DNA of 64,000 nucleotides. Origin: Actinomyces sp. ICM47. Its GTDB lineage: Bacteria > Actinomycetota > Actinomycetes > Actinomycetales > Actinomycetaceae. The position numbers and the translations under genes were made by a program. Location of the stretch: assembly GCF_905370305.1 (NCBI RefSeq), contig NZ_CAJPJX010000001.1. One strand, given 5' to 3'. A model generated the notes under the pieces. It was not told the DNA's origin, did not search any database, and saw only the letters and a list, made by a program, of their open reading frames with translations. Positions 1 to 64,000 of this stretch are shown here, in pieces. Numbering within the stretch: the first letter of the stretch is position 1; each line of letters starts with the position of its first letter.

Positions 1-9313: not shown

Positions 9314-10438
9314 TCAGGACGCCGAGTACGGCGAGACGACCACCTGGGCGCGCTGAAGATCCTTGACCTCGGCGTAACCGGTCGTGGACATGGCACGCTT
9401 GAGGGCACCCACGAAGTTCAGCGAGCCGTCCGCGCGCGTCGAGGGGCCGTAGAGGATCTGCTCGAGCGTGCCCGTCGTTCCCACGTGAACGCGCTGGCCG
9501 CGCGGCATGTCAGGGTGGGTGGCCTCGGAACCCCAGTGCCAGCCGCGCCCGGGAGCCTCCTCGGCGCGAGCGATGGCCGCGCCCAGCATAACCGCGTCCG
9601 CGCCGCACGCGATAGCGCGCGCGAGGTCGCCGCTGCGACCAATACCGCCGTCCGCGATGACGTGTACGTAACGACCGCCGGACTCGTCCATGTAGTCACG
9701 CCGAGCCGCGGCCACGTCCGCGATCGCGGTCGCCATCGGCGCGTGCACACCCAAGGACTGACGCGTCGAGTGGGCCGCTCCCCCACCGAAACCGACGAGG
9801 ACACCCGCTGCTCCCGTGCGCATCAGGTGCAGGGCCGCCGTGTCCGTACAGAAGCCTCCGACGATGACGGGGACATCCAACTCATAAATGAAGCGCTTGA
9901 GATTCAGGGGTTCTCGGCGCGACGACACATGTTCGGCGGACACCGTGGAGCCACGGATGATAAACAGGTCGACGCCCGCGTCCACGACCGCACGCCAATG
10001 CTGCTGGACGCGCTGGGGCGACAGCTTACCGGCGACGACCACCCCGGCCTCGCGCAGCTGCGTGAGACGCTCCGTGATGAGCGTCGGCTTAATCGGCTCC
10101 GAGTACACCCGCTGCAGGGTCGCAATCGATTCTTCCTCGCCGAGGTGCGCGATCTGGTCGAGGATTGGCTCGGGATCCTCGTACCGGGTCCACAGGCCAT
10201 CCAAATCAAGGACACCGATGCCACCGAGGCGACCGAACGCAATGGCTGTCTCCGGACTCATCACCGAGTCCATGGGGGCCGCCATGAGGGGCAAGTCCAC
10301 GTGGTAGGCGTCAATCTGCCAGCCGACGTTGACGTCCTCGGGGTCGCGCGTGCGCCGAGCGGGCACGAGCGCGATGTCGTCCAGTGTGTAGGCGCGCCGA
10401 CCGCGCTTACCGCGTCCGATTTCGACTTCGTGGCTCAT
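9314..10438 (-). CDS. guaB3: GuaB3-type IMP dehydrogenase family protein (IMPDH/GMP-reductase-like, lacks CBS pair)
   Basis: It reads ...YTLDDIALVPARRTRDPEDV...LPLMAAPMDSV...GIGVL and carries a TIM-barrel IMPDH-like core. It lies close to the canonical guaB, as in other Actinobacteria. Confidence 0.75.
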   Translation of the reverse strand: MSHEVEIGRGKRGRRAYTLDDIALVPARRTRDPEDVNVGWQIDAYHVDLPLMAAPMDSVMSPETAIAFGRLGGIGVLDLDGLWTRYEDPEPILDQIAHLGEEESIATLQRVYSEPIKPTLITERLTQLREAGVVVAGKLSPQRVQQHWRAVVDAGVDLFIIRGSTVSAEHVSSRREPLNLKRFIYELDVPVIVGGFCTDTAALHLMRTGAAGVLVGFGGGAAHSTRQSLGVHAPMATAIADVAAARRDYMDESGGRYVHVIADGGIGRSGDLARAIACGADAVMLGAAIARAEEAPGRGWHWGSEATHPDMPRGQRVHVGTTGTLEQILYGPSTRADGSLNFVGALKRAMSTTGYAEVKDLQRAQVVVSPYSAS

Positions 10439-10518
10439 AAACCGATTCTACTGCCTCTGGGACGCAGATGTGCCCACCCTCTGCCACACTGGTGGAACCG
10501 GCGAGGACAGGAGCAAAC

Positions 10519-11271
10519 ATGAGCTGGATTGACGACCCGTGGATGGGTTTTGATACCGAAACGACGGGCGTGCGCGCGCTCAAGGACCGCCTGGTGACGG
10601 CGGCCCTCGTCCTGCGTATCGACGGCGCATCCTACCGCAGCGGGGTCAGTGCCCCCGACCAGGTGGCGACCTGGCTGACCGACCCGGGCATTGAGATCCC
10701 CGAGCAGGCCACGGCCATCCACGGCATTACGACCGAGCAGGCGCGCCGCGACGGCCGCCCCATCGAGGAGGTCCTCCACGAGCTGGCGGGTTCCATCGTC
10801 GAGCATTGGCTGCGCGGTTACCCGGTCGTCGCTTTCAACGCGACCTACGACATCACGCTGGTGAACCAGGAGCTGCGCCGCCACCGCCTGGGGTCCTTCG
10901 AGGAGCGCCTGGAGGGCGCGCCGATGCTGGTCGTCGACCCGCTCGTCTTGGATCGCAAGCTTGATCGTTTCCGAAAGGGCAAGAAGACCCTGACGGAGAT
11001 GGCCCCCGTCTACGGAGCGGTCGCCTCCCCCGACGCTCACACGGCCGAGGTAGACGTGGCCATGACGCTCGACGTGCTCGCGGGCATGGTGGACAAGTAC
11101 CCGCAGCTGGCCGCCATGAGTGCCCTGGAGCTCATGGATTATCAGCTCCAGGCCCACCAGGATTGGGCGGAGGACTTCGAGAAGTACCTGCGCAAGCAGG
11201 GCCGCGACGCGTCCATCGACCGCGAGTGGCCTCAGATCACGCCGCGAGGCCGCGGGGGCGACAGGGAGTAA
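10519..11271 (+). CDS. DEDDh 3'-5' exonuclease (DNA polymerase III epsilon-like domain protein)
   Basis: MSWIDDPWMGFDTETTG contains the Exo I DxE motif. GGAGCA lies 6 nt upstream of the ATG at 10519. The longer track ORF that starts at 10468 has no ribosome-binding site. Confidence 0.75.
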   Translation: MSWIDDPWMGFDTETTGVRALKDRLVTAALVLRIDGASYRSGVSAPDQVATWLTDPGIEIPEQATAIHGITTEQARRDGRPIEEVLHELAGSIVEHWLRGYPVVAFNATYDITLVNQELRRHRLGSFEERLEGAPMLVVDPLVLDRKLDRFRKGKKTLTEMAPVYGAVASPDAHTAEVDVAMTLDVLAGMVDKYPQLAAMSALELMDYQLQAHQDWAEDFEKYLRKQGRDASIDREWPQITPRGRGGDRE

Positions 11272-11550
11272 GGGCACGTCAAGCGGGGGTCGGTGAGTAC
11301 CGGCCCCGCTTCGTTGTGCGCTGTGAGCCGCCCGCCTGGAGGGCACCGTCGGACCCGCAGGGCCTGGCCGGGCAACACACACCATGAGCCACCAGTGTGA
11401 AGGGTGCCGACGGGCCCGCAGGGCCTGGCCGGGCTTCGAGCCGACGCGCCGAGCCGCAGGCTCGCGGCGCGGACGGTGAGCGGGCGGGCGGGCCCGACGG
11501 CACCCGAAACACCGGTGACGCAGCCAGCAGGCACACCGGTGGTACGAAAA

Positions 11551-11578
11551 GCCCGGAGGCGAGTCGCCGCCTCCGGGC
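11551..11578 (-). terminator. Intrinsic terminator after the transaldolase-family gene
   Basis: GCCCGGAGGC-n8-GCCTCCGGGC hairpin. On the minus strand it is followed by TTTTCGT. Confidence 0.5.
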
Positions 11579-11591
11579 CTCTAGACAAGGC

Positions 11592-12281
11592 TCACTTGTC
11601 GTTGACCAGGTCCAGCCATGTGCGACGCTCGCCCACCAGGATACCGAAGTCGCGGTTCTGGTCGGCGATGGCGGCGTCGGTGGCGGGGTTCTTGATGAGG
11701 GCGGCCAGCACGTCGGGAGCTGCGGTGATAGCGCCGACGCCCTGGCGGACCAGCTCGAGGATCTGCTCGGAGTTCTTGAAGGAGGCGGCCAGAACGTCGG
11801 CCTTCAGGTCGTAGGTGCGCAGGGTGCGGTGGATTTCGGAGGCGACGCGCACACCGTCGATGCCGTAGTTGTCCATGCGGTTGACGTAGGGGGCGACGTA
11901 GCGGGCACCCGCCTTGGCGGCCATGAAGCCCTGCATGGAGGAGTGGATGCCGGTGGCCGTAACCTGCATGCCTTCGCGCACGATGCGCGGGATCGCGGCG
12001 AAGCCCTCACGCGTGACGGGGAGCTTAATGAAGAGGTTGCCGCCGATTTCGCCGCGCAGGGCGCGGGCTTCGGCGACCATGTCGTCGGCGCGCTGGGAGA
12101 CGATCTGGACGTGCAGTTGAGCGCCGTCGGGCAGGACGGACTTGATCGCGTGGAGGACCTCGAGGGGTTCCTTGCCTTCGCGGTAGAGAATCGTCGGGTT
12201 GGTCGTCACGCCGTCGATGGGCAGGTATTCCAGGGTCTTCTTGATGGAATCGACGTTGGCGTGGTCGATGAGGATGAGCAT
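11592..12281 (-). CDS. Transaldolase-family protein (fructose-6-phosphate aldolase / TalC-like, short form)
   Basis: MLILIDHANVDSIKKTLEYLPIDGVTTNPT...IKLPVT carries a Schiff-base Lys context typical of the TalC/FsaA subfamily. GGAGCTCC lies upstream of the ATG at 12281. Confidence 0.75.
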   Translation of the reverse strand: MLILIDHANVDSIKKTLEYLPIDGVTTNPTILYREGKEPLEVLHAIKSVLPDGAQLHVQIVSQRADDMVAEARALRGEIGGNLFIKLPVTREGFAAIPRIVREGMQVTATGIHSSMQGFMAAKAGARYVAPYVNRMDNYGIDGVRVASEIHRTLRTYDLKADVLAASFKNSEQILELVRQGVGAITAAPDVLAALIKNPATDAAIADQNRDFGILVGERRTWLDLVNDK

Positions 12282-12385
12282 GTGGAGCTCCTTTGCGCAT
12301 TCGTGGGATTTTCGCACCTATAGGATAGCGCGGGCGGGAGCAGCCCACCGGCTGCTCCCGCCCGTCACGAACGCTCGACCTGCGT

Positions 12386-14047
<1,662 letters not shown>

Positions 14048-14088
14048 TCACGGGTCAAGCGACGGCGGGGTGCCACCACACCCAGCTT

Positions 14089-15360
14089 TCAGGCGGCCCG
14101 CTGGGCGCGCGTGGAGGCCCCGGCCATCGCGGTTGCCCCGGTGACTGTCAAGTAGATGGGGGCGGCACCCCGCGCGAGCATACGGGCGGCGGTCAGGGCG
14201 TCGGGACGCCCTTCCCACACGCGCATGGAGACGGACCCGTCAGGCGCGATTTCGTGGATCCAGCGGCCCATTCCGGCGCGTGCGTGGGAGTCGGCCCAGG
14301 CAACGGCGCGCGCGTAGTCGACGGCGAGGTCTTCGGCGAGGTCAGGGACGACCAGTTCGGCGAGGACGCGGGCGGCGCTGGCGGCCTCGCACACGACCCA
14401 GTGCATGCGTTCGGGCGCGACGACGATGCCGGTGGAGTCGAGGGTGTAGACGATGCCGCCGACACCGTCCTCGGTCCAGCCGTCAGCGTGGGCACGTTCG
14501 TACAGGGAGATGGCAGTGTCGAGCATCCACGGCCCGGGAGTTTCGCCCATGTGGATGAGGATGGCGCAGACTTGCCCGATGAGGCGCGCGGCCTTGAAGC
14601 CTAGGCCGGGCAGGGTATCGCCGGGTCGGATGAGTTCGAGCGGGGGCTGGTCGTAGGTCGGGGGAAGGGGTCGCCATTCCTCATCGAAGAGATCGGGCAG
14701 GGCGAAGCCCGAGCGGGCGGCGATTTCCCCGACGAGGCGCAGGATGGAGCGGGCACGGTCGAACCACACGCGGTTCGAGGTGGCTTCCCAGGCGGCCAGG
14801 TAGGACTGGGCGGTGTCGAGGTTGGTGGAAAGGCGTCGCAGGGGCGAGCGCGCCTCGGTGGCCGCGTCGATTTCTTCGCGCACGGCACCGTAGGAGGGGT
14901 CCCACCAGCGCTGGTCTTGGTCTTTCTCGAGATCCGCGAGGAGGGTGGCGGCCTCGGGGTGCCCGGCCATGAGGGCGGCTGCGGCAGCACCGATCATCGC
15001 GGACTGGGCGCGCTGGGACAGGACGGAGCGAGGCACAGGGGTCGCGCTGGTTTCGGAGGTGGGGACGACCTCGGAGTACCAGCTCCCGTTGGCGGCGCAC
15101 AGAGGACCGGTCAGGGCGGCGAGGCCGTGGGACACCAGGTGGGACGCGCCCTCGATTCCGCGCATTTGCGCGAGTGCGAACACATGGGTCATGCGCGCGC
15201 TGATGCGCGCGTCGAGGGGACGGCCAAGGTCGACCTGACCGTCGGCGCGCAGGAAAGCGTAGCCAACTCGGGCTTTCGACCGGGACGCGAAGGCAACAAG
15301 CGCGTCGAAGTCGGCGTCGAAGGCGCGGCGTAGATCCTCACTGTTCCAGGGGGCGTTCAT
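14089..15360 (-). CDS. AGE-family (N-acylglucosamine 2-epimerase-like, six-hairpin) epimerase/isomerase
   Basis: It begins MNAPWNSEDLRRAFDADFDALVAFA and has alpha/alpha-toroid-like repeats. GGAGAA lies upstream of the ATG at 15360. The family call is from overall resemblance only. Confidence 0.5.
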   Translation of the reverse strand: MNAPWNSEDLRRAFDADFDALVAFASRSKARVGYAFLRADGQVDLGRPLDARISARMTHVFALAQMRGIEGASHLVSHGLAALTGPLCAANGSWYSEVVPTSETSATPVPRSVLSQRAQSAMIGAAAAALMAGHPEAATLLADLEKDQDQRWWDPSYGAVREEIDAATEARSPLRRLSTNLDTAQSYLAAWEATSNRVWFDRARSILRLVGEIAARSGFALPDLFDEEWRPLPPTYDQPPLELIRPGDTLPGLGFKAARLIGQVCAILIHMGETPGPWMLDTAISLYERAHADGWTEDGVGGIVYTLDSTGIVVAPERMHWVVCEAASAARVLAELVVPDLAEDLAVDYARAVAWADSHARAGMGRWIHEIAPDGSVSMRVWEGRPDALTAARMLARGAAPIYLTVTGATAMAGASTRAQRAA

Positions 15361-15441
15361 GACTGTTCTCCTGCCTGTCCGTACCCTCACGGTACCACCT
15401 GACCAGGACTCTTGGCGCGAACGCGCACTCCGCGTGGGCGG

Positions 15442-16404
15442 TCAGTCAAACATGAGGTCCGTCGGCCTCGTCAAGGGGCTAGGACCGACCGACCAGTTGA
15501 GGGTCCGCCTGGGGGGCCAGGCCAGGAGCGCGAGGGCTTCTTCGACGCAGGCGTTGATCGTGCGCACGCGCTGCACGTGGGGGGCCAAGATGTCGGGCGC
15601 GTCGGTGCCGACGATGATGGTGGGTCCACCGTAGCGGGAGATGAGTCCTTCGATGGTGTCGGCGCAGGCGGGGCCGCACCCCAGCACGATGGCGATGGCA
15701 GGCACGCCGGCGCGCACGTATTCGCGGAAGCGGTCGCCGACGCACACGCCCCCGTAGTGTTCGCTGGACAGGACGCGCACGTCGCAGCCATACCAGGCCA
15801 GGGCGACGCCGATGACCTGGGCGGGCGTCTCGTGGAGTGCGTCAGTGATCAGGGCGACGCGGTCACCGCCGACGAAGGAGCGGGCGGGGCGCGAGAGGTG
15901 GACGGAGCGGCACACGCGCTGGAAGGCGTTGAGCAGCATGAGCGCGGGTGGGGCACCGACGGGGTCCCCGCCCGGGGTGGTGCGCAGGGTTTTGAGGGTG
16001 GGCTCGACGAAGCGTGACCACGTATGGACGAGGCCGTGGCTGGCGACAGCAGCTTCGAGAGCGTCTTCGAGGCGGGGGATGTCGTCGGAGAGAACGATGG
16101 AACGTAGCTGGGACGCGGTGACGTGTCCGGCGTTGGGCTGAGCGGTGACGTCGGAGAGGGCACGCTTGGCAGCCTCAGCGGCGGGGAGGCCCGCGTGCAG
16201 GTGGTTGACCATGGCCCGTAAGCGCTCGACGTCCTCTGGCTGGTAGCGGCGGCGTGAGCCGACCTCGCGCCTGGCAGGGCCGAGGCCGTAGCGCCGTTCC
16301 CAGGTTCGAAGCGTGGAGGCGGAGACGCCGAGTTCGTCGGCGACGGAGGACACGGTGCGGGAACGGTCGGCGTGCGCAACGTGCGTAAGGATCGCTCGCG
16401 GCAT
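15442..16404 (-). CDS. MerR-family transcriptional regulator with a long C-terminal effector domain
   Basis: The N-terminal MerR HTH reads VSSVADELGVSASTLRTWERRYGL...RRRYQPEDVERLR. The C-terminal domain, about 200 aa, could not be classified. Confidence 0.6.
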   Translation of the reverse strand: MPRAILTHVAHADRSRTVSSVADELGVSASTLRTWERRYGLGPARREVGSRRRYQPEDVERLRAMVNHLHAGLPAAEAAKRALSDVTAQPNAGHVTASQLRSIVLSDDIPRLEDALEAAVASHGLVHTWSRFVEPTLKTLRTTPGGDPVGAPPALMLLNAFQRVCRSVHLSRPARSFVGGDRVALITDALHETPAQVIGVALAWYGCDVRVLSSEHYGGVCVGDRFREYVRAGVPAIAIVLGCGPACADTIEGLISRYGGPTIIVGTDAPDILAPHVQRVRTINACVEEALALLAWPPRRTLNWSVGPSPLTRPTDLMFD

Positions 16405-16694
16405 GGCTCCTCCCCTCTGTGCGCCTGCGTACGCTTACAGATTCTTGTCTGTCAGGCCCGGAGACGCCACAGGAACGGGTGCGTCACATCTCTCAAAGTT
16501 ATTCAAAAAATTGTTCATTGTTCATTCAGTGCGCTCACCTCAGTTTTTCTATATTTTCACTGCCCAGGACGCCGCTCCATGAGAACTGGCTCATACTTCT
16601 GACAAGAGCCTTGAATAACTACCGCACAAGTGTCTATCCTTGCGGACATCGTGTGCCGAAAATGTCGGCACGACAGACAAGAAGGAGGCACCCA

Positions 16695-16991
16695 ATGACT
16701 GACGTCTCCCGTCTGCCCGGACCCATGATCGACGCGTGGGAATGGCAGTACGAAGCGGCGTGCCGAGACCTGGACACCGAGCTGTTCTTCCATCCCGAGG
16801 GTGAGCGCGGCTCCACGCGTCGGCGTCGCGCTGCGAACGCCAAGGCGATTTGCGCTACTTGCCCGGTGATCGAGCAGTGCCGGTCCTACGCTCTGGCCGC
16901 CCAGGAGCCCTACGGCATCTGGGGTGGAATGACCGAGGAAGAACGTCGTGAGGAGATCCGCTCCTCCGGACGTGGACGTCGCGTGTCCTGA
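16695..16991 (+). CDS. whiB: WhiB-family Fe-S transcription factor, WhiB3-like by sequence and synteny
   Basis: MTDVSRLPGPMIDAWEWQYEAACRDLDTELFFHPEGERG...ICATCPVIEQCR...EPYGIWGG has the four Cys and the G[IV]WGG turn. GAAGGAGG lies 7 nt upstream of the ATG. It is preceded by a roughly 280-bp AT-rich leader. Confidence 0.85.
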   Translation: MTDVSRLPGPMIDAWEWQYEAACRDLDTELFFHPEGERGSTRRRRAANAKAICATCPVIEQCRSYALAAQEPYGIWGGMTEEERREEIRSSGRGRRVS

Positions 16992-17095
16992 TCACGCAAA
17001 TGAAGTGCCGGTGCGGCATCGCCACCGCGATGCCGCACCATTTTAGTGCCCACAACTCGCCCGACACCCCTGATCGACGTTCCCCGGGAGGACGC

Positions 17096-17914
17096 ATGAC
17101 CACCAACGAATCCACGGCCTCGTCGGCGGAGAAGAAAGCCGTCGCCGAGCAGGAAACGAACATCTACAAGACCCTCTTCATGGTCACCGCGCCGGTTACC
17201 GCCCTGCTTGCGGGCGCGTGCGTGTGGATGGGCGTCCAGCTCTCGTCCGCCTCCCCGGCGAGCCAGGCAACGCCGGGAACCCCGGCGGCCTCCGCGCAGA
17301 TGCCGTCGGCTGAGCAGAGCGCCGAACCCAGCCAGACGAACGCGAACAACCTGGCGATCATGAACTCGTTCATGCGCCACGACCCAAACGATCAACAGGC
17401 CAAGGGCGACGTCAACGCGCCCGTGACGATGGTCGTCTTCTCTGACTTCGCGTGCCCGTATTGCACGAAGTTCGCCCGCGAGATCGACCCGGCGCTGACC
17501 GACCTCGTGGAGGACGGCACGCTGCGCGTCGAGTGGTACGACCTGGCACAGATCACCGACTCCTCTCCCCTGGCGGCCCAGGCGGGTCTCGCGGCGGCCG
17601 AACAGGGCAAGTTCTGGGAGTTCCACGACGTCGTCTACGCGGCAGCGGACCCGACCGGACACCCCCAGTACTCCGAGCAGGCCCTCGTCGACTTCGCGCA
17701 AGCGGCCGGGGTGCCCGACCTGGACAAGTTCCGCACAACGATGCTCGCAGACCACACCGTCACCAAGGTGAAGTCCGCCAAGGAGCAGGCACACCAGGCC
17801 GGTATCACAGGCACGCCCACCATGTTCATTAACAAGGCGTACATTCCCGGGTTCCGCGACGCCACCTACGTGCGCAACACCGTGCTGGCGCAGCTGGCCG
17901 AGACAGCGTCCTGA
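17096..17914 (+). CDS. DsbA-family thiol:disulfide oxidoreductase, membrane-anchored
   Basis: Start MTTNESTAS with GGGAGG upstream. TM segment LFMVTAPVTALLAGACVWMGV. Thioredoxin active site FSDFACPYCTKF. Confidence 0.75.
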   Translation: MTTNESTASSAEKKAVAEQETNIYKTLFMVTAPVTALLAGACVWMGVQLSSASPASQATPGTPAASAQMPSAEQSAEPSQTNANNLAIMNSFMRHDPNDQQAKGDVNAPVTMVVFSDFACPYCTKFAREIDPALTDLVEDGTLRVEWYDLAQITDSSPLAAQAGLAAAEQGKFWEFHDVVYAAADPTGHPQYSEQALVDFAQAAGVPDLDKFRTTMLADHTVTKVKSAKEQAHQAGITGTPTMFINKAYIPGFRDATYVRNTVLAQLAETAS

Positions 17915-17965
17915 GACTGCGGGCGCGACGCGGTCCGCGCCGCGCCCGGCCCGTCATACGTAAAC

Positions 17966-18002
17966 GGGGGCGGCCCGGAAGGATTCCTTCCGGGCCGCCC
18001 CC
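17966..18002. terminator. Bidirectional intrinsic terminator between the convergent dsbA-like and groES genes
   Basis: GGGGGCGGCCCGGAAGG-att-CCTTCCGGGCCGCCCCC is a perfect 17-bp stem lying immediately 3' of groES. Confidence 0.7.
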
Positions 18003-18026
18003 GTACCGTTCAGTGTGCGAAGGCGC

Positions 18027-18323
18027 TCAGCGCTCCACAACCGCCAGCACGTCGCGCGAGGACAGGATCTGGAACTCCTGGCCCTCATACTTGACCTCGG
18101 TGCCGCCGTAGCGCGAGTAGATAACCACGTCGCCGACCTTGACGTCGACGGGAATACGGTTGCCCTTGTCGTCCACGCGGCCAGGGCCCACGGCGATAAC
18201 TTCGCCTTCCTGCGGCTTCTCCTTGGCGGTATCCGGAATAACCAGGCCGGAGGCGGTGGTCTGCTCAGCCTCAACCTGGCGGATGACGATGCGGTCCTCG
18301 AGGGGCTTAATGGAGATCGACAT
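18027..18323 (-). CDS. groES: Co-chaperonin GroES
   Basis: [98 protein letters not shown]. Confidence 0.95.
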
Positions 18324-18442
18324 TGTCGCTCCCTTTCTTCTGTGTCACGAAGGTGCTCGTCCTTTCCCTGCCGTCGCGGGGGTCAGGTGCAGGACCGGTC
18401 GCGGGATGATCCCGCGCTTCCTTCACGAGTGTAGTTGCGCTC

Positions 18443-18469
18443 CTGGCACTCGGGCAACCCGAGTGCCAG
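18443..18469. promoter_or_regulatory. CIRCE-like HrcA operator upstream of groES
   Basis: CTGGCACTC-N9-GAGTGCCAG is a perfect inverted repeat with the canonical 9-nt spacer. Compare the consensus TTAGCACTC-N9-GAGTGCTAA. Confidence 0.75.
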
Positions 18470-18544
18470 GAGGTTCACCGAGGGCGATTCGTCGCTGTCC
18501 GTTTTTGTAATCGAGCGCGCACCCGCCGCTTCGCGAGCGCGCCG

Positions 18545-19825
18545 GTGACGGCCTCGCCGCGCCAGAGATGGGACAATGGCCCGGTGAACACCTTGACCCC
18601 GATCCTGTCCTCGCCCGGCTGGGAGCTGCTGGAGTCTCTCCAGGCCCGCCAGGAGACCAACCCGATGCCGCTGCGCGAGCTGGGGGCCGCCCTGCGCGCC
18701 TCGGGCATCGAGGCCAGCCTGGCTGCCGCGGTCCTCACCCAGCTGGCCCTACGCCAGGCGGCGCGTGCCAAGTTTGGCCCGTTCGCCTCACACATGGTGT
18801 TCACGCGCGACGGGCTGGAGCAGGCGACACGTCTGGTGGTGGCGGCGCGCCACGCGCAGCGCTTCCGCGCCTCGGGGGCGAGGCGGGTGGCGGATCTGGG
18901 CTGCGGGATCGGCGCGGACGCACTGGCGATTGCGGGCCTGGGCCTGGATGTTCTCGCGGTTGATATCGATCCGGAGGCGGCGGGGGCTGTGGCCGCGAAC
19001 TTGCGAGATTTCGAGGGGGCACAGGTTCGTCTGGGCGACGTCATGGAGCTGGATATCGCGGAGTTGGCTTCCGAGGGCGTGGACGCGATCTTTGCTGATC
19101 CCGCCCGGCGTACGGGGGCCTCGCGCGGGTCGGCGCGCATCACGAATCCGGAGGATTGGTCCCCTCCCCTGTCCGCGGTCCTCGGCTGGGCGCGCACGAT
19201 TGAGCGTGTGGGCGTCAAGGTGGCACCCGGCATCGCGCATGACGTCATTCCGGCGGATTGGCATGCGCAGTGGGTGAGCGTGGGCGGCGATCTCGTCGAA
19301 GCTTCCCTCTGGTCTCCCGCGCTGGCACCAGAGGGGTGTGGCCGATCCTGTCTCCTCCTGGACGAGGCCGGGGCAGCCCATGCCCTCTCCTCCCCCGAGG
19401 GGATGGCTGCGAATACGCCCGCCGAGCGCGTGGAGGTTGCTCCTCTCGGGGCTTTCATCGCAGAAGCCGATCCGGCGGTGATTCGCTCGGGTCTGCTCGG
19501 GCGTCTCGCGCAGACGGTCGGGGCGGGTATCGTGTCCGACAAAATCGCCTATCTGACAGGCGACAATTTGCCTGACAACCCCTTCTATGACCGCTTCGAA
19601 GTGCTCGAGGTGACAAACCTTCGCACCAAGGCAATCTCTGCAGCGCTCACATCGCGAGACGCGGGCAGTGTCGAGATCAAGAAACGCGGCGCAGACATCA
19701 ATCCCGACGAGCTGCGCAAATCTCTCAAGCTGGGCGGCGGTAGCCCCCAATTAACAGTCATTGCGACGCGCCTGGCCGGGCGTCACCGCGCGATCATCTG
19801 CAAGAGGTTGCCCAAAAACCTGTAA
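18545..19825 (+). CDS. Class I SAM-dependent methyltransferase (THUMP-like / RNA methyltransferase-like)
   Basis: The SAM-binding motif I is VADLGCGIGADALAIAG and the acidic loop is LAVDID. The exact start is uncertain. Confidence 0.6.
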   Translation: MTASPRQRWDNGPVNTLTPILSSPGWELLESLQARQETNPMPLRELGAALRASGIEASLAAAVLTQLALRQAARAKFGPFASHMVFTRDGLEQATRLVVAARHAQRFRASGARRVADLGCGIGADALAIAGLGLDVLAVDIDPEAAGAVAANLRDFEGAQVRLGDVMELDIAELASEGVDAIFADPARRTGASRGSARITNPEDWSPPLSAVLGWARTIERVGVKVAPGIAHDVIPADWHAQWVSVGGDLVEASLWSPALAPEGCGRSCLLLDEAGAAHALSSPEGMAANTPAERVEVAPLGAFIAEADPAVIRSGLLGRLAQTVGAGIVSDKIAYLTGDNLPDNPFYDRFEVLEVTNLRTKAISAALTSRDAGSVEIKKRGADINPDELRKSLKLGGGSPQLTVIATRLAGRHRAIICKRLPKNL

Positions 19826-19891
19826 GGAAGCTCTCCACCGGCATACAGCGAGGCCCTGACACAATGGAGGAAATCAGCGAAAGGATCGATC

Positions 19892-21061
19892 ATGACCCTG
19901 CCATTCGGTTCCTCCCAGCGTTCTACACTCGGTGTCGAGTGGGAGCTTCAGCTCGTCGACCGTGACTCGCACGATCTACGTCAAAGCGCGGACGCCATTA
20001 TCGACCGCGCCACGACCGACGGCAAGCTCTATCCCGGCGTCCATCGCGAGATGCTCCTCAACACGATCGAGGTCGTTTCCAAGCCGCGCTCGACCGTCGC
20101 CGAGTGCATCGCTGACTTGACGGATTGCGTCGACTACCTGACTCCCCTGGCCTCGGACCTGCGCATTGACCTGGCCACCGCCGGCACACACCCCTTCGCG
20201 CGCCCGGGCCGCCAGCGCGTCACCGACTCACGCCGCTACGCCCAGCTCGTCGAGCGCACCGCCTACTGGGGCCACCAGATGCTCCTGTACGGCGTCCACG
20301 TACACGTCGGCGTCGAAGACCGCGCGAAGATCCTGCCGATCCAGGCGGCGCTCACCGCCTACCTGGGCCACCTGCAGGCGATCTCCGCGTCTTCTCCGTT
20401 CTGGGCGGGCGAGGACACCGGCTACGCCTCCAACCGCGCGATGGTCTTCCAGCAGCTGCCCACCGCCGGTATCCCGCGTCAGTTCGACACGTGGGAGGAC
20501 CTGGAGGCCTACACGGACGACATGATCCGTACGGGCGTCATCGAGGGCTTCGACGAGGTTCGCTGGGATATCCGCCCCTCGCCGACTTTCGGCACGATCG
20601 AGAACCGCATGTACGACGCGGCGACGAACGCCACTGAGGTCGGCATCTTCGCGGCCCTCACCCACGTCCTCGTCGAGCACTTCTCGCGCCTGTACGACGC
20701 CGGTGAGCCCCTGCCCTCCCTGCCGGACTGGTTCGTTGCGGAAAACAAGTGGCGCTCGGCCCGCTACGGCATGGACGCAGCCCTCATCGTCTCGCGCGAC
20801 GGCGCGACCGAAAGCGCCCGCGACGGCATTGCGCGCCTGAAGGAAGAGCTGGCTCCCGTGGCCGCTGATCTTGGCTGCGCGCGCGAGTTCGCCGACCTGG
20901 ACACGATCCTGTCAATCGGTGCCGCCTACGAGCGCCAGCGCGCCGTCGCTGCGGCCGCACGCCCCGGCCAGGGCCTCGACGCCGTCGTGGCCCTCATGCG
21001 CGCCGAGATGGCTGCGGGTCGTCCCCTGGCACTCGCCGAGTTCGCAGCTCTGAGCGCCTGA
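19892..21061 (+). CDS. Glutamate--cysteine ligase family 2 (GCS2, YbdK-type carboxylate-amine ligase)
   Basis: MTLPFGSSQRSTLGVEWELQLVD...HVHVGV are hallmark YbdK motifs. GAAAGGA RBS upstream. Confidence 0.8.
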   Translation: MTLPFGSSQRSTLGVEWELQLVDRDSHDLRQSADAIIDRATTDGKLYPGVHREMLLNTIEVVSKPRSTVAECIADLTDCVDYLTPLASDLRIDLATAGTHPFARPGRQRVTDSRRYAQLVERTAYWGHQMLLYGVHVHVGVEDRAKILPIQAALTAYLGHLQAISASSPFWAGEDTGYASNRAMVFQQLPTAGIPRQFDTWEDLEAYTDDMIRTGVIEGFDEVRWDIRPSPTFGTIENRMYDAATNATEVGIFAALTHVLVEHFSRLYDAGEPLPSLPDWFVAENKWRSARYGMDAALIVSRDGATESARDGIARLKEELAPVAADLGCAREFADLDTILSIGAAYERQRAVAAAARPGQGLDAVVALMRAEMAAGRPLALAEFAALSA

Positions 21062-21216
21062 CCCCACGTCCCCGGCGCGGCGGCGAGGCCGTGTCCGGGG
21101 CGGGGCCACAGCCTCGTGACTGAGCAGACACCTTCCCAGTGCACTATCAGTCCACTTCCAGACTATCGGAGTATCCTATCCTCCGGAAAAATGAAATGGC
21201 CTGAGAGGACATCATC

Positions 21217-23895
21217 GTGTCGCAGGAAGAGACGGACTCGCCCGAGCCCCGCCACACCACTTTTCGCAGGATCGGTGCGCCACTGAGCGCAACAGCACGC
21301 ACCCTCTGGCTTCTGCTCTCCTCGCTGGCGCGCCTGACAGTCCGATGGCTGTCCCACGCCCCTGCCACTACCGTCGTGACGGTTGCGCTGACCCTGATGT
21401 CCGCCACCTACTGGGTGTGGCGCGATCAATTCAATGTTCTCGAGGCTAGCCCCTCACCCTCCCACTGGTGGTCGATCTTTTCCTCCGTGGGAGCTGTCCC
21501 CGGGCACTTCCTGGCCACCGCCGTCCTCGGCATCGCAACGATGATCGTCGCGGGTGGCGCCGCCGAACGCCACTTGGGCACCCGCGTGTGGATCGCTGCC
21601 GCGCTCGCCGGACAGGTCGTCGGCGTCACCGCGACATGGGCGACCCTGCCCCTGCTCAAGCGCGCGATCACCGAGTGGGGCCAGGCCATCGGCGAAGGAA
21701 CCCTGTGGGGGACGAGCCTCATGCTCATCGCCCTGGCTGGTGCCGCCGTGCAATCGCTAGGGGCACGCTGGCGGTGGAGGGCGCGTTTCCTCCTCGTCGG
21801 CGTCCTCGTTCTCTCCTCCGCGATCCTCGGCTCGGCAATCTCCTACGCGCGCGTGTGGGCGCTCCTGGCCGGCATGACCGCTGCTCGTCTACTGGGCGTG
21901 CGCGGCTCGAACTCCGACTCCACTGACGAGGTAACCACCGGTCGCCAGCTCGCCTCCGTGTCGGCGCTGTGCTGGGCGTGTGTCGCAGCTCTCACAGTTG
22001 TGTCATCCGCGCCCGAGGGACCCCTCGCGCAAATGCGCTGGTCGCTGGGGCCAGCCTGGTGGCTCGAAGGCCGTACGGGAGTCATCACAACCCTTCTGTG
22101 CCTGGCACCCGTCACCCTGCAGCTAATCTTCGCCTACGGGCTGCGTAGGGGACGACGAGTCGCCTACGTCGGCACCCTCATTCTCCAGGGCCTCCTCGGT
22201 ATTTCGACGCTGGCGTCAACCACCGTCGAACTCCTTGCGTGGAATGGGCCGGATAACCCCCTGCGTCCCGAGGTGACGACGGCTGCTTCTCTGCTGCTTA
22301 TGCCTGTCCTCCTCAATGTCGCGCTGTGCGCCATCACCTGGTGGATGCGTCGATCCTTCACGATCCACGCCGCGCCATCCACGACCTCGACGCTGGCACG
22401 CCGCTGGCTCATCCTCATGGCTGTGTGCGCGGCGGCGGTCCTCGTGCTCGGACTCCTCACAAGCGACTCATTCATTCCCTTCTCCTCGTTGGCTTCGGGT
22501 GAAGACATCTCGGACGCGCCCAACGCAACGCCCCTGCAGGTTTTCCACGACTACGCCCTCGCACTCCTACCCACGGCGACCGCGTCGATCTTCGAGCCAT
22601 CGCTCGTGCCCATGACTCTCCTGGCTGAGGCCCCCGTCCTGTGGATGCCCCTCGTTGCATGGGCGGGAACCCTCGCCCTCGTGCTGCGCGCTCTCCTCGC
22701 TCTGCCTCGCATCCCTGCGTCCTCACCTCTCGACGACCTCACGCCGCTCCTGCGCGTACACGGGGGCGGAACGCTTGGCTGGATGAACATGTGGGAGGGC
22801 AACCAGGTGTGGGTGTCCCCCTTCGACGAGGCCGGGGTTGCCTACCGGGGAGCCGGAGGCGTCGCGCTCACCGTCACCGACTTGGCCTACGAGGAAGGCA
22901 AGGCCTCCCAGGCAATCGATGAGTTTTCTTCCTTCGCCGCCACCGCAGGCCTCACACCGGCGCTCTATTCCGTCCACGAGGACCTGGCCTACGCCGCCCG
23001 CGACGAGGGCTGGACGATCATGCAGGTCGCCGAAGAGTCACTCCTCGACCTGCCTGACCTGGCATTCAAGGGCAAGGCCTACCAGGACGTACGCACCGCC
23101 ATGAACCATGCCACCCGCGAAGGCGTCGAGGCCCGCTGGACCACCTGGGACGAATGCCCCCAGGGATGGAAAGACCAGATCACCGTGATCTCGCAGGCGT
23201 GGAGTTCCGACAAGGCACTACCCGAAATGGGCTTCACACTCGGAGGCGTGCGCGAACTCGCGATCCCTGAGACGCGCATCCTCGTTGCCATCGACGCCGA
23301 CTCCACGATCCACGCCGTCACCTCGTGGCTGCCCGTTTATCGCGGCGGCCAGGTCGTCGGCCTAACCCTCGACGTCATGCGTCGCCGCGCAACAGGCTGG
23401 CGTCCCGCCATCGAATTCCTCATCGGCAAGGCCGCTCTGGCTGCCCAGGAAGAAGGCCTGGAGTTCTTGTCTCTCTCCGGCGCTCCCCTGAGGCGCTCCG
23501 CCGACGACACGTCCGCCTTCGGTCCTCTGACCGACGCCCTCGCCGCCATCATGGAACCTCTTTACGGCTTCACCTCGCTGCACGCCTTCAAACGCAAGTT
23601 CAAGCCACGCACGCAACCCCTGTACTTGGCCGTCCCCGAACCCGCCTCGTTGGCCACCGTCGGGCTTGCCATTTCGCACGCCTACGTGCCCTCGCTCTCC
23701 CCCGCCCAGACCCTCACACTGCTGGCTTCCGTCACCGGTGGCCTCGCCAAGCTCGCCGCGAAGGGCGTCGGAGACCTACGCTCTGCCCGCGCCACGCAGC
23801 GCACCTCCGCATCGTCCCCCTCCTCGGCCACGCCCACAAGCACCGATCAGCGTGGCACCGCCACGGCCTCGTCAACCCCCTCCACGAAGGAGTGA
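21217..23895 (+). CDS. Polytopic membrane protein with a C-terminal MprF-like lysyl-phosphatidylglycerol synthase domain (DUF2156-like)
   Basis: The N-terminal roughly 500 aa are hydrophobic with many predicted TM helices. The C-terminal roughly 300 aa (YRGAGGVALTVTDLAYEEG ... YGFTSLHAFKRKFKP) resemble the aminoacyl-PG synthase domain from memory only, so the family call is tentative. Confidence 0.45.
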   Translation: MSQEETDSPEPRHTTFRRIGAPLSATARTLWLLLSSLARLTVRWLSHAPATTVVTVALTLMSATYWVWRDQFNVLEASPSPSHWWSIFSSVGAVPGHFLATAVLGIATMIVAGGAAERHLGTRVWIAAALAGQVVGVTATWATLPLLKRAITEWGQAIGEGTLWGTSLMLIALAGAAVQSLGARWRWRARFLLVGVLVLSSAILGSAISYARVWALLAGMTAARLLGVRGSNSDSTDEVTTGRQLASVSALCWACVAALTVVSSAPEGPLAQMRWSLGPAWWLEGRTGVITTLLCLAPVTLQLIFAYGLRRGRRVAYVGTLILQGLLGISTLASTTVELLAWNGPDNPLRPEVTTAASLLLMPVLLNVALCAITWWMRRSFTIHAAPSTTSTLARRWLILMAVCAAAVLVLGLLTSDSFIPFSSLASGEDISDAPNATPLQVFHDYALALLPTATASIFEPSLVPMTLLAEAPVLWMPLVAWAGTLALVLRALLALPRIPASSPLDDLTPLLRVHGGGTLGWMNMWEGNQVWVSPFDEAGVAYRGAGGVALTVTDLAYEEGKASQAIDEFSSFAATAGLTPALYSVHEDLAYAARDEGWTIMQVAEESLLDLPDLAFKGKAYQDVRTAMNHATREGVEARWTTWDECPQGWKDQITVISQAWSSDKALPEMGFTLGGVRELAIPETRILVAIDADSTIHAVTSWLPVYRGGQVVGLTLDVMRRRATGWRPAIEFLIGKAALAAQEEGLEFLSLSGAPLRRSADDTSAFGPLTDALAAIMEPLYGFTSLHAFKRKFKPRTQPLYLAVPEPASLATVGLAISHAYVPSLSPAQTLTLLASVTGGLAKLAAKGVGDLRSARATQRTSASSPSSATPTSTDQRGTATASSTPSTKE

Positions 23896-23897
23896 CC

Positions 23898-25463
23898 ATG
23901 TCCCTTCTCGGATCCATTTCCCTGACCTCGGGACGTACCCTCGCGGTCGTCGCCACGCTGGCGGTCCTGTCCCTCCTCGCGGGGGCGTTCCTCCTGCCGC
24001 GCTGGACACCCGGGCATTTCCCCCGACGCACGAGGCATTGGCTGGGCCGCGCGGTCCTCATCCTCGTGCCGATCCTCCTCGTGACGGCCACGGGTGTCCT
24101 GATTCTCAACCGCTCTCTCGGCCTCGTCAAGACCAGCGGTGACCTGGCTGCGCTCATCGCTTCCAACGTCGACGAACCGGCAGCCGAGTCTGGCGGCGAG
24201 GTCACAATCGGCGACCAGCCGATTGCCTCCTCCAGCCTCGACGCGACCTTCACGAGGACCGAGGACGGCATGCTCACCACCACGTGGACGGGGCCGATCA
24301 GCGGCATCACGCTGCCCGTCTTCGTCATCGCACCACGCGACTACTCCCCCACCGATGGCAAGACCTACGCGGTCATCGAGCTGCTGCACGGGTACCCGGG
24401 CGAGGCCGACGGCACCACGCAGGGTGCCCACGTTCAGGAGGCCCTCGACAACGCCATCGACGCCGGGATCATCCCGCCCACCATCATCGTCGTCCCGTCC
24501 CTGAGCGTCGACGAGGAGGCGCATGACTGCGCGGATATCGAGGATCGCCCCGCCGTCTATACGTGGTCCGCGCATGAAATCCCCGCGTTCATCCGCCACA
24601 ATTTCCCCAATACCTCCGACAAGCGCGACGCGTGGATGCTCGGCGGTTTCTCCGCGGGTGCCTACTGCGCGGTGTGGACGGCAATGCGCACGCCCCAGAC
24701 CTTCGGCGCAGCCGCCTCCCTCTCCGGCTATGACACGCAGATCGAGGGGCAGATGACGAATCTCGGCGACCAGTACCTGGCGGATAACACCCTCTCCACG
24801 ATGCTGGCCAAGAGGGTCCCCGATGGGCTGCGCATCTACGCGATGGCCGCCGCAGACGACGGGGCCGGCGGTGCCCCCGCCGCCGTCAAGATGGCCAAGG
24901 CCGTCAAGTCTCCCGACACCGTGACGACCGATATTCCGCCCACCGGCGGGCACGCAGGCCCCCTGTGGAGGGAGCACATCCCGACGATGCTGGCGTGGTG
25001 GGGTTCCTCCAACAAGGTCGCAAACGCGCTGGGATCATCCCCGACGGCGGCGACAGCGCGGGCATCCGAAGCCTACGCCTCCATCGTGCCGGCCACGAAC
25101 GTCACGCACACGGTGCGGCCCACCGCACCCAACGGCCTCGTGAGCCTTGTCGTGCTGGCCCTGTTATCCGCTGCGTTCGTGACCCTCACCTGGCGTTCCG
25201 CGGGCACGTGGAGTGCCGCTCTAGCTGGGGACGCAGACCTGCCCTCAACTCGCTCGCGCTTCTTCCGCCTGCCGATGCCGCGCGTCATCGCGACGCTGCC
25301 ACGCCCGGCGGCCTCATGCGTCACCTACGCGGCGCGACTGGCGTGTCTGAGCGCGGCGGCACTCGCCTGCGCTGCCTTCATCGGCGTGTGCGCCAACAGG
25401 GCAGGCGGCTTCTACACCTCATGGTCTTCCGTCGCCGAGTCCTTCATGGAGGGACTGCGCTGA
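23898..25463 (+). CDS. Membrane-anchored esterase-family alpha/beta hydrolase (esterase D / mycolyltransferase-like fold)
   Basis: The ATG at 23898 is 2 nt after the stop of the preceding gene, which suggests translational coupling. N-terminal TM helices are followed by IELLHGYPGEADG...WMLGGFSAGAYCAVW, with GxSxG at the nucleophile elbow. The longer track ORF that starts at 23325 overlaps the upstream gene and is rejected. Confidence 0.65.
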   Translation: MSLLGSISLTSGRTLAVVATLAVLSLLAGAFLLPRWTPGHFPRRTRHWLGRAVLILVPILLVTATGVLILNRSLGLVKTSGDLAALIASNVDEPAAESGGEVTIGDQPIASSSLDATFTRTEDGMLTTTWTGPISGITLPVFVIAPRDYSPTDGKTYAVIELLHGYPGEADGTTQGAHVQEALDNAIDAGIIPPTIIVVPSLSVDEEAHDCADIEDRPAVYTWSAHEIPAFIRHNFPNTSDKRDAWMLGGFSAGAYCAVWTAMRTPQTFGAAASLSGYDTQIEGQMTNLGDQYLADNTLSTMLAKRVPDGLRIYAMAAADDGAGGAPAAVKMAKAVKSPDTVTTDIPPTGGHAGPLWREHIPTMLAWWGSSNKVANALGSSPTAATARASEAYASIVPATNVTHTVRPTAPNGLVSLVVLALLSAAFVTLTWRSAGTWSAALAGDADLPSTRSRFFRLPMPRVIATLPRPAASCVTYAARLACLSAAALACAAFIGVCANRAGGFYTSWSSVAESFMEGLR

Positions 25464-25484
25464 GGCCCCTCCCCGCGACGCCGC

Positions 25485-26540
25485 TTAGGCGCGCGGGGGC
25501 ACGTAGGTCGTCGTCAGCTCCATGCCCGAATCCGGCGAAAAGTCCCAGTCCGACGGCGGCAGGCCCGCCGCCACCAGCTCCGAGCCGATCGCTGCGATCT
25601 GAGCACCGTTATCCGTGCAGAATCGCAGCGGAGGCATGCGCACGGTCACGCCCGCGGCCTCGGCTCGCTCCGTCAGGAGGGCACGCAGCCGCGAGTTGGC
25701 GGAGAAGCCGCCGCCCACGACAATCGTGTCACAGCCGGTGTCCAGCGCCGCGCGCACGGCCTTAGCGGTCAGCGAATCGTTGACGGCCTCGGAGAAGGCG
25801 GCGCACACGTTTTCCTTGCTGACGGTTTCGCCGCGCGCGACCGTTCCCTCAATGTAGCGAGCTACGGCAGTCTTGAGGCCCGAGAACGAAAAGTCGTACT
25901 TGTGGCGTTCCTTGTCCTTACCGGCGGCCAGGCCGCGCGGGAAACGGATCGCCTCGCGGTCGCCCTGCTGGGACAGGCGATCCACGTGGGGGCCGCCCGG
26001 GTAGGGCAGGCCGAGGAGACGCCCGACCTTATCGAAAGCCTCGCCTGCGGCGTCGTCCAGGGTACCGCCCAGCTCCACGACGTCAGTCGCGATATTGCGG
26101 ATCTCCAGGATGTTCGAGTGCCCACCTGAGACCACCAGTCCGATGAAATGCTCGGGAAGAGGCCCCTCGGCCAGCTTATCGACGGCCAGGTGACCAATCA
26201 CGTGGTTCACGCCGTACAGCGGCTTGCCCAGGGACGAGGCCAGGGCCTTGGCCGCGCAGATACCCACCGTCAGCGAACCGACCAGACCAGGACCCGCAGC
26301 GACCGCGATTGCATCCACGTCCGCCAGGGTCACCCCGGCCTCGTCGAGGGCGGCGTCGAGCGTCGGCAGGAACGACTCCAGGTGCGCGCGCGACGCAATC
26401 TCCGGGATGATACCGCCGTAGCGGGCATACTCGTCCATCGACGTAGCCGTGCGATCAACCAGCAGCTGCGTGCCGCGCACCAGGCCGACGCCCGTCTCGT
26501 CGCACGTTGACTCAATACCAAGGACCAGGGGGTTATTCAC
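25485..26540 (-). CDS. tsaD: tRNA N6-adenosine threonylcarbamoyltransferase
   Basis: Start taken at the GTG giving VNNPLVLGIESTCDETGVGLV, with GAGGG upstream. The His-x-x-Gly-His metal site HVIGH is present. The upstream extension in the track ORF is rejected. Confidence 0.85.
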   Translation of the reverse strand: MNNPLVLGIESTCDETGVGLVRGTQLLVDRTATSMDEYARYGGIIPEIASRAHLESFLPTLDAALDEAGVTLADVDAIAVAAGPGLVGSLTVGICAAKALASSLGKPLYGVNHVIGHLAVDKLAEGPLPEHFIGLVVSGGHSNILEIRNIATDVVELGGTLDDAAGEAFDKVGRLLGLPYPGGPHVDRLSQQGDREAIRFPRGLAAGKDKERHKYDFSFSGLKTAVARYIEGTVARGETVSKENVCAAFSEAVNDSLTAKAVRAALDTGCDTIVVGGGFSANSRLRALLTERAEAAGVTVRMPPLRFCTDNGAQIAAIGSELVAAGLPPSDWDFSPDSGMELTTTYVPPRA

Positions 26541-26619
26541 GCCCTCTAGTCTAAGTCTGCGCGCACGGTGACGCCGCCCGCAGGGGCGGGCGTGCGTCAT
26601 GTAGTGAACCGTCAGAGTC

Positions 26620-26859
26620 TCAATCCTGCCCGGACCGTTTGTTGGCGACGATCATCGCGACGCCAGCGATGGCGAACACCAGCAGGGACCACGGGACAAG
26701 CGAATCGGCGACGGGCTTGACTGTTGGGGAGCCGAAAACAACCCCCAGGAGCAGAAGGATCGACAGGATTGCAAAAACAACTATTGCGCCAATTGCAAAC
26801 GTTGCACTGACCCAGTAACGGCGCGTGTGCGTGTTCGGTCCGGTCTCGTCAAATTGCAT
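26620..26859 (-). CDS. Small two-TM membrane protein of unknown function
   Basis: MQFDETGPNTHTRRYWVSATFAIGAIVVFAILSILLLLGVVFG...LVFAIAGVAMIVAN. Family unknown. Confidence 0.4.
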   Translation of the reverse strand: MQFDETGPNTHTRRYWVSATFAIGAIVVFAILSILLLLGVVFGSPTVKPVADSLVPWSLLVFAIAGVAMIVANKRSGQD

Positions 26860-26964
26860 GGCAAGCTCCTCTCTGAGCCCCGATGATGTCTCCATCATAC
26901 GCCTCAGATCACAATGTCCGCGAGCACTCGAGAAAGGGTCCGTCGGAGGTTGGAGGACGCAAAA

Positions 26965-26994
26965 GGGCCCGGCGCACGTTGGTGCGCCGGGCCC
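26965..26994 (-). terminator. Intrinsic terminator after sdhB
   Basis: GGGCCCGGCGCAC-gttg-GTGCGCCGGGCCC, followed on the minus strand by TTTTGCGT. Confidence 0.7.
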
Positions 26995-27011
26995 AAGGCC
27001 ACTCAGGCGGA

Positions 27012-27755
27012 TCAGACGCCCTTGAAGGCTGCCTTTCCGAGCTGGCGGTTCAGGTTTGCGATCACGTCAAGCGGGATCTGCTTGGGGCAGACTGCCGCGC
27101 ACTCACCGATGTTCGAGCAGGAGCCGAAGCCCTCCTCGTCCATCTGGTTGAGCATGCCCACGACGCGCTTGTAGTTCTCGGGCTTGCCCTGCGGGAGCAG
27201 GCCGAGGTGTGTGACCTTCGCGGAGGTGAAGAGCATCGCGGAGGCGTTCGGGCAGGCCGCCACGCACGCCCCGCAGCCGATGCAGGCCGCGGCCTCAAAC
27301 GCGCGATCCGCGTCCTGCTTCGGGACCGGGGTTGCGTGCGCGTCGGGGGCCGCACCCGTGTTCACGGAGATGTAGCCGCCGGCCTGGATGATGCGATCCA
27401 GGGCGGAGCGGTTCACCACCAGGTCCTTGATGATCGGGAAGCCCGACGCACGCCACGGCTCGATCGTGATGACGTCGCCGTCGTTGAAGGAACGCATGTG
27501 CAGCTGGCAGGTTGTGGTGACCTCCGGGCCGTGAGCGATACCGTTGATGACGATGCCACACTGACCGCAGATGCCCTCGCGGCAGTCGGAGTCGAAGGCG
27601 ATGGGTTCCTCACCGCGTGCGAAGAGCTCTTCGTTCAGGACGTCGAGCATCTCCAGGAACGAGGACTCTTCCGAGATTCCCTTCACCTGGTATTCATGAA
27701 TTGCGCCCTTGTCTTCGGGACCGTTTTGGCGCCAGATCCTCAGTGTCAGGTTCAC
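27012..27755 (-). CDS. sdhB: Succinate dehydrogenase / fumarate reductase iron-sulfur subunit
   Basis: Cys clusters present: [34 protein letters not shown]. Confidence 0.9.
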
Positions 27756-29731
27756 TTGTAGCTCCGCTGCTTCAGCTCGATGTCGTTGTAAATCAGGTCT
27801 TCCTTGTGGAGGATCGGGGGCTCGCCGTCACCGGCAAACTCCCAGGCCGCCACGTACAGGAACTTGTCGTCGTGCCGCAGGGCCTCACCCTCGGGAGTCT
27901 GAGACTCCGCGCGGAAGTGGCCACCGCACGACTCTTCGCGGTGCAGGGCGTCGATGCACATGAGCTCGCCCAGCTCCATGAAGTCGGCCACTCGGCCAGC
28001 CTTCTCGAGGGACTGGTTGAGTTCGCCGATCGACTTGCCGGGAACGCGAACGTTCTTCCAGTAGTCGGCGCGCAGCTCACGGATCATATCGATGGCCTTC
28101 TTCAGGCCGGCCTCGGTGCGCTCCATGCCGCAGTACTCCCACATGATCTTGCCCAGCTCCTTGTGGAACGAGTCCACGGAGCGGGTGCCATTGATCGACA
28201 TGAGGGTGTCGATACGCTTCTGAGCCGAGTCGAGAGCCTCCTTGACGGACGGCGAGTTCTCGTCCAGCTTGGGCAAGTGGAAGCAGTGCGCCAGGTAGTC
28301 GTTGATCGTGTTGGGCAGGACGAAGTATCCGTCCGACAGGCCCTGCATGAGCGCCGAGGCACCCAGGCGGTTTGCGCCGTGGTCGGAGAAGTTTGCCTCG
28401 CCGGCCACGTACAGACCGGGCAGGTTCGACTCGAGGTCGTAGTCAACCCACAGGCCACCCATGGTGTAGTGGACGGCCGGGTAGATGCGCATCGGCACCT
28501 CGTAGGGGTTGTCGCCCGTGATGCGCTCGTACATGTCGAAGAGGTTGCCGTACTTAGCGGAGACGGCTGCCCTGCCCATACGGGAGATGGCCTCGGAGAA
28601 GTCGAGGTAGACGCCGCGGGCGACACCGTCGATCTTCGGGCCGACGCCACGGCCCTCGTCGCACATGTTCTTGGCCTGGCGGGACGCGATGTCGCGGGGT
28701 ACGAGGTTACCGAAGGAGGGGTAGATGCGCTCCAGGTAGTAGTCGCGGTCCTCTTCGGGGATGTCACGCGGGTCCTTCTCGCAGTCCTCGGCGCGCTTGG
28801 GAACCCAGATGCGACCGTCGTTACGCAGCGACTCCGACATGAGGGTCAGCTTCGACTGCTGGTCGCCGTGCTGGGGGATGCACGTGGGGTGGATCTGCGT
28901 GAAGCAGGGGTTGCCGAAGTAGGCACCCTTGCGGTACGCACGCCAGATGGCGGTGCCGTTGCAGCCCATCGCGTTGGTGGACAGGAAGAACACGTTGCCG
29001 TAGCCGCCGGTCGCCAGGACGACCGCATCAGCGATGAAGGTCTCAAGCTTGCCGGTAGACATGTCGCGGGCGATGATGCCGCGCGCCTTGCCCTCATCGA
29101 CGATCAGCTCGACCATCTCGTGACGCGAGTGCTCGGTGACGGTACCCGCGGCGACCTGACGCTCGAGTGCCTGGTAGGCGCCGATCAGGAGCTGCTGGCC
29201 GGTCTGGCCACGCGCGTAGAACGTACGGGACACCTGCACGCCACCGAAGGAGCGGTTGTCGAGGAGGCCGCCGTACTCGCGGGCGAAGGGGACGCCCTGC
29301 GCGACGCACTGGTCGATGATGTTGGCGCTGACCTCGGCGAGGCGATAGACGTTGTCCTCGCGGGCGCGGTAGTCGCCGCCCTTGACCGTGTCGTAGAAGA
29401 GACGGTAGACGGAGTCGTTGTCGTTGCGGTAGTTCTTCGCAGCGTTGATGCCACCCTGCGCGGCGATGGAGTGCGCGCGGCGGGCGGAGTCCTGGTAGAA
29501 GAAGCAGTCGACGTTGTAACCCATTTCGCCGAGCGAGGCGGCGGCGGCGCCGCCCGCGAGGCCGGATCCGACGATGATGACGCGCAGCTTACGGCGGTTG
29601 GCCGGGTTCACCAGCGCTGCGTTGAACTTACGCTGCTCCCAGCGCCGGTCGATCGGAACGTCGTGGGGAGCCTTCGCGTCGGCGATCTTCTCGCCTTCAC
29701 GGTAGAGGCCGTGGATGAGTGTATCGGTCAT
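27752..29731 (-). CDS. sdhA: Succinate dehydrogenase / fumarate reductase flavoprotein subunit
   Basis: FAD-binding motifs [15 protein letters not shown] and HYTMGG. Overlaps sdhB by 4 nt. Confidence 0.9.
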
Positions 29732-29747
29732 GATTGCGTGCCCTTCC

Positions 29748-30461
29748 TCAGTGGATCAAGCCGGTGACGATGGCGACGGGCGGGGCCATAAACATCACGA
29801 AGATGACCAGACCGACCAGGCCCGAGAGGAGAACCAGAGGCTTGCGGGTGGCGGGACGCACCCAGCCGAGCGACTGGAACATGGACCAGAAGCCGTGAGA
29901 GACGTGGATGCATGCGCAGCCGACGAACACGGCGTAGAGGATCACGAGGACCGGCGACTGGAAGGACGCGATCATGCGGTCGTAAGGAGTGGTGACGTCA
30001 GCACCGAAATTGGCGACCTTCGCGGGCAGGCTCACGGTGGTGAAGTGAGCGATGTGGAAGATCAGGATCAGCAGGATAAGGACACCGCTCATACGCATAG
30101 TGCGGGCCGCGTAGGAGTCCGTGACGGATTTCTTCACGACGTAGCGGGTGGAACGAGCGCGACGCGAACGCTTCCAGGTGTAGGCAGCGGCCCACAGGTG
30201 GATGATGAGCATCAGCGCCATGGCGGCGCGGAAAACCCAGATGAATCCGCCGTGCGGGAAGATCGGCACGAAAGCCTCTTCATGCAGCCAGTGCGCGTAG
30301 TCGTTGTAAACCTGCGCGCCCAGGAACATCTTGAGGTTGCCGTAGGAGTGGAACAGCAAGAAGAAAACGAAAACGAAGCCCGAGACGGCCATCAGCTGCT
30401 TAATAAAGACGCTGGTGGTCCACGCGCGGCGCTTCTTCGTTGCGACATTTTGAGTGGCCAT
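29748..30461 (-). CDS. sdhC: Succinate dehydrogenase cytochrome b subunit (single five-TM anchor, type B)
   Basis: Start taken at [14 protein letters not shown]. Multiple TM helices with conserved His (HSYGNL, HLWAAAY, HIAHF, HVSHGF). Confidence 0.75.
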
Positions 30462-30692
30462 GGATTGAGCATATCGACGCTTTTCGTCCGCCTCGTAGGA
30501 CCATGGCACGAGGCGATGCGCCGCTCTTGTCGACACGGTGTCATTTTCGGCTATTTTCCGCGGTTCTTCCACGCTCCTTGACCCACAATTGCAATGACAA
30601 CACCTAGGACTATCGGCCTCATAAACAGGGGCCTGAAAGCACGAATTTTGATACACCGACCGTACCTATTTGGTGGTGGTCGTTGCATCTCC

Positions 30693-31142
30693 TCAGATCA
30701 GGGACGCCCTCATCTCGACTGCGTCTTCGACGGGGTTGCGGAAATAGCGTGGCCTGCGCCCGATTTCGACGAATCCACGCGACTTGTAAAGCGCGATGGC
30801 ACCCTCGTTGGAGGGGCGCACGTCGAGGAAGATCTCACGTGCCCCGGCCTCGTGGGACCAGGTCAGAAGCGCGTCAAGGATGGCTGCTCCGACACCTGCA
30901 CCCCGCGCGTGGGCGCGCACGCCGATCGTCATGACGTCGGCTTGGTCACCGCCGACCTTGGCGCCCCCGTAGCCGATGACGTCGTCGGAGCCGTCCGTCG
31001 CGATCCAGTAGCGCGAAGCCGGGGAGGAGAGTTCCTCGGCGATCATGAAGGGCGTCCACGGGTCTTCTGAGAAAACCTCGGCCTCGAGGGCAGTGACAAG
31101 GTCGAGGTCGCCGGGACCCGCGACGCGCAGCTGGGGAGTCAT
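30693..31142 (-). CDS. rimI: Ribosomal-protein-alanine N-acetyltransferase (GNAT)
   Basis: GNAT motif A reads VRAHARGAGVGAAIL. It is followed in the usual order by tsaB and tsaE, as in other Actinobacteria. It overlaps tsaB by 4 nt. Confidence 0.8.
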   Translation of the reverse strand: MTPQLRVAGPGDLDLVTALEAEVFSEDPWTPFMIAEELSSPASRYWIATDGSDDVIGYGGAKVGGDQADVMTIGVRAHARGAGVGAAILDALLTWSHEAGAREIFLDVRPSNEGAIALYKSRGFVEIGRRPRYFRNPVEDAVEMRASLI

Positions 31143-31834
31143 AGGCGCGCGGTGGGCTGGCCATGAATGTCGGGGCGGCGCAGGTAGAGGGGGTCGGTGC
31201 GCAGTCGCTCGTCCTCGCCGCGGGCCAGTCGCGTGGCGACGATGCGGCTCATGACGGCGGGGTCCAGATCGACCTGGGGGCCGAGGTCGGCGCGCGCGAG
31301 AGCGGACGCAGAGTGCGCGGGGACGGGAGCTCCAGCGACGACGAGGCCGGGGGCGCCCCGCATGGCGCCCAGCAGCGCGGAGACGTCCCCGACTTCGAGG
31401 CGTCCTTCACGGGCGACGTCGTCGGGTCCAGCAGCCACAAAGGCCCCCCAGTAGAGTTCGCGGCGACGCGCGTCGGCGATCGCGTAGACGCGGGTGTCGG
31501 GGGCGAGCAGGTCGAGGCCCTGGCGGGCGATGACGTCAAGGGCAGAGACGCCGTAGGCGGGCGCGCCTGCGACCCGGGCGAGGACGCGCGCAGAGACGAG
31601 GCCGGAGCGCAGCCCGGTGAAGGGGGCGGGCCCGGTGCCCACGAGCACGCGATCAATCCCAGCATCGGCCAGGGTGGAGGTCAGGCCGGCATCACCGAGG
31701 GCCTCGCGGACGAGCGGCGTGATGGATTCGGCGTGGTGTCGCCCGGAGTCGTTGTGGGCGCGGCCAATGACCCGACCGTCTTCGATGATCGCGACGGCAG
31801 TGGCTGCTTGGGTATCCAGGGCTATCTCTCGCAC
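31139..31834 (-). CDS. tsaB: tRNA threonylcarbamoyladenosine biosynthesis protein TsaB
   Basis: MREIALDTQAATAVAIIEDGRVIGRAHNDSGRHHAESITPLV is an inactive Kae1/YeaZ-type fold. It sits in the conserved tsaE-tsaB-rimI order. Confidence 0.8.
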   Translation of the reverse strand: MREIALDTQAATAVAIIEDGRVIGRAHNDSGRHHAESITPLVREALGDAGLTSTLADAGIDRVLVGTGPAPFTGLRSGLVSARVLARVAGAPAYGVSALDVIARQGLDLLAPDTRVYAIADARRRELYWGAFVAAGPDDVAREGRLEVGDVSALLGAMRGAPGLVVAGAPVPAHSASALARADLGPQVDLDPAVMSRIVATRLARGEDERLRTDPLYLRRPDIHGQPTARL

Positions 31835-31843
31835 GGTGTGATC

Positions 31844-32437
31844 CTACTCGTCGGTCGCGGACTCGTCGCCCTCAGGGGCGTCCTGGTCGATGTGCGTTCC
31901 CCCGTGGGCGGCGACGACGTCCTCGAGGACGCCGTCCCAGCGGTGCCCGTGGGCGTGCAGGACGATGCGGCGGCGGCCGTCGTCCATGTGTTCCAGGTCG
32001 ATGACGTCCCCGTCGCGCTGCGCCTGCCCTCCCGAGGCGCGCCGTACCTCGATGGCGAGGCGCTCCTCACTCATGGCTTCGGTCTTGCCGTCGCCCCATT
32101 CGACGACGGTGACGGCCTCGTCGAGGGAGGAGTCCAGGTCGAGGGTCTCCAGGTCGTTGAGGTCGGTAATGCGGTAGGCGTCCGCATGGATGAGGTCGGG
32201 GCCACCGCCGAGGTTCGGGTGAACGCGGGCGACGATGAATGTCGGGGAGGCGACGCGGCCACGTACGCCCATGCCCACGCCGATGCCCTGCGTGAGGGTA
32301 GTCTTGCCGGCACCGAGTCCGCCGGACAGCATGACGAGATCGCCGGCGGCCAGGACGCGACCAAGGTCCTCACCCAGCGCGCGGGTCTGGTCAGCGTCGT
32401 TGGTTTCGACGGCGTAGGAGGCGATGGGCTGGCTCAT
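31844..32437 (-). CDS. tsaE: tRNA threonylcarbamoyladenosine biosynthesis ATPase TsaE
   Basis: Walker A reads LSGGLGAGKTTLTQGIG and the conserved stretch ASPTFIVARVH is present. Confidence 0.85.
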   Translation of the reverse strand: MSQPIASYAVETNDADQTRALGEDLGRVLAAGDLVMLSGGLGAGKTTLTQGIGVGMGVRGRVASPTFIVARVHPNLGGGPDLIHADAYRITDLNDLETLDLDSSLDEAVTVVEWGDGKTEAMSEERLAIEVRRASGGQAQRDGDVIDLEHMDDGRRRIVLHAHGHRWDGVLEDVVAAHGGTHIDQDAPEGDESATDE

Positions 32438-33696
32438 GAGGGGATCCCGTCAGTCGCGTCGGCATCACCAATGTAGGCGCGCGGGATGTGTGCACCCAGG
32501 TTGGTGACGATTTCGTAGTTGATGGTGTTCGCGGCGCGCGCCCAGTCGTCGGCCATAGGGGATGGGTCAGCGCCGAAGAGCACGGCGAGGTCACCGACTG
32601 CGGCGGGTGCCTGTCCGCTGCGCGCGGTCGGCGTGCCCGCCTCGCCGTCGGCAGGCCCCAGGTCGACCATGAATTGGTCCATGCACACACGCCCGATCTG
32701 GGGCGCGTTGAGAGGGCCGGAAGCGGTGTGGATGGTGACACGGGCGTGGTTGGAGGCGGCGCGCAGAATGCCGTCGCCGTAGCCGAGGGGGACCAGACCA
32801 ATCCACCGGCGCGTGGGTGCGATCCACGTTCCCCCGTACGAGGCCGGGGTCCCCTCCTCGATCACCTTGACCGAGGTGAGGGGCGCGGTCAGCGTCAGGG
32901 CGGGAACCAGGCCGAGTTCGGACGAGGACGCGACGGCGGGGTCGGGACTCAGACCATACAGGCCGATGCCCGCGCGGACCATATCGTAGTGTGTCTCGGG
33001 GTGCCACAGGATCCCGGAGGTGGCGGCCAGGTGACGGATGCGCGGCGTAATACCCGCGTCGGCCAGGATTGCCAGCCCCTCCTCGAAGATGCGCACGTGG
33101 TTCGCAGTCGAGGCGTTGCCCGCCTCGCTGGGGTCGTCGGCGCGCGACATGTGGCTCCACGCGCCCACGACGTCGACGAGTCCCTCGTCGACCGCCATGC
33201 GCAGGGCCGAGGCCAGGGCGGGCAGGTCCGCCAGGGTCGAACCCGCGCGGGACATGCCGGTATCAATCTTGACGTGAACGCGCGCGGGGCGACCCACCTG
33301 CCGGGCGGCGGCGCAGATGTCGGCAAGCACCCACGTCCAAGACACGGAGACGTCAATATCGGACTCGATGGCCGCAGCAAAATCGGAGGAGGAGGTGGAA
33401 ATCCACGCGAGGAGAGGGGCGTCGGCGCGCGCAACCCCGGCCTCGTCGAGGCCTTTGCGCAGCGTGAACGCTTCGGCCAGCTGCGCGACCCCCAGCCAGT
33501 CGGCACCGCCCTCCAGGGCCGCGAGCGCGACGGGGACCAGGCCGTGACCGTAGGCGTTGGCCTTGACGGTCGCGAGCTGGAGCGCGTCGGGGGCGGCGGC
33601 GCGCAGGACGCCCAGATTATGACGGATAGCGGCCAGGTCAACGACCGCGCGTGACGGGTAATCCCGTCCTTGACCGTGTTCGTTCGTGAAAGTCAC
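32434..33696 (-). CDS. alr: Alanine racemase
   Basis: The PLP-lysine context is ATVKANAYGHG. The C-terminal beta-domain is present. It overlaps tsaE by 4 nt. Confidence 0.9.
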   Translation of the reverse strand: MTFTNEHGQGRDYPSRAVVDLAAIRHNLGVLRAAAPDALQLATVKANAYGHGLVPVALAALEGGADWLGVAQLAEAFTLRKGLDEAGVARADAPLLAWISTSSSDFAAAIESDIDVSVSWTWVLADICAAARQVGRPARVHVKIDTGMSRAGSTLADLPALASALRMAVDEGLVDVVGAWSHMSRADDPSEAGNASTANHVRIFEEGLAILADAGITPRIRHLAATSGILWHPETHYDMVRAGIGLYGLSPDPAVASSSELGLVPALTLTAPLTSVKVIEEGTPASYGGTWIAPTRRWIGLVPLGYGDGILRAASNHARVTIHTASGPLNAPQIGRVCMDQFMVDLGPADGEAGTPTARSGQAPAAVGDLAVLFGADPSPMADDWARAANTINYEIVTNLGAHIPRAYIGDADATDGIPS

Positions 33697-33756
33697 TCCC
33701 CTATTATCTCACGCAGGCCCGAGCGCGCCGTGCGGCTGCGCCTGCACCCTTCCATC

Positions 33757-35502
33757 TCAGGAGCCGAAAGCGGCGAGGACCTCCGGGATTGCGTCAGCAA
33801 TGTCGCGCGCCTGAATGGGGGCGCGACCGTTGTACTGATCGGTGGCCACCTTCGCCGCGTGACCGTGGAGCCACACGGCCGACACCAGTCGTTCGGGCGT
33901 CACGGCCTGCGGTTTTCCGTCGGGTCCCGGCAGCGCGTGCTCGTCCCTGACGGGGCGGGCGAGGATACCGGCGATCAGGCCGGCCAGGACGTCGCCGCTG
34001 CCCGCTGTGCCTGCCCACGACGTGGTGGTCGGCGCAACCAGCGTGGAGTCGCAGCGGGTGCTCGTCTGCTCCATCGTGTCCGGGTCGGGAAAGCCCAACT
34101 CCGGGTTGATAAAGCTGGCGAGCAGCGCCTGATCACGGAGCTTGTCCGCATATTCGAAAGATCGCACAACGGTGACAGGACCCTTGAGGACGACGTGGCA
34201 GCCCGTGACATCGTGGAGGAGATTCGCGTAGCGCAGGGGGGCTGCGGCGACCTCATCCCGCTTCGTCGGCGTGCCGAGCCTCGTCAGCAGCCGCGCGGCC
34301 TCACCGTGGTGCGGGGTGAGGACGGTGGTCTCGGGGTTGATGGTGTCCGCCAGCTCGGGAATCAGGTCGAGGGCCCCGGCGTCGATGACGAGCGGCACGC
34401 CGGACTGGCCGCAGAATTGCGCGAGTTCAAGCGCATCCTCGCGGCGCTCCTCATCCAGGCCTGGCCCTATGAGGGCTGCCTGGATGCGCCCGCCCATCAT
34501 GACGACGCCCGGTTCGGCGGCCAGGACCAGGTCCTGGACGCGTCGGGTCGAGTTAAGGCGGACCATGCCGACGCCCGATGCCAGGGCCCCGCGCGTGGCG
34601 AGCAGGCCAGCGCCCGGGTAGGTGTCGGATCCCGCGACGAGGCCGACGACACCGCGCGCGTACTTGTCGTCGTCGAAGGCCGGGGCTTGGACGAACCGAC
34701 TGCCGCCGGTTCCCTCGTAGAAGTACACCGGGACCTCGCCGTTCGTTTCCTCCGTGTCAGCGGGGGTCAGACCAACGAGTCCGGTCCACTCCATCTCGAT
34801 GAGTTCCAAGGCACCACAATACTGCGCGGCCGGCGGCAGGATCTGGGCGCGTTTGAAGCTGCCCACGGCCATCGTGTGCGTGGCACGCATGACGGCACCC
34901 GTCACATGCCCCTCGTCGTCGGTCAGGCCCGAGGGCACATCAATCGAGACGATGGCGGGGTGCATCAGGATTGAGTATTCATTGAGCTGCTCAACGGCCT
35001 CGGCGAGGTTCCCTGTGAGGGCTCCCTTTCCGCCGATGCCAACGATGCCGTCGATCCACACTTTCGCGAATGCCACCAGGGAGAGCTGGGGGGAGTCAAA
35101 AACTGTGGTGATTGAGTCTCCCTTGAGGTCCACGATGGTGACCCCGGATGCTTTGGCGGCGCGCAGCGCACGGGAGTGGTGCTTGCGCTTGAGCAGGATC
35201 GCCGCCACGCTGACGCCCATGTCAGCGAGGGTCGCGCATGCGTAGAGGGCGTCGCCACCGTTGTCGCCACCTCCAATGAAGGCGACGACGTCCACCCGTG
35301 GGCCGGGGACGACGGGTTCGTGAGGTTCGGTCAGCAGAGGGGCCGTGTCGCCGACGAGGCGAGCAACGCGCTGCGCGACCGCGTCGCCGACCTGGCGCAT
35401 ATACAGGTCCGGATCATCGATCTCCGCAGCCTCACGGACAAAGCGCTCTTCGACTGAGCGCGCCTGCGGGAACGTCAGGGCGGGGCCGTCACATGTCAAC
35501 AT
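33757..35502 (-). CDS. nnr: Bifunctional NAD(P)H-hydrate epimerase / ADP-dependent dehydratase
   Basis: The YjeF_N domain has GGGDNGGDALYACATLA and the C-terminal carbohydrate-kinase-like domain has AGTAGSGDVLAG. Start chosen at MLTCDGPALTF. The upstream ATG at 35619 is possible. Confidence 0.8.
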   Translation of the reverse strand: MLTCDGPALTFPQARSVEERFVREAAEIDDPDLYMRQVGDAVAQRVARLVGDTAPLLTEPHEPVVPGPRVDVVAFIGGGDNGGDALYACATLADMGVSVAAILLKRKHHSRALRAAKASGVTIVDLKGDSITTVFDSPQLSLVAFAKVWIDGIVGIGGKGALTGNLAEAVEQLNEYSILMHPAIVSIDVPSGLTDDEGHVTGAVMRATHTMAVGSFKRAQILPPAAQYCGALELIEMEWTGLVGLTPADTEETNGEVPVYFYEGTGGSRFVQAPAFDDDKYARGVVGLVAGSDTYPGAGLLATRGALASGVGMVRLNSTRRVQDLVLAAEPGVVMMGGRIQAALIGPGLDEERREDALELAQFCGQSGVPLVIDAGALDLIPELADTINPETTVLTPHHGEAARLLTRLGTPTKRDEVAAAPLRYANLLHDVTGCHVVLKGPVTVVRSFEYADKLRDQALLASFINPELGFPDPDTMEQTSTRCDSTLVAPTTTSWAGTAGSGDVLAGLIAGILARPVRDEHALPGPDGKPQAVTPERLVSAVWLHGHAAKVATDQYNGRAPIQARDIADAIPEVLAAFGS

Positions 35503-35830
35503 GTCTTCATTGTCCCATGTCTTCGCGCGCCTCCGCGCGCTTCCAGACGGCGCTCGCGGGCACGAAGCCCTGCGCCGAGGCCCGGGAGAGACTGCGGTCC
35601 TGGGATCCTCCGGCTTCACGGCAGTCGCGCACCCTCTGGGAACCGATGCGGCGGTCGCGCGCTACCTTCACGATGAGGTCGAGCCACGGGCCGCTCGAGG
35701 CAACGACGAGCGCACCAAAGACGCGCGCGCCGGGGGCCAGCCCCCGATGGAACCTGTTCTACAGACGGTCCTGTGGGGCCAGCCCGTCCAGCTCTTTACT
35801 CCCCCGACTCCGGGGGAGTGAACGCGCCGG

Positions 35831-36730
35831 TTAGGCGACGTCGAGGGTCTTGGCGACACCCGCCAGGACCGCGCCCACGATGACCAAGGCGACGCCGATG
35901 ATGGTCCAGCGCAGCTCCTTGCGCGTGCGGGTTTCGTGGAGCCAGAGGATTCCCAGCGGGGTGGAGATCAGGATTCCGAGCTGGGAGAGCGTGAAGCCGG
36001 TGCCGGCGCCCAGGTTGTTGGAGTTGAGCTGGAGCAGCAGGATGGCGGTGCCCCACAGGACGCCGTTGACAATCGAGGGGAACATGCGGCGGTGACGCAG
36101 CGAGTCCTCGGGGGCGACGCCGCCGCGGCCCTGGATTGCGAAGAAGGCACCGCAGTAGGCGGTGTAGCCGATCGCCTGGGGCAGCAGGAATTCGGCGGGC
36201 TGGATACCGAAGTACTTGATGATAAGCGGGAAGGCCACGAGTCCCAGCGTGGAGGTGGTCAGCAGGAACGCGCCCCGCTTCCAGTCGAGGGAGGCCGCGT
36301 CGGAGCCGGACTCGGAGCGGGAGAGGAACCGGATGCCGACGATGAGGACGGCGATGGCGGCGAGGCCGTAGGGCAGTGCGCCGCCGTGGAGCCACTCGCC
36401 GAAGATCGCGATGCCAGCCAGGGACATGAGGACCAGCTGGCCGCCGGTGGACAAGGGCATCGTGCGGCTCATGCCGAGCACCGAGTAGGAGCGCAGCTGA
36501 TCGCACACACCGACGCCGAGGAGCAGACCGGTCAGGAAGGAGACGCCCAGGTTCAGGGGTGTCCACGCGGGGTGCAGGAACGGGGTGGCGACGGCAGCCA
36601 TGAGCAGGCCGCCGAGGACGGCACCCATGACTCGCTGGCGGTCTGAGCCACCGGTTTTTCCCATCAGCGTCGTAGCGACGCCGAAGAAGACTGAGGGCAG
36701 GATGCCGATGAGGATCGTGGACAGAGTCAT
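35831..36730 (-). CDS. GRP-family (GlcU/RbsU-like) sugar uptake permease
   Basis: About 10 TM helices. MTLSTILIGILPSVFFGVATTLMGKTGG...YSVLGMSRTMPLSTGGQLV match the glucose/ribose porter family. Confidence 0.7.
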   Translation of the reverse strand: MTLSTILIGILPSVFFGVATTLMGKTGGSDRQRVMGAVLGGLLMAAVATPFLHPAWTPLNLGVSFLTGLLLGVGVCDQLRSYSVLGMSRTMPLSTGGQLVLMSLAGIAIFGEWLHGGALPYGLAAIAVLIVGIRFLSRSESGSDAASLDWKRGAFLLTTSTLGLVAFPLIIKYFGIQPAEFLLPQAIGYTAYCGAFFAIQGRGGVAPEDSLRHRRMFPSIVNGVLWGTAILLLQLNSNNLGAGTGFTLSQLGILISTPLGILWLHETRTRKELRWTIIGVALVIVGAVLAGVAKTLDVA

Positions 36731-36953
36731 GTGCGCACCTCCTGGGGTGGTCGCGGCCCCGTTTCACGAGGCCGGGGCTTGTTTGCGTTGAATAGTGCGG
36801 CGGGTGCGCCGTCACCTCTTCCACGCTAGTCGCCGCCTCCCCCTCGCTTGCAATCTCCATCGCGCTTTTGGCTACTGTTTCACATGCACATCGTGAAGCC
36901 TTTCACCAGATCAGGCCCACTCGATGACGCAGCGCACGCCCGGTTCCGTAAAA

Positions 36954-37013
36954 CTGACGCCGCTCCGTAAAAGCGGCCCGGGCCTCGTCCCAGATGAGGA
37001 ACGAGGCCCGGGA
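36954..37013. repeat. Direct repeat copy 1 (60 bp) bounding the left side of the island. It contains a terminator hairpin.
   Basis: CTGACGCCGCTCCGTAAAAGCGGCCCGGGCCTCGTCCCAGATGAGGAACGAGGCCCGGGA is identical to 38638..38697. CCGGGCCTCGT / ACGAGGCCCGG form an 11-bp stem. On the minus strand the hairpin is followed by GCTTTTACGG. Confidence 0.9.
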
Positions 37014-37104
37014 ACGTTCACGGGGCCACAGCCCTGGCATCAGACTATAGGGCGAACAAGGTGCAGGAGAGACGCGCACAGCCCTTGTAAGAAAACCGCC
37101 TGAA

Positions 37105-37560
37105 CTACATGTTGGGAGCGAACGTAATTTCGCCGGAGCGAATGAGAGGCAGAAGAACTGCCGTGCCGGTGACCCGCGTGGTCAGGTCACTGAGGGCTTC
37201 ACGAACAAAGGGAATCGCTGCCATGAGCGCGACTTTCGATGCGAATTCGGCAGATGCTTCAGGAGCGAGAACAAACTCCTCAGACCCCGCATAATCGGTG
37301 ATGACAGCGATAATGGCCTGCCACTGCGCGGCTTTGAAATGGAATTCAAACCGTGCTCCGAACTCTTTTCCTTCCTGTCGAGTCCCGAGCTTGCAGTCAA
37401 TCTCGATCGGAGTCGACTCGCTGTCTTCACGATCGATACCTGCCTGCGGAGCATTGTCTTTGAGGTCAATCGACAGGTGGTCAAAGCGGATAGCTGCCAG
37501 CTGGAGTTCCGCAATCCTGAGCATCTCGTCGGCGCTTACCAAGAGGGGTACGTCAGACAT
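37105..37560 (-). CDS. SecB-like chaperone of a toxin-antitoxin-chaperone (TAC) module (tentative)
   Basis: Acidic 151-aa protein. It overlaps the stop of the antitoxin gene by 8 nt. The segments LRIAELQLAAIRFDHLSIDLKDNAP and AIPFVREALSDLTTRVTGTAVLLPLI resemble the SecB strand and C-terminal helix regions. It is in the same third position as Rv1957 in the M. tuberculosis higB1-higA1-Rv1957 operon. Confidence 0.5.
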   Translation of the reverse strand: MSDVPLLVSADEMLRIAELQLAAIRFDHLSIDLKDNAPQAGIDREDSESTPIEIDCKLGTRQEGKEFGARFEFHFKAAQWQAIIAVITDYAGSEEFVLAPEASAEFASKVALMAAIPFVREALSDLTTRVTGTAVLLPLIRSGEITFAPNM

Positions 37561-37942
37561 GAGCTGGCTCCTGGGTAATGGTCCAGCCGTCTGCGATTAC
37601 CTGTGCCTGACGCGGTGTCGCCGGAACACGGACAGTCGCCTTGGCGGCTCCGGTCATCTGCCACGCAGAGGGCACGCCCTCACCACAGTCATCGACAACC
37701 TTAATGTCGAGGAGCGCATCGACGGCCATCGCGTAACGGATGATGGATGACACGGTCGGGTTAGCGTCATAGCGTTCAAACGCGGCGACCGTCGGCTGAC
37801 TGACGCCCATGCGCTCGGCGACAGTCTGCTGGCTAAGCTTATGCTCCTTGCGGAAGCTTACCAAATCCTCGAGAAGGCGATCCTTCGCATCGACCAGCAG
37901 ATCTGCGCGGCGCTCAAGGATCTCATCACTCACTGAAGTCAT
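37553..37942 (-). CDS. higA: HigA-like XRE-family HTH antitoxin (TAC-type)
   Basis: The HTH reads LSQQTVAERMGVSQPTVAAFER, followed by RYAMAVDALL. Both closely parallel the LSQ..VA.RMGV.QPTVS.FEK / RYARALDA pattern of mycobacterial HigA1. A short C-terminal tail follows the HTH. Confidence 0.75.
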   Translation of the reverse strand: MTSVSDEILERRADLLVDAKDRLLEDLVSFRKEHKLSQQTVAERMGVSQPTVAAFERYDANPTVSSIIRYAMAVDALLDIKVVDDCGEGVPSAWQMTGAAKATVRVPATPRQAQVIADGWTITQEPAHV

Positions 37943-37982
37943 AGATTAAACTATATAAGTGTGAGATGACGTTATGCAAACT

Positions 37983-38537
37983 TCAGTCATGTTGTGTGCG
38001 CCGCTCGACACCCCAGCATGTGGAATATCCCGAGTTGAGGAGGCTTTCGGCAATGCCGATCTCAGCGTCTTGCACGGCCTTGGTCGCAGCCGGGTCCCCC
38101 TCGACGATTACCTTCTCATGAACATGAAGGCCTAGTATGCAAAGGCCAAGCTGATCAAATGGCTGAGCATGGATGAGGCGGACCTCAACCGGAATCCCTA
38201 TGCGATTGACTTCGTTAACAGAGATCTCTCCCCCGGCCCAGCGTATTTCGAAGAGAACGTCATCGCCGCGCAGAGACTTCAGTTCTTCCGGTGGATAAAG
38301 CTTACCCTTGGCTGCCCTTTCAAGGCGCTTTTTGAAATGAGCGCGGTTAATCTTATCCAGGTATGGATTCCAGCGGCGGTTTGCCGGAGCCTTGATGGCT
38401 CCCATGAGAGCCTCCACAGCTAATATGATGTGCTCTTGGCCTGTGCCATTGCCGCCGCCATACCAATAGAAGTCCACAGGCAGGTCGAGGCACGCATTCG
38501 ACCTGGAGGAATTATCTGCGACGCTCATGAACTCCAT
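37983..38537 (-). CDS. higB: HigB-like (RelE/ParE superfamily, Gp49-type) toxin with an N-terminal extension
   Basis: The core LKSLRGDDVLFEIRWAGGE...VRLIHAQPFDQLGLCILGLHVHEKV parallels mycobacterial HigB1 (IKPIRGDILELRW ... FRVLFFRW..HPVALTAFYKNQQK). Start taken at the ATG at 38537 (MEFMSVADN) because a promoter and palindrome lie just upstream. An internal ATG at 38405 (MGAIKAP) would give a 140-aa canonical-size toxin. The track ORF start at 38630 lies inside the flanking repeat and is rejected. Confidence 0.65.
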   Translation of the reverse strand: MEFMSVADNSSRSNACLDLPVDFYWYGGGNGTGQEHIILAVEALMGAIKAPANRRWNPYLDKINRAHFKKRLERAAKGKLYPPEELKSLRGDDVLFEIRWAGGEISVNEVNRIGIPVEVRLIHAQPFDQLGLCILGLHVHEKVIVEGDPAATKAVQDAEIGIAESLLNSGYSTCWGVERRTQHD

Positions 38538-38558
38538 GGTAGCCCGGTGGTATTGAAT

Positions 38559-38579
38559 TGTGAGCGCACATGCCGTCAA
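38559..38579 (-). promoter_or_regulatory. Candidate autoregulated promoter of the TAC operon: 12-bp perfect palindrome TGTGAGCGCACA abutting a -35-like TTGACG
   Basis: The minus strand reads TTGACG-gca-TGTGCGCTCACA-attcaatacc..ATG. The palindrome sits between the -35 and -10 positions, as expected for a HigA-type operator. Confidence 0.5.
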
Positions 38580-38637
38580 CGGCTTGCCACGTACGACACG
38601 CAAGGGGAACTCACAGTCGCCCCCGAGCATGAGGAAG

Positions 38638-38697
38638 CTGACGCCGCTCCGTAAAAGCGGCCCGGGCCTCGTCCCAGATGAGGAACGAGGCCCGGGA
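38638..38697. repeat. Direct repeat copy 2 (60 bp), which is the native glmS intrinsic terminator
   Basis: Identical to 36954..37013. It lies 34-93 nt downstream of the glmS stop, on the glmS strand. Confidence 0.9.
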
Positions 38698-38730
38698 GCG
38701 CTGCCGGGGCACGCGCCCCGCGCGAGTGGA

Positions 38731-40644
38731 TTACTCCACCGTCACGGACTTAGCAAGGTTGCGCGGCTGGTCGACGTCCAGCCCCTTGACGGTGGCGAGT
38801 TCGCAGGCGAAGATCTGCAGCGGTACGACGGTCAGGAGCGGCGCGTACAGGGTCGGCACGGGGGGCACGCGGAAGACGACCTCGGCGAACTCGTCGACGG
38901 AGGTGTCCCCTTCCTCTGCGACGACGATCGTGCGGGCACCGCGGGCGCGGACCTCAGCGATATTAGCCAGGACCTTGCCGTGCAGCTCGGGGCGGCGCGG
39001 GGTCGGCACGATGACGATGACCGGCTGCCCCTCGTCCACCAGAGCGATGGGGCCGTGCTTGAGCTCGCCAGCGGCGAAGCCCTCGGCGTGGATGTAGCAG
39101 ATTTCCTTGAGCTTGAGCGCGCCTTCGAGGGCGACGGGGAAGCCGACGTGACGCCCCAGGTAGATGACCGAGGTTGCGTCCTGCATGGTTCGGGCGAACT
39201 GGCGGACCGCCTCGCCGTTCTCGAGGACGCGGGCGATAGCCTCGGGGACGCGCGCGAGCTTCTCCATGTAGTCGGCGATCTCGTCGGCGTACTTGTTGCC
39301 GCGCACCTGCGCCAGGTACAGGCCCAGGATGTAGCAGGCGGCAACCTGCGCGGTGAAGGCCTTGGTGGAGGCGACAGCGATCTCGGGGCCGGCGTGGGTG
39401 AGGATCACGGCGTCGGACTCGCGCGAGATGGTCGAGCCGGGCGTATTCACGATGGCGACGACCTTCGCGCCCTGCTCGCGCGCGTGGCGGATCGCCTGGA
39501 TCGTGTCCATGGTTTCGCCACTCTGGGAGATGGCGACGACCAGGGTCTTCTCACCGACGACGGGGTCGCGGTAGCGGAACTCGCTGGAAAGCTCGACCTC
39601 GACGGGAATGCGGCACCAGTGCTCGATGGCGTAGCGGGCGACCTGGCCAGCATAGGAGGCGGTACCGCAGCCGATCATGATGACCTTGTCGACGGAGCGC
39701 AGGACGGACTCGGGGATGCGAACCTCGTCCAGGGCCAGGTGACCGAAGGAGTCGATGCGGTCGGCCAGGGTCGCACCCACAGCGTCGGGCTGCTCGTGGA
39801 TTTCCTTCTCCATGAAGGTCGGCCAGCCATTCTTGGTGGCGCGGTCGGAGAAGAAGTCAACCTCGTATTCCTTGGGAGCTACGGGCGTGCCGTCGGGGTC
39901 GATGACGGTCACGTCGGTCGCCGAGACGACGACGACCTGGTCCTGATCGATCTCAACGGCACGGTTCGTGTGCTCGACGAAGGCCAGCACATCCGACCCC
40001 AGGAAGTTCTCACCCTCACCCAAGCCGATAACCAGCGGGGAGGAACGGCGGGCCGCGACGATAACGTTTGGGGACTGGGTGGAGACAACCAGGAGAGTGA
40101 AGGTGCCGTGAAGCTGGGCGGTGACCGCGCGCATGGCGACGACCAGCCGGCGCGCGACCTCTTCGTCGGTCCCGGTCAGCCCGGCGACCGCTCCCGTGTA
40201 CGAGGCCGGGGTGGCCTGGTCGTAGGCGCGCGCCAGCAGGTGGACGACCACCTCGGTGTCCGTCTCGGAGGCGAAGGTCTCGCCATCGGCGATAAGGGCA
40301 GCGCGCAGGGTGTCCGCGTTTTCGATGATGCCGTTGTGCACGAGCGAGAAACGCCCATCGGGACTCGTGTGGGGGTGAGCGTTCGCCAACGTGGGGCGTC
40401 CGTGGGTCGCCCAGCGGGTGTGCCCGATACCGGCGAAAGCGTCGGCGGGACTATCCGCGTCGATTTCTTCCACGAGGTTCACGAGCTTACCGACCGCACG
40501 GCGCACGTAGAGGCCATCCGCGCCGGTCAGGGCGATACCCGCCGAGTCGTAGCCGCGGTACTCCAGGCGCGCCAGACCGCCGAGGATCACCTCGCGGCTG
40601 CGCTGGGAAGCCTTACATCCAATATGTCCAACAATTCCGCACAT
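38731..40644 (-). CDS. glmS: Glutamine--fructose-6-phosphate aminotransferase (isomerizing)
   Basis: [13 protein letters not shown] has the N-terminal nucleophile Cys2. Two SIS domains are present. It ends ...[17 protein letters not shown]. The 88-codon upstream extension in the track ORF is rejected. Confidence 0.95.
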
Positions 40645-40762
40645 GCCACTAATTCCAACACATCGACCCCGTCCGAGCACGCTGAACGTGTGTCGTTTCA
40701 CGTGGCGTACGTCAGGTGAACACGGGGCGCGCACAGACACCCATGTGAGGGAGAATGAGCCC

Positions 40763-41773
40763 GTGAGCACCACTGACGCTTCCTCGCCCACCCCATCCAC
40801 GGCCTCGTCGGGAAAGACCCCGAACGTGGGATGGCGGGCCAACCCCAGCCCCTATGCGCGCTTCGACCGCCACGAGTGGGATGCCCTGACCGACCGCACT
40901 CCCCTGCCGCTCACGCAGGAGGACATCGACCAGATCGCGTCGCTGGGCGACCCCATCGACATGACCGAGGTCGACACGATTTACCGGCCCCTGTCGGCCC
41001 TCCTCCAGCTCTACATCGACGGGCGCAGGCGCATCTCCGCGGAGCGCCACGCATTCCTGGGCGAACCCGACGCCCATTCGACCCCCTTCGTCATCGGCAT
41101 CGCCGGGTCAGTCGCCGTCGGCAAATCCACCGTCGCCCGACTCCTCCAGCTACTCCTCTCACGCTGGGACTCCACGCCCCGCGTAGACCTGGTGACCACG
41201 GACGGATTTCTCTACCCGAACCGCATCCTACAGGAGCGCTCCCTCATCGCCCGCAAGGGATTCCCCGAATCCTACGACCGCACGGCCCTCATCTCTTTCC
41301 TCGCAGCCGTCAAAGCCGGTAACCCCCACGCGAAGGCTCCCGTCTACTCCCACGTCACCTACGACATCGTTCCGGACACCTATATCGACGTGGACCGCCC
41401 GGACATCCTCATCGTCGAAGGCCTCAACGTCCTCCAGCCCCCGCGCTTTGCGCCCGGCTCCATTTCCGTCGCAGTCTCCGACTACTTCGACTTCTCCATC
41501 TACGTCGACGCCAACGAAAAACATATCGAACAGTGGTACGTCGAGCGTTTCCTCAAGCTGCGAGCGACAGCGTTCACCCGGGAAGACTCCTTCTTCAAAA
41601 CCTACGCGTCTTTGACCGACACCGAGGCCGTCTCCACCGCGCACATGGTGTGGAGCGCGATCAACCTGCCGAACCTGCGCGAAAACATCCAGCCCACCCG
41701 CGAGCGCGCCACCCTCATCTTCACCAAGGGTGCCGATCACCGCGTCGAGTCCCTGGCGATCCGTAAGGACTGA
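40763..41773 (+). CDS. coaA: Type I pantothenate kinase
   Basis: GTG start giving VSTTDASS. The P-loop is [12 protein letters not shown], and [17 protein letters not shown] and LNVLQ follow. Confidence 0.85.
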
Positions 41774-41844
41774 CCCTCCCCCACGCGAACGAGGCCGCAG
41801 CCGGAATACCCGGCCACGGCCTCGTCACTTGTGTGGGGAATCGG

Positions 41845-44800
41845 TTAGCCGATCCACGCGCCCGAGGGCGCGAAGTGGTACCAGGTCCATCCGATCAGCT
41901 CCCAGCCTGTGGCCATGGAGCCGTTGCCTCGCAGGTAGAACCATGTGGGTCCTTCCTGATACCAGCCAGTCGTCATCGCGCCGCTGGTGCCGAAGTGGTA
42001 CCAGGAGCCGCCAATCTGCATCCATCCGGTCGCGAGCGTTCCAGAGGGACTCAGGTAGTACCAAGTGCCGCCGTCCTTCACCCAGCCGGTGCGCATCGCA
42101 CCGGAGGAGGACATGTAGAACCAGGATCCACCGATCTGCGTCCACTCGGTCGTCATCGCTCCCGTCACGGGGTCGAAGTAGTACCAGGAGCCGCGCTCCT
42201 TCACCCAGCCGACCTGCTGGGCACCGGAAGCGCCGTGATAGTACCAGTGTCCGGCGTCGAAGACCCACCCCATCTTCAGGTAGCCGCTCGCGTCGAAGCG
42301 GTACGTGAGGCCATCGATGACCAGGGTCTCGTTCGCGGCGTAGGTGCCGTCAGAGTAGGCGTACCACCAGCCGAAGTAGCCGGACTTCCACTGGCCTGTG
42401 CGAGGCTGGGGCGCGGGATCCGGGGTCGGCTGGGGCGCCGGGGTGGAATCCACGGAGGGCTCCGGGGTGGGGGTCGGGTCGACCGTGGGATCCAGCGTCG
42501 GTTCCGGGGTCGGGTTCTCGGGGGTCACCCAGTACAGAAAGCGCGAGTCGCCGCCGCCGACGGCCGTCAGCACGACCTGCGAGGTCTCACCGTCGCCGAG
42601 CTCGACTTCTTGGGTGGTCTTGTCCGCGGGGTTGACGAGCATCAGGTGCGCATGTGCGCTCGGCTTCTTGACGGTCAGCGTGATGTCCTGAGCGGTCTCG
42701 GCCAGCGAGCCGTTGTCGGTGCGCGGGTCGAGGAGGTAGGACGGGTAGCGGGTCTGGCCGGTCAGGGCGTTGACGACCATGAAGCCCGTGGGGGCCGTCG
42801 CCGAATCGCCGAAGATCTCGGCGGACTTGGCCCTCTCCAAGCCCTTCAGCTGCTCGAAGTAGCCGACAACAACGTCGCCGGGCAGGCCATCGTTGACGGA
42901 GCCGACGTTGGCCACCGACATGTCAACCAGGCCAACGGCGGCGTTGGCGGCCACGGCCTCGTCACCGGAGGCGAAGTTACCGTAGGTGTAGCCGCTCAGC
43001 GTCGGGTTCTCAGCGCGGGCCGCGTACTGGCCGGGCTTGTAGGCGACGAACGTGGAGTTCATGGCCTTCGTGTAGTTACCGATGTAGGAGACGTTGCCAA
43101 AGATGGTGGAGAACTCGTAGAACGAGCGCGTCGGCGCACCGTCATGGTCGATGATCGAGGAGCGGTCGTAGCCGTTGTACTCCATGCGGAACAGGCCGAA
43201 CCACTTCTGGCCGGTCGCCAGGCCCAGGGAGGGAACGATCGACTTCTCGGAGGCCGACACGTTCGCATCCCAGTTGTAGTCCAGGTACTGGCCGTACAGG
43301 ATCGGGCTGGAGCCGTCACCCGTGAGTCCCTTGAGGCCGTATTCGCGCTGTTTCTTCCACGTGTTGGTGTTGAGCAGGTCCATGACGACGTTGCTCGGGG
43401 CCGGGCCGCCGTTGGCTCCCCAGTAGTACTTGTCCCAGCTGAGCAGGTCAGGCTTGGCATTTTCGACGTAGTAGCTCAAGTTGGCGTCGCGGTACCAGGA
43501 GGGGTCGTCCCAGGAGTTGGCGTGGACGACGGCACCGGGGATGTTCTGCTTGGACCAAGCGAACCAGTTCTTGAAGCACTCGGATTCACCGCGGTTGAAT
43601 CCGCCCTCGTCGCCATACTGAATGTCGACGAGCGTGGAGGCATACGGCAACATGTACGCGTTCATGAAGTCGTGTGGATCGCCCGCATTGCACATGCTGT
43701 TCTTGCCGGTGGGGGCCTTGGCGAGGGCCCACGGCGCGCCCTTGCCGAGGGACTCCATCATCGGGGTGTTGAACATGGGCAAGTCGTAGAACATGGGGAA
43801 CGCGCCACCCGTGAGGTCGCGCTCTGCCGCGTCGAAGCCACCGCGACCGTAGCCCTCGGAGGGAACCCACGCGGGCATCATGACGCCGTACTGTAGTGCG
43901 AGGGCCTGGGCGCGGTTGACACCCCACGTGCTCTCCCCGGGATTGAAGCCGGAGTATCGCTCGTACATGGAGTTGTCGACTTCAGGGGCGACGGGGGTCT
44001 GACCGGCAGGCAGACCCCACACCTCAACGTCGTTGAAGGTCACGGCGGTCGCGATATTCTGCGGTGTCTGGGGTTCGGTCTCGTCGTTCATCCAGATGCG
44101 GATGTTTGTGGCGAGGTGGTAGGTGTTGAAGTCCCAGTACCACAGGCCGCGCGCGTCGCGGGTGAGGGAGCCGTGGGTGACGATGGTCGTCCACGGGCCG
44201 CCGTCGGTCTCCTGGACAGCGATGGCCACGGAGTTACCGCCGTGCCATCCTTGCGCACCGGCGGGGAGGGTCGGGGTGCCCCATCCGTTGACGCGGTGCA
44301 CGTAGCGGGCCTCGCCCAGGTGCAGCTCGATGCCGGTGACGTTGCTCGACCACTCGCTGGCACGAACGAGTGGATCGGAGGTCCACGTCGTTGTGGGGTC
44401 GAGGTCGGTCAGGGCTGCGTTGTCGGCCTCGGTGCCGCCGTTCGCCGAGGCCGTGGCGGGGATCATCACGTTGCCGCGGAAGTCGGTGTCCACCTTGGTG
44501 ATGTTGACGACGTAGGTGGCTTCCTTGCCGTCCTTGGTCACGTGGGCGGTGATGACGTTCAGGCCGGTGGCGAGGTCGAGGTTGGCCACGCGTCCGTCGG
44601 CGTCGGGGGTCACGCCGTTGATGGTGACGGCGGCGCCCTCGACCGCGCGGAGGCGCGCAGAGACGGTCGTGGCATGGTAGTAGCCGGTGGCCGTGTAGGT
44701 GTGGGTGCTGGGGGCGAAGTCCACGGGCTTGCCGGGTTCGCCGTAGGGCAGCTGGTCGATGACGAAGTCAACGACGAGGTCGGACGCGCCCGATCCCTGC

Positions 44801-45531
44801 TCGGAAGCCTCCGGGTGAGGAACGACGGGGCGGACCGCGTCGTTGTTGCCGCCGCCTTCGTCACCGCCGTAGGAGGTGATCGCGTTACCGTCGGCGTCGC
44901 AGGGCAGGAGCTTGATGTCGGACAGGGCCATATCCGACTTACCCGGGGCGAGAGAGCGCAGGCCTGCCAGAGCGATGACGCGCTTCGTCGTCGCGGGGAA
45001 GGTCACGTACTGTTCCTTGTTCCCGTACTGTAGGTCGGAACCGTGGGCGAGTTCGGTGCCGCCGTCCCACGTGCCCGCGGCGACCTTCATCTTCCAGTCG
45101 TCGAAGGAGGCTTCGGCGGCGGGGTTGCCGGGGTCTTCGTCGAAGGCGAACACCCGGTATTCGCCGGGGAATTGGTCGTTTCCGAGCGTCGAATCGTAGG
45201 TGGGGCGCGGGGTCAGGCCGAGGCCGCAGACCTGGGTGCCAGGCGTGGGGTTCTGGACGGCGAGGGCGTGGGGGTAGGGGTCGAGGCCTCCCTTCCACTT
45301 GGTGGTCCAGAAGGTCTTGGTCGCGTTGGTGCGAGCGGTGTCGTCGTCGACGAGCGCTGCGATGGTGCCATTCGGGGCACCTTCGCCAACTGTCTCTTCG
45401 GAGGTCGCCCACAGAACGGTCGGGTGGTAGGGGGTGTCGGAGGCTGCGATGGTCGCTGCGGGGGTGAGGCCGAGCATGGTAGCCGCGAGAATCGGCGCTC
45501 CGAGCGCACCGATGATGGGTCGAGTCCCCAT
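41845..45531 (-). CDS. Giant (1228 aa) secreted glycoside-hydrolase-like surface protein with a Pro/Thr-rich linker and C-terminal cell-wall-binding (choline-binding-like) repeats
   Basis: Signal peptide MGTRPIIGALGAPILAATMLGLTPAATIAAS. A large central globular region has carbohydrate-active-like Trp/Tyr/Asp-rich segments. The linker is PTPEPTLDPTVDPTPTPEPSVDSTPAPQPTPDPAPQP. Six or more tandem roughly 20-aa repeats follow, of the form GW..(E/D)GG(S/T)W(Y/F)Y(F/L)..SGAM.TGW. The catalytic family could not be assigned. Confidence 0.55.
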   Translation of the reverse strand: MGTRPIIGALGAPILAATMLGLTPAATIAASDTPYHPTVLWATSEETVGEGAPNGTIAALVDDDTARTNATKTFWTTKWKGGLDPYPHALAVQNPTPGTQVCGLGLTPRPTYDSTLGNDQFPGEYRVFAFDEDPGNPAAEASFDDWKMKVAAGTWDGGTELAHGSDLQYGNKEQYVTFPATTKRVIALAGLRSLAPGKSDMALSDIKLLPCDADGNAITSYGGDEGGGNNDAVRPVVPHPEASEQGSGASDLVVDFVIDQLPYGEPGKPVDFAPSTHTYTATGYYHATTVSARLRAVEGAAVTINGVTPDADGRVANLDLATGLNVITAHVTKDGKEATYVVNITKVDTDFRGNVMIPATASANGGTEADNAALTDLDPTTTWTSDPLVRASEWSSNVTGIELHLGEARYVHRVNGWGTPTLPAGAQGWHGGNSVAIAVQETDGGPWTTIVTHGSLTRDARGLWYWDFNTYHLATNIRIWMNDETEPQTPQNIATAVTFNDVEVWGLPAGQTPVAPEVDNSMYERYSGFNPGESTWGVNRAQALALQYGVMMPAWVPSEGYGRGGFDAAERDLTGGAFPMFYDLPMFNTPMMESLGKGAPWALAKAPTGKNSMCNAGDPHDFMNAYMLPYASTLVDIQYGDEGGFNRGESECFKNWFAWSKQNIPGAVVHANSWDDPSWYRDANLSYYVENAKPDLLSWDKYYWGANGGPAPSNVVMDLLNTNTWKKQREYGLKGLTGDGSSPILYGQYLDYNWDANVSASEKSIVPSLGLATGQKWFGLFRMEYNGYDRSSIIDHDGAPTRSFYEFSTIFGNVSYIGNYTKAMNSTFVAYKPGQYAARAENPTLSGYTYGNFASGDEAVAANAAVGLVDMSVANVGSVNDGLPGDVVVGYFEQLKGLERAKSAEIFGDSATAPTGFMVVNALTGQTRYPSYLLDPRTDNGSLAETAQDITLTVKKPSAHAHLMLVNPADKTTQEVELGDGETSQVVLTAVGGGDSRFLYWVTPENPTPEPTLDPTVDPTPTPEPSVDSTPAPQPTPDPAPQPRTGQWKSGYFGWWYAYSDGTYAANETLVIDGLTYRFDASGYLKMGWVFDAGHWYYHGASGAQQVGWVKERGSWYYFDPVTGAMTTEWTQIGGSWFYMSSSGAMRTGWVKDGGTWYYLSPSGTLATGWMQIGGSWYHFGTSGAMTTGWYQEGPTWFYLRGNGSMATGWELIGWTWYHFAPSGAWIG

Positions 45532-45654
45532 GAGTGTAACTCCTTCGTCAGTATGGGGTTAATGGCCGGGAACCTTCGTTTGTCGAAAGGGATCCCACAA
45601 TACCTATCACGTATTAGCTTTTTGTGACAGAACCTCCTTTTTGGGTAGAAAATA

Positions 45655-45684
45655 CCCTCGCGGGTGCTGACGCACCCGCGAGGG
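45655..45684 (-). terminator. Intrinsic terminator after the sugar ABC transporter operon
   Basis: CCCTCGCGGGTG-ctgac-GCACCCGCGAGGG, followed on the minus strand by TATTTTCT. Confidence 0.7.
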
Positions 45685-45690
45685 GCGAGA

Positions 45691-46623
45691 TTAGAACTTC
45701 AAACCACCGTCTTCGATGCCGCGGAAGAAGAACTTCTGACTGAAGGCGAAGACTAGGACCACGGGGATCATAGCGACGACTGCTCCGGCCAGAACCAACT
45801 GGTAAGTGACGCCCTGGGGCGAGTTCTGGATCGCCGTCAGCGTCAGCATCAGCGTCTGCTTCTCCGGATTCGGCAGCATGAGCAACGGGAAGATGAAGTC
45901 GGACCATGCCCCGATGAAGGAGGTCAGGCCCACGACCGTCAGCGTACCGCGCACCTGGGGCAGGAAGATGGACCAGAAGCGACGCAACTCGCCCGCCCCA
46001 TCAATCAGGGCGGCATCTTCAATCTCGTCGGGAATGCCCATGAATGCGGCACGCATCATGAGGATCTGGAAGGGACCGATCATCACAACCATCCACACGC
46101 CGGGCAGCGTGTTGTACAGGTCGAGCTGCACCATCATCTTGAACAGCGAGAGCATGATCGATTCGAAGGGGAAGATCATGGCGGACAGGACCACGAAGTA
46201 CATGACGGTGCGCCCGGTCCATCCACGCCTCGACAGCATGTAGCCGCCGACACAGGACAAAACGACGTTCGAGGTCACAGTCAGAGCCGCGATGATCGCC
46301 GAGTTCTTAATCGCCCCCAGGATATTAGTGCGCTCGAAAAGGACGTAGAAGGAGTCCAGCGACCACTGCTGCGGCAGCATCGTCGCACCCTGACCGAAGA
46401 CGGACTCACCGGGGGCCTTAAAGGCAGCCATCAGGGGGAGGACGAGGGGGCCAACAAGGACGATTGCGACGACGACCAGGAGGACGTAGCGGGCGACCAG
46501 CGCTCCGCCGCGCATCTGGCGCGAGGCGACGGTGCGCCCCTGACGTTCAAGGCGACGCTCCTTGCGCCACTGGGCCAAGCGCTCGCCGAAGGAGGTGGTG
46601 TCGGTGCGGGATGCGGTGCTCAT
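45691..46623 (-). CDS. Carbohydrate ABC transporter permease (MalG/CUT1 type)
   Basis: 6 TM. The EAA loop reads ...IPDEIEDAALIDGAG. It overlaps the upstream permease by 4 nt. Confidence 0.85.
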   Translation of the reverse strand: MSTASRTDTTSFGERLAQWRKERRLERQGRTVASRQMRGGALVARYVLLVVVAIVLVGPLVLPLMAAFKAPGESVFGQGATMLPQQWSLDSFYVLFERTNILGAIKNSAIIAALTVTSNVVLSCVGGYMLSRRGWTGRTVMYFVVLSAMIFPFESIMLSLFKMMVQLDLYNTLPGVWMVVMIGPFQILMMRAAFMGIPDEIEDAALIDGAGELRRFWSIFLPQVRGTLTVVGLTSFIGAWSDFIFPLLMLPNPEKQTLMLTLTAIQNSPQGVTYQLVLAGAVVAMIPVVLVFAFSQKFFFRGIEDGGLKF

Positions 46624-47546
46624 GAGTCTTCAGCCTTCCTCTGCAAGCTCTGGGAGGCGATGATGAAACCGAAGGTGATGAGGAAAAGACACACCGACGC
46701 GGCGTCACCTTGCCCCAGAGATCCGAAGGTGGGGTCGACGATGCGGTCTCGGATATACATCGTCAGGGTCTTTGTCGGAGAGGCGGAGCCACCCAGCAGG
46801 TACACCTCGGTAAAGATCTTCAGACAACCGATTGTCGTCAGTGTGGCGACCAGGAACATCATGACCTTGACGCCCGGGACAGTGACGGTCACAAAACGGC
46901 GGATCGGGCCAGCACCGTCGATTTCGGCGGCCTCATACAGGGACTTGTCCACGTTCGCCAGGGCCGACAAATACAGGATCATGTAGTAGGGCAGGCCCTG
47001 CCACAGGGTGATGATCATGGCACAAAACAGGATGAGCCATTGATTCGACAGGAACGGGATCGTGTCGAATCCCCACGAGGACAGCAGGTTATTGATCGGG
47101 CCGCGCTGGTCCAGGAGGTAGCGCCAGGCCAGGGAGATGACGACCAGCGAGGAGATCGCGGGCAGGTAGTACAGTGCGCGGAAGAAGCCGATGCCGGGGA
47201 CATGCGACTTCACCAGGAGGGCCAGTAGCAGGGGCAGGAGCACCATGAGCGGCACGACGCACAACGCGTAGATGAGGGAGTTCCTCAGGGCTTCCCAGAA
47301 CTCTGCGTCCCCCAGGACGGCCGCGTAGTTGTCGATTCCAACGAAGCGGCCGATTCGCCCCATCGGTTTTGTCTTCGTGAACGACACGTAGACGGTCGTT
47401 ATAAAGGGATAGATGTAGAACGAGATGATGGCGAGGACCGGCAGGGTGACCCACAGCCAGGGAACCCAGGCGAGGCGGAATCGGGCGGCGCCATTGAGGG
47501 AGCGCGACTGCGCGCTCGTACGTATCGGCATACCAGTGTCCTTCAT
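46620..47546 (-). CDS. Carbohydrate ABC transporter permease (MalF/CUT1 type)
   Basis: The EAA motif is YEAAEIDGAGPIRRF. The start is ambiguous between the ATGs at 47546 and 47531. Confidence 0.8.
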   Translation of the reverse strand: MKDTGMPIRTSAQSRSLNGAARFRLAWVPWLWVTLPVLAIISFYIYPFITTVYVSFTKTKPMGRIGRFVGIDNYAAVLGDAEFWEALRNSLIYALCVVPLMVLLPLLLALLVKSHVPGIGFFRALYYLPAISSLVVISLAWRYLLDQRGPINNLLSSWGFDTIPFLSNQWLILFCAMIITLWQGLPYYMILYLSALANVDKSLYEAAEIDGAGPIRRFVTVTVPGVKVMMFLVATLTTIGCLKIFTEVYLLGGSASPTKTLTMYIRDRIVDPTFGSLGQGDAASVCLFLITFGFIIASQSLQRKAEDS

Positions 47547-47636
47547 GAGGGGCGCGCGACCGTGAGCCTGCGGCGTTGCGCGAGATGAGGGGTGCGTCGG
47601 GGGGTCGAGGCCTGGCCTCGTCCCCCGTGCGTCCAA

Positions 47637-49034
47637 TCAGTCTCCGAGAGCCTTCAGCTTCTCATTCATCTGATCCTGTGCGGTCTTGAGGGCGGTCTTG
47701 GGATCAACCTCGCCGCGGATAGCCTTGTTGACGTTCTCGATGAGGGCGTCCTTCACGGCACCGGTCGCGTAGAAGACGTCGGTGTAGGCCTCGGCATCCT
47801 TGGCAGCCTTTGCGGCTTCCTCATAGGCGGCCTTGAAGACCGGATCGTCAGCAATCTGCGGCGGGTTGGCAACGAGCTTGTCCAGAGCGTCGGTGGCCGC
47901 GGGGAAGATGATCGCGCCGCCGTCGTGAGTCCAGGCGTATTCGTTCTCAGCGTTGGTGATCCACTCGGCGAACTTCATGGCCAGCGGGGCGTTCTTGGTC
48001 GTGACCGAGACGCCGATGTACTGGCCCTCGAAGACGGGCTTAATGCCGGGGTTCGTCGGGAAGGGGCCAACGCCGGTGTTCTCATACACGGTCGCGTTGT
48101 TGCTCTTGGCCGACTTCAGGAACGAGGCGTTGGGCGTACCGAAGGCAAGGTTGCCGTCGGTGTAGGCCTTGCCAGGGTCGGGTTCGCCGGTCAGGGAGTC
48201 CTTCGGGATGGCACCGGAGGCGTAGAGTTCAGATAGCTTGGTGACGTACTTGATCGCGTTCTCGTTGTCGGCGAAGTTGAAGGCGGTCTTATCCTCGTTG
48301 AGGAGGGTGACGCCCATGCCGTGCAGCTGAGCGACCATGTACCACTCGGGCGATCCGTAGATACCGTAGTCACCCTGCCCGTCGGCACCCACTTTGGCCG
48401 CCGCGTCGAAGAGTTCGTCCATCGTTGCGGGCGGCTTATTCTCGTCGAGGCCAGCGCGCTTAAAGACTTCCTTGTTGTAGGTGGTGATGTAGGGGCCGAA
48501 GTACCAGGGCAGCGCCGTGTGGTGTCCGCCCGCGCCCAGGGCGGTGGAATCCCAAATGGAGGGCACAAACTTGTCGCCGATGCCGGGGGCCTTCACGTCG
48601 TAGTCCATGAGGAGGTTGGACTTGGACAGGGCGAGGATCGTGGAGGAGGGAACGTTGACGACGTCCGCCATCTTGCAGTTCGAGGCCTGGGCCGTGATGG
48701 TCTGGTCGAACTCGGCACCGCCACCCTGGTCGGTCCAGTTGATTGTGACGCCGGGGTTGGCGTCCTCGAATTCCTTGATTTTGGCCTTGAAGAAGTCGCC
48801 GAAGTCATTCTGCAGACCCTGGGTCTGGAAGGTGATTTCACCTTCCACCTTCGACGTGTCGATTGCTGAGTCGTCGAGGTTACCGGCAGGAACATCGCAG
48901 GCAACGTCGGGCGTCGGAATGGAGCCGGAGGCGGATCCACCGCCACCGGAGCCACCACTGCCGCAGGCAGCCAGGCCGAGAGTGCTGAACATGGCAAGGG
49001 CAACGATGCCGGCGGCCATCTTCTTCTTCAACAT
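47637..49034 (-). CDS. Extracellular solute-binding lipoprotein (family 1) of the CUT1 sugar ABC transporter
   Basis: MLKKKMAAGIVALAMFSTLGLAACGSGGSGGG is a lipobox. The protein is about 465 aa, the size of MalE-type binding proteins. Confidence 0.85.
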   Translation of the reverse strand: MLKKKMAAGIVALAMFSTLGLAACGSGGSGGGGSASGSIPTPDVACDVPAGNLDDSAIDTSKVEGEITFQTQGLQNDFGDFFKAKIKEFEDANPGVTINWTDQGGGAEFDQTITAQASNCKMADVVNVPSSTILALSKSNLLMDYDVKAPGIGDKFVPSIWDSTALGAGGHHTALPWYFGPYITTYNKEVFKRAGLDENKPPATMDELFDAAAKVGADGQGDYGIYGSPEWYMVAQLHGMGVTLLNEDKTAFNFADNENAIKYVTKLSELYASGAIPKDSLTGEPDPGKAYTDGNLAFGTPNASFLKSAKSNNATVYENTGVGPFPTNPGIKPVFEGQYIGVSVTTKNAPLAMKFAEWITNAENEYAWTHDGGAIIFPAATDALDKLVANPPQIADDPVFKAAYEEAAKAAKDAEAYTDVFYATGAVKDALIENVNKAIRGEVDPKTALKTAQDQMNEKLKALGD

Positions 49035-49085
49035 GCGAAACCTCCATTGGTCCGTTTTTGTTGGTCGATCGATGGGATCGAGTCA

Positions 49086-49103
49086 CTAACTATCTCGTGT
49101 TAG
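49086..49103. promoter_or_regulatory. Candidate LacI-family operator (CTAAC-N8-GTTAG inverted repeat) upstream of the binding-protein gene
   Basis: Read directly. A related CTAACacGTTA element lies at 52081..52091 in the lacZ/lacI divergent region. Confidence 0.3.
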
Positions 49104-49198
49104 TTGATGTATGAATCATAGCGACTTCGTGTGTGCTACGCATCATTTGGCAGATCCCTGTTGCATCGTTATCAAGACGTAACATACGCGACAAAGGT

Positions 49199-52048
49199 TC
49201 AATCACCCTCAACCTGGGCAATCACCACGCGGACCTCAGCGTCGTGCATGCGACCAGCTACCTCGGGCCGTGCATCGGGGCCGCACGAGCGGGTCCCGAT
49301 GCCGTCCTGGAAGACGTCGAGCCATAGGAACAGGCGCTCCGAGTCGGGCAGATCCTCCCAGTGCGAGGCCTGGGCCAGTTCGCGCTCGTTCCACCGGCTG
49401 ACGCTCCATCCCAGGGGCGAGGCGGGGAGGATGAGGAGCTCCCCGGCCTCGCCACGAAGGGAGAGGGCCTCAAGGCCCTGGCGATGCCCGCCTTCCTGGG
49501 GACGCACGCACACATCCCACAGGTCGGAAGCATCGCCGCTGCCGCAACCGCGAGCGCCCGGCACACTCATGTCGGCATATCCGATCATGGTGTCCCCCAA
49601 CCAGGTGGCATGCCACGTGGATCCCCGCAGCTCGAAGCGCAGGCCGAGGCGCGGGACGCGGGGCGGCCAAGTGCCGTAGGGCACGACGCGCAGGGAGACG
49701 GACAGCGCGTTCGGTCCCTCCCCACCGATGCGCACGGGCGCGTATTCCCAGGTGAGAGTGACACCGAACTGGGCTGCCGGTGGTGCCCAGCGTTCGACGA
49801 TGCGACGAACGCCCTCATCCTCTTCGATGGAGACGAGGCGTCGTCGCAGCAGGTGCAGGCGCGCGCGCTCCCAGCGCATGGCGTGCGATGTTCCGGCTTC
49901 GCCGCGCCCGACGCCCAGGGGTCCCAGGTTCGAGGCATCGATGCCCCAGTAGTCGACGGGACCGCGACCTCGGTCGTTGTCGGTGGGCGCGCGGAACACG
50001 CTGAGGTCAATGCGCACGGGCATGTCGCCGATCCGCGCCACGCGCCCGCTTCCGTCGAGAGCGTAGGGCGAGTCAGCCTCGTCAGTGCAGGGCAAGAGGT
50101 CGGCCTCCGCGAGCGCGCGCAGACGATGTCGCTCCTCCACCGAGCCGGAGTCTGCTTCCGTAATCGCGCGGGCGAGCGCGGGAGCGTCGGGGGCCATCGC
50201 CGCCACCCACGCCCAGGTGCCCGCGTAGGGGCGAGACAGGGCATCGACGAGTCCGTCGCACACGAAGTTGCCGTCGTGGACCTCCTCGCCGAAGTCACCA
50301 CCGTAGGACAGGACGCGGCGTCCGTCCGGCAGGGCGCGCCACAGGGCATGATCGCGCCATTCCCACACGAATCCGCCGGCGTGGCGGGGGTGACTCATCT
50401 GCGCGGCGTAGCCGGGCGCGCCCGCGGGGCCGGTTCCCATGGCGTGCAGGTATTCGCACATGAGGTAGGGGGCGCGGCGGATGCGTTCGCGCGCCGCGTC
50501 GTCGACCTGCGCTGCCACGTGCGTGGGCACGGCGACCTCTGCGTGGAGATCGCTATCATCGAGGACGGCGGCGACCTCCTCGAGCGTCGGGTACATGCGC
50601 GAGTAAATATCCGTGTATTCCAGGGCATGGTCACCCTCGTAGTGGACAACGGCTCGCCCACCCGTGCGCTCGTGGATCCAGCGCGCACAGGCGGCCAGGT
50701 TCGCCCCAGTACCCGACTCGTTGCCCAGGCTCCAGCTCATAATCGAGGGGTGGTTCTTGTCGCGCTCGAACGCGCGCATCGTGCGGTCCAGGTAGGCGTC
50801 GGCCCAGCGCGGGTCGTCGGAGGGGTTGTCGATCCACTCCCCCGACCCCTCGAAGCCGTGCGTCTCGATGTCTCCTTCGAGCATGACCCACAGCCCAATC
50901 TCGTCGGCCAGGTCCAGCAGACGCGGGTGCGGCGGGTAGTGGGAGGTGCGGATCGCGTTAATGCCCATGGACTTCATGAGCGCCAGGTCGGCGCGCACCC
51001 ACTCCTCGTCAAAGACGCGGCCCTCGTCGGCGCGCACCTCGTGGCGGTTGACGCCGTTGAGGCGCAGGGGCTTCCCGTTGGCTGCCAGGACGCCGCCCTC
51101 GATGGAGACGCGCCTAAATCCGATGCGCAGGCGTCTCTCCCCATCGACGAGGCCGTCTCCCCCATTGATGCTCACGCGCGCCTCGTAGAGGGCGGGGCCC
51201 TCCGGGTTCCACGGGCGCACGTCTCCCACCTGGAGGCGGTCGGAGCGGTAGCGCCCGTCGTCGCCCTTCTCGAGGGCGAGCAGGCAGGTGCCGAGGCCGT
51301 CGATTGCGAGGCGACCGACCAGGGAGGCCTCGTGGGCACCGAGCACCCGGGCCTCGACGGTCGCGTAGCCAACCCCGGCCTCGTAGTCGGTGTCGATCCA
51401 GAGGTCTTCGATACTGCCGGGGGCAAGGCGGCGCAGACTGACGGAGCGGAAGATGCCGGGTAGCCACCACTGGTCCTGATCCTCCAGGTAGCTCCCGGGG
51501 CTGAACTGGTGGACGCGCACGGTGATCGTATTTTCTCCGGGGTGCACGCGGTCGGTGATGTCAAACTCGTGGGCGAGGCGCGAACCGCGGGCCATGCCCA
51601 CCCACGCGCCGTTGACCCACACGCTCGCCTGGCTTTCGACGCCGTCGAAGCGCAGGGCGACCAGGTCATCCTCCCACCCGTCGGGCAGCTCGAAGGTGCG
51701 GTGGTAGTCGCCGACGGGGTTCGCCTCCGGCGGGTAGGGCGGGTCCACTGGGAAGGGGAAGTCAACGTTCGTGTAGGCGGGGCGGCCGTAACGCCCGTTG
51801 CCTCGCAGCACCCAGTGGCTGGGCACGTCGATCGTGTCCGCCTCGTCGCCGACGGCTGGCTCATCCCCGGGTTCTTCAACATTCGCCCAGGGAGTCGGAT
51901 CGGTGCGGTGGTAGACGAAAGACCAGGTACCGTCGAGGCTCAGAACGCCGGGATCATCGGCCAGATGCGCGCGCGGCGGCAGGAGTGCTCCCGCACCGGG
52001 GGCATAGGAAGGTAGTATCGATTTCACGTCTGTGTGCCTTTCGGATGT
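49199..52048 (-). CDS. lacZ: Beta-galactosidase, glycoside hydrolase family 2
   Basis: The GH2 sugar-binding, Ig-like and TIM-barrel order is present, with motifs such as WSLGNESG and MCEY-type catalytic Glu regions. A C-terminal Bgal_small domain follows. Start taken at MTSERHTD. Confidence 0.85.
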   Translation of the reverse strand, partial: TSERHTDVKSILPSYAPGAGALLPPRAHLADDPGVLSLDGTWSFVYHRTDPTPWANVEEPGDEPAVGDEADTIDVPSHWVLRGNGRYGRPAYTNVDFPFPVDPPYPPEANPVGDYHRTFELPDGWEDDLVALRFDGVESQASVWVNGAWVGMARGSRLAHEFDITDRVHPGENTITVRVHQFSPGSYLEDQDQWWLPGIFRSVSLRRLAPGSIEDLWIDTDYEAGVGYATVEARVLGAHEASLVGRLAIDGLGTCLLALEKGDDGRYRSDRLQVGDVRPWNPEGPALYEARVSINGGDGLVDGERRLRIGFRRVSIEGGVLAANGKPLRLNGVNRHEVRADEGRVFDEEWVRADLALMKSMGINAIRTSHYPPHPRLLDLADEIGLWVMLEGDIETHGFEGSGEWIDNPSDDPRWADAYLDRTMRAFERDKNHPSIMSWSLGNESGTGANLAACARWIHERTGGRAVVHYEGDHALEYTDIYSRMYPTLEEVAAVLDDSDLHAEVAVPTHVAAQVDDAARERIRRAPYLMCEYLHAMGTGPAGAPGYAAQMSHPRHAGGFVWEWRDHALWRALPDGRRVLSYGGDFGEEVHDGNFVCDGLVDALSRPYAGTWAWVAAMAPDAPALARAITEADSGSVEERHRLRALAEADLLPCTDEADSPYALDGSGRVARIGDMPVRIDLSVFRAPTDNDRGRGPVDYWGIDASNLGPLGVGRGEAGTSHAMRWERARLHLLRRRLVSIEEDEGVRRIVERWAPPAAQFGVTLTWEYAPVRIGGEGPNALSVSLRVVPYGTWPPRVPRLGLRFELRGSTWHATWLGDTMIGYADMSVPGARGCGSGDASDLWDVCVRPQEGGHRQGLEALSLRGEAGELLILPASPLGWSVSRWNERELAQASHWEDLPDSERLFLWLDVFQDGIGTRSCGPDARPEVAGRMHDAEVRVVIAQVEGD

Positions 52049-52137
52049 CATCGTCGAAACTCCGATCGTCACCCATAAGACTAACACGTTATAGTTATTG
52101 TGTTTCTTCGAACACATACGAGGATTGGGAGTCCGTC

Positions 52138-53235
52138 ATGGAGCGCGCAACCCGGGCCGATGTCGCCCGCGCAGCAGGCGTCGCACCCTCCACTGTTTCA
52201 CTCGTCCTCAACGGTCGCGGCCGTGATGTCAAGATCGCTCCCGCGACCATTGATCGCGTCAAACAGGCCGCCCGAGACCTCAGTTACATCCCCAATGCCG
52301 CCGCACGTTCGCTGCGCCGCGGCAAATCCCATCTCATCGCGCTCCTCATGGCCGAACTGCCCGACGACCCCTTCGTGCCCGTCGTCCACACGGTTCTCAC
52401 GACCGCGATGATCGACATCCAACGCCGCGGCTACCTCCTCCTCCCCCTCTTCCAGGCTGGCGACGGCGCCTCCGACGCCGAAGTCATCCGCGGGGTCCTG
52501 GGCGACACTCAACTGGCCGGCATCATCCGCGAGACCACGTCAGCCGAGGCCTTCACCTCACGCCTCCTCGCGAACCTCGGGATCCCCGTCATCGCGATGT
52601 CCATGATCGAGGCCGACCCCACCGGCTCCGAGTCCTCCCTCATCCGCATCGACGAAGGCGCAGGCGTCCACGACATCATCTCCTCCTGCGCCCTCGTCGA
52701 CCCGAACACCGGCATCGGCTCGGGCCGGGCTGTCTTCCTCGCCGGCCCCAACACCAACCACGCTCGACAACACCCCATCGCACGTGCCTTCGGCACCAAC
52801 TTCACCTTCTATTCCCTGCCCGACTGGGAACCCGCCACCGCCTACCAGGCCGCCCTTCGCCTCCTGACCGAGAACCCCGACATCTCTCTCATCGCCGTTG
52901 CCGACGACTCGCAGGCACCCGGCGTCTTCCAGGCCGCCGCCGACCTCGACCTGTCAGTCCCCGCCGACCTGTCCATCCTCGGATTCGGTGACCAGGACCA
53001 CCGCAGTGCCGAGGCCCTGGGACTGACCACCGTCGACTGGCCCCTCACAGACATGACGTCAGCCGCTGTCGCCTCCATCATCAATGTCATCGAAGGACGC
53101 CCGCCCACCGCTTCCCTCCTCCCCACCTCCCTGGCCGTAACCGAGGAAGCCACCCCGGTCTCGTCCCAGACGATCCCCGTGGCCACGATCCCCACGCGCC
53201 CGGTATGGCGGGCATCGGTCGCCCGACGGCGCTAA
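52138..53235 (+). CDS. LacI-family transcriptional regulator
   Basis: The N-terminal HTH reads MERATRADVARAAGVAPSTVSLVLNG. The C-terminal domain is periplasmic-binding-protein-like. The upstream extension in the track ORF is rejected. Confidence 0.85.
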   Translation: MERATRADVARAAGVAPSTVSLVLNGRGRDVKIAPATIDRVKQAARDLSYIPNAAARSLRRGKSHLIALLMAELPDDPFVPVVHTVLTTAMIDIQRRGYLLLPLFQAGDGASDAEVIRGVLGDTQLAGIIRETTSAEAFTSRLLANLGIPVIAMSMIEADPTGSESSLIRIDEGAGVHDIISSCALVDPNTGIGSGRAVFLAGPNTNHARQHPIARAFGTNFTFYSLPDWEPATAYQAALRLLTENPDISLIAVADDSQAPGVFQAAADLDLSVPADLSILGFGDQDHRSAEALGLTTVDWPLTDMTSAAVASIINVIEGRPPTASLLPTSLAVTEEATPVSSQTIPVATIPTRPVWRASVARRR

Positions 53236-53430
53236 CGCGCCCGCCGACCCCGGCGGTATTTCCGCGAAGCTCCGCCGACTACCACGTCAGCACACGCACA
53301 TACCTCTCCCCCTCCCCCGCCTTCGAGCAGCGTTTCTTCTCCCACTAGGCACCCACCCGGCGCGCGCAGCACCGCGAAGGACCCCAGGCCTCGTCCCAAA
53401 TTCCCCCGGCTATCCCCGTAGAATCAACCC

Positions 53431-54369
53431 ATGGACCGCCACGAGCTCACCGAACGCGCCCTGCCTTTCCTCCTGCGACGGCTGCATGACGCGGGGATCT
53501 CCGCGACGCCCCACACGGACGAGCACACGGGTAGCACCCACCTGGAAATCGACGGGTGGAGGCGCATCAACGTGGAGAACCTCATCGACGAACTCGCCCA
53601 GACGGATCCCTCCAAGCACGAGGTCAGAATCGAGCGATGGGTAGCGTTCATCATGGAGTCCGGCCGTATCGCCGAACAGTCCGTCACCGACCCCGACGAG
53701 CTGCGCCAACGCGTGCGCACCCGCATCATCCCGGCGGACCTGGCCGCCGACCCCCACCTCAGCTACGCGCACCCCTTCCCCGGTGGCCTCGCCCTGGCCC
53801 TGTGCCTCGACTTTCCTAACACCGTCACAACCGTCACCAACGAGCACCTCGACAAGTACCCCCTGAGCCTCGACGAGCTCTACCACTGGGGGCAGATCAA
53901 CACCGACAACGAAGCCATCGACGAGCACACCACCTGCGGCCCCTTCACGGGAATCGCCGGGGAATCACTGTTCATCGCATCGAAGGCCGCGCACATCGCC
54001 TCCCTGGTCGCCACGCTCCACATCGATGCGCCCCACGGGCTCTTGTTCGCGATCCCTGATCGTTCCGTCCTCTTCTACGCACCCGCCGACCCAACCATCA
54101 TCACCGAGCAGTACCTCCGCCTCCTCGACTACCTCCGCATCGACTTCATGCGGCGCCTCCGGTCCACGCCCGCGCACACGCTCAGCAAGGACCTGTTCTA
54201 CTGCTCGCCCGACGGCTCCTTCGGTGCCATCACGCGAAGCGGCCACCCCGACGTGCAGGAACTTTTCACAACGCCGGACCTGGACACGGATCGTCTCGTG
54301 GAACTCGCCGTGAAAAACATGAACTTCTTCGAGGGATTCCGCACCCGCTTCTATCCCTCGAACATGTGA
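53431..54369 (+). CDS. Hypothetical protein (312 aa), no recognisable family
   Basis: Clean ORF with coding-like codon usage. No TM segment, signal peptide or HTH could be recognised. Followed by a 281-bp low-GC spacer. Confidence 0.5.
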   Translation: MDRHELTERALPFLLRRLHDAGISATPHTDEHTGSTHLEIDGWRRINVENLIDELAQTDPSKHEVRIERWVAFIMESGRIAEQSVTDPDELRQRVRTRIIPADLAADPHLSYAHPFPGGLALALCLDFPNTVTTVTNEHLDKYPLSLDELYHWGQINTDNEAIDEHTTCGPFTGIAGESLFIASKAAHIASLVATLHIDAPHGLLFAIPDRSVLFYAPADPTIITEQYLRLLDYLRIDFMRRLRSTPAHTLSKDLFYCSPDGSFGAITRSGHPDVQELFTTPDLDTDRLVELAVKNMNFFEGFRTRFYPSNM

Positions 54370-54650
54370 CGCCTTTGGGTGGCCTGCGGCGACTCCAGCG
54401 CGACCTGCAGGCGACTCTCATGCAACTCAACGCGCCCCCACGCATAGTTTCCCCACAATGTCGCACGTAACTTGGGTTCCCTCACATAACTAAGCATCCA
54501 AGAAAACCGCATGATTCCAACGATCCGATGTCGCATATTGAAAGACGGTCGGGGAATTACGTCCGACTCTTCGGCGTGTAGTGCTTCCTGCCACAAACGG
54601 TGACGGAGAAACTATAATCGTCAACACTTCGACCTTCGCAGGAGAAAGCC

Positions 54651-55835
54651 ATGAGTGAGAATGAGCTGACACCCACCGAGCACGACGTTCAGTACGTCGT
54701 TACAACATCCGACGGCCAACCCGAGCAAGGACTCATCGCAATCACCGGGCATACACGCGATGCCATCATTGCAAGCCTGATGAACAGCCTCGCCACAACG
54801 GGCAAGTACACGCCCGACGCGCGGGCCGTCTCCTCTCAGGTCCTCGGCTCGACTGCATCGACGGTAACTGCGGTTGCTTCCACTGCCGCATCTGCGGCAA
54901 TCGCCCCGACACTTTTCATGGCCACAGCCAACCCGGCGACACTCATGCAACTTGGATCCGGCGTCGGTTCCGCCGTCATGGGGGCAAGTGGTATCGCCGC
55001 CCAAGCGCCCTTTATTCCTGTCGCGGCCTCGCTCCCCGTCGTCGCCCCGCTAGCGCTCATGGGGATCGTCAACACCGCTGTGACGATGCGCCAGTTCCAG
55101 GCGGTCAACGCCAAGCTGGACACTCTCGTGAACACTCTCACTGACCTTCTCGTACGCACAGACATCACGCAGATCGCCGGCCTTATCGCTGCCTCGAAAA
55201 CATTGGGCGACATCACCGAGGAATACGACGAGCTCGGACACTTTACCCCTGCCATGATCGCCCGCTTCGCGGTGGCAGAACAAGCTCTCGTGACCGTGGC
55301 GCGACGCCAGGAGCTACTACTTTTGTCGGCAGAAAGCCGGGCGCTGGATACCGGCACGCCCATCGACGATGTCATCCGCGACGTTAACGCCGCTGGGCTG
55401 GCGTACATCACCGAGGTCCAGGTGCACGCCCTACACCTGGCACTTGCCCTTCAGGAGAGCCCGGCACTGGCCGCTAAACGTGCACAACAGCTGACGGAGT
55501 GCATCGATAAAACCAATGAGCGGTGGAGCACACTGAAAAATCTGTCGGAGGGTGTAAAAGCTAAGATCACCGAGTACGAAGAGGAAGTTCCCAAGAAGCC
55601 ATGGTTCTCCGGCCAGACACACGATTTCCCGGCGTTGAAAGAGCGCCGAGAGAAGATCCTCGAAAATGAAAAGGCACTCATCGACGAACACGGGACGAAG
55701 CTGGAGGCCTTCAAGGACCTATCACAGAGACTGCACGAGCCGCAGGACTCGCGCGCGACGCTCGTCTACTGGCGCGACGAGGCCGGAGAACATTCCTTCA
55801 TTACCGAACATCTGAGTTTTGATCGCACCCACTAA
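54651..55835 (+). CDS. Hypothetical protein (394 aa): Ala/Gly-rich hydrophobic N-terminal half followed by a long charged coiled-coil C-terminal half
   Basis: GCAGGAGAAAGCC RBS 5 nt upstream of the ATG. Residues about 60-150 are low-complexity and hydrophobic (AAIAPTLFMATANPATLMQLGSGVGSAVMGASGIAAQAPFIPVAASLPVVAPLALMGIV). Residues about 150-390 are heptad-like and charged. GC is lower than the local background. Confidence 0.5.
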   Translation: MSENELTPTEHDVQYVVTTSDGQPEQGLIAITGHTRDAIIASLMNSLATTGKYTPDARAVSSQVLGSTASTVTAVASTAASAAIAPTLFMATANPATLMQLGSGVGSAVMGASGIAAQAPFIPVAASLPVVAPLALMGIVNTAVTMRQFQAVNAKLDTLVNTLTDLLVRTDITQIAGLIAASKTLGDITEEYDELGHFTPAMIARFAVAEQALVTVARRQELLLLSAESRALDTGTPIDDVIRDVNAAGLAYITEVQVHALHLALALQESPALAAKRAQQLTECIDKTNERWSTLKNLSEGVKAKITEYEEEVPKKPWFSGQTHDFPALKERREKILENEKALIDEHGTKLEAFKDLSQRLHEPQDSRATLVYWRDEAGEHSFITEHLSFDRTH

Positions 55836-55953
55836 GAACAACTCATAATGCGGGCAGGCATCAGCACCCGTCCGCACGCTGTCACTATGAAGACCAAACC
55901 GGGCCATGGCCTCGTCGCACTCACAAACGATGAGGCCATGGCCCGGTTAACCG

Positions 55954-56856
55954 TCACCCCTGGAGGTGGCAGGCCCTGTAGATCCCCGTCAGCATCGCGA
56001 GGCGCTGATCGAGGGAGGCGTCCTTGGGGACGCAGACCTTCGCACCGAGGTACTCGACATCGCCCGCGATCGCTGCCTGCACGCAGCGCCCGATCTGTTC
56101 GGCGTCCATGAGAGAGGTCGGCTCGTCGGCCTGGGCGGGCAGGTGCCCGTCGATCCAGGAGTAGCCGTATTGAGTTTCCTTTGGCCCGGCACCCGAGAAT
56201 ACGATGCCATCAAGCACCCCGCGTTCCCCCGCCTCGCGAACATGCTCGAAGGCAGTCTCCGCGCTGCGCCCCTCCACGGCGGAGCGGCCCCAGTTGAGGT
56301 GAATGCCGACGCCAAGCTCGGCGACGATGTCGATCTCATCCGCGAGAGACAGGAAGCCCTTCTCGGGGTTCTGCTCGGGGATGTATGCGTCGCAGTGCTC
56401 AACAACGAGCGTCGCGCCGCACCAATCCCAGCCCAGGACGTCCTCGAGAGAACGCTTGAATGCGTCGGCGTTCGCCAGGCGCGTGGGAGCCGAGTGCAGC
56501 TGCACCCGCCCGACCAGCAGGCGACCTGCCTTGTCGCACAGGTCGTCGAGGTCGTCGCAGAGGCGTCGGGTAAAGGCAAGGGCCGCCTCGCGTCCCGCCT
56601 CGTCAGGCGAGGCCAGGCCGAAGTTCTCGTCCTTCCAGACGTTCTGCATCGTGCCGGGGATGGCCGTGATGGTGTTGAAATCCCAATGCGGCGACAGGTG
56701 GCTGGCCAGTACGTCGAGCTGTGTTGCGAGCTGCCCGGGGTAGGGAATCTCGACACCGGAGACCCACGGCTGGTCGGCGAGGAGCTGGTAGTAGTCCGCC
56801 TCAAGTTCAGGTGCCGGGTGCGACGCGTAGGCGCCAATGATGAATGGACGTGCCAT
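55954..56856 (-). CDS. DUF4862-like TIM-barrel-type protein, apparently co-transcribed with the sialic acid transporter
   Basis: 300 aa, no signal peptide. The start lies 6 nt after the nanT-like stop. The family call is from overall resemblance and is tentative. Confidence 0.4.
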   Translation of the reverse strand: MARPFIIGAYASHPAPELEADYYQLLADQPWVSGVEIPYPGQLATQLDVLASHLSPHWDFNTITAIPGTMQNVWKDENFGLASPDEAGREAALAFTRRLCDDLDDLCDKAGRLLVGRVQLHSAPTRLANADAFKRSLEDVLGWDWCGATLVVEHCDAYIPEQNPEKGFLSLADEIDIVAELGVGIHLNWGRSAVEGRSAETAFEHVREAGERGVLDGIVFSGAGPKETQYGYSWIDGHLPAQADEPTSLMDAEQIGRCVQAAIAGDVEYLGAKVCVPKDASLDQRLAMLTGIYRACHLQG

Positions 56857-56861
56857 GATGA

Positions 56862-58337
56862 TCAGCCTTCTTTGATGATCTCGTCGTTACCGTCTTCAGG
56901 ACGAACATACTGCGGCCCAATCTTCTTTTGAAGCAGGCGCGGCACGTTCGCACCGATCGACACCATGACGACCGCGGCAAAACCGAAAGACAGAATCGCC
57001 AGGGCGAAGCCGAGGGAGAACTGCGCGGCGATAGCGGCACCGAGGACCGGTCCAACTGCACCGCCGAGGGCACCCACGTTGTAGCAGAAGCCGAGACCCG
57101 CAGCGCGCTTGTCGACCGGGAAATAGGACGAGACCCACTTGGGCAGCAGGCCCGAGACGCCCTGGCCGAACATCTGCTGGAAGAAGAGCATGCCCGCCAC
57201 GAGCGCCACGTACTTGCCGTTCTGCATAAACAGGGGGAAGACGATGATCTGCGAGAGCAGCAGGGAGATGGCGTACCAGCGGCGCATGCCGAACTTATCA
57301 CCCGCGAAGCCAGCAATGATGTAGCCCGCAGCGTTGCCGAGGCCAGCGAAAGACACCATGTTGGCAACAACCGTCTGGTCCATGCCCACCCCGCGCAGGT
57401 AGGTGGGGAGCAGGCCCTGGATGGGCCACGTGTACATGAAGGAGGCGAAGATCGTCAGCATGATCGCGATGCCAATGATCCAGCGTTTGGAGTCGAACTG
57501 GATGATGAGGTAGATGAAGATGACCGCGCACAGGGAACCGAGCACGCTCACGGCCACAACGCCGCCAACCTGCTGGGTGAAGATCAGGAGCAGGGCGATG
57601 AACGCGATGGCTACAACGACGTAGTTGAGGATCTTGCGCTGCCCACCGAAGAGCACCTGAAGCATGTCGGTCTTTTCAACGTGCCCCTTCTCCTTGGCCT
57701 CGCTCCAGTCAGCGGCTTCGGGCAGGGTCTTTCGCATGTAGATAGCAACGACGATAGGGACGATGCCGGTAAGGAACAGGGCACGCCAGCCCCATCCGGG
57801 GTGCATCGAATCGACCCAGGTCACGAAATACTTGTCGACCTGGGCGGCGGCAATGACACCGAAGGCGTAGCCCGACAGCAGGAAGCCCGAGGCCTTGTTG
57901 CGCATGTGCTTGGGCCACGACTCGATGACGTAGGCCGCGGAGGCAGAGTATTCGCCGGCCATCGCGAAGCCAATGATGAGTCGCAGGACGAAGAGGATCC
58001 AGAAGTTCGGTGCGAGCGCGCAAGCGATGGATCCGAAGGCGAACATGAAGATCGACAGGATCATGGCGGGCTTGCGCCCGTAGCGGTCACCGATAGCGCC
58101 GAGGACAAGGCCACCAATCCAGCGGCTAATAAACGCGGCCGAAATCAGAGATGCGCTTTGGACGAGCGACAGGTCGAATGCTGTCTTGATCGCGGGCAGG
58201 GCGAAGGAGATGAGGACGAAGTCGTAGCCGTCCAGCAGCACGCCGATCCAGGCAGCGAAGAACGCCTTGCGGTCTTCTTTGGTCAGGTATCGATACCAGG
58301 GCTTTGTCGGAAGCGCCTGTACGGGGGACGTACTCAT
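56862..58337 (-). CDS. nanT: MFS sialic acid transporter, NanT-like
   Basis: PWYRYLTKEDRKAFFAAWIGVLLDGYDFVLISFALPAIKTAFDLSLVQSASLISAAFISRWIGGLVLGAIGDRYGRK...VIESWPKHMRNKASGFL is near-colinear with E. coli NanT ([31 protein letters not shown]...VIESWPKHLRNKASGFL). Confidence 0.85.
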   Translation of the reverse strand: MSTSPVQALPTKPWYRYLTKEDRKAFFAAWIGVLLDGYDFVLISFALPAIKTAFDLSLVQSASLISAAFISRWIGGLVLGAIGDRYGRKPAMILSIFMFAFGSIACALAPNFWILFVLRLIIGFAMAGEYSASAAYVIESWPKHMRNKASGFLLSGYAFGVIAAAQVDKYFVTWVDSMHPGWGWRALFLTGIVPIVVAIYMRKTLPEAADWSEAKEKGHVEKTDMLQVLFGGQRKILNYVVVAIAFIALLLIFTQQVGGVVAVSVLGSLCAVIFIYLIIQFDSKRWIIGIAIMLTIFASFMYTWPIQGLLPTYLRGVGMDQTVVANMVSFAGLGNAAGYIIAGFAGDKFGMRRWYAISLLLSQIIVFPLFMQNGKYVALVAGMLFFQQMFGQGVSGLLPKWVSSYFPVDKRAAGLGFCYNVGALGGAVGPVLGAAIAAQFSLGFALAILSFGFAAVVMVSIGANVPRLLQKKIGPQYVRPEDGNDEIIKEG

Positions 58338-58402
58338 GATGAGTGCCTTCCTGAAATTTCATCGTCGAATAACGAGGGGCTTGAGTCCAGATGTCTAACC
58401 AT

Positions 58403-58421
58403 CAAGTTGTCAGACAACTTG
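58403..58421. promoter_or_regulatory. Perfect 19-bp palindrome CAAGTTGTC-A-GACAACTTG, a candidate operator, 66 nt upstream of nanT
   Basis: Read directly. A half-conserved second copy ATCTGTCTGACAACTTG lies at 58506..58523, upstream of the divergent sialidase gene. Confidence 0.5.
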
Positions 58422-58505
58422 CAATAATGTTAGCTCTCTCTCATTCTAGAGTCAACAGCAAGTTTCACCTGAATACACACATTGCCAACAAAAGGTCGCG
58501 ATGAT

Positions 58506-58523
58506 AATCTGTCTGACAACTTG
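58506..58523. promoter_or_regulatory. Second, imperfect copy of the nanT/sialidase operator-like palindrome
   Basis: The right half-site GACAACTTG is identical. The left half CTGTC matches 5 of 9 positions. Confidence 0.4.
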
Positions 58524-58599
58524 TTAACTGTGACCAATCACATGCTCCCATTCGTGATGATGCGAAGCGACATTAACAACTGACAGAAAGGTGTCAAAC

Positions 58600-60837
58600 A
58601 TGAGCATCGACGCAGGTCACCCGGGAATCTCCTGGGCCTTACAGTTCCGCGCACTCATCGACGGCTCACTGCTGCGCCTTCGTAGCCCCGAGGGCATCGG
58701 CTGGGATCTCTTCATTCGAGCGGGTGCACTCTTCCTCGAAGGATCGACCTCCTCCATGTCCCTCGCTCTCGATATGGAGGACACCGCGTACCTGACCGAC
58801 AGGACCTGGCACAGCCTCGCGATCACGGCGACGGCCGCCGGTTCCAAGATTTTCCTCGACGGCTACCAGTGCTTCTCAACCTGCGCAGACCTCTCTCCCG
58901 CCGGAAGCGGCCCCGATGCCGTACTCGCACTCACCCCGGGCGCTGGCATCGAGATCCGGTCCTTCGCAGAGCACGATGCCCTTCTCTCCGCGGAAGAGAT
59001 CCTTGCCCTCTCCCCCGCCCCGACGCCCCTCATTGAGTTCGCTGCAGCCCACCTGTCCGACTACGACGTCGCCGAGCTGTCCGAACTCACCTCGGGCACT
59101 GTGTTTGCCCGCTACCGCGTACGCGGCCCCGGTCAGCACGGCACAATCCTCGCTGCGGGCGGGGCCGGGCGCGAGCAGCTCAACCTGTCCGTGACGGAAG
59201 AAGGCATCGAATACCGGGTCCTGGGCCACAGGGGCCAGTGGCGCACGTTTACTGCCCATGGGCATTGGGATCAGGGGCATTGGCACGACGTCGTGGTGCG
59301 AGTCGGTCACGGCGCGGTCCAGATCTACGTGGACGGCTACCTCGAGGCTCACCTACCCGGCCAGGTATTCTTCGCGGGCGTCGGCGGCCTCGACGAGGTC
59401 GTGATCGGGCAGGACACCTCCGGGTCGCGCCTCTTCGGCGAGGTTCGTAACGCCGCGGTCTACTCCTCGATCCTCAATGACGCGCAGATCAAGAAGCTGT
59501 CGTCGGTCGCACCCCTCGACACCCAGTGTCTCTTCGATGCCGGTTTTCACGACTCGATCAGCTACCGCATTCCCTCGCTGATCACCCTGACCTCCGGGGT
59601 CGTCGTCGCAGGAGCCGATCAGCGAGAGACCATTGCGAACGACTCTCCCAACTCGATCAACTTCACGGTCCGCCGCTCCTTCGATGGCGGGCACACGTGG
59701 GGCGATCTCCAGACGGTCATCACCTACCCTGGTCACGGGGCAACAGGCGCGTCCGTCATTGACTCCTGCGTCGTCCAAGACCGCCGAAACGGACGCCTCG
59801 TCGTCCTCATCGACCATTTCCCGGGAGGCATCGGTCAGCCGAACGCCGAGGCCGGCCTCGGCGTTGACGAGAAAGGCCACTACGTCCTGCACGACGCCGA
59901 GGGCGCAACCTACACGTGGATGGAGGACGGTGCCGTCACGGACGCACACGGACACGAGGCACCGTTCAGGATCTCGAAGCGCGGTGACGTCACCGTCACC
60001 GAGGGCGGGGAGGAAAGGCCCGGCGGCAATGTTTTCCTGGCCGACGGCGAGGACCCGAACCAAACGCTGCTGACGAAGCGCACCTGCTACCTGCAGATGA
60101 TCTACTCAGACGACGACGGCGAAACCTGGGAGGGTCCCTTCAACCTGAACCAGGACGTGAAGGAAGAGTGGATGTCCTTCTGCGGGACCTCCCCGGGCAC
60201 GGGCGTGCAGCTGCGCAGCGGGCGCCTTGTCATCCCGATCTACTACAACGGCGATCACAAGCGTCACTTCTCCGCGTCCGTCGTCTACTCTGACGACGGG
60301 GGTGCCACGTGGAAGCGCGGCAAGTCCCCCAATGACGGACGCATCTTCGAAGGGCGCCAGATTGACTCGCGCACGCTCGACACCGAGGCCGCAGCGACGC
60401 ACGAGGCCACGCTCATTGAGCGCGCCGACGGTTCGCTCCTCATGCTCATGCGTAACCAGCATCCGAGCGGGAAGGTGGCCGCAACCGTCAGCACGGACGG
60501 AGGCGAGACCTGGGGCGACGTGTATTTTGCGCGCGAGATCACGGAGATCTTCTGCCAGCCCAACGCCGTGCCCTGGCCGACGGAGGACTGCCCTGAGCGG
60601 GTCGTCTTCGCCAACGCCTCGCAGATGCGGCCGTATCGAGGCCGTGGTGTCCTGCGCCTGTCGGAAGACGGGGGCCGCACCTGGATCGCGTCGCGCACCT
60701 TTAACCCGGCGCACTACGTCTACCAGTGCATGACGATCCTGCCCAACGGAACACTGGGCCTGCTGTGGGAGCGCGAGATGCAGGGTCTGTATTTCACACG
60801 CATCCCGCTGGAGTGGATCGAGGCCGCCAAGATCTGA
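58600..60837 (+). CDS. Exo-alpha-sialidase (GH33) with an N-terminal concanavalin-A-like lectin/laminin-G domain. No signal peptide.
   Basis: YRIP motif (ISYRIPSLIT) present. Five Asp-box (BNR) repeats: SFDGGHTW, SDDDGETW, SDDGGATW, STDGGETW, SEDGGRTW. GAAAGG RBS upstream of the ATG at 58600. A GTG at 58591 is the alternative start. Confidence 0.85.
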   Translation: MSIDAGHPGISWALQFRALIDGSLLRLRSPEGIGWDLFIRAGALFLEGSTSSMSLALDMEDTAYLTDRTWHSLAITATAAGSKIFLDGYQCFSTCADLSPAGSGPDAVLALTPGAGIEIRSFAEHDALLSAEEILALSPAPTPLIEFAAAHLSDYDVAELSELTSGTVFARYRVRGPGQHGTILAAGGAGREQLNLSVTEEGIEYRVLGHRGQWRTFTAHGHWDQGHWHDVVVRVGHGAVQIYVDGYLEAHLPGQVFFAGVGGLDEVVIGQDTSGSRLFGEVRNAAVYSSILNDAQIKKLSSVAPLDTQCLFDAGFHDSISYRIPSLITLTSGVVVAGADQRETIANDSPNSINFTVRRSFDGGHTWGDLQTVITYPGHGATGASVIDSCVVQDRRNGRLVVLIDHFPGGIGQPNAEAGLGVDEKGHYVLHDAEGATYTWMEDGAVTDAHGHEAPFRISKRGDVTVTEGGEERPGGNVFLADGEDPNQTLLTKRTCYLQMIYSDDDGETWEGPFNLNQDVKEEWMSFCGTSPGTGVQLRSGRLVIPIYYNGDHKRHFSASVVYSDDGGATWKRGKSPNDGRIFEGRQIDSRTLDTEAAATHEATLIERADGSLLMLMRNQHPSGKVAATVSTDGGETWGDVYFAREITEIFCQPNAVPWPTEDCPERVVFANASQMRPYRGRGVLRLSEDGGRTWIASRTFNPAHYVYQCMTILPNGTLGLLWEREMQGLYFTRIPLEWIEAAKI

Positions 60838-60937
60838 CACCGCCGTGAGGAGGCCGCCTGCCGTTGGCACCTTCCCCGGCCTACGGCAGGCGAAAACCTC
60901 CTCAGCGTCCCACATATGTGAGGACCGAAGAAAGAAA

Positions 60938-60967
60938 GAGGGCGGGCACCAACTGGTGCCCGCCCTC
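60938..60967. terminator. Bidirectional terminator between the convergent sialidase and glmM genes
   Basis: GAGGGCGGGCACC-aact-GGTGCCCGCCCTC, flanked by an A-rich tract on one side and TATTTCAGG on the other. Confidence 0.75.
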
Positions 60968-60987
60968 CGCGTACGTATTTCAGGCGT

Positions 60988-62340
60988 TCACAGCGCCAGG
61001 TGTTCCTTCACGACGTCCGCCAGCGAAGAGGCCACGGAGTCGGCCTCCTCCTGGGTGGCAGCCTCGACCATGACGCGCACGAGGGGCTCGGTGCCCGAGG
61101 GGCGCAGAAGAACGCGACCGGTGTCGCCCAGGCGCGCCTCGGCGGCGGCCACGGCGTCCGCAACGGCCTGGTTCGTGGAAGCAGCCGCGCGATCCACGCC
61201 GCCCACGTTGATGAGGGTCTGCGGCAGGCGCTGAATAAAGGAGGTGAGATCGGCCAGGGAACGGCCGGATTCCTTCACCATGCGCGAGATGAGCAGCGAG
61301 GAGAGGATGCCGTCACCGGTCGTCGCATGGTCGCGGGCGATGATGTGGCCGGACTGCTCGCCTCCCAGGGAATACCCGGAGGCCAGCATCTCTTCGAGGA
61401 CGTAGCGGTCGCCGACGCCGGTCTGCACAGTCTTGATGCCGACCTCGCGCATAGCGAGGATCAGACCGAGGTTGCTCATGACGGTCACGACGAGCGTGTC
61501 GTGCGCGAGCGCGCCGCGGTCGCGGGCATTGACGGCCAGCGCGCCCATGATCTTATCGCCGTCGATGAGATTGCCCTCACGGTCAACAGCCAGGCAGCGG
61601 TCCGCGTCGCCGTCATAGGCGACACCGAAATCACAACCGGCCTCGACGACAGCGGCCTGCAGGCCTTCGGGGTGCGTCGAACCGGCATTGCGGTTAATGT
61701 TGCGGCCGTCCGGCTCGGCGTTAATGACCGTGATATCGGCACCGAGTTCACGGAACACGGCCGGGCCGAACTCGTAGGCGGCACCGTTCGCGCAGTCGAT
61801 CGCAATCTTCATGCCGCGCAGATCGGTGCCTGTCGCCTCGATCAAGTGCGCGACGTAGGATTCGCGGGCCCACGCATGGTCCGCATTGACCTCGCCAACG
61901 CCGTCGCCGGTGGGACGTTCCCACTCGGTGTTCACGAGGGCTTCGATCTGGTCCTCGACCGCGTCGGCCAGCTTGTAGCCGCCGTGCGCGAAGAACTTGA
62001 TGCCGTTGTCGGGCATGGGGTTGTGCGACGCGGAAATCATGACGCCCAGGTCCACGGTGTCTTCCGTGGCCGTCAGGTGGGCGACGGTCGGGGTGGTCAC
62101 GACGCCGATGCGCGTGACGTCCATGCCGGCGCTGGCAAGGCCCGCAGCGAGGGCGTGATCCAGGAATTCGCCCGAGATACGCGTGTCACGGCCGATGATC
62201 GCGCGGGGCTTGGAACCATCCGCGCGCCGATCACAACCGAACTGGCGGGCGGCGGCCTCGCCGAGCTGTAGCGCGAGGTCCGCGGTGATGTCAACGTTTG
62301 CCAGTCCTCGCACGCCGTCCGTGCCGAACATTCTGGGCAT
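60988..62340 (-). CDS. glmM: Phosphoglucosamine mutase
   Basis: Start at MPRMFGTDGVRG. The active-site Ser context is SASHNP. It sits in the conserved truA-rplM-rpsI-glmM order. Confidence 0.9.
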   Translation of the reverse strand: MPRMFGTDGVRGLANVDITADLALQLGEAAARQFGCDRRADGSKPRAIIGRDTRISGEFLDHALAAGLASAGMDVTRIGVVTTPTVAHLTATEDTVDLGVMISASHNPMPDNGIKFFAHGGYKLADAVEDQIEALVNTEWERPTGDGVGEVNADHAWARESYVAHLIEATGTDLRGMKIAIDCANGAAYEFGPAVFRELGADITVINAEPDGRNINRNAGSTHPEGLQAAVVEAGCDFGVAYDGDADRCLAVDREGNLIDGDKIMGALAVNARDRGALAHDTLVVTVMSNLGLILAMREVGIKTVQTGVGDRYVLEEMLASGYSLGGEQSGHIIARDHATTGDGILSSLLISRMVKESGRSLADLTSFIQRLPQTLINVGGVDRAAASTNQAVADAVAAAEARLGDTGRVLLRPSGTEPLVRVMVEAATQEEADSVASSLADVVKEHLAL

Positions 62341-62468
62341 AGTGTCTCCGTTCAGTGGGTCATACGACTGGTCTAAGCGTACCGCGCCTGCGCCCTCGAC
62401 CTTGTACGAGGCCGGGGCCATAACTGCGTCAGCGCTCACATCCTGGGTAGGGTTGACGGGAGACGAAA

Positions 62469-62496
62469 GTCGCGCCCCGCAGGAGCGGGGCGCGAC
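62469..62496 (-). terminator. Intrinsic terminator after rpsI
   Basis: GTCGCGCCCCGC-agga-GCGGGGCGCGAC, followed on the minus strand by TTTCGTCT. Confidence 0.7.
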
Positions 62497-62520
62497 CGAC
62501 AGAAAAGATGCTGAATGGAA

Positions 62521-63030
62521 TCAGCGCTTCGAGAACTGCGAAGCCTTGCGGGCCTTCTTGAGGCCTGCCTTCTTACGCTCGGTGGCGCGGGCGTCGCGGG
62601 TCAGGAAGCCAGCCTTCTTGAGGGCCGGACGGTTGGCGTCGCGGTCGATCTCGTTGAGGGCGCGCGACACGCCGAGGCGCAGGGCGCCGGCCTGGCCGGA
62701 GATACCGCCGCCGTTGATGCGGGCGATGACGTCGAAGCGGCCGTCAATGTCGAGCAGGACGAAGGGGGACTTCACCAGCTGCTGGTGCAGCTTGTTGGGG
62801 AAGTAGTCCTCGAGGGTGCGTCCGTTGATGGTCCACTTGCCGGAGCCGGGGACCAGGCGAACGCGGGCGACGGCCTCCTTGCGGCGGCCCAGGCCCGCGC
62901 CGGGCGCGGTGATGGACTGACCGGCACCGGCGGGAGCCGACTCGGTCTCGGACGTGTAGGAGCTGGGGACGACTTCCTCGTCCAGCTCAGTGGAAACGAT
63001 GGTCTCAGCCACGGTTCTCCTCAGGGTCAA
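62521..63030 (-). CDS. rpsI: 30S ribosomal protein S9 with an N-terminal extension
   Basis: [43 protein letters not shown]...ASQFSKR. The exact start is uncertain. Confidence 0.9.
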
Positions 63031-63050
63031 AGGCGTTCAGTGACCAAAGG

Positions 63051-63524
63051 TCACTGAGCCACCTGGGTCAGTTCGTAGGGAACCGGCGACTGGCCGGCGT
63101 GGGGGTGCTCCGGGCCAGCGTAGACGTGCAGCTTCTTGAACTGCGCGCGGCCGAGGGAGTTGTGGGGAAGCATGCCCTTAACGGCCTTCTCGACGGCGCG
63201 CTCGGGCGTCGCGGCGAGGAGGTCGCGGTAAGCGGTCGCGGTCAGGCCGCCGGGACGTCCGGAGTGGCGGTACGCCATCTTCTGGTCCAGCTTCTTGCCG
63301 GTGAGGGCAACCTTGTCCGCGTTGATGATGATGACGTAGTCGCCCATGTCCATGTGAGGGGCGAACGTCGGCTTGTGCTTCCCACGGAGGAGGGCAGCGG
63401 TCTGGGCTGCCAGACGACCGAGGACGACGTCGGTGGCGTCAATGACGTACCACTTCTTGTCCGCGTCCCCAGGCTTGGGTGAATAGGTGCGCACGGGCGT
63501 AACCTTCAATTCTTGTTTGGTCAT
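63051..63524 (-). CDS. rplM: 50S ribosomal protein L13
   Basis: [65 protein letters not shown]. Start is approximate. Confidence 0.9.
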
Positions 63525-63698
63525 GGGACGCCGCGCCGGTTTTTCCGGGGGCATCCACGATGAAACGGTTCGCGCGAGGCGTCGGCGAGCGCTCCTAGCG
63601 AGTGGGAGACACTAGGTACTCTGCCAACGCACAGCACTTGCCATATTATCGGCACGCGGGCCGACGGTCAAAGCGCGACGGACACTGTGTCACATTCC

Positions 63699-64000
63699 TC
63701 AGCACTTATCACCGCAGCATGCATCGCGCCTGGCCCGAGCCTGCTTGGCGCGCGCGGCCCACTGGGAAGAGTCGGGATAGTCAACGCCTTCGAGGGTAAG
63801 GCCGTGGGCCGGCGCGATGGGTGCGGCGTCCGCACGGGAGCGGGCGCGCAGAATCTGCGCCGGGTAGTCGGTGTCGCGTACCCCCTGCCCTACGAGGAGG
63901 AGGGCACCGACGAGGGAACGGACCATCGAGTGACAAAAAGCGTCGGCCTCAACACGGAAGACGAGGGTATCTTCAGCATCTCGCTCAGCGCGCAGGGTCC
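63699..64000 (-). CDS. truA: tRNA pseudouridine(38-40) synthase TruA, C-terminal part (gene continues beyond the window end)
   Basis: Minus-strand translation from the window end reads TLRAERDAEDTLVFRVEADAFCHSMVRSLVGALLLVGQGVRDTDYPAQIL... with the conserved FLHHMVR-like motif. The ATG-delimited track ORF at 63926 is internal. Confidence 0.8.
   Translation of the reverse strand, partial: TLRAERDAEDTLVFRVEADAFCHSMVRSLVGALLLVGQGVRDTDYPAQILRARSRADAAPIAPAHGLTLEGVDYPDSSQWAARAKQARARRDACCGDKC

Follow-up and report, generated by a model that had tools for sequence, protein, structure and literature searches.

Between glmS and a sugar transporter gene, the window (the whole 64,000-nt stretch of DNA that was analysed, from Actinomyces sp. 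ICM47, an oral bacterium of the Schaalia/Actinomyces type) holds three closely packed genes, which we call T, A and C, as the first-pass annotation had described. All three are intact and lie on the minus strand, and every peptide string quoted in that annotation was found in the three open reading frames. The antitoxin gene A begins 40 nt past the stop codon of the toxin gene T. The chaperone gene C overlaps A by 8 nt (37553-37560, sequence ATGTCTGA), the overlap that had been reported, through which it appears to be translationally coupled to A. The positions of these genes, of the repeats that bracket them and of their control regions are collected in Table 1.

Table 1. Features of the island and of the genes on either side of it
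Feature	Coordinates	Strand	Remarks
glmS	38731..40644	minus	Pfam matches to 93-96% identical orthologues
Left direct repeat (native glmS terminator region)	38635..38710	minus	directly 3' of the glmS stop codon
Upstream control region of the module	38529..38634	minus	-10-like TACCAT at 38541-38536
Toxin gene T	37983..38528	minus	181 aa; maximal ORF 37983..38630 (215 aa)
T-A spacer	37941..37979	minus	candidate internal promoter and palindrome
Antitoxin gene A	37553..37942	minus	129 aa; XRE/HTH_3, HigA-like
Chaperone gene C	37105..37560	minus	151 aa; putative SecB-like TAC chaperone (SecB-TA / HigC type)
Right direct repeat (second glmS terminator copy)	36951..37026	minus	followed by T-tract GTCAGTTTTA
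PF06800 sugar (GRP) transporter gene	35831..36730	minus	Pfam matches to 93-96% identical orthologues

The interior of the island has a GC content of 56.0%, compared with 65.0% over the window as a whole and 67% in the genes next to it, and it is the lowest-GC stretch of 1.6 kb in the window. The earlier view of the block as compositionally foreign was right in its direction, although its figures (52-55% against 68%) were slightly overstated. The dN/dS values of the toxin, antitoxin and chaperone genes are 0.1-0.4, and each of the three is therefore under purifying selection. Regarding the toxin gene, the ATG at 38528 is invariant across loci while the ATG upstream of it is missing in A. ruminis, so that the former is most likely the true start, giving a protein of 181 aa. 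Gene calls often wrongly include the upstream control region as codons 1-34 of a 215-aa ORF.

The three gene products and their control elements

The AF2 model of the toxin (pLDDT 90.6) has a beta-alpha-alpha-beta-beta-beta-alpha topology with an N-terminal elaboration, and displays the compact RelE fold: an antiparallel beta-sheet, flanking N-terminal helices and a long C-terminal helix. Gp49-like toxins typically have such a helix (PMC9098466). The best structural match of the model is HigB of the S. pneumoniae HigBA pair (6af3). Residues E97, R99, R120, H140, K142 and Q156 (184-aa numbering) are invariant in 29 homologues, with identity down to 40%. The catalytic residues of HigB-TAC are E66, R68, R77, F93, K95 and Q98 (PMC9098466), the last position also being given as Q98/K99, and the invariant ExR..R..HxK..Q of the window protein runs in the same order, a correspondence by motif order and not by residue-level superposition. 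Neither the toxin nor its 29 homologues matched any Pfam family at E<=1, including PF05973, the family proposed earlier for checking, whose model misses this protein. NCBIfam, PADLOC and PHROGs gave no match to the toxin, phmmer against the PDB returned nothing meaningful, and the toxin profile (A2) yielded spurious weak matches only in the same database. Since no curated HMM matches the protein, its placement in the Gp49/HigB group of RelE/ParE toxins rests on the fold and not on a curated model. The model supports the assignment of gene 1 to the HigB/Gp49 type within the RelE/ParE superfamily, and the fold, together with the structural match to HigB, bears out the RelE/HigB-type core first read from the sequence. 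By analogy we infer that gene 1 would be toxic when expressed alone; HigB paralogues of the same fold can be non-toxic, as are HigB2 and HigB3 of M. tuberculosis (Mtb) (PMC9098466).

The antitoxin belongs to the Pfam family HTH_3 (PF01381, E 1.5e-9). Its best PDB match is S. pneumoniae HigA (6af3_B, E 1.1e-4, covering residues 7-75 of 129 only), the partner chain of the HigB that the toxin model matches best. Residues ~86-129 form a tail of ~40 aa with two tryptophans 26 residues apart, W94 in EGVP(A/S)(T/A)WQ and W120 in D(D/G)W(S/T). Among 121 close homologues W94 is present in all 121 and W120 in 112, and conservation is 0.88 in the tail versus 0.96 in the core. Distant and plasmid homologues have otherwise unrelated tails, each with at least two Trp/Phe followed by a polar residue. 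The chaperone-addiction (ChAD) sequence of Mtb starts with EVPTWH and contains W108 and W137, 29 residues apart (PMC5105189), and the D-x-W-S/T context resembles the ChAD motifs of E. coli HigA (bioRxiv 10.1101/2024.02.24.581848). We regard residues ~86-129 as a candidate ChAD tail, and the HTH_3 match, the match to 6af3_B and this ChAD-like tail all agree with the earlier reading of gene 2 as an XRE HTH protein like HigA. By analogy with ChAD-bearing antitoxins, the window antitoxin may well depend on a chaperone. In A. ruminis, antitoxin and chaperone form a single fusion ORF.

The third protein is acidic, as had been noticed (computed pI 4.5). A profile of 100 sequences of its family (A3) found a single match in the PDB, Rv1957 (5mtw_C, E 4e-9), which was also ranked first, at E 0.71, by a narrower profile (A1). 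The PADLOC model PD-T4-9_C (CmdC) matched 18 of 19 close and 39 of 100 distant family members (best E 1.6e-5 and 4.8e-7), and a fragment of Rv1957 matched many family representatives with 30-45% identity. Further, hhalign placed the family profile in register with E. coli SecB (E 4.5e-4) over the beta3-beta4-helix region, including (F/Y)P(Y/F)(A/V)RE, and SecB was the sole recurring Pfam/NCBIfam signal among the members. The window protein itself matched no Pfam family at E<=1, so that PF02556, another model put forward for checking, misses it, and within the family E<0.01 was reached in 2/100. The NCBIfam SecB model likewise did not match the window protein (family, 3/100), PHROGs gave no match, and phmmer against the PDB produced nothing meaningful. 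The SecB fold consists of a four-stranded sheet and a long helix, and assembles as a tetramer. With a poor AlphaFold model (pLDDT 43), the fold is unconfirmed for gene 3, and a fold search with that model was uninformative. The profile comparisons support gene 3 as a SecB-like TAC (toxin-antitoxin-chaperone) protein homologous, at profile level, to Rv1957 and CmdC. Both the SecB-like character and the Rv1957-like operon position that had been attributed to it stand, the order T-A-C being that of Mtb HigBAC.

A gap of 7 nt separates the -10-like TACCAT of the upstream control region from the toxin ATG, and the toxin transcript may therefore be leaderless. In alignment A6 the sequence TA(C/T)CAT..ATGAGCGT does not vary among the copies from chromosomes, from the ICE and from A. 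ruminis, and the region may function as the promoter of the module. The T-A spacer holds TTGCAT (37979-37974) and, after 18 nt, TATAGT (37955-37950), followed by 7 nt and the antitoxin ATG; we consider this pair a candidate internal promoter, whose transcript may likewise be leaderless and start at 37942. The imperfect palindrome ATAGTTTAATCTAT (37954-37941), which overlaps the start codon of A, is conserved and could be an operator for HigA. Its arms co-vary between loci, and ATA.A.TT....CTATG is invariant even where toxin identity is just 42% (alignment A7). A consensus sigma-70 scan found no promoter, the basis of those proposed here being conservation and actinobacterial -10 logic. No Rfam family matched anywhere in the window, so no RNA element is tied to glmS or to the island.

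Terminator repeats and distribution of the triad

Direct repeats of 76 nt, 93% identical to each other, bracket the island at the limits given for it in the first-pass annotation, which does not mention them. Each contains the glmS terminator hairpin, CCCGGGCCTCGT(T/C)CC..GG(A/G)ACGAGGCCCGGG, and the left copy also a second small hairpin. The 36-nt core of the hairpin occurs at two places in the window only, both of them in the repeats (0 expected by chance). The 5' end of the right repeat, GTGAACGTTC, matches the variant present at the single-copy sites of other strains, and beyond the T-tract that follows this repeat, the native sequence in front of the GRP transporter gene resumes. Where the site is empty in sister genomes, the terminator is present once. 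A REP-like origin of the repeat was rejected, given its two copies in the window. We also rejected a Tn7-like or other glmS-targeting element: the insert consists of the three TAC genes, with no transposition genes, and the terminator is duplicated over 76 nt, which is not a short target-site duplication. The site had been called a classical hotspot, a description that we do not retain, as no other cargo and nothing Tn7-like was seen there.

Among 20 species representatives of the clade, 5 carry the island at the glmS site and 15 have an empty site, and homologues of the module number hundreds in metagenomes. It is therefore common in the clade, and not unusual as was first thought. The same triad is carried by an ICE of Schaalia hyovaginalis and, with toxin identity of 40-46%, by an integrase-flanked island and a defence island, the latter (L033) placing it between a PLD-helicase, a PIN TA and an Eco57I-type enzyme. 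On plasmids of Curtobacterium, Clavibacter and Dermacoccus all three parts match our profiles (A2, A5 and A3). The copies on mobile elements are annotated merely as hypothetical–HTH–hypothetical. Whether chromosomal or on ICE, islands or plasmids, the triad is intact at every locus that has C or T, with the exception of the distant locus L032, whose third gene is missed by the chaperone profile, and the three ORFs are full length at all loci. A search of IMG/VR viral contigs with profiles A1 and A2 found no chaperone or toxin relatives.

Interpretation of the locus and its alternatives

We consider it very likely that the locus is a HigBAC-type tripartite TAC, carried on an insert of 1.6 kb that was acquired horizontally and separates the glmS terminator from the gene that follows. 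TAC systems are stress-responsive and anti-phage modules. The one after glmS was previously unannotated; its kind is already known from M. tuberculosis and from E. coli phage defence, and it implies no new mechanism. Following the steps of the characterised Mtb and E. coli systems, the gene 1 product would be a Gp49/HigB-type ribosome-dependent mRNA endonuclease, and the gene 2 product a HigA-like HTH antitoxin that binds and neutralises it and probably represses the operon by way of the conserved palindrome that overlaps the start of its gene. The Trp-bearing C-terminal tail would leave the antitoxin unstable or aggregation-prone unless held by the gene 3 product, a SecB-like chaperone whose synthesis would be coupled to that of gene 2. 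The trigger that we infer by the same analogy is titration of the chaperone by a phage structural protein or by other unfolded clients. The antitoxin would then be lost and the freed toxin would shut down translation, so that the infection would be aborted or growth would be arrested. For a module that sits on a mobile element, this property could also provide post-segregational stabilisation.

A more specific account of how the insert moved seems to us unlikely, if conceivable. The island would be a minimal recombinase-less cassette, made of 1,608 bp of cargo and a single att-like segment of 76 nt with the sequence of the glmS terminator, that moves in trans, either through a recombinase of an ICE or of the host or by Campbell-type recombination, its cargo being the TAC only and its chaperone serving as a phage-protein sensor in oral Schaalia. 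If so, the toxin and the chaperone would represent deep, Actinomycetota-wide HigB/SecB-TA clades missed entirely by current HMM libraries, and uncoupled toxin and chaperone alleles between strains would reflect arms-race reassortment.

That the low-GC block is instead ancestral, and was lost from the sister genomes by recombination between terminator copies, we hold to be improbable. The 76-nt direct repeats are the exact substrate for such a homologous-recombination deletion, and the empty sites do keep a single terminator copy, but the island genes have a GC3 of 0.60-0.67 versus 0.87-0.90 in the flanking genes, the triad occurs elsewhere on ICE and plasmids, and most species representatives (15/20) lack the block. 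Island alleles are also far more diverged than their flanks: in the comparison with L012, dS is 0.48-0.67 for toxin and chaperone versus 0.13 for the flank of the same genome pair. Gain of the island and its later loss can coexist. The question bears on the history of the island and not on the function of the module.

As to that function, we see quite a small chance that the locus is an ordinary two-gene HigBA whose third gene is a conserved passenger, such as a generic holdase or a regulator, not needed for antitoxin activity. The third gene of L032, missed by the chaperone profile, does indicate that this position can be filled by something else. L032 is, however, the one examined locus where C was not found with T and A, and the only database relatives of gene 3 are TAC chaperones, Rv1957 and CmdC. 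The apparent coupling of A and C through their overlap, the A-C fusion of A. ruminis and the additional Trp-bearing tail, absent from the two-component S. pneumoniae HigA, all argue against a passenger. A decayed or domesticated TA remnant, with a RelE-fold protein devoid of nuclease activity (as in the Mtb paralogues mentioned above) and an HTH protein acting mainly as a transcription factor, would fit a gene 1 that no toxin HMM recognises, that is larger than canonical HigB (181 aa versus about 115-125 aa) and whose module has dN/dS above that of its housekeeping neighbours, but it is very improbable given the polar and basic residues that stay invariant in HigB-TAC active-site order, full-length ORFs everywhere, dN/dS well below 1, and retention on plasmids and ICEs, elements that are expected to carry functions in addiction or defence.

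To our knowledge, characterisation of TACs has so far been limited to M. tuberculosis and E. coli. The HigBAC-type reading points to a coherent TAC lineage across mobile elements of Actinomycetota, from the Schaalia hyovaginalis ICE and the Curtobacterium, Clavibacter and Dermacoccus plasmids to a polymorphic island of Schaalia from the human mouth. Pfam, NCBIfam and PGAP fail to recognise the toxin and chaperone of this lineage, which are labelled 'hypothetical', and annotation would improve if these clades were included in HMM sets for TA and defence systems. Finally, the presence/absence polymorphism in Schaalia provides a natural setting in which to ask whether TACs influence the phage susceptibility of the oral microbiome.

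Comparison with characterised systems

Mtb HigBAC (Rv1955 HigB1, Rv1956 HigA1 and Rv1957) shares with the window module the gene order T-A-C, a host in the Actinomycetota and an XRE-HTH antitoxin with a C-terminal tail of ~40 aa and two similarly spaced tryptophans. The Mtb tail motif EVPTW resembles the first motif of the window antitoxin, GVPATW, and Rv1957 is the only solved relative of the window chaperone family. A compositionally foreign location has also been reported for many TACs (PMC3581621). Compared with the Mtb system, the window toxin has about 60 additional residues and goes undetected by PF05973, and the chaperone has 151 aa versus 181-184 aa in Rv1957, with significant alignment in its C-terminal half only (about 67 residues). 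There is no upstream Rv1954A-like gene, and identity is low, 14-17% for the toxin by structural alignment.

The anti-phage TACs of E. coli (NT1F31 HigBAC, CmdTAC / MqsRAC) have in common with the window module the tripartite logic with a SecB-like chaperone, and the CmdC model of PADLOC matches the window chaperone family. Both have aromatic motifs of the antitoxin tail in a D-x-W-S/T context and are found on mobile elements or defence islands, as at L033. The E. coli systems differ in their Proteobacteria hosts and in their toxins, CmdT being an ADP-ribosyltransferase and MqsR coming from another fold family. In E. coli HigA the ChAD has 96 aa and four motifs, whereas the window tail has ~40 aa and two. 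Their defence phenotype and trigger are established, whereas a role of the window module in phage defence is putative.

The two-component, Gp49-type HigBA of S. pneumoniae (PDB 6af3) has no chaperone gene, and its HigA, of 97 aa, lacks the C-terminal tail. Like SecB (PF02556), the window chaperone is a small acidic protein but, unlike SecB, which is encoded alone, its gene is part of a TA operon. We know of no SecB-dependent export pathway in Actinomycetota. All SecB-like genes found in Actinobacteria belong to TAC or AC systems (PMC3581621).

Layout and history of the glmS island

The low-GC island between glmS and the GRP transporter gene is best supported as a HigBAC-type toxin-antitoxin-chaperone (TAC) module. 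ORF calls agree with the first-pass annotation in placing three genes there, the last two overlapping by 8 nt (ATGTCTGA); all are on the minus strand, and we call them gene 1 (putative toxin, T), gene 2 (putative antitoxin, A) and gene 3 (putative chaperone, C). Homologues of gene 1 are mostly ~181-186 aa long. When upstream regions of chromosomal, ICE and A. ruminis copies are aligned, all share the ATG at 38528, but an alternative ATG three codons upstream is missing from A. ruminis. Since homologue length and the invariant ATG favour the shorter form, we adopted the 181-aa model, by which the 215-aa call of this ORF appears too long.

The block had also been described as compositionally foreign, and this holds: GC is 56.0% in the island vs 65.0% in the window, GC3 is 0.60-0.67 vs 0.87-0.90 in glmS and the transporter gene, and the island is the 1.6-kb stretch of lowest GC in the 64 kb. 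A second lower-GC stretch (~57-58% over 1200-3000) is the site of two tandem paralogous minus-strand ORFs (385 and 361 aa, 1617-4080), whose N-termini, judged from the translations, look lipoprotein-signal-like (…LAGC / …LTGC). No Rfam family reached its gathering score on either strand of the 64-kb window, and no RNA element was found upstream of or around glmS.

Features of the island and its flanks, with the palindrome arms of three loci
Feature	Coordinates	Strand	Remarks
glmS	38731..40644	minus	Pfam matches of 93-96% identical orthologues
Direct repeat, 76 nt	38635-38710		glmS side
Gene 1 (T), maximal ORF, 215 aa	37983..38630	minus	
Gene 1 (T), preferred model, 181 aa	37983..38528	minus	conserved ATG
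T-A spacer, 40 nt	37941-37979	minus	TTGCAT, 18 nt, TATAGT, 7 nt, ATG
Gene 2 (A), 129 aa	37553..37942	minus	
Gene 3 (C), 151 aa	37105..37560	minus	
Direct repeat, 76 nt	36951-37026		transporter side
GRP/PF06800 sugar-transporter gene	35831..36730	minus	Pfam matches of 93-96% identical orthologues
Palindrome arms, window			ATAGTTT / AATCTAT
Palindrome arms, homologous locus L009			ATAGAGTT / CACTCTAT
Palindrome arms, homologous locus L033			ATAGATTT / TAATCTAT

The island coincides with a feature unmentioned in the first pass, the pair of 76-nt direct repeats, which are 93% identical and each carry the 15-bp-stem hairpin that follows glmS; the hairpin core is absent elsewhere in the window (chance expectation 0). 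At the occupied site, glmS is followed by repeat A, the cargo (1,608 bp), repeat B and native downstream sequence; the 5' end of repeat B matches a variant seen at single-copy sites of other strains. In the Schaalia/Pauljensenia odontolytica group, five of 20 informative species-representative genomes have the triad at the glmS site, and in 15 a short spacer stands in its place. This empty spacer measures ~95 bp in P. hongkongensis and in S. georgiae; in closer relatives it is ~320 bp and, at the sites read there, holds the terminator region once. The 76-nt repeat may serve as an att site in trans, or may have arisen through Campbell-type recombination; the island itself has no recombinase genes. 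Nothing at the site resembles Tn7, and a Tn7-like element was rejected. Two earlier statements were not borne out: the description of the site as a classical insertion hotspot lacks support, because no cargo besides the triad island was observed there, and the module is common in its clade, not unusual, given five of 20 species genomes and hundreds of metagenomic clusters.

Identity of the three products

Searched directly, the gene 3 product matches nothing in Pfam or NCBIfam, nor in PDB by phmmer; the Pfam search suggested for it is negative. Its homology signal rises, however, with profile depth. The single sequence weakly matches the PADLOC model PD-T4-9_C (E 0.006), a model that represents CmdC, the CmdTAC system's SecB-like chaperone (PMC9519451). 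This model is matched by 18 of 19 close homologues (best E 1.6e-5), and a profile of these 19 sequences ranks Rv1957, the chaperone of the M. tuberculosis HigBAC operon, first in PDB, but with E 0.71. The same profile, run in full with HMMER against 1.84 billion representatives, retrieved 466 proteins (E<=1e-3), almost all 140-170 aa long, and 100 of these were aligned. The 100-sequence profile has one PDB match at E<=1, 5mtw_C, 'SecB-like chaperone Rv1957', at E 4e-9, the alignment spanning the beta4-helix region with its FPYVRE / YPYIRE motif. A printed fragment of Rv1957 matches many family representatives at 30-45% identity, and 39 of the 100 sequences match the CmdC model. SecB is the sole other recurring family signal (Pfam 2/100, NCBIfam 3/100); hhalign against a manually entered E. 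coli SecB sequence gave an in-register, modest alignment (E 4.5e-4, probability 33%). The profile supports the proposed kinship with Rv1957, the protein is acidic (pI 4.5), and we regard the gene 3 product as a homologue of TAC chaperones with a putative SecB-like fold.

The second product had been read as an XRE HTH protein, and indeed residues 30-72 match Pfam HTH_3 (E 1.5e-9). Its closest solved relative is S. pneumoniae HigA (6af3_B, E 1.1e-4), the partner chain of the structure named as best structural match of the toxin, whose Foldseek matches are all non-significant. The alignment ends at residue 75 of 129: S. pneumoniae HigA has only 97 aa, whereas the gene 2 product continues into a tail of ~40 extra residues (GEGVPSAWQMTGAAKATVRVPATPRQAQVIADGWTITQEPAHV), less conserved than the core (0.88 vs 0.96). 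Among 121 close homologues, W94 of the tail is present in all, in the context EGVP(A/S)(T/A)W, and W120 in 112, in the context D(D/G)W(S/T). The chaperone-addiction (ChAD) tail of M. tuberculosis HigA1 comprises two repeats with W108 and W137, starts with EVPTWH as read from a cloning primer, and binds the chaperone through 108-WHRLSSYRG-116 (PMC5105189); in that of E. coli HigA, the aromatic residues used come after an Asp and before a Ser or Thr (bioRxiv 10.1101/2024.02.24.581848). Distant antitoxins from homologous triads have unrelated tails, yet each contains at least two Trp/Phe followed by a polar residue. On these sequence grounds, the gene 2 product is a predicted HigA-like antitoxin with a ChAD-like tail.

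For the toxin, the suggested Pfam search was negative: neither the gene 1 product nor 29 of its homologues matched a family at E<=1 in Pfam, NCBIfam, PADLOC or PHROGs, and all 89 database relatives, from Actinomyces or Schaalia, are unnamed or 'hypothetical'. A confident AlphaFold model built on a 29-sequence alignment (pLDDT 90.6, pTM 0.88) has the topology beta-alpha-alpha-beta-beta-beta-alpha; its last element is a long helix at the C-terminus, a feature typical of Gp49-like toxins (PMC9098466). Foldseek found no significant match in PDB, M. tuberculosis HigB1 having the highest probability among the non-significant ones. Invariant in the family are E97, R99, R120, H140, K142 and Q156 (numbering of the 184-aa form), which, going by shared motif order rather than superposition, may correspond to the catalytic set E66, R68, R77, F93, K95 and Q98 of HigB-TAC (PMC9098466). 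The model predicts that the gene 1 product is a HigB/Gp49-type RelE-fold protein.

Synteny, exchange and control regions

All loci found by way of T or C have the triad in constant T-A-C order, with the exception of one third gene. Besides 11 chromosomal glmS-site loci, triads occur in a conjugative element of Schaalia hyovaginalis (flanked by relaxase, methylase and DUF4913 genes to one side and by TraG/VirD4 and TrbL genes to the other), in a metagenomic island bounded by two tyrosine recombinases (L032), in a defence-island-like setting (L033) whose neighbours are a PLD-helicase, a PIN toxin pair and an Eco57I-type enzyme, and on plasmids of plant-associated and environmental Micrococcales: Curtobacterium flaccumfaciens (L035), Clavibacter sepedonicus (pCS1, L036) and Dermacoccus nishinomiyaensis (L037). 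The plasmid triads, labelled hypothetical / HTH regulator / hypothetical in RefSeq, adjoin a tyrosine recombinase, a Fic protein or IS elements, and match our profiles at 2.5e-28 to 1.5e-6 (T), e-22 to e-33 (A) and e-28 to e-42 (C). The exception lies in L032, where T and A are clear homologues and the third gene (4973-5425, 150 aa) has the expected size but no match to the 100-sequence profile; here a non-orthologous gene may have taken the place of the third component. In A. ruminis (GCA_002154335.2, L034 4592-5425) the stop codon of A is absent and its Trp-bearing tail continues in frame into the chaperone start codon, giving a 277-aa ORF. This may be a natural A-C fusion, which would argue for a physical A-C partnership, or else an assembly error. 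Purifying selection acts on all three genes, with pairwise dN/dS of 0.1-0.4 vs 0.05-0.17 for glmS and the transporter gene.

Between the window and the homologous locus L012 the flanks are 98% identical (dS 0.13), but toxin and chaperone only 76% (dS 0.48-0.67), and against L016 divergence is uncoupled, with the toxin 77% and the chaperone 91% identical. Greater divergence in the island than in its flanks, together with this uncoupling, suggests that the module has been exchanged horizontally and has recombined internally; it looks mosaic, T and C alleles apparently reassorting between strains. The records of L014 (NZ_JVKM01000042.1, titled Xylanimonas cellulosilytica 352_XCEL) and L016 (NZ_JVOJ01000032.1, titled Sanguibacter keddieii 250_SKED) are probably mislabelled; their glmS and transporter products are 92-97% identical to those of the Schaalia-type window.

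A -10-like TA(C/T)CAT, invariant across contexts, lies 7 nt upstream of the toxin ATG. The 3' half of the T-A spacer is kept even where toxin identity is only 42%; it forms an imperfect palindrome that spans the start codon of the antitoxin gene, with arms that co-vary between loci. Leaderless transcripts are common in Actinomycetota, and these elements could be two promoters producing such transcripts, the internal one for A-C, with the palindrome as a candidate HigA operator. Since a generic sigma-70 consensus scan found no promoter, we keep this reading as a hypothesis.

Proposed mechanism and comparison with known TAC systems

What the analysis establishes is the family or fold of each part, the conserved gene order and the selection on the genes; toxicity, chaperone addiction and the trigger are proposed by analogy. 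The toxin would be a ribosome-dependent mRNase, the Trp-bearing tail of the HTH antitoxin would require its dedicated SecB-like chaperone, and diversion of the chaperone would release the toxin, as occurs in M. tuberculosis (PMC5105189) and in E. coli HigBAC, where lambda gpV titrates the chaperone (bioRxiv 10.1101/2024.02.24.581848). An ICE or plasmid that carries the module would be stabilised by this property. TACs are already known in Actinobacteria, where the SecB-like genes found all fall within TAC or AC systems (PMC3581621). The advance is modest but useful: a mobile TAC lineage spread across Actinomycetota, with T and C annotated as 'hypothetical' and missed by all curated HMMs, and, in human oral Schaalia, a polymorphic mini-island that duplicates a terminator.
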